A stretch of 64,000 nucleotides of DNA from Candidatus Obscuribacterales bacterium. GTDB taxonomy: Bacteria; Cyanobacteriota; Vampirovibrionia; Obscuribacterales; Obscuribacteraceae. Below the pieces are notes generated by a model that searched no databases, had not been told where the DNA came from, and saw nothing but the letters and a program-made list of their open reading frames with translations. The position numbers were made by a program, and so were the translations under genes. Below are positions 1 through 64,000 of the stretch, one piece after another (within the stretch, counting starts at the first letter, position 1; each line of letters opens with the position of its first letter). The DNA lies in the NCBI GenBank assembly GCA_965228855.1, contig CBDDIJ010000005.1, forward strand, positions 832,001-896,000, given 5' to 3'.

Positions 1-892
1 CCTCTTCGAACTCTTTTCTGGCCAGCTCGGTCTGACCCTGCCGGCGGTGGCACTCGGCTATCAGTTTGAGATCAGAAGCATAATCTTCAGTCTTTGTATC
101 GCCGGCTCTGACGTGAAGCTCGACCAAAGTACCGGCCGCGCGAACGGCGTTACTCAAATCATTCTTCTTAAGATAATACTCGTAAACATCACGCACCGCT
201 CGCAGTGCCTCAGGAGAACTGGCAGTAGGGAGAGCGTTCATAATCGATGAGTAAACTCGCTGCTCGTCATCAGCGTCTTCACGACCGGAATAACCGTGAG
301 CGAGCTGAACAAGACCGGCGTAGTAGCGCCCGTCACTACGTGCAGCCTCGGGACCCTCTTTAAACGCAAGCGCGAACAGATTTTCGCTTTCTCGAAAGTC
401 TTCTTTGCGAAGAGCTTGATTACCAGCCTGCCAGTAGCCGTTGAATCGCTGTTCGGCCCCGTCGCTCGAGCGAATCGTGACGACTTCGATGCCGTTCAAA
501 AGCTGGTCAGTTGAAACAATTCCCGCATCCGCACCGACAATGTCACGGTTGCTCACTAGCACATCATGATACGTGCCCGGTGCGGAGTCGACGTAAAATC
601 GAGTAATCAGGCTGTCGATGCCACCGGGATCAGCGTGCAAAATGGTTCTTGCAAGCAAGAGTGCGTCTATCTTCTGCGTTCGAGGGTCCACAGTCGGATA
701 ATGCGAAATTTCAAGACGGAGATCGCGGCCGTTTCTCACCAGGCGATGCGAGGTATTCTTGGGCAGCACATTTGCAGTGGAAAGTTTTTTCGAGATGGTG
801 ACATCGGAGACAACGGCATCTGCGCTTTGAATCGTCGCAATTAGCAAGAGCATTGCAAAATAATGCGTGAAATTTCGGGACCTTTTTTTCAT
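1..892 (-). CDS. Secreted TPR-like protein, 5' part (runs off window start)
   Basis: Manually translated open frame from ATG at 892 (MKKRSRNFTHYFAMLLLIATIQSADA..., signal-peptide-like) to the window edge; helical repeats such as DLKLIAECHRRQGQTELARKEFE. Absent from the ORF track because it has no stop in the window. Confidence 0.75.
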   Translation of the reverse strand, partial: MKKRSRNFTHYFAMLLLIATIQSADAVVSDVTISKKLSTANVLPKNTSHRLVRNGRDLRLEISHYPTVDPRTQKIDALLLARTILHADPGGIDSLITRFYVDSAPGTYHDVLVSNRDIVGADAGIVSTDQLLNGIEVVTIRSSDGAEQRFNGYWQAGNQALRKEDFRESENLFALAFKEGPEAARSDGRYYAGLVQLAHGYSGREDADDEQRVYSSIMNALPTASSPEALRAVRDVYEYYLKKNDLSNAVRAAGTLVELHVRAGDTKTEDYASDLKLIAECHRRQGQTELARKEFEE

Positions 893-1033
893 CACAGCGC
901 CAAAAACGCGCATCTGGCTCAATCGGGGATGTTATACCCTTCCACTTTAGCGCAGGCATCAAACCTTATCCAGGGTCGCCTAAGGACCAGTTGCATGCGA
1001 AAATATTAGCACCCTTCAAAACGAGAAATAATT

Positions 1034-1888
1034 GTGGACCCGCTATCAATAACTTTGGTTGTCCTGTTCATCGTTGGTTCGACAGCGCTCTCGCTTGCCG
1101 GACTGTGGCTCGTTCGCAAGAAAGTCGAGCTGTCGGTAATAAGGTCGTACCACGAAGTCGCTGGCTATTTATTGTCTGTAATAGGGACACTTTATGCGGT
1201 TCTTCTCGGCTTTATCGTCGTTGACTCGCTCTCGAAGTTCGACCAGGCCAGGGTGCTTGTGGAGGAAGAATCAAATGGGGTAGCAAATGTCTTTTTTCTC
1301 GCCGACAACTTTCCGGAGAAAGAGCGGCATGAAATTCACATTCGTTGCCTGCGGTACGTAGATGCTGTCATTAACACGGAGTGGAAATCAATGCGCAGCG
1401 GCGAACCAAGCCGCGAGGCGCTCTATGAGCTGCGAGCCTTGTGGACGACTGTTTCAAAATTCCAGCCCGCGAATCAGAACCAAACGTCGCTGTGGGAGTC
1501 AATGTTGTCAGGCATGGAAACCATCGGCACCAATCGCAGGCTCAGAATTATCGCTGCAAAATTCGGCTTGTCGCCGGTGATGACAGCGGTTTTAATCATA
1601 GGCGCCACCATCACTATCGTTTTCACTTATTTTTTCGGTCTTGAAAAATTCAGAGCACAAGCGGTGATGACCGCTCTCGTCAGTCTGACTTTATCGTTGA
1701 ACGTCTGCCTGGTTCTGCTTTACGGCTATCCATTTCGCGGTGGAATCGACGTGCCGCCAAGTGCATTTCTGTTTGACAGGCACATCATTCGCAACGAGCT
1801 AAAGCGGCATGGAGAGTCAGACGACAGCGATGTATCTCCAGCTCCGAAATTCGATTTGAGCGATAAATTCATGCTCGATCCGCATTAG
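1034..1888 (+). CDS. DUF4239 / bestrophin-like membrane protein
   Basis: 284 aa; GTLYAVLLGFIVV motif, N- and C-terminal TM pairs and C-terminal YPFRG typical of DUF4239. Confidence 0.75.
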   Translation: MDPLSITLVVLFIVGSTALSLAGLWLVRKKVELSVIRSYHEVAGYLLSVIGTLYAVLLGFIVVDSLSKFDQARVLVEEESNGVANVFFLADNFPEKERHEIHIRCLRYVDAVINTEWKSMRSGEPSREALYELRALWTTVSKFQPANQNQTSLWESMLSGMETIGTNRRLRIIAAKFGLSPVMTAVLIIGATITIVFTYFFGLEKFRAQAVMTALVSLTLSLNVCLVLLYGYPFRGGIDVPPSAFLFDRHIIRNELKRHGESDDSDVSPAPKFDLSDKFMLDPH

Positions 1889-1945
1889 CGACTTGGTCTG
1901 GATCGTTTCGTACATATGCGATAACATGGCGCACTTTGGCTGTCG

Positions 1946-3433
1946 TTGTCGAGGTGTCGACCTATGCCCTCATTGAGTCCGGTTGGCGACCGGGTCAAGG
2001 AAACCCAGGATTCTCGCACTCACTCCGCTCATGAACCCGGTGACCCGATGACCTCCAATGAAAGCATCGTAGACGACAAGATTCTCGCACAAAGAGCAGA
2101 GACGTCCCTACCGGATGCAGCGGAAACTGAGTCGAACGCAATGCCAGCCGAATTAGACTCAGTGTCAGCTGAACCACATCTCGAAGGCCCATCGCGTTGG
2201 CATGCGCTTCTTGCCACATGGCTAGGCGGTGTCTTTGACGGAATGGACTCGTCGATTTTCGCGATTGTCTTATTTCCAGCACTAGCAGAGTTGCTCGGAA
2301 CCAAGGACTACTCAACGGTAGGTCTTCATGGTTCTTACATCATTGCGCTGTTCATGATCGGATGGGCAGCCGGAGCGATGGTTTTCGGCATGGCAGCAGA
2401 CTACTTCGGTCGCGCGCGTGTGCTGAGTTTCACGATTATCCTTTATGCGCTTTGCACCGGACTTTGTGCGACAGCGCACTCCTGGCAAGAGATGGGACTA
2501 TATCGATTTTTAGTCGGAGCAGGCATAGGTGGCGAAATGGGAATCGGAGCAGTGCTGCTCTCCGAATGCTGGCCGCAGAAATCGCGAGCCTATGCGGTTG
2601 GTGCAATGGCGACCTCTCTTGGTTTCGGATACTTTCTCACAGCTGGTTTGAACCTCTGGCTCGGAGGTTTCGGTTGGCGCTGGCTGTTCGTGGCAGGTGT
2701 TATTCCAGCATTTTTGACTGTATATATCAGGCTGAAACTGAAGGAGCCGAAGCAATTCAATGAAGTAAAAAAACAGCGCGATTTACAGAAGAAAAATGGC
2801 GTCAAAGGCGACTCTGTAACGGCAATCTTGAAAGAGTTGTTCAACGAAAAATACAAGAGCAGGACACTAGCGGTGGTGGCAGTAGCGAGTGCTGCAATCG
2901 TCACCTGGTGGGCCGTCATCGCCTGGATTCCAGCCTGGATTAACCAATTGACTGGCGAACTAGCAGTCAGCGAGCGCAGCCACGCGATGTTCCTGAAAGA
3001 CATCGGCATGATCCTATCCGGCGTGCTCGGCGGTTGGGTGATATCCAAACTCGGTTATAAAAAGACAATGGTGATGGCGTTCATCATGTCATTCATCTGC
3101 GCCGTCGGCATGTTTCAAACCACGTCAACATTCGGATTCCCCCTTCTATGCTGGGTTCTCTCTGTTGGATTTTTTGCACATCTGCCCTTCGTAGTTTTAT
3201 GGATGTGCATTCCTGAACTATTCGAAGCGAGAATTCGCAGCACCGCATTTGGTTTCACCTACAACATTGGGCGATTCGCCGCGGCACTCGGAGCGTTGGG
3301 AAGCGGCGCTCTGATCACAGTATTCAACGGCTCTTACGCAATGGCAGCAACAACAGTTGCTTCAATTTATATCGTCGGCGCGATTGGTTCCCTTCTAATG
3401 CCAGAGACAACAGGCGAGTTGGAACAAGGTTAA
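1946..3433 (+). CDS. MFS transporter (true start may be a downstream ATG)
   Basis: About 12 TM segments; FDGMD, ADYFGR (motif A), RFLVGAGIGGE, PELFEARIRSTA. Confidence 0.9.
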   Translation: MSRCRPMPSLSPVGDRVKETQDSRTHSAHEPGDPMTSNESIVDDKILAQRAETSLPDAAETESNAMPAELDSVSAEPHLEGPSRWHALLATWLGGVFDGMDSSIFAIVLFPALAELLGTKDYSTVGLHGSYIIALFMIGWAAGAMVFGMAADYFGRARVLSFTIILYALCTGLCATAHSWQEMGLYRFLVGAGIGGEMGIGAVLLSECWPQKSRAYAVGAMATSLGFGYFLTAGLNLWLGGFGWRWLFVAGVIPAFLTVYIRLKLKEPKQFNEVKKQRDLQKKNGVKGDSVTAILKELFNEKYKSRTLAVVAVASAAIVTWWAVIAWIPAWINQLTGELAVSERSHAMFLKDIGMILSGVLGGWVISKLGYKKTMVMAFIMSFICAVGMFQTTSTFGFPLLCWVLSVGFFAHLPFVVLWMCIPELFEARIRSTAFGFTYNIGRFAAALGALGSGALITVFNGSYAMAATTVASIYIVGAIGSLLMPETTGELEQG

Positions 3434-3450
3434 TAAGGGTCCGGCGAATG

Positions 3451-3846
3451 TTATAGCTGATCGCGGCGGGTCGGTTTTGGCGGGTCTTCGCGACCCAGGT
3501 CAAGAATCGAGCGAATTTCTTCATCGGTTATATTGTGCTCTAGCATCTTGGGCAAAAACTGGTCGAGCATCTGACCATGCCATTCAACGACATCGCTACG
3601 CTGCATGTTTTTTACTATCGAAGCGATTAGCGTCATCCAGTATTCGCGCTCAGGCTTTCCAATTTGAGCTTTAATTGACTGAAACGAATGCTCGGTGTAG
3701 CCGGCGCCTTCCAGTTCCAAAATAAACGCTTCAGGCACAGCATTGGCAGGGTCGAGCAGCCGAGGCCAACCGCCATACTTCTCAGCGATTGCGTTCAACT
3801 CTTCGTCGTGAAAGCTAAAATTGATCTTGTGCTGCCGCATCCTCAA
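3451..3846 (-). CDS. Hypothetical protein
   Basis: 131-aa ORF 7 nt downstream of larC on the same strand, with protein-like composition. Confidence 0.6.
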   Translation of the reverse strand: MRMRQHKINFSFHDEELNAIAEKYGGWPRLLDPANAVPEAFILELEGAGYTEHSFQSIKAQIGKPEREYWMTLIASIVKNMQRSDVVEWHGQMLDQFLPKMLEHNITDEEIRSILDLGREDPPKPTRRDQL

Positions 3847-3853
3847 ATCCTCG

Positions 3854-5362
3854 CTATCCCGAGGATTGTTCGGTCATATATTGAGCGAGCGCTTGCTCAA
3901 AAACTTCCTTAAGCGGCAATCCATGCCGTTCAGCGTACGTCGCACAATCGGAATATTCCGGTTGTACATTTACGATGTTGCCGCTCAAATCGCGGCCAAC
4001 TTTAATTCTGATGGACCAACTGTCGGAAAGCTTCACTTCGGCAAACTCGCGTTCTGCCACTAATCGCTCGACGAGATAACTTCGCACACCAAGTGAAGAT
4101 GTTTCCTTTAGTATCAGCGTTTCGATTTTTCGGCGATCTTGAGGTTTCGCGAGAACTGTGATTAGGTGCCCGCTGCGTCCCTTCTTCATTGTCGCCGGGA
4201 CCACAGATATGTCTAAAGCGCCCTCCGCAAGAGCTTTTTCCAAAGTGTAGGCGATGATGTTTGGAGGGCAATCGTCGATGTTTGCTTCAATGACAGCAAT
4301 TATTTCAACGCGAAACTGATTGGCGTCACCGGCTATCGCCGCGGTTTCCGACCGAGTTCCTGGAACAGAAGTCGCTACACCATTAGCGATACCAGGGTTT
4401 AATTCAAAGTTTCCGCCGACCTGCTCAATAGCCGGAAAAGACGATAGCTTATTAGAGATAGAACTGCATTGCCCGATGAAGGTACGCACAACATTTGGGT
4501 GCGACGGCGGATTCAACGTGCCGGCACCATAGCCGACACTCTCGATCTTTTCAAACGATGGAGCCGCGCCCCAGCGTTCTGCTACAGTCGCGAGAATGGC
4601 TGCTCCCGTCGGTGTCAGGCATTCAAAACGGATATCGACAGAGTTAATTGGCGCTCCGGCCATCTCGACGAGGTACGCGGTCGCTGGTCCGGGAACAGGA
4701 TATAGTCCATGCTGCGTCTTAACCGTGCCACCACCGAGAGTGAGCGGCGACACTACGGCGGTTTCAATTCCAAGAAGATCAAAGCCGACGCAAAATCCGA
4801 CTATATCTACGATTGCGTCGACGGCACCGACTTCATGGAAATGAACGTTTTCCGGGTCAACACCGTGAACACGTCCTTCCGAAATCGCCAGGTTGCGAAA
4901 AACTTTGGTCGATAGCTCCTTGGCTCTAGCAGATATTCCAGATGCTTCGATAAGCTCCAGAATTTCCTTAACGCTGCGACCATGCGGTCCTTCATGGTGG
5001 TGTGTATCGAGTACGTCATGCGTGTGGTCGTGCTTATGACCGTGTTCGTGTTCGTGGTCATGACCGTGTTCATGACCGTGTCCATGCTTATGCCCGTGTT
5101 CATGTTTATGAGCGTCGTCGTGATCGTGAGTATGCTCTTGTGAATGAGTATGTTCGGTGTGGTGGCACTTCACGTCGATCTTCTTGGATGCCACCAGACA
5201 GCGCATCACATCCTCCACCGAAACTTCGAAACTGCCCGGTGGCAGTGCGATCTTTCGCAGTTCTGCCCGCCACTGTTCGAAGTTCAAGCCGTTCGCCAGA
5301 AGCGACGCACAAAGCATGTCGCCGGCAGCGCCGAACTGGCAGTCAAAATATGCGACCTTCAT
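3854..5362 (-). CDS. larC: Nickel pincer cofactor biosynthesis protein LarC
   Basis: YFDCQFGAAGDM N-terminus, His-rich insert, HFHEVGAVDAIVDI, ECLTPTGAA, EANIDD, MKKGR, QPEYSD. Confidence 0.92.
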   Translation of the reverse strand: MKVAYFDCQFGAAGDMLCASLLANGLNFEQWRAELRKIALPPGSFEVSVEDVMRCLVASKKIDVKCHHTEHTHSQEHTHDHDDAHKHEHGHKHGHGHEHGHDHEHEHGHKHDHTHDVLDTHHHEGPHGRSVKEILELIEASGISARAKELSTKVFRNLAISEGRVHGVDPENVHFHEVGAVDAIVDIVGFCVGFDLLGIETAVVSPLTLGGGTVKTQHGLYPVPGPATAYLVEMAGAPINSVDIRFECLTPTGAAILATVAERWGAAPSFEKIESVGYGAGTLNPPSHPNVVRTFIGQCSSISNKLSSFPAIEQVGGNFELNPGIANGVATSVPGTRSETAAIAGDANQFRVEIIAVIEANIDDCPPNIIAYTLEKALAEGALDISVVPATMKKGRSGHLITVLAKPQDRRKIETLILKETSSLGVRSYLVERLVAEREFAEVKLSDSWSIRIKVGRDLSGNIVNVQPEYSDCATYAERHGLPLKEVFEQALAQYMTEQSSG

Positions 5363-5367
5363 AAGCT

Positions 5368-5988
5368 TTACCTCGTGGGCATTTCCAGATCGCCAAGGTC
5401 TGTTTCGGTGATGACCTTGGTGGCAAGGCTCATCATTTTAGTTATATGGTCATACTTGTTGTTGAGCAGCACAAGTTTTTTATCTCCCGGCGTGAGTGTC
5501 ATCGAGAAGTCTCCGCCGCGCTGGCTGACGACTGCGCCCCCACCATAAATGCGCTCTTTCTCGTTTCGCTCATGCCTGGCGCTGTAAGCTTTGACGACAA
5601 TACCTTTAAGTCCCTTTCCGTTGCTGACGATACGACCAAACACCGGATAGCCCTTTTTCAACGAAACCATGACTGTGCGCGCCTCGTCGCCCGGCACCTC
5701 CACGAGAGCAGACGCCAGATTAGACTTCTTCGGAGCAAACACTTCCAGCGTGCATGTCCCACATTTCGGATGTCTGAACGAAAACTTACCTTCGTCATCA
5801 GTCCTCGTAGTCATGGAAACGGAGTTGTCGGTCGTCCAGAGATCGACCTTCACACCGGACAAAGTTTTGTTCTTATCGTTGCGAACCTGCCCGCTAAGCA
5901 CCTTTTGGAGTGCTTGCGCCGGCGAGTTCGAAATGGCCAGGAAAGTTAGAGACAAAAGTGAGGCAGCAGCAGCAATTCGCAATGACAT
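5368..5988 (-). CDS. Secreted carboxypeptidase regulatory-like (prealbumin/Cna-B-like) domain protein
   Basis: Start reassigned to ATG 5988 (MSLRIAAAASLL, signal peptide) to avoid overlapping dusB; LSGQVRND..LSGVKV..TRTDDEGKFSF pattern repeated twice. Confidence 0.7.
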   Translation of the reverse strand: MSLRIAAAASLLSLTFLAISNSPAQALQKVLSGQVRNDKNKTLSGVKVDLWTTDNSVSMTTRTDDEGKFSFRHPKCGTCTLEVFAPKKSNLASALVEVPGDEARTVMVSLKKGYPVFGRIVSNGKGLKGIVVKAYSARHERNEKERIYGGGAVVSQRGGDFSMTLTPGDKKLVLLNNKYDHITKMMSLATKVITETDLGDLEMPTR

Positions 5989-6061
5989 CTGACAATTCTT
6001 GAAAAGTTGTAGGACAATAGAAGCTAACTCATACAGAGTATCAGAACAGGCGCCGTGATTC

Positions 6062-7174
6062 ATGCCTATCAAGATCGGTTCGCTTACAGTTCCAGGACGT
6101 GTCTACGTGCCGCCTATGGCGGGCGTAACCGATCTCGTGTTCAGGAATATCGTGCGACGCGTGGATCGCGGATGTTTACTTGCAACAGAGATGGTTTCGA
6201 GCAAGAGCCTTCAGTTCAAATCAGACTCACGCCTTATGGATCTGGCGTCTGATGAGCATCCCATAGGCATTCAAATTTTCGGTCATGAACCGGAAGTTAT
6301 GGCGATGGCAGCGAAGATGGCTGAAGAACGGGGTGCCGACTTCGTTGATATTAACATGGGTTGTCCTGTTCCAAAGATTACAAACGGAAAGGACGGCTGT
6401 GCGCTGATGCGCGAGCCTGATCTGGCAAAAGAAATAGTCACGGCAATTCACTCGTCAGTGAAAATTCCGGTGACAGTAAAGTTTCGCCTGGGCTGGGACG
6501 AGAGCACGAAAAACTGCGTCGAGTTTGGCGAAATGCTGGAGGGTGCAGGAGCCTCAGCAGTGACCGTTCACGGTCGAACGAGAGCGCAGCGATATGCCGG
6601 CAACGCAGACTGGACGATGATCGCGTTCGTGAAAAAGGCGCTGTCCATACCGGTCTTCGGCAACGGCGATGTTTTCGAACCAGAAGATGCAGCCCGTTTA
6701 TTGGAAGCTACAAACTGCGACGGTGTGGCAGTGGCACGGGGAACACTCGGCAATCCCTGGTTAATTCCGCGTATTACAAAATACCTGGACACCGGAATAC
6801 TTGATGCGACGCCAGATGTAGTAGATCGACTGATCCTTGCAATGCATCACTGTATCGGCATGATCGCCTATAAGGGCATCAGAGTAGGAACGAGCGAGTC
6901 GCGGCGACATCTGATCAACTACACAAAGGGAATTCATAAAAGCGCTCCCTACCGAAACAGGCTCACCCAGGTCAATTCAGCTCGAGAAATAGTGGATGTT
7001 CTAGCAGAGTTGGTGGAGCAGGAAGCCGGAACGGACGGCAAAAGGCGCTTCCTGAGCGCGGTTGAGCGCTACGACATCGAGAATATAGGAAAGTTCGACG
7101 AAGGCAACAATGGACCAGAAGCAGCCCTCAAGGCGCTCGGCTCGGCGCCGCTACTGGTTGGAGCCGGACGCTAG
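6062..7174 (+). CDS. dusB: tRNA-dihydrouridine synthase DusB
   Basis: PMAGVTD, QIFG, DINMGCP, VKFRLGW, VHGRT, GNGDV motifs. Confidence 0.92.
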   Translation: MPIKIGSLTVPGRVYVPPMAGVTDLVFRNIVRRVDRGCLLATEMVSSKSLQFKSDSRLMDLASDEHPIGIQIFGHEPEVMAMAAKMAEERGADFVDINMGCPVPKITNGKDGCALMREPDLAKEIVTAIHSSVKIPVTVKFRLGWDESTKNCVEFGEMLEGAGASAVTVHGRTRAQRYAGNADWTMIAFVKKALSIPVFGNGDVFEPEDAARLLEATNCDGVAVARGTLGNPWLIPRITKYLDTGILDATPDVVDRLILAMHHCIGMIAYKGIRVGTSESRRHLINYTKGIHKSAPYRNRLTQVNSAREIVDVLAELVEQEAGTDGKRRFLSAVERYDIENIGKFDEGNNGPEAALKALGSAPLLVGAGR

Positions 7175-7283
7175 AAAGACTGGTTCAAGCCTCAGCAGAC
7201 GCAGAGGCTAACTCCGGAATTAGCGAACGCCCGGGCAGCATAGTCCAGGCTTCTGACGAGACTTGACGAACTCAATAACCGTT

Positions 7284-7493
7284 CTAATGATGATAGAGGA
7301 TGATGATTTCGATCAAGGCGAACATCCAGGCAAACGGCACCGCAATGGCGAATGCTGTTTCAAGCCCCCAGTCGATATGCGCTCCGTCGCGCCAATCACA
7401 AAACCAGAGCACGCCGTTGATGATGGGCGTCATACACCAGCCCATAATGCCTGATAGCAAGGCTAACATCAAAACTATTGACCAGATATCCAT
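7284..7493 (-). CDS. Small hypothetical membrane protein
   Basis: 69 aa with two hydrophobic segments; fills the gap downstream of rpoZ. Confidence 0.4.
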   Translation of the reverse strand: MDIWSIVLMLALLSGIMGWCMTPIINGVLWFCDWRDGAHIDWGLETAFAIAVPFAWMFALIEIIILYHH

Positions 7494-7619
7494 CCTTGGA
7501 TGATTCAGTCTCCCGCGCGCCTAGAGTATAGAAGTGGAGTCTAAACCCTGAGCGAGCATTTGACAACGGGAATATTCCCATTGAAGACCAGCTTAGAGTC
7601 AATTTATAAAGAGACCGAC

Positions 7620-7832
7620 TTAGTAGATGTGATAGCCGGAGGTCGAGATCAAGATGGTTCCGTCGCCTTCAGCAGCTACCATCTGCAGCGCCTGGATCAC
7701 GGCGTTGGTGGTCTTGTGCTGTTCGCGTGTTTCGTTCTTGATCTGTTTGGCACGCTGAGCGACCTTCAACACGAGTTCGTATCGGTTGGTGCTTTCGTCC
7801 AGCAGTTGATCGAGAATATTGGTTGTGCTCAT
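7620..7832 (-). CDS. rpoZ: RNA polymerase omega subunit
   Basis: NRYELVLKVAQRAK and AVIQAL motifs; directly downstream of gmk (conserved gmk-rpoZ order). Confidence 0.85.
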   Translation of the reverse strand: MSTTNILDQLLDESTNRYELVLKVAQRAKQIKNETREQHKTTNAVIQALQMVAAEGDGTILISTSGYHIY

Positions 7833-7854
7833 TTAGGGCCTCACCCGGGTTTTC

Positions 7855-8496
7855 TTATATGCGCAGTCTTTCAGCATACACGATAGCCGTTAGATTGCGA
7901 ACAGCTTCTTTCAGATTGTCATTAATAACTTCATAATTGAACAGATGGCGCTGCTGCATCTCGCCCTTAGCCTTCTTCAAACGCTCGGAAATTTTTTCTT
8001 CAGTCTCAGTTCCGCGGCTTCTCAAGCGGCTTGCCAGGTCCTCAAACGAGGGCGGGGATATGAAGATCAAGATGGCGTCCTTGCACTTCTCTCGCACCTG
8101 CATTGCGCCTTGCACCTCGATCTCAAGAATCACATCGATTCCCTTTTCCAGGTGCTCGCTGACCCACTGAGACGGCGTACCGTAGTAATTACCCGCAAAC
8201 TCGGCATATTCCAGGAAATCGCCACGTTTTTGCATCGCGAAGAATTCTTCTTCCGAGCGGAAGAAGTAGTGCTCCCCCTCGACTTCGATACTGCGGCGGG
8301 GGCGGGTTGTTACTGAAACCGACTTGGCAAGCTGATCGACTTCGTCTAAGACGGCTCCGACGATAGTCCCCTTCCCGACGCCGGATGGTCCGGTCACGAC
8401 CAGCAAAGAACCGGTCTTTGTCATCGGCTCGATCTTGTCAGGCGACACAGAGGTCACTCCGGTGGTTGGCTCGGGACTCTTCTTGGTTTCCATCAT
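7855..8496 (-). CDS. gmk: Guanylate kinase
   Basis: GPSGVGKGT P-loop, SVTTRPRR, EGEHYFF, YYGT, LEIEVQGA. Confidence 0.95.
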   Translation of the reverse strand: MMETKKSPEPTTGVTSVSPDKIEPMTKTGSLLVVTGPSGVGKGTIVGAVLDEVDQLAKSVSVTTRPRRSIEVEGEHYFFRSEEEFFAMQKRGDFLEYAEFAGNYYGTPSQWVSEHLEKGIDVILEIEVQGAMQVREKCKDAILIFISPPSFEDLASRLRSRGTETEEKISERLKKAKGEMQQRHLFNYEVINDNLKEAVRNLTAIVYAERLRI

Positions 8497-8762
8497 CTAA
8501 CTCTCCAACCGACTCAGCCAAACTAGTCGGTCCCTCAAAAACTATGGCGCTAATTATGCCCTTTTTACGAACCACATGCAAACCCGCCTGCAATGCCGGA
8601 TATGTAGACGCAAAGCGAGAAGCCGTCAGCCGAGTGACGTATTTCGGAGCGATTAGCCCTTTCCGAAAAAGTGGAATAACTCGCATACGAAATCTTGGCG
8701 ATTCATAACAAAATGGCCAAGTTTTGCTAGATTGAGCCAGTTAGACAATTGCCTTTTAAATC

Positions 8763-10691
8763 ATGCAGCCATTTGACGCACTATCAATCAGAGCGGTTCT
8801 TCAAGAAGCTAAACCGCTTTTGATCAACCGCCGAGTCGACCGGATCTACCAGCTCGGCCGGGACGAAGTGCTTATCTCCCTGCGTTCAAAAGGCGGCGCG
8901 GTGAGCCTGTTTCTATCCGCTCAATCGGTTTACGGCAGAATGTGCCTCGTGCGTATCCCCAGTGGAGAAGCAGCGGACAAGAATCCGACCGACCGTGCAA
9001 TCCACGACCGATATCAATCGAAACACAGCGCCGGTGCGCCGCCCAATTTTTGCCTGGTACTGAGAAAACACTTGTCGGGAGCCATTTTGATTGGAGTCGA
9101 GCAACTCCCCGGCGAGCGCATAATCGATTTCATTTTCTCTGCTACCGACGAGGTCGGTTCGAGTTCAATCAAAGTATTGACCGCTGAGATCATGGGCCGA
9201 CACAGCAATTTGATTTTCTGGGACAAAGAATCGGGAAAAATTCTGTCCTCGTCGCACGCAGTAACTCAAGAGATGAGCAGACAGCGAGAGGTTCTACCCA
9301 ATCTTCAATACGAACGCCCTCCCAGTCAGGATCGTCAAAGCATCTTCGCGGTCAGTGAGTCCGATTTCAAAGCCAAGTTTAAACACCTGCAAGAAACTTT
9401 TTTACAAAACAAACCTGCCACCACAAGCGGTGACAATGCTCAGGAAAAACCGGCGCCGGCAACTCTCGAGCAATGGTTAATATCATCGTTTACCGGACTC
9501 GGAAAACATCTGAGCGAAGAAACCGTCGTCGGAGCAAAACTAGAGAGCCAACTCACCGATGCACTGAAAATTTCAAATGTCGAAGATCGGTTATGGAAAC
9601 AGATTAACCTGCTCCAGACGCCAACCAATTTCAGACCGGCTATGCAAGCGGACCTGAACAGATACACCGTAATCGGCTGGTATCCGGATTTCGAGGATGA
9701 GGGGAAGTGGAAGAAGTTTCCTTCCGTCAACGATATGGTTGAACATTATTTTCGATCGCTGGAAGCAAGAGAGCAATTCATCCAACTTCGAGAAAAAATT
9801 AAATCCGAAGTCAGTGCGGAATCGAACAAACTTGACGTCAGAAAACACGTTGCCGCGGGGCATCTAAGCGCCGAAGGCGAAATCGAACGTTTGAAACAGT
9901 CAGGAGATTCAATACTCTCAAATCTCCATCAAATTAAGTTGGGCCAGGATGAATTAGTCGTATCCGATTGGACGAAGGACAACGGCGGCGAACTCAAAAT
10001 AAGTCTTAATCCGAATATGTCTGCTGTACAAAATTCGCAGGTGTTTTACAGACAGTACGCCAAACTCCGCTCTAGACAGGGTGCCGCACAAACAACTTTG
10101 AACGAAGTTCAAAAACGTCTCGATTTCCTTGGCGAACTCCGAAGAAGTTGCGAGGATGCAAAAGACATTGAGAGTCTGCGAAAAATTCGCGAGACCTTGA
10201 GCGGTAGAAAGCCAACTCAGGAGCGTATAAAAGGCGATCCAAAGGCTCACCAGCAAAAGCAACACAAAGGCAATAGTGGTGGCGCCGGTGGAGGCAAACC
10301 AAAATCGCTTTCGCTGACGTCCTCCGACGGCTGGACAATATTCGTCGGACGAAATCGGAATGAAAACGACCACCTGCTCAGTAAAGTCGCAAATCCAAAC
10401 GACATATGGTTCCACGTCCTGGGTCAGGGTGGAGCGCATGTTCTCATCCGCGTTCCTTCAAACAAACAAGAACCGCCTAAGACCACCATCACAGAAGCCG
10501 CTACCGTGGCGGCTCGACTGTCAAAAGCTGGAACGGGTGCAAAAGTGCGAGTAATTTACACGCAATGCAAATTCGTCAAGAAAACCGATCCTAACAAGCC
10601 GGGATTAGTTCGCTACGAAAACGAAAAAACAATTGAAATCGACCTGACCAAGCCAATGCCGAAGATGATGAAAAAGTTGTTCGCGACCTGA
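8763..10691 (+). CDS. rqcH: NFACT / RqcH (FbpA-like) ribosome quality control protein
   Basis: MQPFDA, EIMGRHSNL, VGRNRNEND, WFHV..GAHV (NFACT-R). Confidence 0.9.
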   Translation: MQPFDALSIRAVLQEAKPLLINRRVDRIYQLGRDEVLISLRSKGGAVSLFLSAQSVYGRMCLVRIPSGEAADKNPTDRAIHDRYQSKHSAGAPPNFCLVLRKHLSGAILIGVEQLPGERIIDFIFSATDEVGSSSIKVLTAEIMGRHSNLIFWDKESGKILSSSHAVTQEMSRQREVLPNLQYERPPSQDRQSIFAVSESDFKAKFKHLQETFLQNKPATTSGDNAQEKPAPATLEQWLISSFTGLGKHLSEETVVGAKLESQLTDALKISNVEDRLWKQINLLQTPTNFRPAMQADLNRYTVIGWYPDFEDEGKWKKFPSVNDMVEHYFRSLEAREQFIQLREKIKSEVSAESNKLDVRKHVAAGHLSAEGEIERLKQSGDSILSNLHQIKLGQDELVVSDWTKDNGGELKISLNPNMSAVQNSQVFYRQYAKLRSRQGAAQTTLNEVQKRLDFLGELRRSCEDAKDIESLRKIRETLSGRKPTQERIKGDPKAHQQKQHKGNSGGAGGGKPKSLSLTSSDGWTIFVGRNRNENDHLLSKVANPNDIWFHVLGQGGAHVLIRVPSNKQEPPKTTITEAATVAARLSKAGTGAKVRVIYTQCKFVKKTDPNKPGLVRYENEKTIEIDLTKPMPKMMKKLFAT

Positions 10692-10696
10692 TGGTC

Positions 10697-11383
10697 CTAC
10701 ATCTTACGGAAAAGACCAACAACGACCCCCTGGATTTGCAGATCCGAGGCACGCGAAACAAAAATAGGCTCCATCGATGAATTGCCCGGCTGCAAGCGGA
10801 ATCCACCGTTTTCTTTATAGAAGCGCTTGAGCGTCGCGCTTCCATCCTCAAGCAATGCCACCACGATTTCGCCGTTGGTCGGCGACGGGCTTGGCTTGAT
10901 GATCACGTAGTCACCACTGTAAATACCATCCTCAATCATCGAATCACCCTTCACTTCAAGGGCAAAACAACCGCGCTGGGCGTAATCGCTTTCCATAGTC
11001 AAATATTCCGGCGTCTCAAAAGCATCGATTGGCGCACCGGCAGCAATGCGACCCGCAAGTGGAACACCGACGGGCTGCGCTTCCTGAGCAGGCACATGCT
11101 CAGCAGACGGAACAGCGCGCAACTCACCCTCATTGCCATCCTCATCAAGATTGAGCAATTTGAGCCCTTCACTGAGCACACGCATCGAGCGATTAAGTTT
11201 CGGCTCCCACTGAACCAATTCCTTTTTCTTGAGCGCTGAAACGTGCTGATGGATAGTCATCCGGTTTTTAAGCCCAAGGTGGGTCGCTAACTCCTGGAGA
11301 GTCGGAGGATAACCACATTGCTCGGACAACTCTACTATGGCATTGAGCACGTCTCGCTGGCGCGCGGGTAGCTGTCGTGACAC
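10697..11383 (-). CDS. lexA: SOS repressor LexA
   Basis: N-terminal wHTH GYPPTLQEL, cleavage site IAAG-P, catalytic GDSM and ATLKRF. Confidence 0.93.
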   Translation of the reverse strand: MSRQLPARQRDVLNAIVELSEQCGYPPTLQELATHLGLKNRMTIHQHVSALKKKELVQWEPKLNRSMRVLSEGLKLLNLDEDGNEGELRAVPSAEHVPAQEAQPVGVPLAGRIAAGAPIDAFETPEYLTMESDYAQRGCFALEVKGDSMIEDGIYSGDYVIIKPSPSPTNGEIVVALLEDGSATLKRFYKENGGFRLQPGNSSMEPIFVSRASDLQIQGVVVGLFRKM

Positions 11384-11440
11384 TTTCTCGTTCCTCTAAC
11401 CTCTGACAGATGGGACCTTTTTCAAGAGCACCCATACGTA

Positions 11441-11469
11441 AGTATAGTATCCCTCGATCTGACTGTCTA
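11441..11469 (-). promoter_or_regulatory. Putative sigma70 promoter of lexA (TAGACA-N17-TATACT)
   Basis: Minus strand reads TAGACA GTCAGATCGAGGGATAC TATACT, 57 nt upstream of the lexA start. Confidence 0.6.
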
Positions 11470-11510
11470 CCTTTTTTCTGAAATTTCCTTTAGATCGGCC
11501 GATAAATTTT

Positions 11511-12260
11511 TCAACCGGTCGGCACCACCTCTGGTGGCCACTCAACGGTCAACAATGACCTCGCAAACAGCAAATGCGGTTTAGCCACTGCTTCCAACCC
11601 GATTGGATTGAGCATAGTGTTGTAAACGAAGTCCGCATGAGCCTCTTGAAGCGGCCAGGGAGCATGGTGAATATGCGCGCGCAATAACGTGCCGTCACCA
11701 GATACGGTGTACAAACAATAGCGTTCGGTCAAGAAGTGTTCGATGGTGCCCTTCTGAGCGAAGAACGGCTCACCACTGGGTCGATAGCGGACATCAAGGG
11801 CGGCCGCGTCTCCGCGACGGTCGGTTCGCTTGCTTTTGTAGCAAATCGAGCCGTCACGATCGACCGCACTCATCTCCGCATAATAATAAGGAAGGTGAAA
11901 CCAGGTGCGCGCCCCCTCGACCGCAAACAGACTGGCGCAATCAAGCGAAAAGAAATAGACGCCTGGAATTCCGTCGACGACAACGTAAGTGCGCACGTTC
12001 AGTTCCAAAAAATCCGAAACAACAGGCAAGCGAGGCGTAAAGCGCGGACGTACTTTTCGCATTTTGAACGGCACCACTCCTATGTATGCGGCTCCGTCGA
12101 GTATATCCAGATCCATCTGCGCTGGAACAAGCTTTCTCACCACATCCGGTTCGAACTTCCAGTGCGCAAAAAGCAGATCGTCCCACATCTGAGTCATCAC
12201 CCATGGTGCCATGGGATATGGATAGTGGCGATGATCTTTTACAGCGAGCAGGTCTTTCAT
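11511..12260 (-). CDS. YqjF family (DUF2071) protein
   Basis: QMWDDLLFAHW, FLELNVRTYV, PGVYFFSLD, FLTERY, HAPWPLQ. Confidence 0.88.
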   Translation of the reverse strand: MKDLLAVKDHRHYPYPMAPWVMTQMWDDLLFAHWKFEPDVVRKLVPAQMDLDILDGAAYIGVVPFKMRKVRPRFTPRLPVVSDFLELNVRTYVVVDGIPGVYFFSLDCASLFAVEGARTWFHLPYYYAEMSAVDRDGSICYKSKRTDRRGDAAALDVRYRPSGEPFFAQKGTIEHFLTERYCLYTVSGDGTLLRAHIHHAPWPLQEAHADFVYNTMLNPIGLEAVAKPHLLFARSLLTVEWPPEVVPTG

Positions 12261-12307
12261 CGAAAAGAGTTTTAAGCCTACGCTTCCGCTATAGAGAATT
12301 GACCAAT

Positions 12308-13315
12308 CTAAAGAATGCGTTGACCAAGACTTGAAAGAATCAGTTCAACAGCCAGTTTAGCTGTGCTGTTCTTAATGTCGTTAGCAGGATTCAGTTCAAC
12401 TATATCTATGGATCTAATCAGTTGCGACTCAGCCAGAAGAGTGAGCGCAAGATGACTCTCGCGATAATTGAATCCACCACGAGCGGGTGTGGAAACACCA
12501 GGAGCGACATCGGGGTCGATAACATCGATGTCGAATGAGACGTGAAGCCCCGTAGAATCCGAGCCGCAAGCGCCAAGCGCAAGGTCGGTAACGCGACCGA
12601 GCCCAAGGTGATCGATATCACGGATGGTGAACGGAGTGACACCACATTGATCGATCAATTCGCGCTCCGGCGGATCCACATCGCGAATTCCGATGAGCAC
12701 CGAACGATTCGGCAGAACTTTCGGCGAGTATCCGAGCAACTCGGTCAACCGCTTATCGCCCCTGCCAAGCGAGACAGCAAGTGGCATTCCATGGACGTTT
12801 CCGCTGCCGGAAGACTCAGGGGTGTTGATGTCACCATGTGCATCAAACCACATCAATCCCCAATTCTCGTTTCGCTTGCGATAGTAGCTCGACACGCCGG
12901 CGATACTTCCAATCGCGAGCGAATGATCGCCGCCGATTGTAATTGGAATAGTGCCTTTCGTCATCGCCGCTTCCACAGCTGCAGCGACATCTTCACTGAC
13001 TTGCCCGATTTCCGGAACACACTTAGCCGGTGAATGTTGATCCCACCAGCACACTGAATAAGGCACCTGGATGTCGATTTCGTCAGCGACTTTAAAACCG
13101 AGACGCTCGATACTCTCAGGCAACTCGGCGACTCGCATCGCTGCGGGTCCCATGCTCACTCCGCGATGAGAACCGCCAAGATGCAAAGGCACGTAAATCA
13201 GCGTGACAGAATCAAGTTTCTTGCGCGCAGCTTGTTGTTCTGCACCGGGAGACTTTTCAGGAGTTTTTTCTGAGCTTTTTGCTTCTGGAGCCAACATGAC
13301 GCATTCCTTTATCAT
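12308..13315 (-). CDS. rocF: Arginase
   Basis: GGDHS, DAHGDINT, SGNVHGMP, SFDIDVIDP..APGV, ELNP. Confidence 0.92.
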   Translation of the reverse strand: MIKECVMLAPEAKSSEKTPEKSPGAEQQAARKKLDSVTLIYVPLHLGGSHRGVSMGPAAMRVAELPESIERLGFKVADEIDIQVPYSVCWWDQHSPAKCVPEIGQVSEDVAAAVEAAMTKGTIPITIGGDHSLAIGSIAGVSSYYRKRNENWGLMWFDAHGDINTPESSGSGNVHGMPLAVSLGRGDKRLTELLGYSPKVLPNRSVLIGIRDVDPPERELIDQCGVTPFTIRDIDHLGLGRVTDLALGACGSDSTGLHVSFDIDVIDPDVAPGVSTPARGGFNYRESHLALTLLAESQLIRSIDIVELNPANDIKNSTAKLAVELILSSLGQRIL

Positions 13316-13597
13316 TCGAGTCCGTGGAACTCGACGATTGTAGACCGGTTCATTAAAGGAAAACGGAGTGTCTAGTTTCCGTTACAGAGCGCAAGTTGAC
13401 TGGCTATTTGCGCTCGCATCCTAACTACCCTAGTGTATAATCTTCCGATAGTTTTGTCTTTCTTTGTCGCGACAAAATGGCGATTTAGTTGGACGGCAGC
13501 CAGTTTCAAGCCACATGCTATTTGAGAAATGAACTCAAGAGCGTCGGCGAACTTACGAGGCTGTGCTCAACTAATTGGTTCGATGGAGGTTAGAGTT

Positions 13598-13960
13598 GTG
13601 ATTCGGCCTATCGTGAAACTATTCTTTCTGGCAAAAGCCTCTTTAGAGGTCGGGCGAGAGCGCCTTGAAGATTGCCTGGATGCAGTCACCGCCAGAGCGA
13701 GCGAGTATAAATCGAACGGCTCTGACAAAGTTTCTGAAGCGAAAGAGCGCGTACAGCAAGTCGCCAACGAACTTTCGCAACACATCTGGCAACGCTCCGA
13801 AATTCTCGAAAGTCAAGTGCGCGAGAAAATTCGCAGACAGGTAGCTGATTTTTCGCTGGGTGCGCTTGGCGACTCGACCGAAATCAACGAGCTTCGGGCA
13901 GAGATTGCCACATTGCGAGCAGAAATTTCAGAATTGAAGCAAATGAAGGCGTCTGTTTAA
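13598..13960 (+). CDS. DUF6825-like protein (resembles the cyanobacterial gene upstream of ABC1 kinases)
   Basis: GGAGGT RBS before in-frame GTG 13598; PIVKLFF..ERLE N-terminus and INELRAEIATLRAE coiled-coil C-terminus. Confidence 0.65.
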   Translation: MIRPIVKLFFLAKASLEVGRERLEDCLDAVTARASEYKSNGSDKVSEAKERVQQVANELSQHIWQRSEILESQVREKIRRQVADFSLGALGDSTEINELRAEIATLRAEISELKQMKASV

Positions 13961-14008
13961 TTCTTTTAGTACGATAAACAGAGTCGACTCTTCTCAAACA
14001 AAATCAGC

Positions 14009-15946
14009 TTGACTGCGGACGAACCAGCAAAAGAAACCACCAGCTCGACCGCGCTGCAGCCGCTCGGGCAGCAGCTTTACGACCCCAAGAAAGCGGATCG
14101 CTCGATCAGCCCTCAGGAATTGGTCAAAGACAAGCGCTTCTGGCAGGTCAGTCGAACGCTTACGCTTTTTGTCGCCGGTTCGATTTCCGAGAAATACGGC
14201 AAAGACACTTCTCTCACAACCAGCGAGAAGCGCAAAAAGCGTTCGTCGAGAGTTCGCCAGGCGCTGATCGAACTTGGTCCTACTTTTATAAAACTGGGTC
14301 AGTTCCTCTCCGTCAGACGCGACATATTATCCGACGAGATGGCTGATGAACTCGCGCTCTTGCAGGACAAGGTGCCGCCTTTCGATGTCGCGATCGCCAG
14401 AAAAATTATCGAAATGGATCTGGGCGCGCCACCGGAAAAGCTATTTGCAAAGTTCGAAGAAACACCCATCGCTTCGGCCAGCATCGGACAAGTGCATCGA
14501 GCCTGGCTGCAGGACGGCACACCCGTAGTCGTGAAAGTGCAGCGTCCCGACTTGGCGACCCGCTTTTATCAAGACCTTGGCTACATGCGGTTGGCAACTC
14601 GTCTGGGCGGTCGACTGAAGAAAAGCACTGCCTGGGACGACTGGCTGCAATTATCAGACGAATTCGGTCGTACCTTATTTCAAGAAATCAATTACCTGCA
14701 AGAAGGCAAAAACGCTGACAGACTTCGTCAAATTTTGAAGGGGCATCCCGAGATTCGCGTGCCGAGAATCTTTTGGAAATTTGCGGGCAAGCGGGTTTTA
14801 ACCCTTGAATACATTCCAGGGATAAAAGTCTCCGACACGAAGGCACTTGAAGACTCCGGTCTGGATCTGGTCGCCATCGGCAACCGCCTTGTCAGTTGCT
14901 ACTTAGACCAGGTCCTGTTGCACGGTTTCTTTCACGCCGATCCGCACGCGGGTAATCTCGCGATCGACGATTGGGGAAACGTGGTGCTTTACGACTTCGG
15001 AATGATAGGCGAAATCACGGATGCTCAGCGTGATGCCATCACTGGTTGTATTGCCGCAGTTATAAGACGCGATATCGATGATCTGATTGTGCACTTGAAA
15101 ATCCTCGGAATCGTCAAAGAAAATGCCAAGACCGAGCCTGTGAGACGCGCCATTGAGCCGCTCATCGACTATTACGCGGGTAAAGGTTTACGCGAGCTGG
15201 ATTTTTCGCACCTGGAAAGCGATATCGACCAGATCGCAGACGAGCGAGCAATTTATTTGCCGCCGACATTGGCCTACCTGATCCGCACAGGAACAGCACT
15301 TGAAGGGGTTGCTCGCACATTGCATCCGAACTTCAGTTTCGTCGAAGCGGCTAAACCATCGATTCGTAAATGGATTTTGAACAAACCGGATCAAGCTGCA
15401 AATGTTTTAAAACTGATGGGGGGCGAATATGCAAACGCTCTCAAAGCTGCCTGGTTGAAACTAATTAACGCAAAAACACTCGACAACTCACTTTCCTTCT
15501 TACAAACAAATCATCCACCTAAAACTCAATCCGAAAAAAGCCGCTCGTCAAGCGCCGTTCCCGCGACACTCGCAGCAAAGCAGCCTTCGGTTTTCTTCAC
15601 ACAAGAAGATGTAAAGACACCAGCCGAAAAGGGCGAAATCGACCAGGAGATGAGCGCTCTGCTTCAACAACTCGATCAAGTGAAAAGCCGAGTTAACACT
15701 TTGGAAAAGGAGATCGGAGAGTTCGCGCAAAATAGAGTAAATTTACTAGTGCAGTCAATGTGGCTCTTGGCATTTTCCATTTTGTATTTGGGAACCTGCT
15801 TGATAACTGAGCTGCGACCATATTCAATTTATTTTTTGATTGGAAATGGTTTTTTGGTGGCAAGAATAATTGGACACCTGGTCAGATCAAGTAAACTAAG
15901 AGGCCGGTCTGGGACGACCGAGCTTTCTAGGAGGCAACGGAGATAA
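14009..15946 (+). CDS. AarF/ABC1/UbiB family atypical kinase
   Basis: LGPTFIKLGQ, LQDKVPPF, ASASIGQVH, VVKVQRP, FFHADPHAGN, DFGM; C-terminal TM pair. Confidence 0.92.
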   Translation: MTADEPAKETTSSTALQPLGQQLYDPKKADRSISPQELVKDKRFWQVSRTLTLFVAGSISEKYGKDTSLTTSEKRKKRSSRVRQALIELGPTFIKLGQFLSVRRDILSDEMADELALLQDKVPPFDVAIARKIIEMDLGAPPEKLFAKFEETPIASASIGQVHRAWLQDGTPVVVKVQRPDLATRFYQDLGYMRLATRLGGRLKKSTAWDDWLQLSDEFGRTLFQEINYLQEGKNADRLRQILKGHPEIRVPRIFWKFAGKRVLTLEYIPGIKVSDTKALEDSGLDLVAIGNRLVSCYLDQVLLHGFFHADPHAGNLAIDDWGNVVLYDFGMIGEITDAQRDAITGCIAAVIRRDIDDLIVHLKILGIVKENAKTEPVRRAIEPLIDYYAGKGLRELDFSHLESDIDQIADERAIYLPPTLAYLIRTGTALEGVARTLHPNFSFVEAAKPSIRKWILNKPDQAANVLKLMGGEYANALKAAWLKLINAKTLDNSLSFLQTNHPPKTQSEKSRSSSAVPATLAAKQPSVFFTQEDVKTPAEKGEIDQEMSALLQQLDQVKSRVNTLEKEIGEFAQNRVNLLVQSMWLLAFSILYLGTCLITELRPYSIYFLIGNGFLVARIIGHLVRSSKLRGRSGTTELSRRQRR

Positions 15947-15949
15947 GGT

Positions 15950-16711
15950 ATGCTTAAATGGCGTGCAGCTGCACGGACTGATGCGGGTTGCCAGCGTCAG
16001 AGAAACGAAGACAATTTTTGGATGAGCCCGGATCAACGGGTTTTCGCGGTTGCAGATGGTATGGGTGGCGCGGTTGGCGGCTCCCGAGCCAGTAAGCTCG
16101 CCGTGGAAGCGATTGAAAAACAGTGGCGCGAATCGCCACCGTCCCTGGACGATAAAGACAAGATTCAAAAGTGGCTGGACGAAACAGTCAACATGGCGAA
16201 CCACAAAGTGTGGCATGAAGCCGAAGAAGACGCTTCGGTTCGCGGAATGGGCACGACGGTGGTCGTGGCTGTTCAGTCCGATAACAATATGCTCCAGATC
16301 GCTCACGTCGGCGATTCGCGAGCTTATCTGTTGAGAGATGGAAAGCACACGCTCCTTACTAACGACCACTCTGTAGTTCAAGAGATGGTGCGCGCCGGAC
16401 GGCTCACCGAGGAGCAAGCACGCATCAACCCTTATAAAAACTTAATCACCCGTTGCCTGGGTCACGAAGAGCGTGTCGAAATCGACCACACTCCGGTTGA
16501 TTTGAAAGACAACGACTGGGTCGTACTCTGCTCCGATGGGCTCCCAACAGTTCTAAGAGATGAGCAAATCGGCGATGTGGTCAAAGATGCCGCCGACCCC
16601 GATGACGTTTGCGAAGAACTAGTCAAACAGACACTCGATGGCGGCGCACCTGACAACGTCACGGTCGTCGTAATCAGATACGTGGACGAGTCTAGCAACG
16701 GCAGCAACTAA
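15950..16711 (+). CDS. PP2C (Stp1/IreP family) Ser/Thr phosphatase
   Basis: RQRNED, VADGMGG, MGTT, HVGDSRAY, DHS, CSDGL, DNVT. Confidence 0.93.
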   Translation: MLKWRAAARTDAGCQRQRNEDNFWMSPDQRVFAVADGMGGAVGGSRASKLAVEAIEKQWRESPPSLDDKDKIQKWLDETVNMANHKVWHEAEEDASVRGMGTTVVVAVQSDNNMLQIAHVGDSRAYLLRDGKHTLLTNDHSVVQEMVRAGRLTEEQARINPYKNLITRCLGHEERVEIDHTPVDLKDNDWVVLCSDGLPTVLRDEQIGDVVKDAADPDDVCEELVKQTLDGGAPDNVTVVVIRYVDESSNGSN

Positions 16712-16723
16712 GCTAATCAAACT

Positions 16724-17155
16724 ATGAGTAATGGAACTTGCAGTAGATGTGGAGGAATCGTCGATGCAGGCGGGCGTTGTACCGTTTGCGGCGCTCCATC
16801 ATTGCCTGCAGGTATGCAGTCCGGTCAGATGAGCGCAGGGGCACCAGGGAAGCCGATCTCAGCATCCAGACCAGCGTTTTTATATAACAAACTGACAAAT
16901 GAGCGCTACCCGCTCACGCAGTCTGTGAGCAAGATCGGACGGGATCAGACCAACAACATTTCCATAACCAACGACCACTACATCTCCAGACATCACAGCT
17001 GGGTGCTGCAAATGCAAGGCGGCTACTGGATCGAAGATCTGGGTTCGACCAACGGCACTCTGGTTAACGGCGAATTGCTTGGAGAACGGCGCCAGATTAA
17101 TCCCGGCGACAGGCTTACAATAGGAAAGACCGAGCTCATATTCGTAATGGAGTAA
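16724..17155 (+). CDS. Zinc-ribbon + FHA domain protein
   Basis: CSRC...CTVC N-terminus; IGR, ISRHH, DLGSTNGT FHA motifs. Confidence 0.9.
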   Translation: MSNGTCSRCGGIVDAGGRCTVCGAPSLPAGMQSGQMSAGAPGKPISASRPAFLYNKLTNERYPLTQSVSKIGRDQTNNISITNDHYISRHHSWVLQMQGGYWIEDLGSTNGTLVNGELLGERRQINPGDRLTIGKTELIFVME

Positions 17156-17159
17156 ATCC

Positions 17160-19615
<2,456 letters not shown>

Positions 19616-19616
<1 letters not shown>

Positions 19617-20296
19617 TGTCCGACAAATTCATACAAGAACCAAACATCAAAGTTGTACTCGCATCACAGTCCCCACGACGCATTGAGCTTTTAACAAACT
19701 TAGGCTTCAATTTCGAAGTCATGCCGGCCGATGTCGACGAAGTTGTAGAGCCGGATAAAACAGCAGCAGGCAATGTAATTCAAATTGCAAAATTGAAAGC
19801 GGATACGATCTACGAACGCCTGATGGCAGCGGGGAATTGGCAGACGTCGCCGGACGACCGTCTTCTTGTTCTGGGAGCGGACACGACCGTCGTCCTCGAC
19901 AATAAGATGATGGGCAAACCGGAAACCGAAGCCGACGCGCAAGTGATGTTGCGCGAGCTATCGGGACGCTGCCACGACGTTTTCACCGGTGTAGTTATTC
20001 TGATGAAGGAGCCGAGTAAAGAAACCCCGACCGAAATTTCAAGCTTCGAGATGTCGCACGTTTACTTCAGACCGCTGAGCGATCCGGAGATTGCCGCATA
20101 TGTGAAAACCGGGGAACCGATGGACAAAGCGGGCGCTTACGCACTTCAAGGAATCGGTTCGGCCTTCGTGCAAGCCATCGAGGGATGTTTTACAAATGTA
20201 ATTGGACTTCCGATACCACTGGTAGTATCAATGCTTCGCCGAGCAGGGATAACAATTCTCGGTACAACCGGCCGCTCCAGCACACCAGTAGGGTAG
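19616..20296 (+). CDS. maf: Maf family nucleotide pyrophosphatase
   Basis: LASQSPRR, GADT, KP, LSGRCH, DKAGAY, NVIGLP; start overlaps the kinase stop. Confidence 0.92.
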
Positions 20297-20327
20297 TCCC
20301 CGGAGCAGGTTGAACAGCCGGCATGGG

Positions 20328-20472
20328 TTTTGGCTACGAGGCAATGACGGAATCTGCGAAATCCGGCAATGTGTCGTAGACAACGTCTTGCCTGGAATCG
20401 ACTTGATCGAGTAAAGCATTGCTGTGCAAGCCTTTCCGGGCGAGATGGGCATGACGACATATAGTAGCCAAA
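20328..20472. repeat. Diverged MITE-like copy of the repeat family at 28748/28913, with terminal inverted repeats
   Basis: TTTGGCTAC...GTAGCCAAA ends; shares TTTTGGC.ACGAGGC, TAGACAA and GGCA.GACGACATATAGTAG with the 28.7-30.3 kb copies. Confidence 0.65.
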
Positions 20473-20590
20473 CAGCGAACACTTGAGATCCCAGACTATC
20501 GGAAGTAAAGGTGTTTGGCCCAAATAGCCAGAGATAACTTTCGTGTTTTCGATTCGCGATATGATATGAAACTGTCTCTATATCTGATGA

Positions 20591-22486
20591 ATGGAAAGAA
20601 GCGTGAAACATTTTTCACTCGGAAAAGGCGGATTTGCAGCCGGCGCGTGCGCAATCGCTTTTGCTTTGAGCATCAACCTGATGCCGGTTTTGGCTCAGGC
20701 TCAGGAAAATGGCTCGCTCGAAGATATGTGGCAAGAAGCGCAAGATGAGAAGACTGCGCCTGCAGCCACTCCAGAAAAAGCGACTTCAAAAAAATCTTCG
20801 AAGAAATCATCCAAGAAATCTAAACCGGAAGAAAAAACCGCTACAACAAATTCAGACGGTGAACTGTCGAAGACTCCCAAGGAGGCGGCTCCAGGATGGG
20901 GTTCGGACCTCAGTCCGAAACCGACGGAATCAGCAGACAATCCGACAGAAGAAAAGTCCGGCAGCAGCGCGACATCGCCAACACCCGACTCTTCCGCATC
21001 AACAACGACATCCTCGTCCGAGGATGACCCAGGCTCAGCGCTATCCAGACCAGTCACCTCCGGAACCAGTCTAGAAAAAAATTCAAAGACATCAAAAATC
21101 AAGACAACGACCACATCCGGAGCTGCATCGTCCAAGAGTTCGTCGAAATCAGCTTCCGACACCTCTGATTTCAGCTGGACTTCACCGGCAAGCTCGACAA
21201 CGGTGCCGGATTCAACAACCACGCCAACATCGACGTCCACGACAACCTCAACAACATCGACAAAATCGACAACATCGACAACCCCGACAACCTCAAAGTC
21301 GGCACCCCCGACAAACTCAACGTCATCAACAAACTCAGATTTATCAAATTCATCATCCAGCAGCAATTCTGCCGCCTCTACAGGCTCAGCTGCAGATGCC
21401 GATTCAGCGGTTTCAAAAGTCGATGGAGCGAATCAACCGCTCTGCAAATACACCGCGCTCACCGGCAGCGACTTGATTAAGTCTGGCGGCTGGCCAGGGG
21501 TTGGACCATTCGCACAGGATAAAGACGAGAGCGACGCTCTGGTTGACGAAGCCAAAAACAGACTGAAGGTGAAACTGTCCGGCGATGATGTAACGCACGC
21601 GGAGCTGCTGTTGGTGAATCAACCAGCAAAGGCAAACCAAATGCTCGCCGTTCAAATGACGGCAGACTTCCTCCTGGAAGCAGTCGGAGCTCAATCGGGC
21701 AAAATCGCTGATTTCAACAGCGCTTTGAGCAACAACCAGGAAAAACTTTCTAGTGGCGCCGATGATGCCTCAATAAATTTGAAGGCAGGAACATACGTTG
21801 TGCAGATCCAGAAGAAACCGGCTCAGGATGGGACGGGCCCAGGACACGTAGCCTACCTTATCGCTCTCGACAATCAAAAACCGGCTGTAGTTGCATCAGC
21901 AACAGCACCGAAAGTGGACAACACCAGTTTCAGCGTCTTCACGCCGAACGCTGGTTCTCAAGCCAGCACGCACACTACACCAACGACGATTTCGACGACG
22001 ACAACAACATCCTCTGCGCCGAAAACAACTCCGACTACTTCCAAAACAGCAACCACTCCGAAAACGACGATTGCGTCAAAACCGCCTGCTGAAGACCTTC
22101 TCCACAAGCAGTTCACGAATCTGATAAACAACTGGCAGCAGATTAAACGCTCGGCAGTTAAGACCAGACAAGCAGATAGCCTGTCACGAATCTTAGGCGG
22201 AAAGGCACTCTCCACACAGAACATCGCAATTCAGTGGCTGCTCGACAACAAGAAGTACTACGAGATGACACCGCTGGAACTGAAGATTCAATCCTACAAA
22301 GAAATCACGCCTGGCTCGAAATTCGAAGTTGAGACCTATATCAAAGAGCGCAGACAGTTGATGAACGCAAATACGATGAAAGCGGAAAAAGACTCTACAT
22401 CAGCGTATAACGTCATTTATACCGTCGAGAAAATTCGCGGATCGTGGCTGATCACGGACACGAGAATGAGTTCCGCGCAGCAGTAA
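20591..22486 (+). CDS. Secreted S/T-rich protein with C-terminal ARC6/IMS (DUF4101)-like domain
   Basis: Signal peptide; long Ser/Thr linkers; C-terminal LINNWQQIK..L..IL...YY..ELKI...YTVEK..SWLITD. Confidence 0.7.
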   Translation: MERSVKHFSLGKGGFAAGACAIAFALSINLMPVLAQAQENGSLEDMWQEAQDEKTAPAATPEKATSKKSSKKSSKKSKPEEKTATTNSDGELSKTPKEAAPGWGSDLSPKPTESADNPTEEKSGSSATSPTPDSSASTTTSSSEDDPGSALSRPVTSGTSLEKNSKTSKIKTTTTSGAASSKSSSKSASDTSDFSWTSPASSTTVPDSTTTPTSTSTTTSTTSTKSTTSTTPTTSKSAPPTNSTSSTNSDLSNSSSSSNSAASTGSAADADSAVSKVDGANQPLCKYTALTGSDLIKSGGWPGVGPFAQDKDESDALVDEAKNRLKVKLSGDDVTHAELLLVNQPAKANQMLAVQMTADFLLEAVGAQSGKIADFNSALSNNQEKLSSGADDASINLKAGTYVVQIQKKPAQDGTGPGHVAYLIALDNQKPAVVASATAPKVDNTSFSVFTPNAGSQASTHTTPTTISTTTTTSSAPKTTPTTSKTATTPKTTIASKPPAEDLLHKQFTNLINNWQQIKRSAVKTRQADSLSRILGGKALSTQNIAIQWLLDNKKYYEMTPLELKIQSYKEITPGSKFEVETYIKERRQLMNANTMKAEKDSTSAYNVIYTVEKIRGSWLITDTRMSSAQQ

Positions 22487-22695
22487 GGTTGTTTATTAAA
22501 ACCGCACAACGTTGGTCCGACGCATCAGCAGACGCGCCGCAGAGGACGAGGTCAAGGATGAAACAGCTCATGCGGAAATGAACCTCAAGACACCATTGTG
22601 AATCCAAGAGGTTCACCAGGAAAAAGCATCTTCTGAAATCGGACCGATAAAAGCGTGCCTGATAGTGACGTGCCGCTCACATTAAAGTAAAATCA

Positions 22696-25600
22696 ATGCA
22701 AATTTGCGACGTGCTTGCAAAGCAAGGAGCCGGATTGTTCATGAAGTCAAGATTAGAAGAACGCGGAAACTCGAGGTCACATCTAGGCAGCGGCAAGGAT
22801 GCGCTGCAGCTGGCGCGCACGCTAGCTCTGGCGACTGCACTGTCGTTCATCGTGCAACCACTGACGGTACCGGTTTTTGCCCAAACAAAATCGACGAAGG
22901 ACGTCAGCAAAATTTCATTTCGCCTGTTAGCTCAGACGAAGTCAGATTCCGAAGACGCTGATGCTGACGAAGCTAAGAAGGACGCGGACAAGTCTAAAAA
23001 AGACGCGGATAAAGCCAAGAAGGAAGCGGATAAGAAGGCAAAGGAAACAGCGAAAAAAGCTGCAGACGAAGCTAAGAAAGCGGCTAATGATGCGAAAAAA
23101 GCGGCAGATGAAGCCAAGAAGGCCAAAGCTAAAAAAGATGACAAAGTAACTAAAGCAGATAAGGCATCAGACAAGGACACGAAAAAAGCGGAAGAGAAAA
23201 AGGCTGAAGAAGAGCCCGCCAAGGAAGCAGCAGCAAAGGCGAAAAAGAAAAGTTGGTTTGGTGGCAAAGGCGCTGAAAAACCGGTCGAAAGCGGAGAAGT
23301 AACCGAGCCGACCGTTTCCGTCGAGAAAAAGGCAGTTCCCGTCAAACCAGCTACTAATGCAGCGAAAGCCGCATCAGACGCAGCCGCCAAGTCGAACCCA
23401 AAAGCATCGACAAAGCCCACCGCTCCCAACGCAGCGAAGCCGGCAAGCGTGGTGACACCAACAGAGACCACAGCTGACGCCCCGCTAGAAAAGCCGGTTC
23501 TTTTGCCGGACAAAGCACTCGTCAGCGTGCTTGAGGACATTTCAAAATCTCTTTCCGACGTCAATAGCGACTCCGGCGTTGAGACTGCAGACGAAAAGGT
23601 TATCGTCGGTATTGCAAAGCAGGTTCTCGACAAAGCAATTGAATCGAGTGAAACACAACACGGAAGAATTCTCGCTCCCGAGCACAGCTCGGCAGCAAAA
23701 AATTCGATGACAACAGAAGCCTGGGCTTCAGGAGATATCGCAATCTCCGACAAGCTGCGCGGTTCGGTCGCAACGGTTTGGGGCAAGCGTATAAATGGAT
23801 CTTTGCATGTCACCATAGCTGGTGAATGCAACGACAAAGTTTTATCAAACGGCGAAAAAGTCGGCGAGTTTATCGTGGTGATCAAAGGACGGTCACCAGT
23901 CAAGAGCGGCTTCGATATTCAGACTCAATCGGACGTTTCATACTGGATCGGCACGCTGAGCAACGTCACGGTCGACAATGCGGTTCTTCGATTGAAAGAT
24001 CAAGAGAGCGACGAAGAGAACGCTGAAAAAGCTCCGGCGGAAAAACCGGCTGAGACCAAAGGCGAAGTAAAAAAAAAGTCCGTAGTAGTTCTTGAGGCGA
24101 TTCTAACCAGACGGGGACTGGAATATCTTCAGGCCCTGGCGCGCTACGAACATCAACAACAAACCCTGATCGCTCTGCAAGCAGCAGAGGCGACTTTGAC
24201 CGACGCGGACGATGACACCATGGATGATGCCGACGCGCGCTCATCCGGTGACGAGGTTAAACCGTCCAAATCCTCAAAAACAGACGATGACGAAGACGAG
24301 ACGGCTCAGTCCGACTCGGACGACGATGAATCCGTTGCAAGCCGCTCCAAAGCGGACAGTGATGACGAGAAGATCTCACGACGATCCAAGTCAGAAAACG
24401 ATGACGATAAGAGCGCAAGACGCTCTAAATCGGATGATGAAGATGTTGATGATGACGAGAAGGTCGCAAAACGCTCGAAGTCAGCGGCTGAAGACGAAGG
24501 CAGCAAGAGTCGCTCGAAGTCGGATGATGGCGATGAAAACGATGGAGACAAAGCCAAAACCGGCAAAATAGCAAGTACCAAAACGCAAGATAAAGCCAAG
24601 ACTGCTGATTCCGAGAAAACCTCTGCAACCGGCGCCCGAAACGATAAAGACAAGGCACCCAAAACGCCTGACGATAGGAACAAAACAGCGCGCACCAGGG
24701 ATGATGACGACTTCAGCCCGGGTCGCGTAGCGTTTGCGCAGAAAACCGACGAAGACTCGAAACCGATATCACAAAGTCCCGCGACCAAAGCGGTCGATTC
24801 TGCATGGCGCGACGATTGGTCTAAAGACGGCGGAAGTGAATCGCGCAAGTTGACGACAGTTCAGACCTCCGTCCCGTCGACAGTCTCTGAGACAAAGATT
24901 GCCAGTTCGCAAATCGTCACTCCGACGACGTCCGCTGCAACGCATTCAACAAACACGCCATCATTGACCAGAATTTCGATGGCGCCACCATCACCAGCCT
25001 CCGCTACAGGCTTCAACAGAGCCTGGGAAAGTCCAGCTGTGAATACGGCTCCGCATGCACCCAGTTTAGATGCCAGTCTGTTGATTCCAGAACGAGCAAT
25101 TGCCGGGCAGTTTCTTACGGTAGTCGTCCAAACCAAAGATCATCAACCGGAGCGAGCGGTAGAACTGAGCTTCAACGGTGCAACACTCGCCACCGATATG
25201 AATGGACAAGTATCATATATGGTGCCGGACGACATGCCACCAGGTCATACTCTGCACATCGGTCTAGCGGAGCGCCCGGAGCTCAACCCGCGCGTGGTCG
25301 ATATTCTCCAACCTCTCGATGACTCAAGAGGTCAGAAGTCTCCGCGGATAGATCGCGTTTCACAAGTTGTAGCCGCAGATGGCGTTCTCGTTGTCGACGG
25401 ACATGATTTCGATGGTTTCGCGGAGCGCAACCGGCTGGTTATAGACAACGAACACCCAGCCAAAGTGATCGCTGCGTCACCCGTTCAGCTGCGGGTTCTC
25501 GTACCTTCGAAACTTACACCAGGCACGCACTCGGTCACTATAAACAGTACGGATCTCCGAAGCGCACCGGCAAAGTTTGATTTCGTGAAAGCTGAAATCG

Positions 25601-25836
25601 AACAACAAGATCTGAGAAAAACCAAAGGCGTCCTCAGTAAAATCACGGTTAGGGTGCAAGGAACAAAACAGCCGATCGCAGTGCGTGTTATAAACAAAAC
25701 GCCTGATATAATCAAATTCTCCAGAGGAGATAATCTTCTCGTCACCACATCCGGTGGCGCAGACAACTCCTATATCGTCGGCGTTAAACAGTTAAAGAAA
25801 GGCGACTACAAAGTCGAGGCATCCCCGGAAATTTAG
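22696..25836 (+). CDS. Large secreted low-complexity protein with C-terminal IPT/TIG-like Ig domains
   Basis: Signal peptide; K/A- and D/S-rich tracts; PRIDRV..LVVDGHDF...AKVIAASPVQLRVLVP. Confidence 0.7.
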   Translation: MQICDVLAKQGAGLFMKSRLEERGNSRSHLGSGKDALQLARTLALATALSFIVQPLTVPVFAQTKSTKDVSKISFRLLAQTKSDSEDADADEAKKDADKSKKDADKAKKEADKKAKETAKKAADEAKKAANDAKKAADEAKKAKAKKDDKVTKADKASDKDTKKAEEKKAEEEPAKEAAAKAKKKSWFGGKGAEKPVESGEVTEPTVSVEKKAVPVKPATNAAKAASDAAAKSNPKASTKPTAPNAAKPASVVTPTETTADAPLEKPVLLPDKALVSVLEDISKSLSDVNSDSGVETADEKVIVGIAKQVLDKAIESSETQHGRILAPEHSSAAKNSMTTEAWASGDIAISDKLRGSVATVWGKRINGSLHVTIAGECNDKVLSNGEKVGEFIVVIKGRSPVKSGFDIQTQSDVSYWIGTLSNVTVDNAVLRLKDQESDEENAEKAPAEKPAETKGEVKKKSVVVLEAILTRRGLEYLQALARYEHQQQTLIALQAAEATLTDADDDTMDDADARSSGDEVKPSKSSKTDDDEDETAQSDSDDDESVASRSKADSDDEKISRRSKSENDDDKSARRSKSDDEDVDDDEKVAKRSKSAAEDEGSKSRSKSDDGDENDGDKAKTGKIASTKTQDKAKTADSEKTSATGARNDKDKAPKTPDDRNKTARTRDDDDFSPGRVAFAQKTDEDSKPISQSPATKAVDSAWRDDWSKDGGSESRKLTTVQTSVPSTVSETKIASSQIVTPTTSAATHSTNTPSLTRISMAPPSPASATGFNRAWESPAVNTAPHAPSLDASLLIPERAIAGQFLTVVVQTKDHQPERAVELSFNGATLATDMNGQVSYMVPDDMPPGHTLHIGLAERPELNPRVVDILQPLDDSRGQKSPRIDRVSQVVAADGVLVVDGHDFDGFAERNRLVIDNEHPAKVIAASPVQLRVLVPSKLTPGTHSVTINSTDLRSAPAKFDFVKAEIEQQDLRKTKGVLSKITVRVQGTKQPIAVRVINKTPDIIKFSRGDNLLVTTSGGADNSYIVGVKQLKKGDYKVEASPEI

Positions 25837-25846
25837 CGAAATAACA

Positions 25847-27181
25847 ATGAAACCAATAACTGCAACCCCCTCAATAGAAGCTCCGATCTCAAGCAAACTT
25901 TCGAAGGAAATAGAGGAGTTTATACCAGGGGGAGTAAACAGCCCGTTTCGCTCCTTCCACGAAGTCGGTGGGCACACGATTTTCGTTGACCGCGGCGCGG
26001 GCTCAAAGGTTTACGATGCGGATGGAAACGAATACATAGACTATGTCGGAGCCTGGGGTCCCGCTATTTTGGGACATGGCAATGAAAAGATTGCCAACGC
26101 AGTAACTGAAGTGATCAAGCACGGACCATTGTTCGGCGCTCCGCATAAGCTAGAACTCGAACTTGCGAAAAAAATCGTCGAGACTGTCCCGAGCATCGAT
26201 ATGATTCGGTTTGTGAACTCTGGAACGGAAGCAGTGATGAGCACCATCAGGCTCGCCAGAGGTTTCACCGGCAAAGATTTGATTGTGATGTTCGAGGGCT
26301 GTTACCACGGACACAGTGATTCTGTTTTAGCATCAACGAAACACAAACACAGCTCCGGGATTCCCGACGGATCATCCCAGAATACAATCACCTGCCCGTT
26401 CAACGACCTGGAAGCGCTAGACAGGTGTCTAGCCAATCACAAAGGCAAAGTCGCTGGAGTAATTATTGAACCAGTTGCCGGCTCGATGGGCGTCGTTGCA
26501 CCACAACCGGGTTATCTCGAGGGACTGCGAGAGCTCTGCACCAAATACGGTGTCGTCTTGATTTTCGATGAGGTGCTGACCGGATTCAGAATCGCGTATG
26601 GCGGAGCTCAGCTCCTATACGACGTGGAGCCGGATCTGACTTGTTACGGCAAGGCGTTGGGAGGCGGCATGCCGATTGGTGCTTATGGTGGTAAGCGCGA
26701 GATCATGCGCAAGTTGATGCCGATAGGAGACGTTTATCAGGCAGGCACATTCTCCGGAAATCCAGTCACGATGGCTGGCGCCATAGCCATTCTGGAACAG
26801 CTATCAGACCCAAAGGCGTACGACATTTTGGAAGAGCGCTCGAAGCAGATGTTCGAGGGAGTAGCGCAATCTGTTTCAAACATAAACAAACAGAGGTCGG
26901 CGGCTGGCATCAACAGCCCGATTCCGCTGCAACTGGCACGCGTAGGCTCGATGTTTGCGTTTCTCTTTTCACCACATCCGGTGACAAATTTCGAAGAGAG
27001 CAAATCAATCGACGCAGAGATTTTCGCGAAGTTTTTCCACGACATCCTCGCAAATGGCATTATGCTGCCGCCCACCGCGGTCGATGCGGCCTGCCTGTCG
27101 GTCATGCACTCGCAAGAGGATATCCAGCGTACAGTAGCGGTATGCGAACAGGCGCTCACCAAGCTGTTTGTAAAAGCATAA
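25847..27181 (+). CDS. hemL: Glutamate-1-semialdehyde 2,1-aminomutase family (HemL-like)
   Basis: PGGVNSP, DYVGAWGP, NSGTEA, GCYHGH, FDEVLTGFR, PLP lysine GKALGGG, QAGTFSGNP. Confidence 0.8.
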   Translation: MKPITATPSIEAPISSKLSKEIEEFIPGGVNSPFRSFHEVGGHTIFVDRGAGSKVYDADGNEYIDYVGAWGPAILGHGNEKIANAVTEVIKHGPLFGAPHKLELELAKKIVETVPSIDMIRFVNSGTEAVMSTIRLARGFTGKDLIVMFEGCYHGHSDSVLASTKHKHSSGIPDGSSQNTITCPFNDLEALDRCLANHKGKVAGVIIEPVAGSMGVVAPQPGYLEGLRELCTKYGVVLIFDEVLTGFRIAYGGAQLLYDVEPDLTCYGKALGGGMPIGAYGGKREIMRKLMPIGDVYQAGTFSGNPVTMAGAIAILEQLSDPKAYDILEERSKQMFEGVAQSVSNINKQRSAAGINSPIPLQLARVGSMFAFLFSPHPVTNFEESKSIDAEIFAKFFHDILANGIMLPPTAVDAACLSVMHSQEDIQRTVAVCEQALTKLFVKA

Positions 27182-27411
27182 ATTGATCTACTTTATATAA
27201 TCGCAACTACAAAAGATAAGAACGTCTTGCTTGAGCTGTGTCGGTTTGGGCACTGCTCTGGGTCGATTTGGCTCGTGAAAGAAAACGTTTCGAACTGACG
27301 TCGCTTAAGGCCGGGCTATCATCAATATAAAGCAATTAGACTCATCGGTCGCCGATTGAATAGACCTCAACTTACCCATAACTCGATATTTTAAGAGTAC
27401 ACGAGCCTCTC

Positions 27412-27442
27412 TTGACAAATAATTAGACTAGACAGTATGATT
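27412..27442 (+). promoter_or_regulatory. Promoter TTGACA-N18-TATGAT overlapped by a putative TetR operator
   Basis: AATTAGACT-AGAC-AGTATGATT (27421-27442) matches the site upstream of tetR. Confidence 0.6.
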
Positions 27443-27485
27443 TCTATATCAAGGGTCGACATATTGACGAATCTGAGGAAATTGC

Positions 27486-27767
27486 ATGAGAGAATTTCAC
27501 ACCCTGAGCTCTGCTTGCTTTAGTAAGTCACCAGGCGATTTCGGTAACGGGTCATGCCAATTCTATCGGCTTATGGCCTTCGTTGTGCCCTTTATGGCGC
27601 TCACGATAACCGGTTTGGTTTGTCAGAGTTATTCAATAATCGTTGCCCCAACAATAGGGCTTCTCGCCGGGTGCACCAGTTTTGGACTGTACAGTGCAAT
27701 CAAGTTCCTCCGTACCGTTCGAGCGACCGTGCCGGTTCGCGTAGACAGAGCAGAAGCACACTACTAA
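27486..27767 (+). CDS. Small two-TM hypothetical protein
   Basis: GAGG RBS, upstream promoter and operator, two hydrophobic segments. Confidence 0.55.
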   Translation: MREFHTLSSACFSKSPGDFGNGSCQFYRLMAFVVPFMALTITGLVCQSYSIIVAPTIGLLAGCTSFGLYSAIKFLRTVRATVPVRVDRAEAHY

Positions 27768-28086
27768 AAACAATGATACGAACACACAAATGCTCGACAG
27801 CAGAGAAAAACCGACTGCGCTACCAGGAACGCAGCAGGTCAACACTCTGTCTGGCACTCGATGAGCGCTCTGGGCAGCGTTCGAATGCACGCGAATGCAA
27901 ACGTCTGTAATCGAACGACGCCTTGAGCGCTAAATCGAGCGCAGTTTCTAAATTATGAACTGGCTTCGCCAAAGTTTTTTTGTCCCCAACAAGAATGCAT
28001 GAATCGCTGTGCGAAACAGACTTGCGGCAACGCGAGTCTGTTTCAATCTTTAAAGACGCTCCTGGAGACCGTTGCGGAGAATAGAA

Positions 28087-28692
28087 TTAACGCGCGCGTT
28101 TCGCTTGTTCCGCCGCAAAAAGAACCAACTCCAACAGCGATGACGCGAGACGTTCGCGTCCCAGCGGCATCGAGTATTTACCGTTCAGAATCTCCTGAGA
28201 GATCATGAAGTTCACCAGGGCACCATGGATGATGCGCGCAACCGCTTCAGGATCCGAGAAGTTTAGATTTGGACTTTCGCGTATGTAATGCGCGAGACTC
28301 TCGATTCCCGGGCGCACGAGCTTTGTCAGGTACATGTCGGCCAACTCCGGAAATCGCCCCGACTCAGCGATTATCATGCGAATCATACCAACGTATTCAG
28401 GGTCATCCATGCGTTGCAATGCTATCTGAGTCATCGTTCGAAAAAACGCGGGCGGTTCAAGTTCCATCAACTCGGCAGTCATTCCGGCCAGCACAAATCG
28501 CTCCATGAGCCGGTCCACGAGCGCCGCAAACAAAGTTTCTTTGTCCTTGAAGTACGTATAGACCGTCTGCTTCGCGACACCACCCTCGGCGGCAATCACG
28601 TCCATATTCGCAGCGTAACCGTCTCGGAGGAAAGCACGCAACGCCCCCTCTAAAATCTTCTCGCGCTTCTTGGCTTGACGTTCTTCGGTCAT
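28087..28692 (-). CDS. TetR/AcrR family transcriptional regulator
   Basis: KILEGALRAF..GY...MDVIAAEGGVAKQTVYTYFKDKETLF HTH; ESGRFPELA C-domain. Confidence 0.93.
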   Translation of the reverse strand: MTEERQAKKREKILEGALRAFLRDGYAANMDVIAAEGGVAKQTVYTYFKDKETLFAALVDRLMERFVLAGMTAELMELEPPAFFRTMTQIALQRMDDPEYVGMIRMIIAESGRFPELADMYLTKLVRPGIESLAHYIRESPNLNFSDPEAVARIIHGALVNFMISQEILNGKYSMPLGRERLASSLLELVLFAAEQAKRAR

Positions 28693-28697
28693 CGTAT

Positions 28698-28719
28698 AAT
28701 CATACTACGCAGTCTGATT
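28698..28719 (-). promoter_or_regulatory. Putative TetR autoregulatory operator overlapping a TATGAT -10
   Basis: Minus strand AATCAGACT-GCGT-AGTATGATT, 5 nt before the tetR ATG. Confidence 0.6.
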
Positions 28720-28747
28720 TCCAGCGATACTCCATTCAATGAATCTA

Positions 28748-28902
28748 TTTTGGCAACGAGGCGTTGCCGGATTTTCGGAAATGCGTCATAGCCAGATAGA
28801 CAAGCCGGGAAATTTAATAGGCGGCGAAGGGCACTGAGCCACGAAACCCTGATTCAGTGGGCCTTTGGGGAGAAGCTTGGCACGCCGGCATATAGTAGGA
28901 AG
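28748..28902. repeat. Intergenic repeat copy 1 (uninterrupted; empty IS110 target)
   Basis: Near-identical to 28913-28951 joined to 30217-30332; contains GGCAACG-AGG-CGTTGCC hairpin. Confidence 0.9.
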
Positions 28903-28965
28903 GTTCACTGGCTTTTGGCAACGAGGCGTTGCCGGATTTTCGGAAAAGCGTTGTACGTTAGAGAT

Positions 28966-29200
28966 TGACAGCAGACCCAATCAATTGACACCAGGTCCTG
29001 CTGTCGGCAAGGCTATCCGAGGACGCGAGGATAGAGAAACGGAAGAAACCAGGAAAAAGCGTATGACCGCGAAGTCAGGCTATGAGGTTTGGACTTCCGT
29101 TTCTGTCTTGTCCTCTGAGGCTGAACACTATCAGATGCAAATCCTAGAACGATTTAGCATGCGTACAAGGCTCGCCCTGACAAGATTCTATCCGCGTCCT
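28966..29200 (+). ncRNA. Predicted bridge RNA of the IS110 element
   Basis: 5' hairpin plus target-binding and donor-binding internal loops with guides matching the flanks and the circle junction (see findings). Confidence 0.85.
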
Positions 29201-29233
29201 GTGTAGGTTGGCAAGTCTAAATGGAGGCGCATC

Positions 29234-30199
29234 GTGATATCACTTGGGATAGACATCTCTAAAGAGACTGTGGATTGCTATCTGCTCTCGGAACGAGGGC
29301 GGAAGTTGCACGCTGACAACTCTGACAGCGGATTTCGGCGAATTGAGAAGTGGCTGAATCAGCACACCGAAAGCGAAGTACAAATTTGCATGGAGGCCAC
29401 TGGAAAGCTCTGGGAGCCACTCGCAGAATACTTCTGCGACAAAGGTTTTGCCGTCAGCGTCGTCAATCCTGTTCAGATCAAAAACTTTGGCAAAAGCCTG
29501 TTGAAGCGTTCAAAGACGGACGCAATTGATGCCGAGGTAATCGCACAGTTTTGCAAACTGATTCAACCGAAGACCTGGACGCCCCTCCCGGACGTGGTCC
29601 GGAAGATTCGCAACATTGAGCGTCACATTGATGCGCTCAAGACCGACCGAACCAGAACCGTGAATCGTACCGAGTCCGGTCGGCTCGACGAACCTGTGAG
29701 TATCTCGCTTCAGCGGCAAATCGAATTCATCAACAATGAGATTTTGCTGCTGGAACAGGCTCGAGACCTCTTGATCAAGTCCGAACCGCAATTTCAGAAC
29801 GATCTCGCCTTACTGCAAACCATCCCTGGAGTCGGTTTGATCTCGGCACTCACGTTTCTCACGGAAATTTCCGGCTTGGATTCCTTCGAGTCGTTGAGAG
29901 AAGTCGAGAGCTACTGCGGCTTGACTCCGGAATTGCGCGAGTCTGGAACTTCTGTTCGAGGGCGTCCGAAGATGTCTAAGAAAGGCTGCAAGCGCCTCCG
30001 GAAAGTTTTCTACATGGCGTCTCTGAGCGCAGTTCGATCAAACCCTGCCATTCAAAAATTCGCGACAAAGTTGGCAGAGAAGTGCAAACCAAGGAAAGTC
30101 ATCTTGTGCGCCGCCATGCGCAAGCTACTTCGCATCATGATGGCGATCTACAGGACAAAGACACCATTTAATCCCAATCATCTAAGCGTTCATTGTTGA
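29234..30199 (+). CDS. IS110 family recombinase/transposase
   Basis: DEDD RuvC-like motifs GIDISK, CMEATG, KTDAID; C-terminal IPGVG and GLTPELRESGTS (catalytic Ser); GGAGG RBS; uninterrupted 321 aa. Confidence 0.95.
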   Translation: MISLGIDISKETVDCYLLSERGRKLHADNSDSGFRRIEKWLNQHTESEVQICMEATGKLWEPLAEYFCDKGFAVSVVNPVQIKNFGKSLLKRSKTDAIDAEVIAQFCKLIQPKTWTPLPDVVRKIRNIERHIDALKTDRTRTVNRTESGRLDEPVSISLQRQIEFINNEILLLEQARDLLIKSEPQFQNDLALLQTIPGVGLISALTFLTEISGLDSFESLREVESYCGLTPELRESGTSVRGRPKMSKKGCKRLRKVFYMASLSAVRSNPAIQKFATKLAEKCKPRKVILCAAMRKLLRIMMAIYRTKTPFNPNHLSVHC

Positions 30200-30374
30200 C
30201 AGCGAACACACTACCTCATAGCCAGATAGACAAGTCGGGAAATTTAGCAGGCGCCGAAGTGTACTGAGCCACGAAACCCTGATTCAGTGGGACTTTTCGG
30301 AGAAGCTTGGCACGACGACATATAGTAGGAAGTCTGAGAGAAGAAAGCCGGCAGGCGGCTTTCCATCGCGCGAC

Positions 30375-31127
30375 TTAGAACGTCGAGCGCATCTTGAACA
30401 GATCGGAGAATGTTTCCCAGATGACTGAGAACTTGCCGCCCGAGGCGCCCTGCGTCAATCTCGGCAGGTGGTCGATCGGAATTTCGATTACTTTGAAGCC
30501 GGCACGCTCTGCTCTGATGCAAAGTTCAGCATCGACGAACGGAGTGTACGAGCGCAAAGTTACTTTGTCGAGAATGGCTTTGCGGAAGAGTTTGATCGAA
30601 TTCACATCTTTATGGCGGTGTCCGTAGAGGACGCGCAGCATCAAGTTATAAACTGCGGATTGGAGCTTGCGGCGCGGCGGATCGTTTCGGTTTACTCTCC
30701 AACCGATGACGAAATCGTGGGTCTTAAGCCCTTCCGCCATAGCGATCAATTCTTTCGGAGCGTACTGATAATCGCCCGGAAGCGAGAATACAAATTCTTT
30801 GGTGCCGGCATGATAGAGTTCGTGAATGGTGGCACCGAACCCTTTATTCACCGGGTGGTTGATCAGGCGAACATGCGGATTGGTGCGGCATTTCGCTTCA
30901 ATCTTTTCAAGCGTTTTATCGCGACTACCATCATTGCAAACAACGATCTCAAAATCCTCGCAGATTTCAGACAACAGCGTGGAGCCGTCATCGATCAGGC
31001 GACCGATGGTTTCCTCGTCGTTGTACGCCGGGATGATGAGCGAAACAGAACTGAGTTGAATCAGTCCGTTTCCGTTAGCTGATAGAACCGGATTTTGCTG
31101 CGACTTCATAGGATTGTGTACCGGCAT
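30375..31127 (-). CDS. Glycosyltransferase family 2
   Basis: SLIIPAYNDE, NDGSRD, NKGFG, GDYQY; start may be ATG 31109. Confidence 0.9.
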   Translation of the reverse strand: MPVHNPMKSQQNPVLSANGNGLIQLSSVSLIIPAYNDEETIGRLIDDGSTLLSEICEDFEIVVCNDGSRDKTLEKIEAKCRTNPHVRLINHPVNKGFGATIHELYHAGTKEFVFSLPGDYQYAPKELIAMAEGLKTHDFVIGWRVNRNDPPRRKLQSAVYNLMLRVLYGHRHKDVNSIKLFRKAILDKVTLRSYTPFVDAELCIRAERAGFKVIEIPIDHLPRLTQGASGGKFSVIWETFSDLFKMRSTF

Positions 31128-32262
31128 TGAGGGGCGACTCCGTGGTTTGTTTTTCCTGAGAGCAATTCGTGAAATAGGACCTGATGGACTCGATCACGTA
31201 ATCGATCTCATCATTTGTCAGCTCCGGATACATCGGAAGGCTGATGATGCGTTGTGTTGCTTTTTCAGTGTTAGGCAATGAGCCTGGTTTGTAGTTCAAG
31301 TACGCATAAGCCTTTTGCAAATGCGCGGGAATCGGATAGTGAATCAGCGCTTGCACTGATTGTTCCGCCAAATAATCGATCAACCGATCGCGATTGTCGG
31401 TTTGAATCACATAAAGGTGATAAACATGAACGCTGCCTTCGCGCTCTACAGGCGTTTCGACAACATCCTTCAAGCCTTCGGTGTAGCGTTGTGCAATTTC
31501 ACGGCGGCGAACATTCCATTCATTCAGATAAGGAAGTTGGGCCGACAAAATAGCAGCTTGAATTTCATCGAGACGGCTGTTGATGCCCTCGGTGTCGTGA
31601 TAGTAGCGTTTCGACTGACCGTAATTTCTCAGCATGTTCAAACGGTCGCAGTTCTCCTTGGAGCCCGTCGCGACCGCGCCACCATCGCCGAAGGCACCGA
31701 TGTTTTTGCTCGGATAGTAGCTGAAGGTTCCGAAATCACCGATGGTGCCTGCCATACGACCGTTGTACAGCGCGCCGGTGGACTGAGCACAATCCTCAAC
31801 AACTTTCAGATTGTGTTTTTTGGCGAGCGCCATAATCGGATCCATGTCTGCCATTTGACCGTACAGATGGACCGGAACGATAGCTTTGGTTTTCTCGGTA
31901 ATCTTGCTTTCGAGGTCTTTGACGCACATCGTGTACGTTTCAGGGTCGATGTCGACGAACTTCGGCTGCGCGCCGGTCGAGCGAATCGCACAAATAGTCG
32001 GCACTGCAGTGTGCGCCACGACCAAAACTTCATCATTTAAACCGATATCGCAGGCAGCCAGCGCCAATTGAATCGCATCGGTGCCGTTAGCACATCCCGA
32101 AACGTGTCCGCTTCCGAGGTATTGCTCAAACTCTTTTTCGAACTTGCTCAGCTCAGGGCCCAGGATAAAGTAGCCGCTGTCCAGGACGCGCTGGACCGCT
32201 TCATCAATCTCACCTTTGTAGGCGTGGTAGTGGGCTTTCAAGTTCCCGAACGGTACTTTCAT
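31075..32262 (-). CDS. DegT/DnrJ/EryC1/StrS PLP-dependent sugar aminotransferase
   Basis: ANGTDA, PVHLYGQ, EDCAQS, SYYPSKN, NSRLDEIQAA. Confidence 0.93.
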   Translation of the reverse strand: MKVPFGNLKAHYHAYKGEIDEAVQRVLDSGYFILGPELSKFEKEFEQYLGSGHVSGCANGTDAIQLALAACDIGLNDEVLVVAHTAVPTICAIRSTGAQPKFVDIDPETYTMCVKDLESKITEKTKAIVPVHLYGQMADMDPIMALAKKHNLKVVEDCAQSTGALYNGRMAGTIGDFGTFSYYPSKNIGAFGDGGAVATGSKENCDRLNMLRNYGQSKRYYHDTEGINSRLDEIQAAILSAQLPYLNEWNVRRREIAQRYTEGLKDVVETPVEREGSVHVYHLYVIQTDNRDRLIDYLAEQSVQALIHYPIPAHLQKAYAYLNYKPGSLPNTEKATQRIISLPMYPELTNDEIDYVIESIRSYFTNCSQEKQTTESPLNAGTQSYEVAAKSGSIS

Positions 32263-32497
32263 TAAATGCTCCGTGTGCCGCTACTGAAAACAGAATGATA
32301 GAAGAAAAGAGCCGCCGTGGAATTAATGACTACTCACCACAACCTTTACTAAGAGGCGCTTCATGGCGCTCATGGTTGAATCGTGCATCATTTTAACCTC
32401 AGGCGCTCGGCAGGGAACCGCCATTTAACAGGTGTTTACCGAGCGCACGAAGGCAGCCGATTAATCAGATTTAAGACACTCAAGACCCGATTCAATT

Positions 32498-32745
32498 TTT
32501 AAAGGTATATCCGTCCTGGTCACAGGCGGGATGGGCTTCATCGGACCAGACCGAAAGGTATTTATGAGATATCTAACCTGACCGCCGAGAGAATCATTAA
32601 GGTCTATAACGATGTTCACAAAGTTCGCTCGGTCCTGCTCCGCTTGAGCACCATTTATGGACCGCGTTCGCAGATGAAGCATTCGCGTTTCGGTGTTGCG
32701 AACGGGTTCGTGCGCGTCCCACCACCACCCTCAAAGAAGGAATAG
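32498..32745 (+). pseudogene. Internally deleted NAD-dependent epimerase/dehydratase remnant
   Basis: FKGISVLVTGGMGFIG (GxxGxxG) followed in another frame by PKGIYEISNLTAERIIKVYNDVHKVRSVLLRLSTIYGPRSQ; no start codon, early stop. Confidence 0.75.
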
Positions 32746-33086
32746 CCTGCGTAAGTATGCCTTGAATTAGTTTCCTTCAGACATCCTAGGGTCGGAGTCC
32801 CTGTCAGGGACTTTTGCCAACGCGCCCACTTACCCGGACCAGTTACACACGTCCATGTAAGTGTTATTCAGGCCGACACTCGAAAACCTGCCGTACGAGG
32901 TAGCGCAGACCTCTTAAGGTCAGAGTACCTGATAGGAACTTTGACCTTATGGCAAAAATAAGACACTGGCACTCCTCACGTGGACCGGACGAGCTGCCAG
33001 GATCACGCATTCTTTACCGTCGGCGTGCTAGAAGTGAGATAAGGTGTTTTCATTTTTTTTGTGATGAATAGAAGGTATGGTGTCCT

Positions 33087-34130
33087 TTGAATTTACTGTT
33101 TTTTGTCACGGACCTCGCCAAAGAAAAGGCGAACTATACGACGTATCGTCTTGCGGTTACGGCCTTGAGCCGCGGGCACAACGTCTATCACATGAGCGCG
33201 AATGAGTTTACGGTCAGGAACGACAACACCGTGATCATTTCAGCCAAGCGCGCGCCGAAACGCAACTACAAAGATGCGATCCCATACTTCGAGGATTTAA
33301 CTGAAAGCCCGAAAGTCGAACACTTAAAACTGTCGGAGATCGATGTTTTGATGTTGCGCTCCGATCCTTCACTCGCGCAAGGCGAGATGTCCTGGGCTCA
33401 AACAGCTGGAATTCAGCTCGGACGAATGGCGCGCAAAGATGGGGTTGTGGTGCTCAACGATCCGGAAGGGTTGAACATGGCGCTCACAAAAATGTATCTG
33501 CAGTTGTTTCCCGAGGCAGTAAGACCACGGACAGTGATCACGCAAAACGTTGAAGACATAAAGGTTTTCGCAAAAAGCCTGGACGCCAACATGATACTAA
33601 AGCCGGTGCAAGGTTCGGCAGGCAAAGGCGTGTTTCTTGTTCCGCAAAATGACTTCAGCAACCTAAATCAGATCGTACAGGCGCTATCTAAGGACGGATA
33701 TATCATCGCGCAGGAATATTTGAAGGAAGCCGAAAAAGGTGATACCAGGCTGTTCTTGATGAATGGTGAGCCCCTAAAATACAAAGGTAAATATGCGGCA
33801 TTTCGTAGGCTGCGGAAAAGCGATGATGTGCGCAGCAATGTTCATGTCGGCGGCACTATCGCCAAAGCGGAAGTCACCGATGAAATGTTGGAAATCGCAG
33901 ACGCGCTTCGTCCGCGGCTGGTCATGGACGGAATGTTCCTCGTTGGTTTAGATTTGATTGGCAACAAAGTGATAGAGATAAACGTTTTCTGTCCCGGCGG
34001 TCTGCGCAATGCTCAGAAATTAGAGGGAGTCGACTTTACAAAAGCAGTTGTGGACGCAATTGAACGCAAAGTCAAGGCAACGTCTTATTACAAAAGTTCC
34101 TGGCACAAAATTCAGCCAGCGACGCTCTAA
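33087..34130 (+). CDS. gshB: Glutathione synthetase-like ATP-grasp ligase
   Basis: LMLRSDP, VLNDP, ILKPVQG..GKGVF, QEYL, GDTR, RSNVHVGG, GLDLIG, EINVF. Confidence 0.75.
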   Translation: MNLLFFVTDLAKEKANYTTYRLAVTALSRGHNVYHMSANEFTVRNDNTVIISAKRAPKRNYKDAIPYFEDLTESPKVEHLKLSEIDVLMLRSDPSLAQGEMSWAQTAGIQLGRMARKDGVVVLNDPEGLNMALTKMYLQLFPEAVRPRTVITQNVEDIKVFAKSLDANMILKPVQGSAGKGVFLVPQNDFSNLNQIVQALSKDGYIIAQEYLKEAEKGDTRLFLMNGEPLKYKGKYAAFRRLRKSDDVRSNVHVGGTIAKAEVTDEMLEIADALRPRLVMDGMFLVGLDLIGNKVIEINVFCPGGLRNAQKLEGVDFTKAVVDAIERKVKATSYYKSSWHKIQPATL

Positions 34131-34133
34131 ACA

Positions 34134-34892
34134 CTACTTGCGTTGATAAACGACGCGGTCGACGCCTTCGCTATGAAGCTGTATCTGCGAGCATCCTTTG
34201 TCGTCATAAGAAGCGGCATATTCTAAAACAATTACGTCCGGTTTCGCCGGCACCACCTTCGGTGTTGGCATAGGTCCGGTGTGTAAACCCATATCGACCC
34301 GCCGCTGATTTATATGCTCAAGGTCGAGACGCAGCTTGTTCGCACGTTCCCTCTCGGCTTCCGGTGTAATGAAGTTGCGTTCGCGCGTTATGCGAACGAC
34401 CCTGCCCGCAGTGTCATACTCATATTCCTCTGAATCGACTTCGTGACCACTAAGCAAGATATGAGAGATGATCCTTCCATCCTCGCGAATGCACTCGGAA
34501 ACCTGAATATAGTGAATGCTGTTCATGTCGTAAGAACAATAGTGGACGCCTTCTGCACGTCCCTCTTCGTACTTCCAGAGACTCAAATCGGAGTCGTTCT
34601 CATTTTCCTGTCTCGCAACCAGCACACGACCATCCTTGTCGAGACCGTAGTGCCATTTGTAAGCCTTCTCGAGCGGGGTGAGAGTCAAAACCCCTGCTAG
34701 CTCCGGCGCGGTGCTCTCCCGCTGCACCCACAACGGTCGCAAATCAAGAACGCGATCGTTAGCCCAGACCCATCGGTCGACGTTTGGTTCGTACTCCGGT
34801 AGAAGCGTTTCTACGAAAAAATCGTAAAGCGGCCGGTTGCCGCGCTGCATCTGATAGTCGTGTAAGCGTTCTCTAAGTTCTTCGGTACTCAT
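34134..34892 (-). CDS. Hypothetical protein
   Basis: 252-aa ORF co-oriented with the upstream SUFU-like gene. Confidence 0.65.
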   Translation of the reverse strand: MSTEELRERLHDYQMQRGNRPLYDFFVETLLPEYEPNVDRWVWANDRVLDLRPLWVQRESTAPELAGVLTLTPLEKAYKWHYGLDKDGRVLVARQENENDSDLSLWKYEEGRAEGVHYCSYDMNSIHYIQVSECIREDGRIISHILLSGHEVDSEEYEYDTAGRVVRITRERNFITPEAERERANKLRLDLEHINQRRVDMGLHTGPMPTPKVVPAKPDVIVLEYAASYDDKGCSQIQLHSEGVDRVVYQRK

Positions 34893-34952
34893 TTTGATTG
34901 CTTTCTGGAGTGAAGCGGTGGTGAAGGACGGCGTTGGTTCGACAATGATATC

Positions 34953-36395
34953 TCAGCTGAAACTGGTATCATCCGCGGTGAATTTACCTTCGCGGTTCGA
35001 GCGGAACATCTCCGCGAAATTCCGCACAGAGTTTTTCATTTCGTTGTAGTTATCACTTTTTGACGAGCACTCGCGCCTCGGGTCAGTAACCTGGTCGTAG
35101 CCGGCCTGCTTCAGCAGGGCGTGGATACACCAGGTTCCATAATCCTCTACCGAGTCAGCAAACCGCAGCTCCTCATCGGTCATTCCAGCAACGAGCATAA
35201 TGCTGAACAAACCGGAAGGCAGCTCATACAAACTATCGGGAGCCTCATCCGGGTACCATACGAAGGCATTGCGCAATTCAGATTCAGAAGCAGGGTCTAT
35301 AGGACTGTTGAGACGCAGGCGTACTCCCTGACTGATTGTCGTGGAGTAATTGAATGTGTAGAAGGCGAGCGTTCGCAAAAACTGCGCAGCCCACGGAGAA
35401 TCAGTCGGCGTCTTGATCATCAACTCAAAGCCAAATCCGGAGACCTGCAGAGGCTCCGTCTGACCCCACGGAGTTGCTAATCCGGCCGTCACGTACTTCC
35501 AGTACGGCGCCTGCGGATCAGGACCGTAAGCCAGCACAGCCAGATGCTGCTCCTCACTGATCGTATCGCCGGGTGTCGCGACATCCACATCTGTCACGGC
35601 GTCTTTCTTGCCGAAATTTGCCGGCACTTCAGATGACGGCTCTCGATAGCTCGATGGCGTCACATATGCAGGCTTGCCGAATAACTGTTTGTAAACATTG
35701 TCACGTGCTCGCCACGCTGACGCGACGAGCTGGCGGCGCGCTGCTTCGAGCTCAACATCATTGTTGGCTTCTTCGATCAGCTGCATGATACTCTTCCGCT
35801 GGCGCACCGGCGGTGGAGCACTTCCTTTTGACGAACTTTCAGAATCTTCGGAAGTCGTCGCTCCATGCGCATCGTCAGCGCGTGGTGTGAGCTCTGTTCC
35901 TTGGTCGGCGTCGTCACTATCAGTAGCAGCGCCATTGGTATCGGTGGCAGCGCCACGATTGGCGTCACCTCCATCGAGAGCAGCAGCTCTGCTTGCCTCA
36001 GCAAGCTCCTCTTCGCTTAACTCGCGAGTTGCCGGAAACGGGTCTGCCATATCAACTTTCTTGTGAACCACCGGCAAGTTAAGTTTGGCATCTGCGGCGT
36101 CTTGCTCCGCCTTCCGCGCAGCTTTTCGAGCGAGCCACTCGCGGTTGACTCTTTCAAGTTCGAGTTCTTCTTCCGACAGCTCGCTCGGCGGTGCAGGTGC
36201 CTGATAGCCACTTGCTGGGCGCCGATCTTCGTAAATGGTTTCCCCTGGAATAACAATACCGGGAGGCGGTTGTTGAGAAGCAGGCAGGAAGCCGGACCCG
36301 GCGCCAGACCCGTTGCCCTTCTTATCATCACCTCTTTTAAACTGTCGCTTTTTGCCCATCTGTGGGACTCTCCGAAAGCTGCCGCCAACAAGCAA
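34953..36395 (-). CDS. Suppressor of fused (SUFU)-like domain protein with disordered N-terminus
   Basis: WKYVTAGL, SGFGFEL, W...L..LA.Y motifs; start may be the downstream ATG (MGKKR). Confidence 0.7.
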   Translation of the reverse strand: MLVGGSFRRVPQMGKKRQFKRGDDKKGNGSGAGSGFLPASQQPPPGIVIPGETIYEDRRPASGYQAPAPPSELSEEELELERVNREWLARKAARKAEQDAADAKLNLPVVHKKVDMADPFPATRELSEEELAEASRAAALDGGDANRGAATDTNGAATDSDDADQGTELTPRADDAHGATTSEDSESSSKGSAPPPVRQRKSIMQLIEEANNDVELEAARRQLVASAWRARDNVYKQLFGKPAYVTPSSYREPSSEVPANFGKKDAVTDVDVATPGDTISEEQHLAVLAYGPDPQAPYWKYVTAGLATPWGQTEPLQVSGFGFELMIKTPTDSPWAAQFLRTLAFYTFNYSTTISQGVRLRLNSPIDPASESELRNAFVWYPDEAPDSLYELPSGLFSIMLVAGMTDEELRFADSVEDYGTWCIHALLKQAGYDQVTDPRRECSSKSDNYNEMKNSVRNFAEMFRSNREGKFTADDTSFS

Positions 36396-36483
36396 ACCTC
36401 GTTTTGCTATCCAAATATTACACGAGTTTCTCCACGTTCACCCATATCACGTATGATTAACCGAGGGATTCCTCTGGAGCAGC

Positions 36484-38295
36484 ATGTCTCGAACAATCTC
36501 ATGGATACTGGCAGCCATCGCGATTTTTTGTTGCGTCTGCCTTGGTGTGAGCGAAATCGAGAAAATGGTTATCGGTCCGGGTGCTGAAGATTCCGCAGAA
36601 GCACCTGTTGATGTGGAAATCGACGCAGCTTTGAAACAGCCGGACGGCGCGACCGACAAGCTGGAGCTGGACAATCCATTTGCAGAAGATGCCGCAGATA
36701 TCGAACTTCAACGCCGCTATCTAATTGAAAACCTTTCTCACAAGTGGAACATCCCGCTCAGCGGAATCGCGGTGGGCAGCGCTGTAGGCGGGTCCGAAGC
36801 CCATCTTCGCATAGACTGCGATCCGGCAAAAAAGCGCAGCTTCGATAAAGTAATCGACGATTTGCAATATCCATTTCGAATTCTCGATATTAAGGACATC
36901 ACGCTCATCGCACCCGATCACAAAGTGCTGGAGGTTAACACCGTAGCCTCAGACACATTAGGGTACGCAATGAGCCGCGACCTCGTGATGTTCGAAGCGA
37001 CGAAACCATGGGCGCCCTGGCTCGCAAATGGTATCGCTAACAGTGCCATCACCCATTTGAATAAATGCATTCTCAATAGCCCACTTGATCCGGCACTTGT
37101 CGCCTACAGATTGGTTTTCCATAAGGAACTCGGGCAAGATACAACCTCAGACTTCACGTTTCTCAAACAGCTGGCTAATTCGATCGAGGAAACAGCTCCG
37201 GGTTCAGCAGATTTGGCAAAACATTTAGTCAAACTCTCAAGCTGCACCACATCCGGTACCGCACGGTCATCCAAGCCGAGTTCTGACGAGATGGCGCAAT
37301 ACATACGCGAGCACTTCAATCCGGACGTTTTACAGACCTATCTAATCAAAGATGTTTACGAGTGGTCTCAAGAACCCGAGAAAGCAAAGGCGGCTCTGAA
37401 AGAACAGCCCTACCAACGCGAACGCATCAATCAATCACTTTTTCTGGACGGCGTGACATTCACCTTGACCGCGATTTTGTTCGCCTCATTGTTTTTTGCA
37501 TTCGACAAAAAACTGTTTAAGTTACCGGCTCTGGAAACGCCCATCGCATGCCCGTTTCCTTACGGCTGGGTAAAACCGTTTCTAATCGTAATGTTCACCG
37601 CTATCATCACGACGCTTGGTTTCTTTTGCGCCATGGCAATAGCGCCAGAGCAGCTGAAAGAGGGTAGCCTGATGCTGACCTCTTATTTCAGACCAATAAA
37701 AAGCGCGTCCCTGGTCTGTTTTGAGGAAATGAACCTAACAGTCCCGGCTATCTTCGCCGCAATAGTTCTCGTCGGTCGCAACATGAAGGTTGTCGATTTC
37801 TTGAAGTTGCACTTTCAAACCGATAGATATTCAAAGAAGGACATGCTGAAAATCGGCTTGCAGTGCTTCATCGTAACGTTCTCAACTGCGATGATAGCGA
37901 CACTTCTAACTTACTGGTTCCACTTCCCCTGGGAAAAACCAGGAGGCGCATCAACTCAATTGCTTACCGCCTCCGGATCGATTCCGGCGATTTTCACGCT
38001 GTTTCTCGGATACGCAGTAATCGCGCCGATATTCGAAGAAATGGCTTTTCGCGGAGTACTTCATCCATTTCTTCGCAGAAGACTACTTCTATTTCCATCA
38101 CTAATTATTGGAGCGACAATCTTCGCAGTAGCTCACCTCGAGTTTACTCCCTGGTGGCTTGCAGATAAGCTCGTTTTCGCCGCCGTTAACGCATATGCGC
38201 TAGAGAAAACCAATAGTATCGTTCCTGGTGTCATCAACCACATTCTGACAAACAGCTTCGTCTTGATTTTTATGCTCGCATCAATGAATTGGTGA
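36484..38295 (+). CDS. CPBP (CAAX protease/Abi) family intramembrane metalloprotease with periplasmic N-domain
   Basis: APIFEEMAFRG, FAVAH, HILTN motifs. Confidence 0.85.
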   Translation: MSRTISWILAAIAIFCCVCLGVSEIEKMVIGPGAEDSAEAPVDVEIDAALKQPDGATDKLELDNPFAEDAADIELQRRYLIENLSHKWNIPLSGIAVGSAVGGSEAHLRIDCDPAKKRSFDKVIDDLQYPFRILDIKDITLIAPDHKVLEVNTVASDTLGYAMSRDLVMFEATKPWAPWLANGIANSAITHLNKCILNSPLDPALVAYRLVFHKELGQDTTSDFTFLKQLANSIEETAPGSADLAKHLVKLSSCTTSGTARSSKPSSDEMAQYIREHFNPDVLQTYLIKDVYEWSQEPEKAKAALKEQPYQRERINQSLFLDGVTFTLTAILFASLFFAFDKKLFKLPALETPIACPFPYGWVKPFLIVMFTAIITTLGFFCAMAIAPEQLKEGSLMLTSYFRPIKSASLVCFEEMNLTVPAIFAAIVLVGRNMKVVDFLKLHFQTDRYSKKDMLKIGLQCFIVTFSTAMIATLLTYWFHFPWEKPGGASTQLLTASGSIPAIFTLFLGYAVIAPIFEEMAFRGVLHPFLRRRLLLFPSLIIGATIFAVAHLEFTPWWLADKLVFAAVNAYALEKTNSIVPGVINHILTNSFVLIFMLASMNW

Positions 38296-38370
38296 GCGAA
38301 GAAACCCTGACAAACTACTTCGTCTTGGTTCTATACTCGCATCAATGACTTGGAAAGGCGGATGATACAA

Positions 38371-40095
38371 CTACTTCTTCTGTTGCTGCTTAGCCCAGGA
38401 GTCCTTTAGAGTTACGATTCGGTTGAAGACAAGCGAGCCGGGCTTGCTGTCCTGGTCGGCGACGAAGTACCCTTGCCGCTCGAACTGAAACCGGTCCATT
38501 GGTTTAGCCTCACTCAAACTTCGCTCCAGCTTGCAACCTTTCAAAACTTGCAAAGCATCTGGGTTTATAGCGTTCAGAAACTCGCTATCTTTTCCAGTCG
38601 GCGGCGCTTCATCTTTGAGCAAACGTTCGTACAAACGCACCTCGGCATCTACCGCATGGCGAGCGCTTACCCAGTGGATCGTTCCTTTTACTTTTCGGCC
38701 TTCCGGATTTTTTCCGAGAGTTTCAGGATCATATGTGCAGCGCAATTCAGTTACGTTTCCGTTTTCATCTTTGACTACATCAGTGCACGTAACACAGTAA
38801 GAATGCCGCAAACGCACTTCACGCCCCGGAGCTAAACGATAAAAATCTTTCGGAGGCTCAAGCATGAAATCGTCTTGTTCAATATAGATTTCTTTGCTGA
38901 ACGGCAACTTACGAGTCCCCTCTTTCGGCACGTCGTGCGGCCAGAGTGACGCATCGTATTCGTCGACCTTATCATCGGGGAAGTTTTCAATTACAACTTT
39001 TAGCGGCTTCAACACAGCGAGAACGCGCGGCGCCTTTTGGTTCAAATCGTCACGGATGCAGAACTCCAGCTGCGCCATGTCGACAGTGCTGTTTGCTTTT
39101 GCAACACCAACACTCGCACAAAATGCACGAATGGCTTCAGGCGTGATACCACGACGGCGCATGCCGGCAATGGTCGGAAGGCGAGGGTCATCCCAACCGG
39201 AAACATGCTTGCCTTCGACGAGTTCGAGCAGTCGACGTTTGCTCATCACCGTGTAATTCAAGTTCAACCGAGCGAACTCATACTGACGCGGACGGCTCGG
39301 AAATTTCGCATAATCGATCAGATTATCGATAACCCAGTCGTACAATTCGCGATTGTTCTCAAACTCCAGAGTGCAGATGCTGTGCGTGATTCCTTCGATA
39401 GCATCAGAAATAGGATGCGCATAATCGTACATCGGATAAATGCACCACTTATCGCCAGTCATGTGGTGGGGCGTGTGGCGAATGCGATAGAGCATCGGAT
39501 CGCGCATCTTCATATTAGGATTCGCCATATCGATTTTGGCGCGCAAAACGTGCTCACCATCCTTGAATTCACCCTTGCGCATACGACGGAACAGATCGAG
39601 ATTCTCCTCGACTGTGCGATCGCGGTAAATGCTGTTTTTACCAGGCTCTTTCACAGTGCCGCGCGTCGCCTTGGATTCGGCGTCCGATTGACTGCAAACA
39701 TAGGCTTTTCCAGCGGTAATCAAATGCTCGCCATACTCGTACATCTTCTCGAAGTAATCGCTGGCATGATAGAAACCATCCCAGTTGAAGCCGAGCCAGC
39801 GAACATCTTCCTGAATGCCTTCTTCGAAAAGCGTGTCTTCCTTGACGGGGTCGGTATCGTCAAAACGCAGATGACATCTGGCGTTTTCCTCACCCTGTTT
39901 CTGTTTGTATTCAAGAGCCAAACCAAAATTCAAGCAAATCGACTTAGCGTGTCCGATGTGCAAGAAGCCGTTGGGCTCTGGAGGGAAGCGTGTCAGAATT
40001 TTGTCGTGACGACCAGCCTGGATGTCCGCATCGATGATATCGCGGATAAAGTCGCTTGCCTTAGTGGGCGCTGGTGCGGGTGCGGACGAACTCAT
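38371..40095 (-). CDS. glnS: Glutamine--tRNA ligase
   Basis: [37 protein letters not shown]. Confidence 0.95.
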
Positions 40096-40323
40096 GTGAG
40101 ACTCCTCTGAACACTGTCTTATGAATCTGTAATTTTACTAAATGTAGGCTGGTTTGCGAGCGATTGCGACCGAGCGTAAAGTATTCAAGGGACAGCAAAT
40201 CCAAGCCTGGATGCTTCCAAAAACTGCGCGGGAGAACGAAGGAGAACGAAGAACCACGCGCAGAAGCGAAGCGCATCAGCAACGAGTTGGTGCGCCAAAG
40301 CGAGCCGCGTAATCAACGACCAG

Positions 40324-40833
40324 TTAGGACTCATCCTCGCCATCGTCGCCGTCATCGGGACGCGACATGAATTTCAGCGAAACGACTTTGTTTTCAAACG
40401 AAACCTGAACAGTCTCTACGCCTTCATCTTCGCCGTCATCGGAGTCTTCGACTCCCCCATCTATTACTTGGAACGGATATTCTATCCTTTCAACGGGTCT
40501 TCGGCGTTGGGGAAAGCGCTCTTCGAGAAGGATGTGATTGTCGAGCGTGCCTACATAAATTGCTAGCACCTCATCATCAGCTTTCAGCGCGCCGAATGAC
40601 GGTAGAAACGCTTGATAATCACCTTTAACGATATTCACAAGGAAGCCGCCCGGCTCAGGTTTTATAACCCGACACACCAGCTGCATTCCAGGTACGAAAC
40701 CATGCGTGGGTGTTCGCGGAATCTCTGTGGGCTCATGCTTGCGCCCCCTGTACGATCGATTGTCAGGCGAGCCCTGCTCGCGGCGCCGAAACTCAACTAG
40801 GTTTTCAACGCCCTGTACGCCGTCGTCGTCCAC
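40324..40833 (-). CDS. Small S1/OB-like domain protein (paralog 4)
   Basis: PGMQLVCRVIKPEPGGFLV..AFLPS...DDEVLA pattern shared with 41793-43047. Confidence 0.7.
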   Translation of the reverse strand: MDDDGVQGVENLVEFRRREQGSPDNRSYRGRKHEPTEIPRTPTHGFVPGMQLVCRVIKPEPGGFLVNIVKGDYQAFLPSFGALKADDEVLAIYVGTLDNHILLEERFPQRRRPVERIEYPFQVIDGGVEDSDDGEDEGVETVQVSFENKVVSLKFMSRPDDGDDGEDES

Positions 40834-40890
40834 TTACTACTCCCCGTCACTGGACTCAGTGACTACTGATTGTAGATGCTTTTTGCGAAT

Positions 40891-41034
40891 TCAGGCGTCA
40901 AAATTACCTTCTGTGAACAGCTCAAATAACGGAAGAGCGTTCATCGCGAATCCAGTGAAGCGACCAAAAACGAAATCACCAACCCTGTGAAATCTTTCAG
41001 ATCTGAGAACGGTGACGTCCCTGGTATTGATCGG
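40891..41034 (-). pseudogene. C-terminal remnant of a fifth S1-like paralog
   Basis: Start-less frame LRSERFHRVGDFVFGRFTGF...ELFTEGNFDA* resembles LPSNSKHEVGDDVQTMF...ERFTSGGF. Confidence 0.45.
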
Positions 41035-41695
41035 TCAAAACCTTCGGTCGCGGCAATCGAAAATTTGCGACTGACCAATTTGCTTGTTTCAAAACTTCAG
41101 CTTTGGTCGGATCTGGATGTTTTCGAAGAAACTCACTCCACGAATTCTCTAGCTTCGAGAGAATCGAGAATGCACGTTTCTTACGGGTTCCCAATGAGAT
41201 GATGTTGTCGGCCGACTCCAAAATGTCGGCTCCTAGGAGTGACTTGAAGACTTGTTTTCTAGGTATCAAGTGCAGCAAATATGAGCCCTTTCCGGTCTCT
41301 TTTTGAATCTGAGATATCGGTTCTCTTGATCTAACTTTTTGGGCGTTTACAACTAACACAATGCATTGATTAGTCCACGACCCACCATCTTTGGAATGCA
41401 CTAGGGGTGACGCTTCAAAGACAGCCTCCAAACAGGCGAAATCAACATTGGAATCACCACACGACCTTGCAAGCGTGGGGGATTTTATCTCCCCGGTTTC
41501 ATCGATCTTAAATTCGATCCATGCCTCCTGCTTTTCCGGAAAGCTAGACACCGAGGTCAATTCACCGACACGCTGGCTTACATAGTCGTAGAAGCGTTTC
41601 ACTTCGGGCCTTGTATATTGACTTGCAGACGCAGCGAGAGTTAGCGAACAAACAACTATAGTGGCGTTTGCAAAAACCCAGGAAGCTCTTTTCAT
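40997..41695 (-). CDS. Secreted TonB C-terminal-like domain protein
   Basis: Signal peptide; IEFKIDETGEI..SCGDSNVDFACLEAV; paralog of 50565-51230. Confidence 0.7.
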   Translation of the reverse strand: MKRASWVFANATIVVCSLTLAASASQYTRPEVKRFYDYVSQRVGELTSVSSFPEKQEAWIEFKIDETGEIKSPTLARSCGDSNVDFACLEAVFEASPLVHSKDGGSWTNQCIVLVVNAQKVRSREPISQIQKETGKGSYLLHLIPRKQVFKSLLGADILESADNIISLGTRKKRAFSILSKLENSWSEFLRKHPDPTKAEVLKQANWSVANFRLPRPKVLTDQYQGRHRSQI

Positions 41696-41792
41696 AAATA
41701 ACCGCTATTTGAGAATGTGATTGAATTCGAAAGAGTTTCATACCACCAAAGGCCAGCTCTGAACCTTTGGTTTCCGGGAACGCGTCGGCCAA

Positions 41793-42203
41793 TCACTCAG
41801 GCTTAAAACCGCCGGAGGTGAAACGCTCCGAGAGAAGTAGCCGACGCTGGTCCACGCGGACGAACATGGTTTGAACATCGTCGCCGACTTCGTGCTTGCT
41901 GTTGCTAGGCAGAAATCCGGGAAGCCCTTCCCGCCTGGTTTCCACTGCATAACCGCCATCCTCGCGACCCACAATTCGACAAGGCAAAATTTGTCCAGCT
42001 TTCAGCGCTCGTATGGTTTTCCAATCCGAGGAGCCAGTCAACAACGCCTGCTTTGAAGGCGTTTTCTGAGTCTTCTCGGAATTCCGGGGTCTCTGCGGGT
42101 TCTGCGGTTTGCCGGTACGCCCAGGTAGAACCTTCCCTTGCGCTCTTCTCGCAAAGGGCACCACGTTTCCGTTTCCGATTCCAACTTCACCCTCATCACT
42201 CAT
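41793..42203 (-). CDS. Small S1/OB-like domain protein (paralog 3)
   Basis: LKAGQILPCRIVGREDGGYAV...GFLPS..HEVGDDV; overlaps the previous stop (ATGA). Confidence 0.7.
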   Translation of the reverse strand: MSDEGEVGIGNGNVVPFARRAQGKVLPGRTGKPQNPQRPRNSEKTQKTPSKQALLTGSSDWKTIRALKAGQILPCRIVGREDGGYAVETRREGLPGFLPSNSKHEVGDDVQTMFVRVDQRRLLLSERFTSGGFKPE

Positions 42204-42739
42204 GAGTCGTCACCTATCTCGCCGTCGGAACCGGCACCCGAATCAATTGAAGTCAGCGTCTCACCATCACTTTCGCCACTTGTTGGCGAAGTCTCATCAC
42301 TCTCGCTCTCGGAAGAACACATAGAGTCTAAGAGGGCCGCCCAGTCAAGTCCGTGACGTGAAGAGAGACGTTCTGACAGCAGCAACTTATCCCTATCAAA
42401 ACAGACGAACGTGGCAAGCACTTCATCTCCAACGTTGTGCCTTGCCCTGCTCGGCAAGTATCCATGCCCGTCGCTCGGCAAGTATCCACGCAAGCCGCCC
42501 TGAACTGTTAAAACATCGAATCCACCAGGCACCGCCTGTACTATGCGACACTGCAATATCTGCCCTGGTTTGAATCCTCTGTAGTATTTCCAGTCGGAGG
42601 CAGCGTTCAAGTACCCCGCTGGAGTGGATTGATCCACACGAGACTTTCCACGATTTCGCCGTCCGTGCGGAGCCTCCGAAGCCTCACGCCTCACGAACGG
42701 AAGGACGTTATCTTCCCCTGGCTCTCCCTTCTCGTTCAT
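42200..42739 (-). CDS. Small S1/OB-like domain protein (paralog 2)
   Basis: FKPGQILQCRIV..PGGFDV; internal duplication with 24-bp period (GYLPS twice, 42449-42488). Confidence 0.7.
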   Translation of the reverse strand: MNEKGEPGEDNVLPFVRREASEAPHGRRNRGKSRVDQSTPAGYLNAASDWKYYRGFKPGQILQCRIVQAVPGGFDVLTVQGGLRGYLPSDGHGYLPSRARHNVGDEVLATFVCFDRDKLLLSERLSSRHGLDWAALLDSMCSSESESDETSPTSGESDGETLTSIDSGAGSDGEIGDDS

Positions 42740-43047
42740 ATGTTGCCACCGCCCGCGGTATCTCCGAATCCTCTACGATCAAATCTTCCGGAAGCGAACT
42801 GGTCCCAGATCAATAACCGTTTTTGCTTCTTGTCAAAACACACGACCGTCGCAAGCACTTCGTCCCCAGTTGAGTGAAGACCTCTTGAACTAAGAAATGC
42901 ATTTTCCACACCCCCCACTATATCCACGCGAAAACCATTCGAGTCAGCGCCTCGAACAACACAACGCACCAGTTTGCCTGGAATAGGTTCCACGGACCCA
43001 CGCTCAAGAGGAGATAACTTGTTATACCCGCCGGCACGAGTTCGCAA
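42736..43047 (-). CDS. Small S1/OB-like domain protein (paralog 1)
   Basis: PGKLVRCVVRGADSNGFRV..AFLSS..HSTGDEVLATVV. Confidence 0.65.
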   Translation of the reverse strand: MRTRAGGYNKLSPLERGSVEPIPGKLVRCVVRGADSNGFRVDIVGGVENAFLSSRGLHSTGDEVLATVVCFDKKQKRLLIWDQFASGRFDRRGFGDTAGGGNI

Positions 43048-43137
43048 CCTGTTTCAGCGCCCATGGAGACCGACACGCTAGTAACGGTTTAAGCGCCAAT
43101 CTAATGTTCTAATTAACTGGATTATCGTATCTCGTTC

Positions 43138-46100
43138 GTGGTAACGTTCTCCATTCACGACTTCCGGCGAACTCTTGGCGCTTGGAACGAGATTATGCAC
43201 GACAATTTTGAGGTTTCTCGCATGACCAGACCGTCGAACAATCGCTCCTCTCGCTTCGCAGTCCTCCTCGCCGGAACGTTGCTCATAACAAGCGCCTCCG
43301 CAGCCCAAGCAGGTCACAATGACGGACCGAGCTTCCGCGATTTCCGAGACCAGAACCCGGAGATTGATAGACACGCCGCTCGCGCCTTATTTAGAGAAAC
43401 CTATGGCGCCAATGCCAGAAACCGCTCGCAGACTATCGCCACGCCGACCGTTTTCTCAACGGCCGGAAGCGATGCCGCCAGCACACAGCTCAATCTGGGC
43501 AACTTGAACAACCACAAGCTGATACGCCAGTTCAGCAATCGCACCAGGCAGGTGAATACCGAAGGGCAGCTCGTCAGATTGAGAGGCGGTCTAGACCTTG
43601 ACCTCACAAGCAACACGAGAAACATCACTCTTGGAAGAAACCTATTCAGCGACGCCACTTCGATTGAGATCACGATAGGCGGCGAAAGCAAGTCCCTCAG
43701 CGCCGGAAGTCAGGTCACTGCAGCAGAGTACATCGCAGTGAAGCAAGCATTCACTGGAGAAGGACAAAAACTTGTTATTGACCGCTCCGGTCGAGCCATC
43801 GGTGGAGACGTAGATTTAGACGCTATAACCGGTCCACAAGATGCAATGCGCGCTGCAAATTTTGTGGTTTCCAACAATGTCACCACCCTTGGTGACTTCT
43901 CGAAGCGCTCGGACTTTACATTGCTCGGCAACTTAGACAACTTTGGAACAGTCATCGCTTCGTCGAGTGGAAATTCCCGCAACGGTTCAATTCACGCTGA
44001 TGACATTAACAACTATATCGGCGCGACAATTAACTCTACCGTCGATTTGACACTGGATGCTGCGAGAAACTTTAACAACGCAGGCACCATTTCCTCCACT
44101 GGCAATCTGACTATCAATGCCGGAAACGCGGTCACGAATTACGGCTCCATCGCGGCTGCCGGCGACCTCAGTTTAACTGCACCGAGCGTGAAGAACACTG
44201 GTTCAATTTCTTCCACCGGCGGAAACGTCAACTTTAACGCGCTAGATTCAACGCTCATGGTGGACAACAGAAACGGAACCGTCAGCGCCTTAAAAGGAGC
44301 TATAAACCTTCGCGATGCATCCTACGACGCCGCCTACAACAGCACTATTGTAGGCGGAGATTTGCTCAGCAAACAATTCAACATGAATGCTGGAGAAGGA
44401 GTTGCAACTGTTGACGTCAACAAACTTACGGGAGTCGTATCGCAGACTGGAAGCGCCGCTCACCTGACAGCAAACACCGAACTGCTTCAGATAGGCGATA
44501 GCTGTTTAACCGGCGACCCAACATTCTTTAATACCGCAGGTAGTATCTTAATCAACGGCAATATAACAGTCGGAGAGAACCTCGTAATAGTTGCTGCCGG
44601 GAATATAACGGGCTCCGGAGTGACGATTCAAGCTGGCGATGCAACCTCTACAGGCTTTGACATTACATTGATTGCCGGTGCCGATTTCACGAATCAAGGC
44701 GGTTCAAACCGAGACATCTTGCCAGGAGACTTAAGTGGCGCCGGAGCGGTTTCGCTGACAGGCAAAGCATCGAAAACCGGCGGCGGCATTACGCTTTCCG
44801 GCAACTCCGCGATCATAGCCCAAGCCACCGCCCCTGGGGCCAATGCCAACGGCGGCAATGTTTCTATATTCGCCTTCGACGGCAATAAACCAGTTGGCAA
44901 TCTCCAACCTGGCGTCGTAGATCTGGCTTCAGCATCAATCACGACCGGAGGAACCGGCACGGGCACTAATGGCAGAGTGACAATCGTCGGAGCTCAGGAC
45001 AAACCCACAAGCTTCGCAGTTCGCACTGGAGCGATTGATACCACTGGCGGTAGCACCGCAACTGGTGATGTCACTATTTTTGCTTCTAAGATCGGAGTCG
45101 ATCAGCGCGGGCAACCCGTCACCTATGATGCCAATGGGGTACGCGGAAGCAATTTCCTCAGACCACTAAATCCCAATTCCAAAGCGGCTGTTTTTCTGAA
45201 CTCTAATATAGACTCGGGCAACCGGTTCCAGGTTACAGCAGGCGACCAGATCACTGTTCAAAACAGCGTTTCTGCAGATGGAGCGATTGACTTGTTTGGA
45301 AGAAACATAGTCGGTCTCGGCGTGCTGACCTCCCAGTCGAATGTCAGCTTCGTCGCGGAGGATAGCATTGGCGCTTCGTCCGACCCGCTTCAAGTCAATG
45401 CCCCTGTACTCAACGTAAACGCCGGTGGTTCACGCGTCAGCATCGATCTGACCGGAGTGGCTACGAACACCGATCTGGAGCTGATTGAGGCACCGAAAGC
45501 AAATGTCATCGTTTTCGGACTCGCGCAAACTGTCTCTGCCAGCGGAGCTATAGAAGCGAAGTTGTTCGACGTAACTGGAAGCGGATTCGGTACCTTCAGC
45601 GACATCAAAGCTCCTAACATCAACTTCACCGCGTTGGCTTCCTCGATAGACAATGCTACGTTCGGAGGCAATCTGGATACGAGTACGCTCGGTCTATTCT
45701 CCAGCGCCTCGATAGGGACTTCGGGAACTCCACTTCAGATCAGCCCCAAAGTGGAGTTTTTGACGGCTCAGGCCTCCGCTGGCGATGTTTACCTTAACAT
45801 CACATCTACTCGCAGAACAATCCTGTCAGAAACCAAAGCAACAGGCGCCGTCGGAATCACAGCTGCGGACTCGATCAACATGATCGGAAGCTCTGCCCTC
45901 ATCGCGTCCGGACCAATCAATATCACCACAGGCGATGGCACTCTAACAATTCAGCATATCTTAAATTCTGGCGGACTGATGTCCATTAGCAACACTGATG
46001 AGCGAGGCGGTAAGCTGAATATTCTCAGCGGCTTAAGCACCCAGGGAGTCAATGACATCACCGTATCACTTGGCGTTGCGAGCCCGGATCCAATGCCGCC

Positions 46101-46284
46101 ACAGGACAATGTGACATTGATCAATAATGTGACGCTAACCGGTTCCGGCTTGAAAGCGGCGCCCGGAACCATTCTCAATGGAATCGGAGCCTCATTCGTT
46201 TTCATCAACAACAGCTTGAGCCCGAACTCTCTAACGCTCGGTGACAAGCAGGTGGGCGGAATAACCATCATTTCGAACGATTAA
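43138..46284 (+). CDS. Large secreted filamentous-haemagglutinin-like beta-helix protein
   Basis: Signal peptide after the probable start ATG 43222; G/N/T/S-rich repeats (NNAGTISSTGNLTINAG). Confidence 0.75.
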   Translation: MVTFSIHDFRRTLGAWNEIMHDNFEVSRMTRPSNNRSSRFAVLLAGTLLITSASAAQAGHNDGPSFRDFRDQNPEIDRHAARALFRETYGANARNRSQTIATPTVFSTAGSDAASTQLNLGNLNNHKLIRQFSNRTRQVNTEGQLVRLRGGLDLDLTSNTRNITLGRNLFSDATSIEITIGGESKSLSAGSQVTAAEYIAVKQAFTGEGQKLVIDRSGRAIGGDVDLDAITGPQDAMRAANFVVSNNVTTLGDFSKRSDFTLLGNLDNFGTVIASSSGNSRNGSIHADDINNYIGATINSTVDLTLDAARNFNNAGTISSTGNLTINAGNAVTNYGSIAAAGDLSLTAPSVKNTGSISSTGGNVNFNALDSTLMVDNRNGTVSALKGAINLRDASYDAAYNSTIVGGDLLSKQFNMNAGEGVATVDVNKLTGVVSQTGSAAHLTANTELLQIGDSCLTGDPTFFNTAGSILINGNITVGENLVIVAAGNITGSGVTIQAGDATSTGFDITLIAGADFTNQGGSNRDILPGDLSGAGAVSLTGKASKTGGGITLSGNSAIIAQATAPGANANGGNVSIFAFDGNKPVGNLQPGVVDLASASITTGGTGTGTNGRVTIVGAQDKPTSFAVRTGAIDTTGGSTATGDVTIFASKIGVDQRGQPVTYDANGVRGSNFLRPLNPNSKAAVFLNSNIDSGNRFQVTAGDQITVQNSVSADGAIDLFGRNIVGLGVLTSQSNVSFVAEDSIGASSDPLQVNAPVLNVNAGGSRVSIDLTGVATNTDLELIEAPKANVIVFGLAQTVSASGAIEAKLFDVTGSGFGTFSDIKAPNINFTALASSIDNATFGGNLDTSTLGLFSSASIGTSGTPLQISPKVEFLTAQASAGDVYLNITSTRRTILSETKATGAVGITAADSINMIGSSALIASGPINITTGDGTLTIQHILNSGGLMSISNTDERGGKLNILSGLSTQGVNDITVSLGVASPDPMPPQDNVTLINNVTLTGSGLKAAPGTILNGIGASFVFINNSLSPNSLTLGDKQVGGITIISND

Positions 46285-46286
46285 CC

Positions 46287-46386
46287 CCGTTCGATTCAGA
46301 TGCTAAACGTTTTGACAGACCTCAATCAGTCAAATCCGTTCGATTCAGATTCTAAATGATTCTTCGACAGACTTCGATCAGTCAAA
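46287..46386. repeat. Two imperfect ~49-bp direct repeats between convergent genes
   Basis: CCGTTCGATTCAGAT.CTAAA...GACAGAC.TC.ATCAGTCAAA at 46287 and 46336. Confidence 0.75.
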
Positions 46387-46391
46387 CCATT

Positions 46392-48197
46392 TTAGTCTGT
46401 TTCAAGCTTCAGCAACGCCATGAATGCTTCTTGCGGTATCTCGACTTTGCCGACCGCCTTCATGCGCTTTTTACCTTCTTTTTGTTTCTCGAGAAGCTTA
46501 CGCTTACGCGAGATGTCACCACCGTAGCACTTTGCCAGCACGTTCTTACGAACGGCAGAAACGTTTGTTCGCGCAACAATCTTTCCGCCAATCGCGGCTT
46601 GAATAGGCACTTCGAACATCTGGCGCGGAATAACTTCCTTAAGTTTCTTCGCTAAAAGTTGTCCGTAAGTGTGAGCCTTATCGACGTGAACAATGGCTGA
46701 CAATGCATCAACCGGGTCACCAGCAATCAACACATCGAGCTTGACCAGACGTGATTCGCGATAGTCTTTCACTTGATAGTCAAGGCTAGCGTAGCCCTTG
46801 GAGCGGGACTTCAGTTGATCGAAAAAGTCAGTGATGATCTCACCGAGAGGCAATTCGTAGAGCAACTCCTTACGACGAGCATCAAGATACTTGAGGTCGA
46901 CATAGATTCCACGCCGCTGCTGGCAAAGTTCCATCAATGCACCAACATAATCGTTGGGCACGATAATGGTGGCATCAACGTACGGTTCTTCAATCTTCTC
47001 TCTGTAGTTTGGCTCAGGCAGAAAGGCCGGGTTGTCGACCATTATGATCGAACCGTCAGTTTTGGTCACGCGATAAATTACCGACGGAGCGGTAACAATG
47101 AGCCTGAGATTGTACTCGCGCTCAAGACGCTCCTGGATAATTTCCATGTGAAGCAAACCGAGGAAGCCAACGCGGAAGCCGAAACCTAGAGCCTCAGAGC
47201 TTTCCGGCTCGAAGAACAAACTCGAGTCATTTAGCTTCAGTTTCTCCAGAGCTTCTCGCAGGTCCGGATATTGCTCGTTGTCTACCGGATAAATCCCTGC
47301 GAACACCATGGGTTTCGCGGGACGATAGCCCGGAAGGGCTTCAACTGCGGGACGCTCAACGTGAGTTATGGTGTCACCGACGAGCGTTTCCACATCTTTG
47401 ATAGCAGCGGCCAGGTAACCCACTTCACCCGGTCCCAGTCGATCAACCTTCGTCTGCACCGGCTTCAAAACACCAAGTTCGGTAATCTCGAAATTCTTTG
47501 CGTTAGCCATGAAGCGAATCTTGTCGCCAACCCGGACCTCACCATCCTTAATACGAAAGTAAGCGATAATTCCGCGATAGCTGTCGTAATAACTGTCGAA
47601 AACCAGCGCACGTAGGGGTTCTTTAATGGTGTTTTTCGGCGGCGGAATGTGCTGCACAATCGCTTCAAGAACTTCCTGGATACCGATATTGGCTTTTGCG
47701 CTTGTTTCCACGGCATTGTCGGTTGGCCAACCGACAACGTCCTCAATCTCCTGGCGAACACGCGCAGGATCGGCGCTCGGCAAGTCGATTTTGTTTAACA
47801 CCGGAACGATTTCCAAATTGTTCTCGAGCGCAAGGTGAACGTTCGCCAGGGTTTGAGCCTCTACGCCCTGGCTCGCATCAACGATGAGAAGCGCGCCTTC
47901 GCATGCGGCTAGACTGCGCGACACTTCATAGCCGAAATCGACGTGCCCGGGAGTGTCGATCAGATTCAACACATAATTCTTGCCATCTTTAGCTTTGTAA
48001 TCCATCCGCGCGGCCTGCGCCTTAATTGTAATGCCGCGCTCGCGTTCAATATCCATAGAGTCGAGGACTTGCGCTTGCATAACGCGCTTTTCGATCGTGT
48101 TGGTATATTCCAGCAAGCGGTCAGCCAGCGTTGATTTGCCGTGATCGATGTGGGCAATAATTGAAAAGTTGCGAATCTGGTCAGGATCGGTTGGCAC
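46392..48197 (-). CDS. lepA: Elongation factor 4 (LepA)
   Basis: [49 protein letters not shown]. Confidence 0.97.
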
Positions 48198-48559
48198 TTA
48201 GGTATCCTTAACTTCGCGCCGAGGCTCTGCTCTCGACTGCGTACGAACTGCACAAACAGGCTGCAGACCGTATATTATCAAGCTGTCGCCAAAGCCGATA
48301 CAGAAGCGTCTAATCTTCTTAATAGAAGAACTTACTTTCTATCTATGTGCGGCATCGCCAGCGGGTCGAAAGTTATGTTACTTCAGCGCAATTAAACGGT
48401 TTCAACCGTCAAACGCATGACTGCAGAGGGTTTGGCGCCAGTGTTAGCCAGCCTTAAGATTATATTGAAATGCTAAAATTAGCGCACGATTAGGTACTCC
48501 TGTCGCTTCCGCACGAGGCGACCGAGGTCGGCATCCCATCATCTGCGAAGAGAATTTGA

Positions 48560-50551
48560 ATGAGTAATCCTTTCCTGGACGCGATATCACAAAAACCGCT
48601 TCTCGGCGACGGTGGCATCGGCACGCTGCTTTATTCGCGTGGATCTTTGCCCAGTGCGTGCTTCGAGCAATTGAACCTGACCAACAAAGATATGGTCCAG
48701 CAGGTGCACGTCGACTATCTCACCGCAGGCGCCGATATCATCGAGACCAATTCCTTTTCTGGAAACCGCATGAAGCTTGCCTCTTTCGGTTTGGAAAACG
48801 AAGTTTGGAACATAAATGTCTGGGCGGCAAAAATTGCTAGAAACGCTCGCGAAATTGCCGGCAATCCGGCATTCATAGCAGGCGCGGTCGGCCCAACGGG
48901 GAAGATGCTGCCCCCTCTCGGCACCACTGAAAAACAAGAATTGTACGACGCGTTTCGCGAACAAATGGAAGGTCTGCTGGCAGGCGGCGTCGACCTGTTC
49001 ATGATTGAAACCATGTCATCGCTTGATGAACTGGTGCAAGCAGTGCGCGCGGCTCGTTCACTTTCGAAACTTCCAATAGTGGCGCAAGTGAGCTTCTCAC
49101 CTGAAGGCTTCACGCTCTTCGGCGCGACACCTGAAGACACCCTGCGTATTTTCGATCAACTCGGCGCAGATATGCCCGAAGTCTTTGGTATCAACTGCGG
49201 TGCTGGACCAGGACCGGTATTCGACGCATTTTTAAGGATGAAGGCTGCGCTGGATAACGGCGGCGTTGGTCAACAGCTCGCCGGCTTCTCGGCATTGCCG
49301 AACGCCGGTCAACCGAGTTTGACAGGTGGTCGAACAATATTTATGAGCAGACCCGATTATTGCGCGTCTTACGTCGAACCTTTCGTAATGGCCGGAGCGA
49401 AGATAATCGGCGGATGTTGCGGTACGACACCGGACCATATCAAAGCCATGCGCAAATCGCTTGACGCCTTTGTACGAGTCAACAACGACGTTGGCACTGC
49501 AACCCTGACGGAACTTCCATCGCTAAAAAGTCCGGAAGTTTTGATAGCGGCCAGCCCGTTGAAAAACCGCCTTTCACTTGACACTACTGGTGGTACCACA
49601 GCAGAAGAAACGCCTGAAGGGACAGCCGCGCCGGAACGACCTCTCAAAGACAGACTCAAAGCTTTCAAGGATGGAACGGAACAGGGCTTTTTCGTAAGCG
49701 TTGAAATCGATCCACCAAAGGGAGCGGTCACTAAAAAACTGATCAAGGCCGCGAAGATGTTGAAGGAATCGGGTGCCGATTCGATTAACGTAGGCGACAG
49801 CCCGATGGCGAGAGTCCGCATGTCTAGCCTCGCTACGTGTAAGTTAATCGGTACCGATACCGGAATCGAAACCATCATTCATTTCACTACCAGAGACAGA
49901 AATTTGATGGGCATCCAGGCAGACCTCCTTGGCTGCCAGGCTCTTGGCGTTCACAACATCCTCGCACTGACGGGCGATCCGCCGGCGCTGGGCAACTACG
50001 CGCACGCTACCGCAGTTTATGATGTTGATTCGGTTGGATTGATCAGAATCATCAGCCAGTTGAACGAAGGCAAGGACATCGCCGGTAATACCATCGGCAG
50101 CCCGACGAATCTCTCAATCGGATGCGCTTTGAACTGCACACACGAGGAAAGGGCGCTTGAGAAGGAGCGCTTCAAGCGCAAACTCGAAGCAGGCGCGCAC
50201 TTCGTTATGACTCAACCTATCTATCAAGTGAACGACCTCACCGACTTTCTGGATGAATACGGCGAATGCCCGGTTCCAATCCTGGTAGGAATCATGCCGC
50301 TTCACAGCTCCAAGCACGCCGAATACCTACATAACGAAGTCCCCGGTATCACGATTCCGTCGAAGATTCGCCAGGCAATGGCGAAAGCCGGGGACCAGGG
50401 AGCGGTTGTCGGTTTAGAACTGGCACAGGCGCTGCTTGAGCAGCTTCGCGGGCTTTGTCAGGGTACATATCTCGTTCCATCCTTCGGTCGATACGACGAT
50501 ATGTGCACACTCGTCACGCGCTTGAAGCAGAAACTCGTCAGCACTAAGTAG
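48560..50551 (+). CDS. Bifunctional homocysteine S-methyltransferase / methylenetetrahydrofolate reductase (YitJ-like)
   Basis: GDGG, ETNSF, GINC, GGCCGTTP; C-terminal VEIDPPKG, RDRN, TGDP, TQP, HNEVPG. Confidence 0.9.
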   Translation: MSNPFLDAISQKPLLGDGGIGTLLYSRGSLPSACFEQLNLTNKDMVQQVHVDYLTAGADIIETNSFSGNRMKLASFGLENEVWNINVWAAKIARNAREIAGNPAFIAGAVGPTGKMLPPLGTTEKQELYDAFREQMEGLLAGGVDLFMIETMSSLDELVQAVRAARSLSKLPIVAQVSFSPEGFTLFGATPEDTLRIFDQLGADMPEVFGINCGAGPGPVFDAFLRMKAALDNGGVGQQLAGFSALPNAGQPSLTGGRTIFMSRPDYCASYVEPFVMAGAKIIGGCCGTTPDHIKAMRKSLDAFVRVNNDVGTATLTELPSLKSPEVLIAASPLKNRLSLDTTGGTTAEETPEGTAAPERPLKDRLKAFKDGTEQGFFVSVEIDPPKGAVTKKLIKAAKMLKESGADSINVGDSPMARVRMSSLATCKLIGTDTGIETIIHFTTRDRNLMGIQADLLGCQALGVHNILALTGDPPALGNYAHATAVYDVDSVGLIRIISQLNEGKDIAGNTIGSPTNLSIGCALNCTHEERALEKERFKRKLEAGAHFVMTQPIYQVNDLTDFLDEYGECPVPILVGIMPLHSSKHAEYLHNEVPGITIPSKIRQAMAKAGDQGAVVGLELAQALLEQLRGLCQGTYLVPSFGRYDDMCTLVTRLKQKLVSTK

Positions 50552-50564
50552 GAACAGTCATGCA

Positions 50565-51230
50565 ATGACCAGGCAACGTACGATGGTCTCGCTGACCACA
50601 GCCCTGAGCCTCGCGGTGCTTCTGAGTTCAGAATGCTTAGCCATGGACTCCGACGCCGAGATGAATCGCTTTCACATTTGGCTTAACAACTGTCTCAGGG
50701 TTACCGCAAGCTCCCTGCGCTGCCCGGAGGGCAAACAGACGAAAGTAAGTTTCTACCTTGAGAAAAACGGAAGGGTGACGGAACCTGAACTTGTCGAGGT
50801 TAGCGGCGATCTGAGTTTCGATTTAGCGTGCTTGGAAGCGGTCAGCTGCTTACCCGATTTTAAGTCCACTCAAATAGACCTTGTTCCGCTCACGAGGAAA
50901 GCCACATGCACTTTTAACGAAAAGAGCTACAAAACTGCAGAGAAACGTAGTCAATCCCTCATCGTTCATAAGATACCATATACGGTGCTCTTAAAATATC
51001 CCCAGGCTGCTCTAGAAATCGACTTCAATCACCCGGAAATTGGATACTCGGTTGACCATCTATACGATGAACCAGCTGACTTACATAAGTTCGCACGATG
51101 GGTTCAAGCACTCAAAAACATTAGTTTTCAATGGGCAAGATTCTACGACGAACACGAGACTGCCACCAAAGACGAGCTAATTAAATTCAGCAGGACAATC
51201 CATTTGCCGCTTGTTCCCGATTCGAGGTAA
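50565..51230 (+). CDS. Secreted TonB C-terminal-like domain protein
   Basis: VSFYLEKNGRV..SGDLSFDLACLEAV; paralog of 40997-41695. Confidence 0.7.
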   Translation: MTRQRTMVSLTTALSLAVLLSSECLAMDSDAEMNRFHIWLNNCLRVTASSLRCPEGKQTKVSFYLEKNGRVTEPELVEVSGDLSFDLACLEAVSCLPDFKSTQIDLVPLTRKATCTFNEKSYKTAEKRSQSLIVHKIPYTVLLKYPQAALEIDFNHPEIGYSVDHLYDEPADLHKFARWVQALKNISFQWARFYDEHETATKDELIKFSRTIHLPLVPDSR

Positions 51231-51339
51231 GGGGAACACGTTAGTACCGCCCCAGACGCTGCGCGTCTTACGCAACTAAATCAGAGTTGGCAGAAGAGAA
51301 TCTCACTTCTCCTAAAAAAATAATCGACAACTTACGAAA

Positions 51340-51810
51340 CTATTTCGCGGAAGCCAAATCGAGCACTCGTTGCCGAAGCTCATCCGGCGCGACGTTAAGA
51401 CCCTCTAGCATCTGCATTGCCTTTAGCGGTTCTGGTTTCGTTTCTGCTCGAGCTTTCGCGTATGACAGTAAGCCCAGCAACAGGTGTTGCGTGTCGATGA
51501 AATTGTCTCCAAGCATCCTAGCTTCGTCCCAGCTGCTTTCCAACAACCGCTTGCTGTCAAACGTGAAGGGGATTTCGATCGCGACGTCATCGGTACCGAT
51601 GCCGACAACCCTCTTAAACTCGCTTCGAACCTGCTCTTTGGTTACTCCGAGCTCCTTCAGCGCTAACGCCACTTTGCCTTGTTCAACCGCGGCTAGACCG
51701 GCCAGCAACGATTCGGGTCCGACGAAATTATTCTGCGTGCAACGCGAGAACTCTTGAGCGTACATAATTGCTTTGATGGCTCCCTCCCTGAATCTCTGAA
51801 ACATAAACAC
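51340..51810 (-). CDS. Stand-alone Clp N-terminal domain protein
   Basis: MFQRF..AIKAIMYAQE, VGPESLL, IPFT, FIDTQHLLLGLL; no AAA domain. Confidence 0.85.
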   Translation of the reverse strand: MFMFQRFREGAIKAIMYAQEFSRCTQNNFVGPESLLAGLAAVEQGKVALALKELGVTKEQVRSEFKRVVGIGTDDVAIEIPFTFDSKRLLESSWDEARMLGDNFIDTQHLLLGLLSYAKARAETKPEPLKAMQMLEGLNVAPDELRQRVLDLASAK

Positions 51811-51914
51811 CCCCTTGAAAGAGCTCTAATTGAAACCATCCTACCTCAGCGAACCGAGAGCGCTGAGACCCTTAAACTTGGTAGAATAATGCCTGCTGTT
51901 GAAGGGTTGGATAA

Positions 51915-53423
51915 GTGGACAACAAGTATTCGAAACGATTTTGGCTCTCGCGACTTGGCGTTAGCTTAGTTTGCGCAGGAATGATGGCAGCACCCGCAGA
52001 TGCTGCCACTTCGACGGAACCGCAGTGGTCGCAGTTGTACGCCGAAGGTGTAAGCGCGCTTGATTCGGAAACGCCAACCGTGGCAGAGCAGCGACTGCGC
52101 AAGGCGCTCACGCTCGTCAAGAAACAGTCGAAGAATCAAGAAGATATCGACAACTGCATGGTGAAGTTGTCTTCAGCTTTGACTCTTCTAGGCAAAACTG
52201 CCGAAGCTCGTTCGATGCTGTTGCAAGCGCTGCCCCGTGCAGAGCGTGCTGGAGGTTCGCATCTCACCTCGGTCTTAATGGGTCTCGGCTCCATAGAAGA
52301 GGCGGCGGGAAACCACGCTGCCGCCATGAAGTATTACAATCGCGCGCTCGGAATCAACGAAAAGAACTACGGAACCTACACTCCGGAAGCCGCAGCTGCG
52401 CTGCATGGACTAGGTCGAGTCAATTACAAACTGGGCAACAAAAGCGCCGCAAGTGACAATTACAAACGCGCAATCACCATTTTGTCGAAAGAACCAAATC
52501 TCGATGCAGCCAATCAACTCAAGCGCGTCATGCACGAGTATGGAGATCTGATCAAAGGAAACGACCAATCTGACAAGACCCTAATCGATGATTTCAACAA
52601 AGACATTTTGAACAAGTCTAGCGTGAGTGGTTCGCAGACCGTTCCGCAGACTGGCGTCCCTAGCGTCGCTTCGAACTCGAGTCCAATCTCCGGTTCTGTT
52701 TCATCGTGGCAACAGCAAAGTACGCAACAGTTGGAGACCTCAAGAACTTCCGAGACGAATGAAGCCGAGGCCGTCTCCCTGCGCGGCATTCATATGCCTT
52801 CATCAGATCAGGCACTGAAGCCGGCGTTCAAAGCGATGAGTGATACCGTCTTCGGACAGAACCGCTACCGCGCCAGCGAAGCGCAGTATCAGCGGATGAT
52901 CGCATCTGACATCGACTCGCTCGGTCCCCATCATCCTTCAGTCGCAAATGATTTAAACGGACTCGCACAACTCTACATCGCGCAAAAGAAATACAACGAG
53001 GCAAAGCAGTGCCTAACTCGCGCACTAGCAATTTACGAATCAACTTATCACGCGCAAAACGCTTTGACAATCAACACAATGGCTTCGCTCGCTCTTGTCG
53101 AAGCCAATCTTGGACAGCTCCCGGAAGCGTCAAAACTCTATCGAGAGTCGCTTGCAAATGCTCAGGAAATCTTAGGTCCGAACAGTTTGGAGACCGCAAA
53201 GATTTTGAACGGTCTGGCGTTTCTCTACTATCAACAAGGCCAACTCGACAAAGCTAGCACAACTTATGAATGGGCAATCGCGAGTACCGAACAAGCCGTT
53301 GGCAAGAAAGACCCGCTCCTGGCGGCATGCTTGAAGGACTACGCAACTGTACTTCGCGGTCTGGACCAGAACGCAAAAGCAACCGAGGTCGAAACCCGCG
53401 CAGGACAAATCCTCTCGCAATAG
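51915..53423 (+). CDS. Secreted TPR (kinesin-light-chain-like) protein
   Basis: Signal peptide; LGPHHPSVANDLNGLA, LGPNSLETAKILNGLA repeats. Confidence 0.85.
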   Translation: MDNKYSKRFWLSRLGVSLVCAGMMAAPADAATSTEPQWSQLYAEGVSALDSETPTVAEQRLRKALTLVKKQSKNQEDIDNCMVKLSSALTLLGKTAEARSMLLQALPRAERAGGSHLTSVLMGLGSIEEAAGNHAAAMKYYNRALGINEKNYGTYTPEAAAALHGLGRVNYKLGNKSAASDNYKRAITILSKEPNLDAANQLKRVMHEYGDLIKGNDQSDKTLIDDFNKDILNKSSVSGSQTVPQTGVPSVASNSSPISGSVSSWQQQSTQQLETSRTSETNEAEAVSLRGIHMPSSDQALKPAFKAMSDTVFGQNRYRASEAQYQRMIASDIDSLGPHHPSVANDLNGLAQLYIAQKKYNEAKQCLTRALAIYESTYHAQNALTINTMASLALVEANLGQLPEASKLYRESLANAQEILGPNSLETAKILNGLAFLYYQQGQLDKASTTYEWAIASTEQAVGKKDPLLAACLKDYATVLRGLDQNAKATEVETRAGQILSQ

Positions 53424-53469
53424 TTTCAGCCTTCCCAACGCGGTCTACCTCAAAGTGAGGCGTCCTGCA

Positions 53470-53958
53470 AAGGGCTCTCTTTCGGCGTCCGCAAGGTGTC
53501 ATGCAAATTGGTTTGCAGCTTTTGGCATGAACGCTGCAATCAAAATTGCAGCGGCTAATTTTGAGCGTCGAAGGGGCTCTCTTTCGACGTCCGCGAGTGT
53601 CCTGCAAATTGGTTTGCAGCTTTTGGCATGAAAGCTGCAATCAAAATTGCAGCGGCTAACTTTGAGCGTCGAAAGGGCTCTCTTTCGGCGTCCGCGAGGT
53701 GTCCTGCAAATTGGTTTGCAGCTTTTGGCATGAAAGCTGCAATCAAAATTGCAGCGGCTAATTTTGAGCGTCGAAGGGGCTCTCTTTCGGCGTCCGCGAG
53801 GTGTCCTGCAAATTGGTTTGCAGCTTTTGGCATGAAAGCTGCAATCAAAATTGCAGCGGCTAACTTTGAGCGGCGAAAGGGCTCTCTTTCGACGTCCGCG
53901 AGGTGTCCTGCAAATTGGTTTGCAGCTTTTGGCATGAAAGCTGCAATCAAAATTGCAG
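53470..53958. repeat. Tandem array of ~4.8 x 102-bp palindrome-rich units
   Basis: Unit AAGGGCTCTCTTTCGGCGTCCGCGAGGTGTCCTGCAAATTGGTTTGCAGCTTTTGGCATGAAAGCTGCAATCAAAATTGCAGCGGCTAACTTTGAGCGTCGA; near-identical copies, no unique spacers. Confidence 0.92.
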
Positions 53959-53999
53959 ACGTTTAGATAGCTGCTTTTGGCTTAGATAGCTGCTTCGGC

Positions 54000-55340
54000 T
54001 TAGATGTTTGCTTTCGGCACAGCCCCGCTGACTGAAACCGGCACCTTGACCGGCTTCACGCGCGATTGGTTTTGCAATTCTTCGCTGCCTTCCTTCGCAA
54101 CCACATCGCCTTCTTTGATGTTGCCAAAGACTTCAACGAGCTGATCCATGATCTGTCCCTTCCGCACGGGAACCCACTCGACACGATCATTGGCGACCTT
54201 ACAAACGAAGGTGTCCAGGGGAGTGGAAACAACAGATGTGATCGGCACAAACAAACTTTCGGTCGGGCGACGTGTCGGCCAGTAAACCTTGGTGAACATC
54301 CCCGGCACCAGCTTGAAGTCTGGGTTCAGGTAGTTAAGTTCGACGGGCATGGTCCGCGTATCTTTGTCCAGGTTGTTCGCAAGACGAGCGACTGTTCCCT
54401 TAAAACGCTTTCCGGGAAACGATGAAACAGAGAACTCGACTTGCGATCCAATGATTACACCGGCAACCAGATCTTCTGGAACAGGAGCGACGATACGCAA
54501 TAGATCGAGTTGTTTTAATCTGCAAATTGGCGGATAAGCGCCGGTTCCATCCGGTCCGACGAAGCTACCCACGTGCATCTTACGCTCGGTGACATAACCA
54601 TCGAAAGGCGCATAGATCTCCAGATACGAAGCGAAATCAGCAAAACTTTCGAAAGCTTTGATCATCGCATCAACTTCTTCACGCTTCATCGAGACCTCGT
54701 GGTCCTTGGCGTTAACGCGTTTGATCATCGAGTTGACGTCCTGACGATCAGCTTTAACTGATTGAGACCATTGCACCACATCATTATCGGCGATCACCCC
54801 AGGCACCAGAGATGCCGCGTAAACACGTTGATAAGTCGACTGATCGGCAAGCAAGTTTGCGCGGCGCTTTTCGAGTTCCGCCTTGAGGTCCTCGACCTTT
54901 GACTCTTCAGCTGCCAGATCCGCTTTCGCGGCTGCCACTTTCGCCACAAATTCGTGCCTCTTAGCGAGATACTCAGGAGCGTACATGCGCACCATGAGCT
55001 GCCCTTTCTTTACGACAGAACCGCGGTCAACGTTCAACTCTTTTACAAAACCAGGCACTTTAGGATAGATCAGCACGTCCTGATAGGCGTTGATCTCTCC
55101 GGGCAGCTGGTCTTCGCGAAACAATGTCTTCTTCACCACTGGCACAACTGGAAGCGTGATTTCAGTATTGACAGGCTTTTCAACCACTACAGGTTTGTGA
55201 CGCTTCATCCACATGAAATAGAATGCACCACCAGCGATGGCTATCACAATTACAACGAATACGATGTTCTTCAGACTGAATATCTCAGCCAAGCTCGAAT
55301 TACCGGAGGGTTCTTGTTGAATGTTGTGTTCGCTTTCCAT
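54000..55340 (-). CDS. RND efflux periplasmic adaptor (MFP)
   Basis: PKVPGFV..VDRGSVVKKGQ lipoyl-like halves, APFDGYV, TRT, PGMF. Confidence 0.92.
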   Translation of the reverse strand: MESEHNIQQEPSGNSSLAEIFSLKNIVFVVIVIAIAGGAFYFMWMKRHKPVVVEKPVNTEITLPVVPVVKKTLFREDQLPGEINAYQDVLIYPKVPGFVKELNVDRGSVVKKGQLMVRMYAPEYLAKRHEFVAKVAAAKADLAAEESKVEDLKAELEKRRANLLADQSTYQRVYAASLVPGVIADNDVVQWSQSVKADRQDVNSMIKRVNAKDHEVSMKREEVDAMIKAFESFADFASYLEIYAPFDGYVTERKMHVGSFVGPDGTGAYPPICRLKQLDLLRIVAPVPEDLVAGVIIGSQVEFSVSSFPGKRFKGTVARLANNLDKDTRTMPVELNYLNPDFKLVPGMFTKVYWPTRRPTESLFVPITSVVSTPLDTFVCKVANDRVEWVPVRKGQIMDQLVEVFGNIKEGDVVAKEGSEELQNQSRVKPVKVPVSVSGAVPKANI

Positions 55341-55346
55341 GATGTT

Positions 55347-58300
55347 CTACAAAATCTGATCGTCGGGGTGAAGTGATTTGACCTTAACAGGCGCGTTCGC
55401 CTGGATTATCGAATAAACCAGCGGAAGAATTGTCAAAACAGAAAGAGTTGACATCGACAATCCGCCGATCACGGCGCGTCCAAGAGGTGCGCTTTGCCCC
55501 TCGGACAAAGCCATTGGCACCATCCCTGCCACCATGGCAATCGACGTCATCAGAATGGGGCGCATACGCTGTTGAGCTCCGTGAACAGCAGCCTGATTGG
55601 CTGTCATTCCACCCGCGCGACTCTCCTCGGCAAACACAACCATCAAGATCGCGTTGGCAATGCCAACGCCGACCGACATAATTGCACCCATGAATGATTG
55701 AACATTCAGCGTTGTTCCAGTGAGCGTAAGAGATGTGAGAACCCCAAGCAGAATTGCCGGGGTGGTAGACATGACAATCAGAACAACACGGGCAGCCTGG
55801 AAGTATGCGAGCAGCATCAAGGTTATTACGACGACAGCCAGCAGCAAACCGGTAAGCAGATGGAAGAATGTATCCTCAAGAACCGGCACCTGACCTGCCA
55901 CATCAACAAACACACCGGCGGGTGGAGTACCCGCGCGTTGCACCGCTTCCTTCACGGCTTCGCCGACACGCCCGAGATCGTGCCCTTCCAGATTGGCGGT
56001 CAGCGACACTGTGCGCATCATATTGTAGCGGTCCATCTCACCGTCGGTAACACCATATTGGACTTTCGCAACATCAGAGATCAAAGGATGTTGCGGTCGC
56101 CGCGTTTTATGGTCCGGGTAATACCGGTCGGTATCTGGATCTTCAAGCTCATCGTTATACTCAGGCATTTGAATTTTCCGAGCGCTGTTCATCGTCGGAA
56201 ACTTCTCTATGTCGTCTTTGGATTTAATCTGATCCTGCGGGACTTGCACCTGGACCTGATAAGAGAAGCCGCTGTTTTTATCACGCCACAAACTCAGATG
56301 CACAAAACGGCTTGAGAAAAATGCCGGCTGCAACGACATACCAATGTCTTTTGCGGTAACGCCATACTGTCCCGCGAGTTCTCGATCGATATCGATATCG
56401 ACGCTCGGATAGTCGAGAGGCAGCCCCCACTGGAGATCCCGAAGCATCTTTATTTTCTTCATTTCCGCCAGCACTTTGTTGGCGAAGAGTTTGTTTGCCA
56501 CCATATCCGGTCCCATCACCTGGACCTTAATTGGCGTGGGCGAACCGATGTTCATGATCTGGCTGACCATGTCGCCTGGCTCAAACGACATTTTTGTATC
56601 AGGAATGTCTTTGGCGAGCTTAACCCTCAGCCTATCTTTCAGCTCAGCCATATCGATCTTCAAAGAGTCCTTGAGCTGCACGTCCAACACCGCCTGGTGC
56701 GGTCCACTCGTCCATAGAAATGCAGAGCTGATCGGAAACATCGGAGGCTGCTGTCCGGCATATCCAAGCGTCTTCTCGACATTGTCGGCGCCAACCTCTT
56801 CTTTGACAATCGCAATTGTCTTCAATACCCGCTTTTCAAGCGCCTCTACGCGCATGCCGGTCGGCGCCGAAATGCGAACGCGAAATTGTTTGCTGCCGTT
56901 ATCTGGGAATAGTTCCTTGCCAATGTCGAGATAAAGAAAGACTACAACAGCAACTGAAACGAGTACATAAACAGGAACAACAATCAGTCTCAGCGGCAGC
57001 AAGAATTTGATGAGTGCTCCCAGTCCATCTTTCAGGTTATCTACCCAATCACGTTTAGGGGCTTCATGCTTGTGTTTCAAGATCCAGACCGACATGATCG
57101 GCACCACTGTTGATGCCAGCGTGGTCGATGCTACCATTGCAAAACCGACAGCCAGAGAGAGCGGGATAAACAATTCGCGTGTCATGCCCGTCATGAAGAA
57201 TGATGGAACGAATACCGCGCAAACCGACAACATCGCTAACAATCGCGGAACCATCGTCTCGACGCAAGCATTATAGACAGCTCGCGCCATCGCCTCGCCC
57301 TCTGCCAGGTGGCTGTGAATGTTTTCAATACAAACCGTTGCTTCGTCGACCAGAATGCCAATCGACAGCGCTAAGCCGCTCAGCGTCTGGATATTGAAGG
57401 TCTGACCGCAGATTGACAGCGCTACGATTGCCGACAGGAGAGAGAGCGGAATGCTGGTTACGACGATCAGGGTGCTGCGAAAATCGCGCAAGAAAAGAAG
57501 AATCATCAAGCCTGGAAGCAGCGTTCCAAGCAGACCCTCATGGAATACGTTCTCTATCGCCTCACGAACATATTTCGATTGATCGAACTCATAGCTGATT
57601 TTGACACCAGGCGGCAACACCTCCTGCATACGAGGCAGAGCAGCCTGGAGTGCGTCAACCACCGAGACGGTGGACGCGTCAGCTCGTTTAACAGCCGGAA
57701 TGTAGACCGTTCTTCGCCCCTGGAAAAGCGCATAACCAGCCAGAATGTCTGCGGAGTCCTCAACAGTGCCGATGTCCTTGATAAAGATCTGGGGACCATG
57801 GCCGGTTCTAATCGGCATGTAATCCAGTTGATGGATATCAGGCAAATCCGAGTTAACGGGCGCGATTCGAAGGTAGTCGCCAGTACGGACGTTGCCGCTC
57901 GGCAATACCTGGTTGCCTTCTTCAAGCGCCTTAATGACTTCATCGCCCGATATGTTGTATTTGCGAAGCTTGTCGGCATCTACGCTTATAACAATCGTCC
58001 GAATGTTTCCACCAAACGGAGGCGGCGCTTCAGCACCAGGAACGGTGGCAAGCATCGGACGAACTCGTGTGTAGGCCAGATCCTCTAATTCCTTTACGGT
58101 CTTGGTTTCCGACGACAGCACCAGTTGCCCGACGGGCAAACTGCCCGCGTCAAATCGCAGCACAAAAGGATTGTAGGTTCCATGCGGCATCAAACTCGTA
58201 GCCCGGTTGGCCATCGCAACGATACTGGCCATCGCACTCGCCATATCCGTATCGGACTGAAAAAACACCTTGATTAAGCTCAAGTTTTGAATCGACTGCG

Positions 58301-58544
58301 ACTCAATGTGCTCAATCCCCGGGACGTATAGGAAAAAGAGCTCGTAGCTGGACGTTATATAGCCTTCGATTTGCGCCGGCGACATGCCACCGTATCCCTG
58401 GATAACGTAAATCGCAGGAATCTTCAAATCGGGGAAGATATCGCGCTTCATACTGGTAATCGCGCCGACTGAGACCAGTAGCAAAGCAAGGACAACCGCC
58501 ACGATTGTGATCGGTCGTTTCATTGCCCAAGCTACGATCCACAT
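55347..58544 (-). CDS. RND efflux permease (AcrB/CusA superfamily)
   Basis: DIFP, GILVDEATVCIENI, RMRPILMT, PLGRAVIGGL; 1065 aa. Confidence 0.95.
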   Translation of the reverse strand: MWIVAWAMKRPITIVAVVLALLLVSVGAITSMKRDIFPDLKIPAIYVIQGYGGMSPAQIEGYITSSYELFFLYVPGIEHIESQSIQNLSLIKVFFQSDTDMASAMASIVAMANRATSLMPHGTYNPFVLRFDAGSLPVGQLVLSSETKTVKELEDLAYTRVRPMLATVPGAEAPPPFGGNIRTIVISVDADKLRKYNISGDEVIKALEEGNQVLPSGNVRTGDYLRIAPVNSDLPDIHQLDYMPIRTGHGPQIFIKDIGTVEDSADILAGYALFQGRRTVYIPAVKRADASTVSVVDALQAALPRMQEVLPPGVKISYEFDQSKYVREAIENVFHEGLLGTLLPGLMILLFLRDFRSTLIVVTSIPLSLLSAIVALSICGQTFNIQTLSGLALSIGILVDEATVCIENIHSHLAEGEAMARAVYNACVETMVPRLLAMLSVCAVFVPSFFMTGMTRELFIPLSLAVGFAMVASTTLASTVVPIMSVWILKHKHEAPKRDWVDNLKDGLGALIKFLLPLRLIVVPVYVLVSVAVVVFLYLDIGKELFPDNGSKQFRVRISAPTGMRVEALEKRVLKTIAIVKEEVGADNVEKTLGYAGQQPPMFPISSAFLWTSGPHQAVLDVQLKDSLKIDMAELKDRLRVKLAKDIPDTKMSFEPGDMVSQIMNIGSPTPIKVQVMGPDMVANKLFANKVLAEMKKIKMLRDLQWGLPLDYPSVDIDIDRELAGQYGVTAKDIGMSLQPAFFSSRFVHLSLWRDKNSGFSYQVQVQVPQDQIKSKDDIEKFPTMNSARKIQMPEYNDELEDPDTDRYYPDHKTRRPQHPLISDVAKVQYGVTDGEMDRYNMMRTVSLTANLEGHDLGRVGEAVKEAVQRAGTPPAGVFVDVAGQVPVLEDTFFHLLTGLLLAVVVITLMLLAYFQAARVVLIVMSTTPAILLGVLTSLTLTGTTLNVQSFMGAIMSVGVGIANAILMVVFAEESRAGGMTANQAAVHGAQQRMRPILMTSIAMVAGMVPMALSEGQSAPLGRAVIGGLSMSTLSVLTILPLVYSIIQANAPVKVKSLHPDDQIL

Positions 58545-58573
58545 AGACCCTCTACTACCCCGAAACTACGAGT

Positions 58574-60067
58574 TCATTGCTGCCCGCTAGCCGCCTCTCC
58601 CTCTGCTATTTTTACCAGTTTGAAAAACGATTCCAAATCACCCTGAGCGTAGCCTAACGCTAGAATGGCACGCCAAACTTCAATTTGCGCGACGGCATCT
58701 TCAACGGTCGCCGTGGCGAGGTTTTCTTCGGCAATTGCCAGAGACACCACATTGTTGAGCCCAACGCTATACCTTTTTAAAATATTGGTTTCGCGCACAC
58801 GAGCAGCTTCAACCAGAGTCGGCGTGGTCTTCGCGACTTTCTTGGTTTGCTCCAGCAAAACTCGACTATTCGCGTCTTTCTTCTCGAGCACTAGCATCGC
58901 CAGATCGAAATCGGCTTTGGCAGCCATTTCGTTGCTTTTCGCCATGTCCTTTTGAGCGCGAAGCGGAAAATATTCCAAGAACGGAAAGCTGAATGAGGCG
59001 CCCACCATGTAGTTGAATACCTGCGGTACGACTCCTCCACCGACAGGCTTGATTGGATTCACACTGTCACCGCTGCCTCGTCCCCAGAGTGACGCGTTGA
59101 GCCAAAGGTGCGGCCGGTAAGCCTTATCGAGAACGATCTGTTTGGCTTTCCAGCGCTGAATCTCCGCGTATTTAAACCGCGCGAGAGGGTGAGACGTCAA
59201 ATCAACACGCTTTTCAATGTTTACGTCAAGCGGACTGCGAACAACGGGGTCGGAAATGATATCGAAGTCATGAGTGGCAAGCCCCATCTTTTCTGCCAGA
59301 TCGACAAGCGACAGGCGAAAATCCTTCTCAGCTTTAATCAATGCGATCTTCGCCTTAGCCACTTCATAATCGAGGTCAGCCGCATCAACTCCGGGTCTTA
59401 ACCCCTCAGCTACGAGAGTCTTCACTCTCAAATTTGCAGCTTCCATGTGATCGAGCGCAGCTTGACGAGCGATGATTGTCTGTTTAGCAGCCGCAGCGTG
59501 AAAGAAAGAATCCGCGGTCGCGAAGGCGACGTCGAGTTCGGTCAGATTGATATCCGCGCGAGCAGTGCGGGCATCAGCATCGGCAAAACGGTCATTTGCC
59601 TTACGCAATCCAAAATCAACCATCAACCAGTTCAAGTTTAAACCTTGAAGGTTGTTGACAATAGGCTTGAGCGTCGTGCTCGAAACGGGAGGACCGGAAT
59701 CGACCGGCACGGTGTCAAAACCGGACACATTGTTCATGACAACACTGGCTATGCGATTCGGCGTCACACCCGAGATTTGTACGTCCGCATTCAGGTTTGG
59801 CAAATACTGCATCTTGGCTAGCGAAACATTGGCTTTCGCGGCGCGCAGTTTGAAAAAGCGATTACGAATAGAGGGATAATTTTTGACGGCCAGATCTACG
59901 CTCTCGCGCAGGCTGATCGCCTTAGTGGGCTGAATTGGTTGAAATTGCAAATCCGGAGGAGCAACCTCTCTTCCGACAGCGCACGCGGGTTCGACGGATG
60001 AGCGAAAGAAAGCAATAGTGATCGCGATCACCAAAATCGAGTTTCTAACGAGTCCATGAGGTTTCAT
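58574..60067 (-). CDS. TolC family outer membrane efflux protein
   Basis: Signal peptide, AVKNYPSI, YLPNL, two OEP-like halves; first gene of the RND operon. Confidence 0.88.
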   Translation of the reverse strand: MKPHGLVRNSILVIAITIAFFRSSVEPACAVGREVAPPDLQFQPIQPTKAISLRESVDLAVKNYPSIRNRFFKLRAAKANVSLAKMQYLPNLNADVQISGVTPNRIASVVMNNVSGFDTVPVDSGPPVSSTTLKPIVNNLQGLNLNWLMVDFGLRKANDRFADADARTARADINLTELDVAFATADSFFHAAAAKQTIIARQAALDHMEAANLRVKTLVAEGLRPGVDAADLDYEVAKAKIALIKAEKDFRLSLVDLAEKMGLATHDFDIISDPVVRSPLDVNIEKRVDLTSHPLARFKYAEIQRWKAKQIVLDKAYRPHLWLNASLWGRGSGDSVNPIKPVGGGVVPQVFNYMVGASFSFPFLEYFPLRAQKDMAKSNEMAAKADFDLAMLVLEKKDANSRVLLEQTKKVAKTTPTLVEAARVRETNILKRYSVGLNNVVSLAIAEENLATATVEDAVAQIEVWRAILALGYAQGDLESFFKLVKIAEGEAASGQQ

Positions 60068-60221
60068 TTGTGATTCGGCCTCGCCTCAGCAGCGGCAGTC
60101 GTTTTGAGGAGAGGTAGTAAGCAGGAGAGAAATTGCTGTGAAGCTGCTAATTTTACTCGACTAGAGCTGGTGATTGAGCGTTATTTAAGTAGGCATAATT
60201 TCTTGCAATCGACTAGCTATA

Positions 60222-60925
60222 ATGCTCGTGATGAAACAGCCCCTCTTGCGCAGACCGCTGAAACTTTCGCCCTTATTAGTGCTCGTACTGAGTTCCTATT
60301 GTTGCGCGCCCGGGTTCGCAGACGATGAGGGCTCGTTTTTTAACTTCAAAAACTCGGATTTCTTTGAGGTCGCTCTTCCAAAAGAGGACGAGAAGAGAAA
60401 AGAACGCGAGGAGCGTGAAGAGGAAGAAGAGGAAAAGGAACGAGAAGAACGCAACGTCGATAAGCAAGACTGGCAAAATCGCCCGGACAACCCAGCTGAA
60501 GATTGGCGCGAGAGCTTCATTGACGCAAGTTATGGGCGTAATGACTTTCGCGATTTACAAGCGGACAACAGCTTGAGCAAAATGTTCGACCTTCGCGATT
60601 ATCGCAAGCAAGACTTCAGTCCGGACCGTGGAAGCAGTGACGATTCCTCGCGCTCAGATGCTTACGACTTGAGCAGCGATGATGCAAGTGATGCAAAAAT
60701 TGAACGCGACCGGTATCGCCGTCGCATGAAAGAAGACGATAAGAAGATGCGCCTGGAGTTGGATAAACCAATTGACGGATTGCTCCACGACTGGGTTCCG
60801 TCACCACCGGACAAGACTCACAATGGTGGCTTCACGTCGCCCCCGGACAATGGCTACGTTGTCCCATACAAACTCAATGGTTGGATAGAGATAGAACGCA
60901 AACTACCCTGGGAGGCAGAGCACTA

Positions 60926-60926
<1 letters not shown>
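60222..60926 (+). CDS. Secreted charged hypothetical protein
   Basis: Signal peptide and E/R/D-rich body; stop overlaps the next GTG. Confidence 0.65.
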
Positions 60927-62568
<1,642 letters not shown>

Positions 62569-62572
<4 letters not shown>

Positions 62573-64000
62573 GCTATGAGGAAAACCAGTTGAAGAGTAT
62601 TATCTCGGGCAGAGTAATAACAATTCTCGCAGCATTTTTTGCGCTTGCACTAAACTCCGAAGAGAATTGTTTAGCCCAAAGCTCAAAGCCGGATCCCAGG
62701 ACGACCGCTGCGTCTCACCCAAAAAAACCGCCGAGAGCTTCTCTGGACAAACTTCGGGCAGGCATCCAATCTGGAAACGTCATGCCGATTGAAAAGAATT
62801 GGAAGATGCCTAAACCATCAAATCTTCCAGCAACGGACGATGCAAAAAAAATAGAAGTACGAAATCGAATTCCATCAACCAGCAGTGACTACCTGCAAAT
62901 GCTCAATAAGAGTAGTCGCACAATGGCAGCCAATCAAAATGACGCTGGAGCTTATCTTGATGCGTCTTACGCTTATCGCAATATGGGTCAATTTGAGGAG
63001 GCATTGAAAAATTGCAAGAAAGCAATCGAACTCAATCCTGATTTAGCCGTGGCTCATAGCGAACTTGGCTTGGTCAACGCAAGCCTTGGGAACGATACGG
63101 AGGCAATTAAAAATTTCACTCGAGCGATCGAATTAGATCCCAAAAACTCCGCATTCTATAGTCATCGAGCCTGGATGTATGCAGCGGCAAAGAAAGAAGA
63201 TCTGGCTATAGCGGAAGCAACGAAGTCGATTCAGATTTGGGACGGTTATTCTCCAGCATATTATTGCCGAGGCCGCGCCTATCTGGAGAAGGCAGAATGG
63301 CAAAAGGCAATTGACGATTTCAGCAGGGCAATAAAACTTTTTCCGGATCAAGATTCGGACTATTACTCATCGCGCGCTTATGCTTATTTCCAGCTTTCCG
63401 ACTTTCGAAACGCGCTGTTGGACCTGATTGTACCAATACGTATGGAATCGCAAACTAAGCACTTTAATATCTTTCAGCAGGTTGCACTTTTGCATCCGGA
63501 CTCATTTCAGAAAACACTTCTAGACCTAAACTTTAGAGTGCTGAAGAACAAGAAGGACGCGAACGCACTCTTAAACAGGGCGATCGCCTACTCACTTGTT
63601 CGCGAATACGACAAGGCGCTTTCGGACCTGGATGCGGCGAGCAAACTGGCACCAAAGAACGGAACGATTCACAGAGAGCGCGGGTTGGTTTTTCTGCAAA
63701 CTGGCCGCATTAGCGATGCTGTGTCGGAGTTGAATCAAGCAATTAAGCTGGATCCGGAAGACCAGTCGGCGAAAAATCGCCTGTTATCAGCGAAAGCGCT
63801 CCTAGCAAAGCCTGGAAAAATTAGCAAACTCGAGGTAGCAAAAGTTATGTCAACGAAGCCGGCAACTGGCAGCTCGTTACGTCCTGCAGAAAGCGTCGAA
63901 GCCAACGTTGAGTCACAGAGTGAAGCACAAGAGGTTATTAAAAAGTACGTCGCGAACCTAGCCAAAGAAAATCTTCGCGAACATCTTCCTGAACGTGCTG
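62569..64000 (+). CDS. Secreted TPR protein, 5' part (runs off window end)
   Basis: Open frame from ATG 62569 (overlaps previous TGA) or TTG 62590; EALKNCKKAIELNPD, EAIKNFTRAIELDPK, KAIDDFSRAIKL repeats. Confidence 0.8.

Follow-up and report, generated by a model that had tools for sequence, protein, structure and literature searches.

Two units of a palindromic repeat lie side by side in the window, by which we mean the whole 64,000-nucleotide stretch of Candidatus Obscuribacterales DNA analysed here, and only the second unit carries an insertion sequence of the IS110 type. The locus raises the question of how the element reached its site and why the first unit stayed empty. The likely answer, developed below, is an RNA-guided insertion of an IS621-like IS110 into unit 2 of a pre-existing tandem pair, with a graded choice among sites. 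We refer to the 1265-bp IS110 of the window as IS-A and to a second IS110 in the same repeat family as IS-B. G000 is the source genome, G007 a sister genome, C2, C4, C5 and so on are contigs, and X-numbers denote sequencing runs.

A split repeat unit beside an intact one

28087..28692, − strand: TetR-family gene, flanking; outside the system, anchors the orthologous locus
28748..28902, + strand: repeat unit 1 (empty), with a 52-bp imperfect palindrome at 28751-28802
28778-28793, + strand: target in repeat unit 1; cut after 28786, position 5 = T at 28782
28891-28898, + strand: TATAGTAG box of repeat unit 1
28913..28951, + strand: repeat unit 2, left half; left target 28943-28951 with core GT at its end, position 5 = A at 28947
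28952..30216, + strand: IS-A, IS110 element, 1265 bp; four copies in G000, one in G007
30217..30332, + strand: repeat unit 2, right half; right target CATAGCC at 30217-30223
30321-30328, + strand: TATAGTAG box of repeat unit 2
30375..31127, − strand: family-2 glycosyltransferase gene, flanking anchor

The initial annotation described copy 1 as intact and copy 2 as split by an insert, and the coordinates bear this out (28748-28902 against 28913-28951 plus 30217-30332), the halves of copy 2 being 97% and 91% identical to copy 1 with a period of 165 bp. The side-by-side pair is real, but it is no local oddity, being two units of a genome-wide repeat. Three additional IS-A copies in G000 are 99.8-99.9% identical to that of the window, differing at 1, 1 and 3 bases, and the copy in G007 has 11 base differences and identical ends. 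All five copies occupy one repeat position, GT/CATAGC (the slash marks the cut), and the contigs of run X3, which may be the source sample, reproduce both IS-A junctions with zero differences.

Further copies and genomes without the insertion, which the annotation had named as checks, agree with it: the same ends and the same flanking ..CGT and CATAGC recur in all five copies, and empty alleles were observed in the other genome for four of the five IS-A sites. No counterpart of the region of the fifth site, G000 C2:198470, turned up in G007 (91% complete). IS-B has empty alleles in the other genome at 2/3 sites examined. The base-precise ends that had been claimed hold in so far as all copies have them, but the one T common to both junctions means that they can slide by 1 nt on sequence alone; we chose 28952-30216, in agreement with a top-strand cut 3′ of the core as in IS621. 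With GT as the target core and CT as the donor core, the junctions overlap by a single T, rather than by the two-base CT core of IS621. As to terminal inverted repeats, no inverted pair joins the IS-A ends among the 25 longest listed of 73 pairs.

At the window locus G007 has a single empty unit, with T at position 5. This single unit speaks for the idea that the insertion itself made the empty copy, either by duplicating a long target or through an IS-mediated tandem duplication. We regard that as highly improbable, because units 1 and 2 differ at 12 of 155 bases and the IS copies at 0-3 of 1265; the units have diverged far more than the IS copies, and the duplication therefore predates the insertion. 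At two other tandem loci, moreover, the array is present without the IS in the other genome, and 79 of 205 palindromes adjoin a tandem neighbour without any IS.

Inverted repeats with 14-nt and 26-nt arms also lie downstream of the TetR gene, at 28012-28044 and 27864-27931; these may be terminator-like or a degenerate repeat.

Recombinase, predicted bridge RNA and unmatched cores

28954..28959, + strand: −10 box TACGTT of a predicted circle-junction promoter
28965..29204, + strand: predicted bridge RNA, with 5′ stem-loop, target-binding loop and donor-binding loop; start inferred
29054..29062, + strand: left target guide AAAAAGCGT; positions 4 and 5 (29057, 29058) vary between copies
29078..29088, + strand: right target guide, 7 nt at 29078-29084, then core-reading AG and handshake GT; 29080-29081 vary in X9
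29125..29132, + strand: left donor guide ACACTATC
29162..29171, + strand: right donor guide CGTACA (29162-29167), then core-reading AG and handshake GC
29234..30199, + strand: IS110 recombinase, 321 aa; PF01548 and PF02371, IS621 match E 5e-50
30196..30216, + strand: IS-A right end; −35 TTGACA at 30196-30201, left donor ending in core CT

In alignments with IS621 and ISCro4 the recombinase retains the DEDD residues and the serine, D7/E54/D96/D99 and S237 falling on the IS621 catalytic residues. Its IS110 membership is seen in the DEDD RuvC domain (PF01548) and in the PF02371 domain with its catalytic serine. In these features, and in its match to PDB 8wt6, it resembles the DEDD plus serine recombinase of E. 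coli IS621 (Durrant 2024, PMC11208160; Hiraizumi 2024, PMC11208158). The annotation was right about both the IS110 identity and the location of the guides, and sequence comparison confirms 28952-30216 as an intact IS621-like IS110.

The noncoding ends of IS-A measure 282 bp on the left, upstream of the gene, and 17 bp on the right. The left end folds better than 200/200 shuffles (z −3.2), and nine homologous left ends share a two-loop fold in which 9/39 pairs show two-sided changes (at most 1 when the partners are slid), the structure having been predicted from the same nine-homolog alignment that was used for this covariation count. The loops carry the guides in bridge-RNA order (LTG, RTG, LDG, RDG): a match to the left target lies at 29054-29062 and a complement of the right target at 29078-29084, and 29125-29132 and 29162-29167 read the donor junction. 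The target guide pair is matched at 15/16 nt, a value reached in 1/2000 shuffles, and the donor guide pair at 14/15 (0/2000). A search of 28500-30600 against Rfam gave three weak chance matches, none of them approaching the cut-off.

When the right end is joined to the left end, the sequence TTGACA-17-TACGTT results, with 9/12 consensus bases, whereas the linear form has 1/6 at the −35 position; from this consensus match we predict a promoter reconstituted at the RE-LE junction. Expression of the bridge RNA, the promoter, the strand chemistry and the activity of IS-A would follow IS621, in which a bridge RNA upstream of the gene, a junction promoter and a near-identical donor junction have been described (PMC11208160, PMC11208158). 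No circle joint was found among the run DNA contigs, none of which joined across the IS or onto itself; this result says nothing about absence.

In the mechanism that we propose, an IS621-like IS110 bridge recombinase would enter the second unit of a tandem REP-like palindrome pair by RNA-guided recombination. A circular or copied donor junction, ACACTAT-CT-TGTACG, would form the TTGACA-17-TACGTT promoter and drive the bridge RNA, whose target loop would read 9 nt to the left and 7 nt to the right of the cut, and whose donor loop would read the junction. Top strands would be cut 3′ of the core and then exchanged. With a target core GT and a donor core CT, only the T would be common, and the junctions would be fixed from the top strand.

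As in IS621 (PMC11208160, PMC11208158), the target lies in a repeated palindrome and G6-C7 precede its core; the GC handshake of the right donor guide would pair with target positions 6-7 after exchange. A 7-nt right guide and a GC donor-loop handshake, which were engineered into IS621 for higher efficiency, are natural in IS-A, and the target-loop handshake is GT, compared with AT in IS621.

Two further sets of elements can be compared. IS-B (1256 bp; three identical copies, L020, L021 and L022, on C2 of G000) encodes a protein 52% identical to that of IS-A; it shares its donor ends and RNA scaffold with IS-A and differs from it in the target guides. Its insertions lie at the outer TTTGT-CT/ACG site of the palindrome that IS-A also uses, and their core is an ordinary CT. 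The AT-core relatives are eight IS110 elements in eight family-member genomes (L003, L037, L038, L054, L066-L069), several of them truncated, with right ends located in 4/8 and no empty alleles available; their right guides match less well (2-5/7 in four elements). In the search for more alleles, a metagenome protein scan confirmed 0/59 candidates, a metagenome DNA pattern gave one match, due to chance, viral contigs gave 0/4 and plasmids no match, and 4/401 genomes matched in a class-wide search, with nothing new. The recombinase protein cluster has four members, without context.

The donor has ACACTAT-CT at its end in every element with a located right end, and both right guides invariably have AG as their core-reading bases. 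In contrast, GT (IS-A), CT (IS-B) or AT (the eight relatives) forms the end of both the left target guide and the left flank. The same CT core in donor and target is found only in IS-B, and neither in IS-A (GT vs CT in 5/5 copies) nor in the AT relatives. Recombination between unmatched cores (GT or AT into CT) is probably the normal mode in this clade, unlike in IS621, which has CT in donor and target. As far as the available parts of the published reports go, Durrant et al. altered cores jointly in donor, target and all guides (PMC11208160), and Perry et al. filter for identical cores (10.1101/2025.05.14.653916). Hiraizumi et al. describe the first core base as less conserved and the guide G as held by the protein (PMC11208158), and such a hold would explain the fixed AG. 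The literature searched, which covered few subscription papers or supplements, gave no account of unmatched natural cores or of guide drift by point mutation; single-base cores may already have been described elsewhere. Bridge recombinases are under development for genome writing, and published designs pair identical cores (10.1101/2025.05.14.653916); this identical-core rule would be relaxed by a natural clade in which 9/10 elements combine a CT donor with a GT or AT target.

The junctions also bear on how the strands are processed. In IS621 structures the top-strand cut follows position 9 and lies four bases from the cut in the bottom strand, with positions 6-9 left for repair (PMC11208158, PMC13626964), while steps on the top strand only have been argued for in two preprints (10.1101/2025.10.25.684509; 10.64898/2026.08.31.748434). 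Donor and target of these elements differ at three of positions 6-9, so that their junctions report on this dispute. Non-donor, target-type bases are kept at 16/16 left junctions and donor-type ATCT at 11/12 right junctions, a pattern that fits completion from the top strand. The lone exception is the right junction of the window: it reads A-C-C-T and has the target base, C, at position 7 (30214; X3 has it too), where the other four IS-A copies have T. With this C, pairing to the G of the target-loop handshake becomes perfect. The C may stem from repair of a T:G heteroduplex mismatch or from a plain point mutation, and by the handshake rules it would make the window copy a poorer donor.

Guide alleles and site choice

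The annotation had placed a mismatch between the two copies inside the stretch read by the left target guide, and it is indeed there (T at 28782 vs A at 28947, guide 29054-29062). Its further suggestion, that this mismatch may explain why only copy 2 was used, can be compared with the occupancy of the repeat. Among the 21 G000 repeat sites with a GT/CATAGC centre, four of them filled, the filled fraction against the window guide is 1/1, 2/5, 1/8 and 0/7 at 1, 2, 3 and 4+ mismatches (exact P=0.016, in tests that are post hoc and cover only five insertion events and four guide alleles). The filled site of the window is the best guide match among those 21 sites. The count left out 51 non-repeat sites with the same centre (44 coding, 7 intergenic), all of which are empty.

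At positions 1-5 the left guide reads AAAAA in three copies, AAAAT in G000 C2:198470 and AAATT in G007. The AAAAA copies lie on flanks GAAAA, GGAAA and TAAAT, the AAAAT copy on AAATT, and the AAATT copy on CAATT. The T at guide position 5 of G000 C2:198470 comes from the assembly alone and does not appear in the contigs of X3, from which rare variants drop out; runs X6 and X10, from two studies, again show the AAATT allele together with its flank. Run X9 carries two adjacent right-guide changes that predict a CATTCCC target, and CATTCC follows the GT core in 17/410 repeat arms. Four of the 20 variable IS-A sites fall within 14 guide bases, with 0.22 expected (P 6e-5; with stricter backgrounds, confined to freely varying positions, 8e-4 to 1.6e-3); since the guides are unpaired, drift at tolerant positions also raises their variability. 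Over 10 elements the left guide equals its own left flank at 55/70 non-core bases, against a permutation mean of 34 (P 1.5e-4, which is overstated because the elements are related). The guide covaries with the target across homologs.

Position 5 shows both sides of the matter. Guide base and own flank base agree there in 4/5 IS-A copies, and the two copies with a T-5 guide sit on T-5 sites. The site filled in G007 has one mismatch to the G007 guide, and in G000, where it has three or two mismatches to the guides present, it is empty. An early reading, in which the preference idea seemed contradicted, was dropped since the SNPs between copies fall in the guide. On the other hand, the copy at G000 C5:1462675 has an A-guide like that of the window, yet lies on a T-5 site with three mismatches; an identical 16-nt target is present in the empty neighbour at G000 C2:987644 and at the G007 insertion; and copy 1 is empty although it has one mismatch to the AAAAT guide that G000 also carries. 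With 4/21 sites filled, an empty neighbour needs no cause. The suggested explanation thus survives in part: occupancy is higher at better-matched sites and the quality of the match probably affects the odds of insertion, but chance could have given the copy-2-only pattern at this locus. In the proposed mechanism, site choice would be graded, with the right half and positions 7-9 strict and positions 1-6 tolerating up to three mismatches; better-matched sites would fill more often, the A-5 guide would have its better target in copy 2, and selection would favour guide point changes because commoner repeat variants become usable.

Position 5 could instead be neutral, with both copies usable, one struck by chance, and the guide variants representing drift at tolerated positions. 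The low occupancy, the identical empty neighbours at two loci and the A-guide copy on a T-5 site agree with this, as do the occupancies of A-5 and T-5 sites (2/3 vs 2/18, Fisher P 0.08) and the tolerance of the ISPpu10 left guide for distal mismatches (10.64898/2026.03.19.712850). We nevertheless consider neutrality rather unlikely, because guide changes with a readable flank move to the flank's base in 3/3 cases, position 5 changed twice independently whatever the rooting of the three lineages, the double change in X9 lands on a common repeat module, and IS621 screens, in the available parts of the report, point to low mismatch tolerance at all nine positions (PMC11208160). A hairpin formed by the palindrome might be an added targeting requirement, as reported for ISPpu10, and indeed 8/8 insertions of IS-A and IS-B lie in the repeat, a tiny share of the genome, while non-repeat sites with 2-3 mismatches are empty (6 coding, 1 intergenic). 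Such a requirement is possible but doubtful here, since 44/51 of the non-repeat same-centre sites lie in ORFs, where selection alone would remove insertions, and the AT-core relatives occupy genomes in which the repeat was not found.

Quite improbable, in our judgement, is a rewriting of the guides after insertion, with the neighbouring target as template, so that they converge on their own flank. If true, it would explain how IS110 elements gain new addresses; the only noncoding change of G000 C2:198470 relative to its siblings is a guide base that matches its own flank, and both G007 guide changes match the G007 flank. However, other copies retain mismatches at positions 1, 2, 4, 5 and 6, there is no evident enzyme or tract, and the same data are explained by mutation followed by selection at insertion or excision. 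For the preferred reading, RNA-guided insertion with graded site choice, we infer from IS621 that selection would be the cause of guide change.

Insertion of an IS110 in a REP-like repeat is already known, from IS621 and from ISPpu10 (10.64898/2026.03.19.712850). Like IS-A, ISPpu10 and ISPpu9 of Pseudomonas putida are IS110 elements at one REP position, with a permissive left guide and a strict right guide; unlike IS-A, they have a duplicated CT core, another repeat and a demonstrated hairpin gate (10.64898/2026.03.19.712850; PMC12288879). Natural reprogramming between distinct IS has also been published, in ISEc11 vs ISXne4, where changed guides go with changed targets (Siddiquee 2024, PMC11187229), as they do in IS-A vs IS-B and the AT-core relatives. 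In contrast to ISEc11 and ISXne4, which are distinct IS (PMC11187229), IS-A shows single-base steps among 99%-identical copies within one repeat family. Such an allele-level guide series among ~99%-identical copies and the presence of two elements in one repeat add to the known picture, as do the unmatched-core clade and the origin-clustered repeat described below. The IS-A allele set is a natural snapshot of guides drifting to new targets, in which guides tend to match their own sites, and the series provides natural guide-target pairs for measuring the effects of single guide bases on site choice and on new targets.

The host palindromic repeat

The repeat consists of imperfect palindromes of ~52-64 bp, with 231 distinct profile matches in G000; the number is 225 with a cut-off of E < 0.05, and a stricter pattern gives 205. 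It is REP-like in the broad sense of a high-copy, lineage-restricted, mostly intergenic palindrome: the pattern count is 160 in G000, 145 in G007, 1 in G006 and 0 in the other 38 of 41 genomes, and 166/225 matches lie outside crudely called ORFs. As many as 183/225 fall within the first 1.1 Mb of C2, around dnaA (C2:793284) and the GC-skew switch. This repeat-rich, origin-centred domain (C2:1-1100000) has a GC content of 54-57% vs 50% and a coding density of 0.80-0.84 vs ~0.89.

The GTAG and CGTC REPs (Di Nocera 2013, PMC3733652) are likewise species-specific palindromes of high copy number that are mostly intergenic and often arranged in tandem together with flanking DNA, and the words CGTC and GTAG are present in the arms of the host repeat. 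As in the CGTC REPs (PMC3733652), there is no dedicated transposase: the Y1 transposase PF01797 gave no match in G000 (95% complete; control positive in 6/14 genomes), and the search for a mobiliser of the repeat found no resolvase and 17 tyrosine-recombinase matches. The host repeat differs from GTAG and CGTC REPs (PMC3733652) in that its arms have no 8-9 bp stem of their own, and in being concentrated at the origin with a second box at helically phased distances. A CGTC tag followed by an 8-9 bp stem-loop in each unit, as in CGTC REPs, was not found. Within-arm pairing occurs in 9 and 7 of 205 repeats (10.4 and 8.4 expected), compared with cross-arm pairing in 75 and 38 of 205 (50 and 20 expected). 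Compared with the available part of that survey (PMC3733652), the origin-clustered repeat is apparently undescribed, and the literature searched, mostly outside subscription journals, gave no account of the host's repeat or of origin-clustered palindromes.

The TATAGTAG box points away from the palindrome on 237/410 flanks, at distances that peak at 67, 78-80, 88-90 and 99-102 bp, in steps of about one helical turn; a repeat with the box on both sides spans ~230 bp in total. This helical spacing suggests a phased protein-DNA complex. When G007 C3:1-400000 (L072-L091) is compared with G000 C2:566666-992048, 54/116 breakpoints lie ≤200 bp from a palindrome (6% expected), and many of these palindrome-linked breakpoints resemble gain or loss of tandem units.

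A role of the repeat as a substitute centromere was considered and rejected: ParB_N occurs in 3/41 genomes and the repeat is abundant in two, with no link. ParB_N (PF02195) was found in three of the 41 genomes searched, in G000 only on the small contig C4, and G000 and its 40 relatives may lack a canonical chromosomal ParB. The GC content is 0.63 over the initial 100 kb of C2 and passes from 0.46 to 0.64 along C4, compared with 0.50 for the genome; the GC-deviant start of C2 and C4 are possibly foreign DNA or assembly contamination.

Follow-up and report, generated by a model that had tools for sequence, protein, structure and literature searches.

The closest described system to the element reported here is IS621 (Durrant 2024, PMC11208160; Hiraizumi 2024, PMC11208158; PMC13626964; PDB 8wt6), in which a two-domain DEDD and serine recombinase is combined with a left-end bridge RNA that carries handshake bases as well as four guides. 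Its CT core has been described as invariant and always paired by the guides (PMC13626964), and the core itself is defined as the repeated sequence in PMC11208160. Conservation is lower at the first core base, and cores with GT, AT, or TT also work (PMC11208158). Engineered cores of these three kinds, reported for IS621 (PMC11208160, Extended Data Fig. 8) and for IS622/ISCro4 (10.1101/2025.05.14.653916), vary at the first base and keep T at the second, as does the element described below. In PMC11208160, such tests changed the target, the donor, and all four guide positions jointly, or the target-loop guides with CT fixed, while the IS622/ISCro4 designs were filtered for identical cores under a matched-core rule (10.1101/2025.05.14.653916). 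The layout found here, in which only the target and the left target guide are switched, is absent from the engineered-core tests described in the accessible parts of these sources. ISPpu10 and ISPpu9 of Pseudomonas putida (10.64898/2026.03.19.712850; PMC12288879) are likewise IS110 elements aimed at palindromic repeats, in their case REP sequences, and ISPpu10 tolerates a G-G mismatch at the right donor guide (10.64898/2026.03.19.712850); unlike our element, both have an identical core at the two ends (CT, or AG on the other strand).

The window, that is, the whole stretch of 64,000 nucleotides of Candidatus Obscuribacterales DNA that was analysed, carries an intact IS110 element of the IS621 type (Table 1), one of four copies in its genome (G000) that are 99.8-100% identical. 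Its recombinase matches PF01548 and PF02371, has the DEDD residues and the catalytic serine (D7, E54, D96, D99, and S237, all invariant columns in two alignments), and aligns with IS621 chain 8wt6_A at an E value of 4.6e-50. A protein scan returned a Candidatus Obscuribacterales protein 99% identical to it, and single-protein scans found one locus in genome contigs and none in metagenomes. The non-coding left end of 282 bases folds into two guide loops, the four guides match the target and donor arms, and empty alleles show scarless insertion into a repeated target, at one set position within it. Membership of the IS1111 group (seekRNA) was considered and rejected: 17 bases follow the stop codon, and the long end lies upstream of the gene. 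The donor arms are near-identical to those of IS621 (ACACTAT and TGTAC here, ACAGTAT and TGTAT there), and target G6-C7 against donor A6-T7, a palindromic repeat target, and a predicted junction promoter are also shared. A promoter scan of the linear sequence returned two minus-strand matches only, near chance. In the narrow sense of the IS621 paradigm, an identical donor and target core paired by all four guides, the element departs from its model: the target core is GT, the donor core is CT, and only the left target guide is of the G type.

Table 1. Window positions of the element, its target and donor arms, its predicted guides, and the neighboring repeat unit.
Feature	Position	Strand	Basis or remark
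165-bp repeat unit with unoccupied palindromic target, GT core 28785-28786	28748..28912	+	upstream of element
Left target, positions 1-9, core GT 28950-28951	28943..28951	+	sequence and junction-spanning contigs
IS110-family element, IS621-type, intact	28952..30216	+	1265 bp; shared T assignable to either end
Right donor arm, start of left end	28952..28957	+	complementary to guide 29162-29167
Predicted -10 hexamer TACGTT, promoter formed only in circle	28954..28959	+	17 bases from TTGACA once ends meet; predicted
Predicted bridge-RNA region	28966..29200	+	fold and covariation in relatives
Left target guide, G at position 8 (29061)	29054..29062	+	AAAAAGCGU; column positions shared with the guides of relatives
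Right target guide 29078-29084, core guide AG 29085-29086 (C-type), handshake GU 29087-29088	29078..29088	+	aligned relatives
Left donor guide, C at position 8	29125..29133	+	29125-29132 = ACACUAUC
Right donor guide 29162-29167, core guide AG 29168-29169 (C-type), handshake GC 29170-29171	29162..29171	+	
Bridge recombinase, 321 aa, DEDD RuvC-like and Tnp domains	29234..30199	+	PF01548, PF02371 above cut-off
Predicted -35 hexamer TTGACA, circle-junction promoter	30196..30201	+	read from sequence; predicted
Left donor arm with donor core CT (30215-30216)	30208..30216	+	copy comparison
Right target, positions 10-16	30217..30223	+	7/7 complementary to right target guide

The predicted bridge RNA was supported by a fold of 28995-29200 that was better than shuffles (z -2.68) and by a two-loop scaffold in 10 relatives with two-sided changes in 11 of 33 consensus pairs; the automatic consensus gave good resolution for the target loop and partial resolution for the donor loop. 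A comparison of the region with Rfam gave no match. The left target guide matches the target at eight of nine places, the core G among them, and across the four copies it fits the respective site at 6-8 of 9 places (6/9 at C5:1462675). The first-pass annotation had held that the donor guides fit the donor C, which their sequences bear out (29162-29170 of the right donor guide reads CGUACAAGG, and its GC handshake fits target G6-C7), and that the guide encodes the mismatch. The latter applies to the left target guide, which has G, but the other three core-reading positions are of the C type and follow the donor. The AG core bases of the right target guide fit CT and not GT, and AG core guides are invariant in 10/10 aligned relatives, whatever the target core. 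By pair counting, one guide position is mismatched at every stage. The left donor guide has A, not U, at position 9, and several relatives are also unmatched at position 9 of a left guide, a place that seems to be unpaired or loose. In the left target guide, T replaces A within positions 4-5 (window 29057-29058) in L002, in L003, and in sequencing runs X9, X12, and X16. The T at guide position 5 in copy C2:198470 and the TT at positions 4-5 in the sister genome G193 (same genus) each fit their own site, and such variants in near-identical copies represent guide drift caught at the strain level. In a contig of the element from run X8, the right target guide is changed twice (29080-29081), and the right flank is different.

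The junctions themselves were read directly in the sequence, with GT on the left and CT on the right, so that donor and target have only the second core base in common, as the annotation had stated. The same pattern was found in all four copies in G000 and in the single copy in G193 (L003; L001 is the same insertion and was tallied once), that is, in 5/5 insertions, contrary to the scenario in which all other insertions have CT/CT cores. The empty site cited in the annotation does have a GT core, but it is the target of a paralogous repeat unit 165 bases upstream rather than the pre-insertion allele. For four of the five insertions, genuine empty alleles could be identified, every one GT: run X16 has one for the window's own site, G193 has those of copies C2:987644 and C5:1462675, and G000 site C3:2154394 is the empty counterpart of the insertion in G193, the occupied allele being longer by exactly 1265 bases. 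For the remaining insertion, C2:198470, no orthologous empty site was found in G193. At the window's locus, G193 has one repeat unit, empty and with GT; the 165-bp unit (window 28748-28951 and 30217-30332) is doubled in G000 and single in G193. We consider it of negligible likelihood that the junction was misassembled or read one base out of register. Register slips are easily made, and two relatives, L017 and L021, were once taken as CC when they are actually CT/CT; here, however, the donor arm anchors the register together with the invariant AG core guides, and five insertions in two genomes, together with contigs of other studies, agree. Contigs of runs X1 and X3, which may be the source sample of the window, span the left junction with unchanged letters, the right junction is spanned by X1 contigs without other letters, and GT is also the left-junction reading in X9 and X12, which belong to two further studies. 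Contigs of six runs (X1, X3, X8, X9, X12, and X16) contained no circle junction, and raw-read runs X21 and X22 gave no coverage of the stretch; since every right junction is CT, the circle is expected to carry CT. A joint of 28950 to 30216 in X1 was considered as an excision product and rejected, since it corresponds to the repeat unit upstream of the element.

The target is a palindromic repeat, for which a profile built from four rebuilt sites gave 436 matches on both strands, 432 of them ungapped; this palindrome family, with about 430 strand matches in the genome, had no match in Rfam. Position 8 of the ungapped matches is G in 430, A in 2, and C in none, which accounts for the G at the junction and makes the repeat a target family without CT at the place of the core. 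These counts also bear on the idea that the element inserted at rare CT variants of the repeat and that the left G was acquired later by mutation or by conversion within the repeat family. Conversion is conceivable given such abundance, yet the absence of C from all 432 matches, the GT in the empty alleles of four sites (by which the idea is largely refuted), the G carried by the guide itself, and the 99.8-100% identity of the copies, a sign of recent movement, render it very improbable.

A survey of homologous elements for core asymmetry, the check that the annotation had suggested, uncovered AT/CT and TT/CT relatives, and the asymmetric core is thus not unique. Of 267 loci screened, 145 had a scaffold anchor, and 116 distinct loci had a left-junction call; a score of 9 or more was reached by 54 loci (and by 2.7% of 1160 null trials), corresponding to 46 elements, from which five were dropped on inspection for register slips or lack of resolution (L036, L045, L076, L083, and L089). 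The caller left position 8 free and required C-type donor guides, which makes it blind to non-CT donors. Among the 41 remaining elements, the left junction was CT in 37, CC in one (L088), and had a non-C first base in three (the window element, L005, and L018), where it was copied by the left guide; 38/41 have C at this guide position, making the G of our element unusual. All three belong to the window's family, and no guide switch was seen in the 33 elements outside it, within the reach of a caller blind to non-CT donors. Hand reading added L004, L006, and L270 as AT/CT and L009 as TT/CT, which brings the AT elements to five; both junctions were read in four of these five and in L009, whose donor-loop handshake UU fits its own target. 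In the protein tree (rooted at the midpoint for drawing only), the GT element stands beside a CT sister (support 100/99), the five AT elements form one clade (98/94), and the TT element lies apart. This topology suggests separate origins of the one-guide switch for GT, AT, and TT, at least three in one family.

It could be argued that position 8 is read loosely, so that any NT core is accepted and the left-guide G, rather than licensing GT, is neutral or a small adjustment. One CT donor is found with CT, AT, and GT targets in pairs 2552-2558 of PMC11208160 Supplementary Data 2, the copy at C5:1462675 fits its own guide at only 6/9 places, and L209 has a TT left junction under a C-type guide, which runs against a strict guide rule. 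Against this, the guide has the target's base in all seven confident non-C elements other than L209 (GT 1, AT 5, TT 1), representing three origins, and core-guide mismatches were costly in IS621 screens (PMC11208160). We therefore regard loose reading as improbable.

Several relatives are informative in their own right. The sister element in G000 (52% protein identity; three copies, L028, L029, and L030, on C2) has the same donor arms, a CT/CT core, and C in the left target guide. Its insertions lie at the margin of repeats belonging to the palindromic family that the window element targets, roughly 30 bases away from the latter's site. It may serve as a natural matched-core control, and cross-mobilisation with the window element is possible. 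L318 and L320, on plasmids of Ca. Bandiella and Ca. Paracaedimonas, have symmetric CA cores with UG in both right core guides, which indicates that the second core base is changeable when donor, target, and guides change together. L088, a single locus, combines CC at its left junction and in its left target guide with CT on the right, which may represent a mismatch of core base 2. Glycine replaces the alanine equivalent to IS621 A61 in all five AT elements, while the GT and TT elements have alanine. In the alignment of 60 close homologues (A1, column of residue 55), glycine occupies this position in 36. The five glycine-bearing homologues with DNA context all target AT cores, and the others are predicted to do the same. 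The association of the alanine-to-glycine change with AT cores, seen in one clade and hence a single event, is a lead.

The junctions, empty alleles, guide sequences, repeat census, and recurrence were read from the DNA, and all of the chemistry that follows is borrowed from IS621. On this footing, the element probably inserts as a CT-core circle, using IS621 chemistry, at palindromic repeats whose core is GT, the left target guide being the one guide switched to G. The circle would rebuild the promoter and the bridge RNA would then be made, its left target guide pairing to the target's bottom strand across the GT core. The right target guide would keep its G, held by the protein as in the IS621 structure, at the cost of facing the top-strand G of the target as a G-G mismatch. 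In IS621, G80 and G165 are bonded to the A61 carbonyl (PMC11208158), which offers a reason for keeping the right-guide guanines; G8, not A8 or T8, was modelled as bonding to this carbonyl (PMC11208158), and the window recombinase keeps alanine at the equivalent position. The top strands would be cut after the shared T and exchanged, and the mismatch would pass from the target loop to the donor loop, with the handshake gaining Watson-Crick pairs as in IS621. IS621 cuts the top strand between 9 and 10 and the bottom strand between 9* and 10* (PMC11208158), the latter corresponding, by our renumbering from the pairing of 1 with 14* in that paper, to a cut between positions 5 and 6. Bottom-strand cuts four bases away would leave a heteroduplex at positions 6-9, in which core base 1 would be a third mismatch beside positions 6 and 7, repaired to the top strand. 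Heteroduplex mismatches have been proposed to undergo repair (PMC11208158), and an unligated bottom strand has been described (PMC13626964). The product would have the target's GT on the left and the donor's CT on the right, and inheritance of the top strand predicts this arrangement, as found in 5/5 insertions. The guide switch would thereby have opened an abundant repeat without CT at the place of the core. Two published observations count against this explanation: pairing to both core strands was strongly preferred by IS621 and non-CT cores were less efficient (PMC11208160), and CT versus GT cores ended the cross-reactions of two bridge RNAs (10.64898/2026.04.29.721476), in a design where every guide of the GT set had presumably been altered.

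The junction pattern is alike for double-strand recombination followed by repair and for a single-strand route (copy-out, half-match), in which only the top strands are joined, the other strand is replicated, and no core heteroduplex is repaired. Asymmetric donor rejoining and single-stranded donor-junction products have been reported for IS621 (10.64898/2026.08.31.748434, 2026 preprint), and the top-strand pattern in all five insertions is what such a route would leave. Structures of the insertion complex show bottom-strand cleavage (PMC11208158), which speaks for two-strand exchange, as would, though in one case, a private base near the right junction. Position 30214, which is donor position 7, is C in the window copy and T in the other three of the four copies, T being the base fitted by the left donor guide. 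The private C equals the target's position-7 base and lies within the predicted heteroduplex. One possible origin is a footprint of repair, with a top-strand T facing a bottom-strand G; this is a single post hoc case, for which plain mutation is also possible. Overall, the single-strand route appears unlikely, and insertion by IS621-type exchange of both strands is the reading that we retain.

The annotation had further suggested that the core mismatch bears on directionality, which was not supported: by pair counting and by an energy proxy, the mismatch cancels between the states before and after exchange. Before exchange, position 8 is a G-G mismatch in the target loop and a G:C pair in the donor loop, and the two are swapped afterwards. 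The handshake forms one Watson-Crick pair before exchange and three after, the same 1 to 3 count as in IS621 (PMC13626964). With RNA-RNA energies, a rough proxy, the state after exchange differed from that before by -2.2 kcal/mol for G and C targets alike, and both states were about 4 kcal/mol weaker with a G than with a C target under the same rough rules, which counts against our explanation. At the level of pairing and the energy proxy, the core mismatch thus does not bias direction. The target-loop handshake is GU in the window element, compared with AU in IS621 and in eight aligned relatives. Combined with a C target, we infer, a GU handshake would fully pair the target loop before exchange, a state that blocks IS621; the G-G mismatch may offset this full pairing.

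Part of the phenomenon can be recognized in published data. In Supplementary Data 2 of PMC11208160, which has 5,485 pairs without guide sequences, at least 9 of 205 index-matched pairs inspected by eye (2400-2604) differ at core base 1 (2440, 2502, 2515, 2547, 2552, 2555, 2558, 2568, and 2587), the pairing by index being our own interpretation of the file. The text of PMC11208160, in its accessible parts, passes over these discordant pairs without remark, and the motifs of the window element were not found in that data file. No statement of guide-encoded core asymmetry was found in the parts of the literature covered, which also included PMC13396178, PMC13604230, PMC11187229, 10.64898/2026.08.14.744561, and 10.64898/2026.10.21.760802, the Pelea ISCro4 paper and preprint supplements lying outside this scope; the accessible part of 10.1101/2025.10.25.684509 had no match for 'core'. 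A lone match for "core mismatch" was set aside, as it concerns bottom-strand mismatches beside the core rather than discordance between donor and target cores. The chemistry is already known and discordant pairs stand in published supplementary data; the guide layout and its repeated origin are new here. With known chemistry and an outcome permitted by published structures, the surprise is moderate.

The matching of cores, treated as a rule in bridge genome editing, is likely dispensable, and a single shared T would be all the DNA-DNA identity needed at the crossover. Designs for bridge editing are screened so that cores are identical, mostly CT, and pipelines that take the core as the repeated dinucleotide when calling boundaries will miscall elements such as this one. 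We tentatively propose that the first core base could be a free target position, where one base of the left guide directs a universal CT donor to GT, AT, or TT while the G's of the right guides are kept, a proposal about which we are somewhat more doubtful than confident. If true, this would be a better recipe for non-CT cores than altering all four guide bases, and CT and GT cores would not be orthogonal by chemistry. A natural element that joins CT to GT also cautions that cores treated as 'orthogonal' may cross-react with certain guide layouts. The guide-layout rule is cheap to test and of direct use in editing. A bearing of unmatched cores on programmable target range, as the annotation had suggested, is plausible, and a recently mobile natural element that takes a CT donor to GT targets through a single guide base suggests that one fixed donor could serve a broader set of targets.
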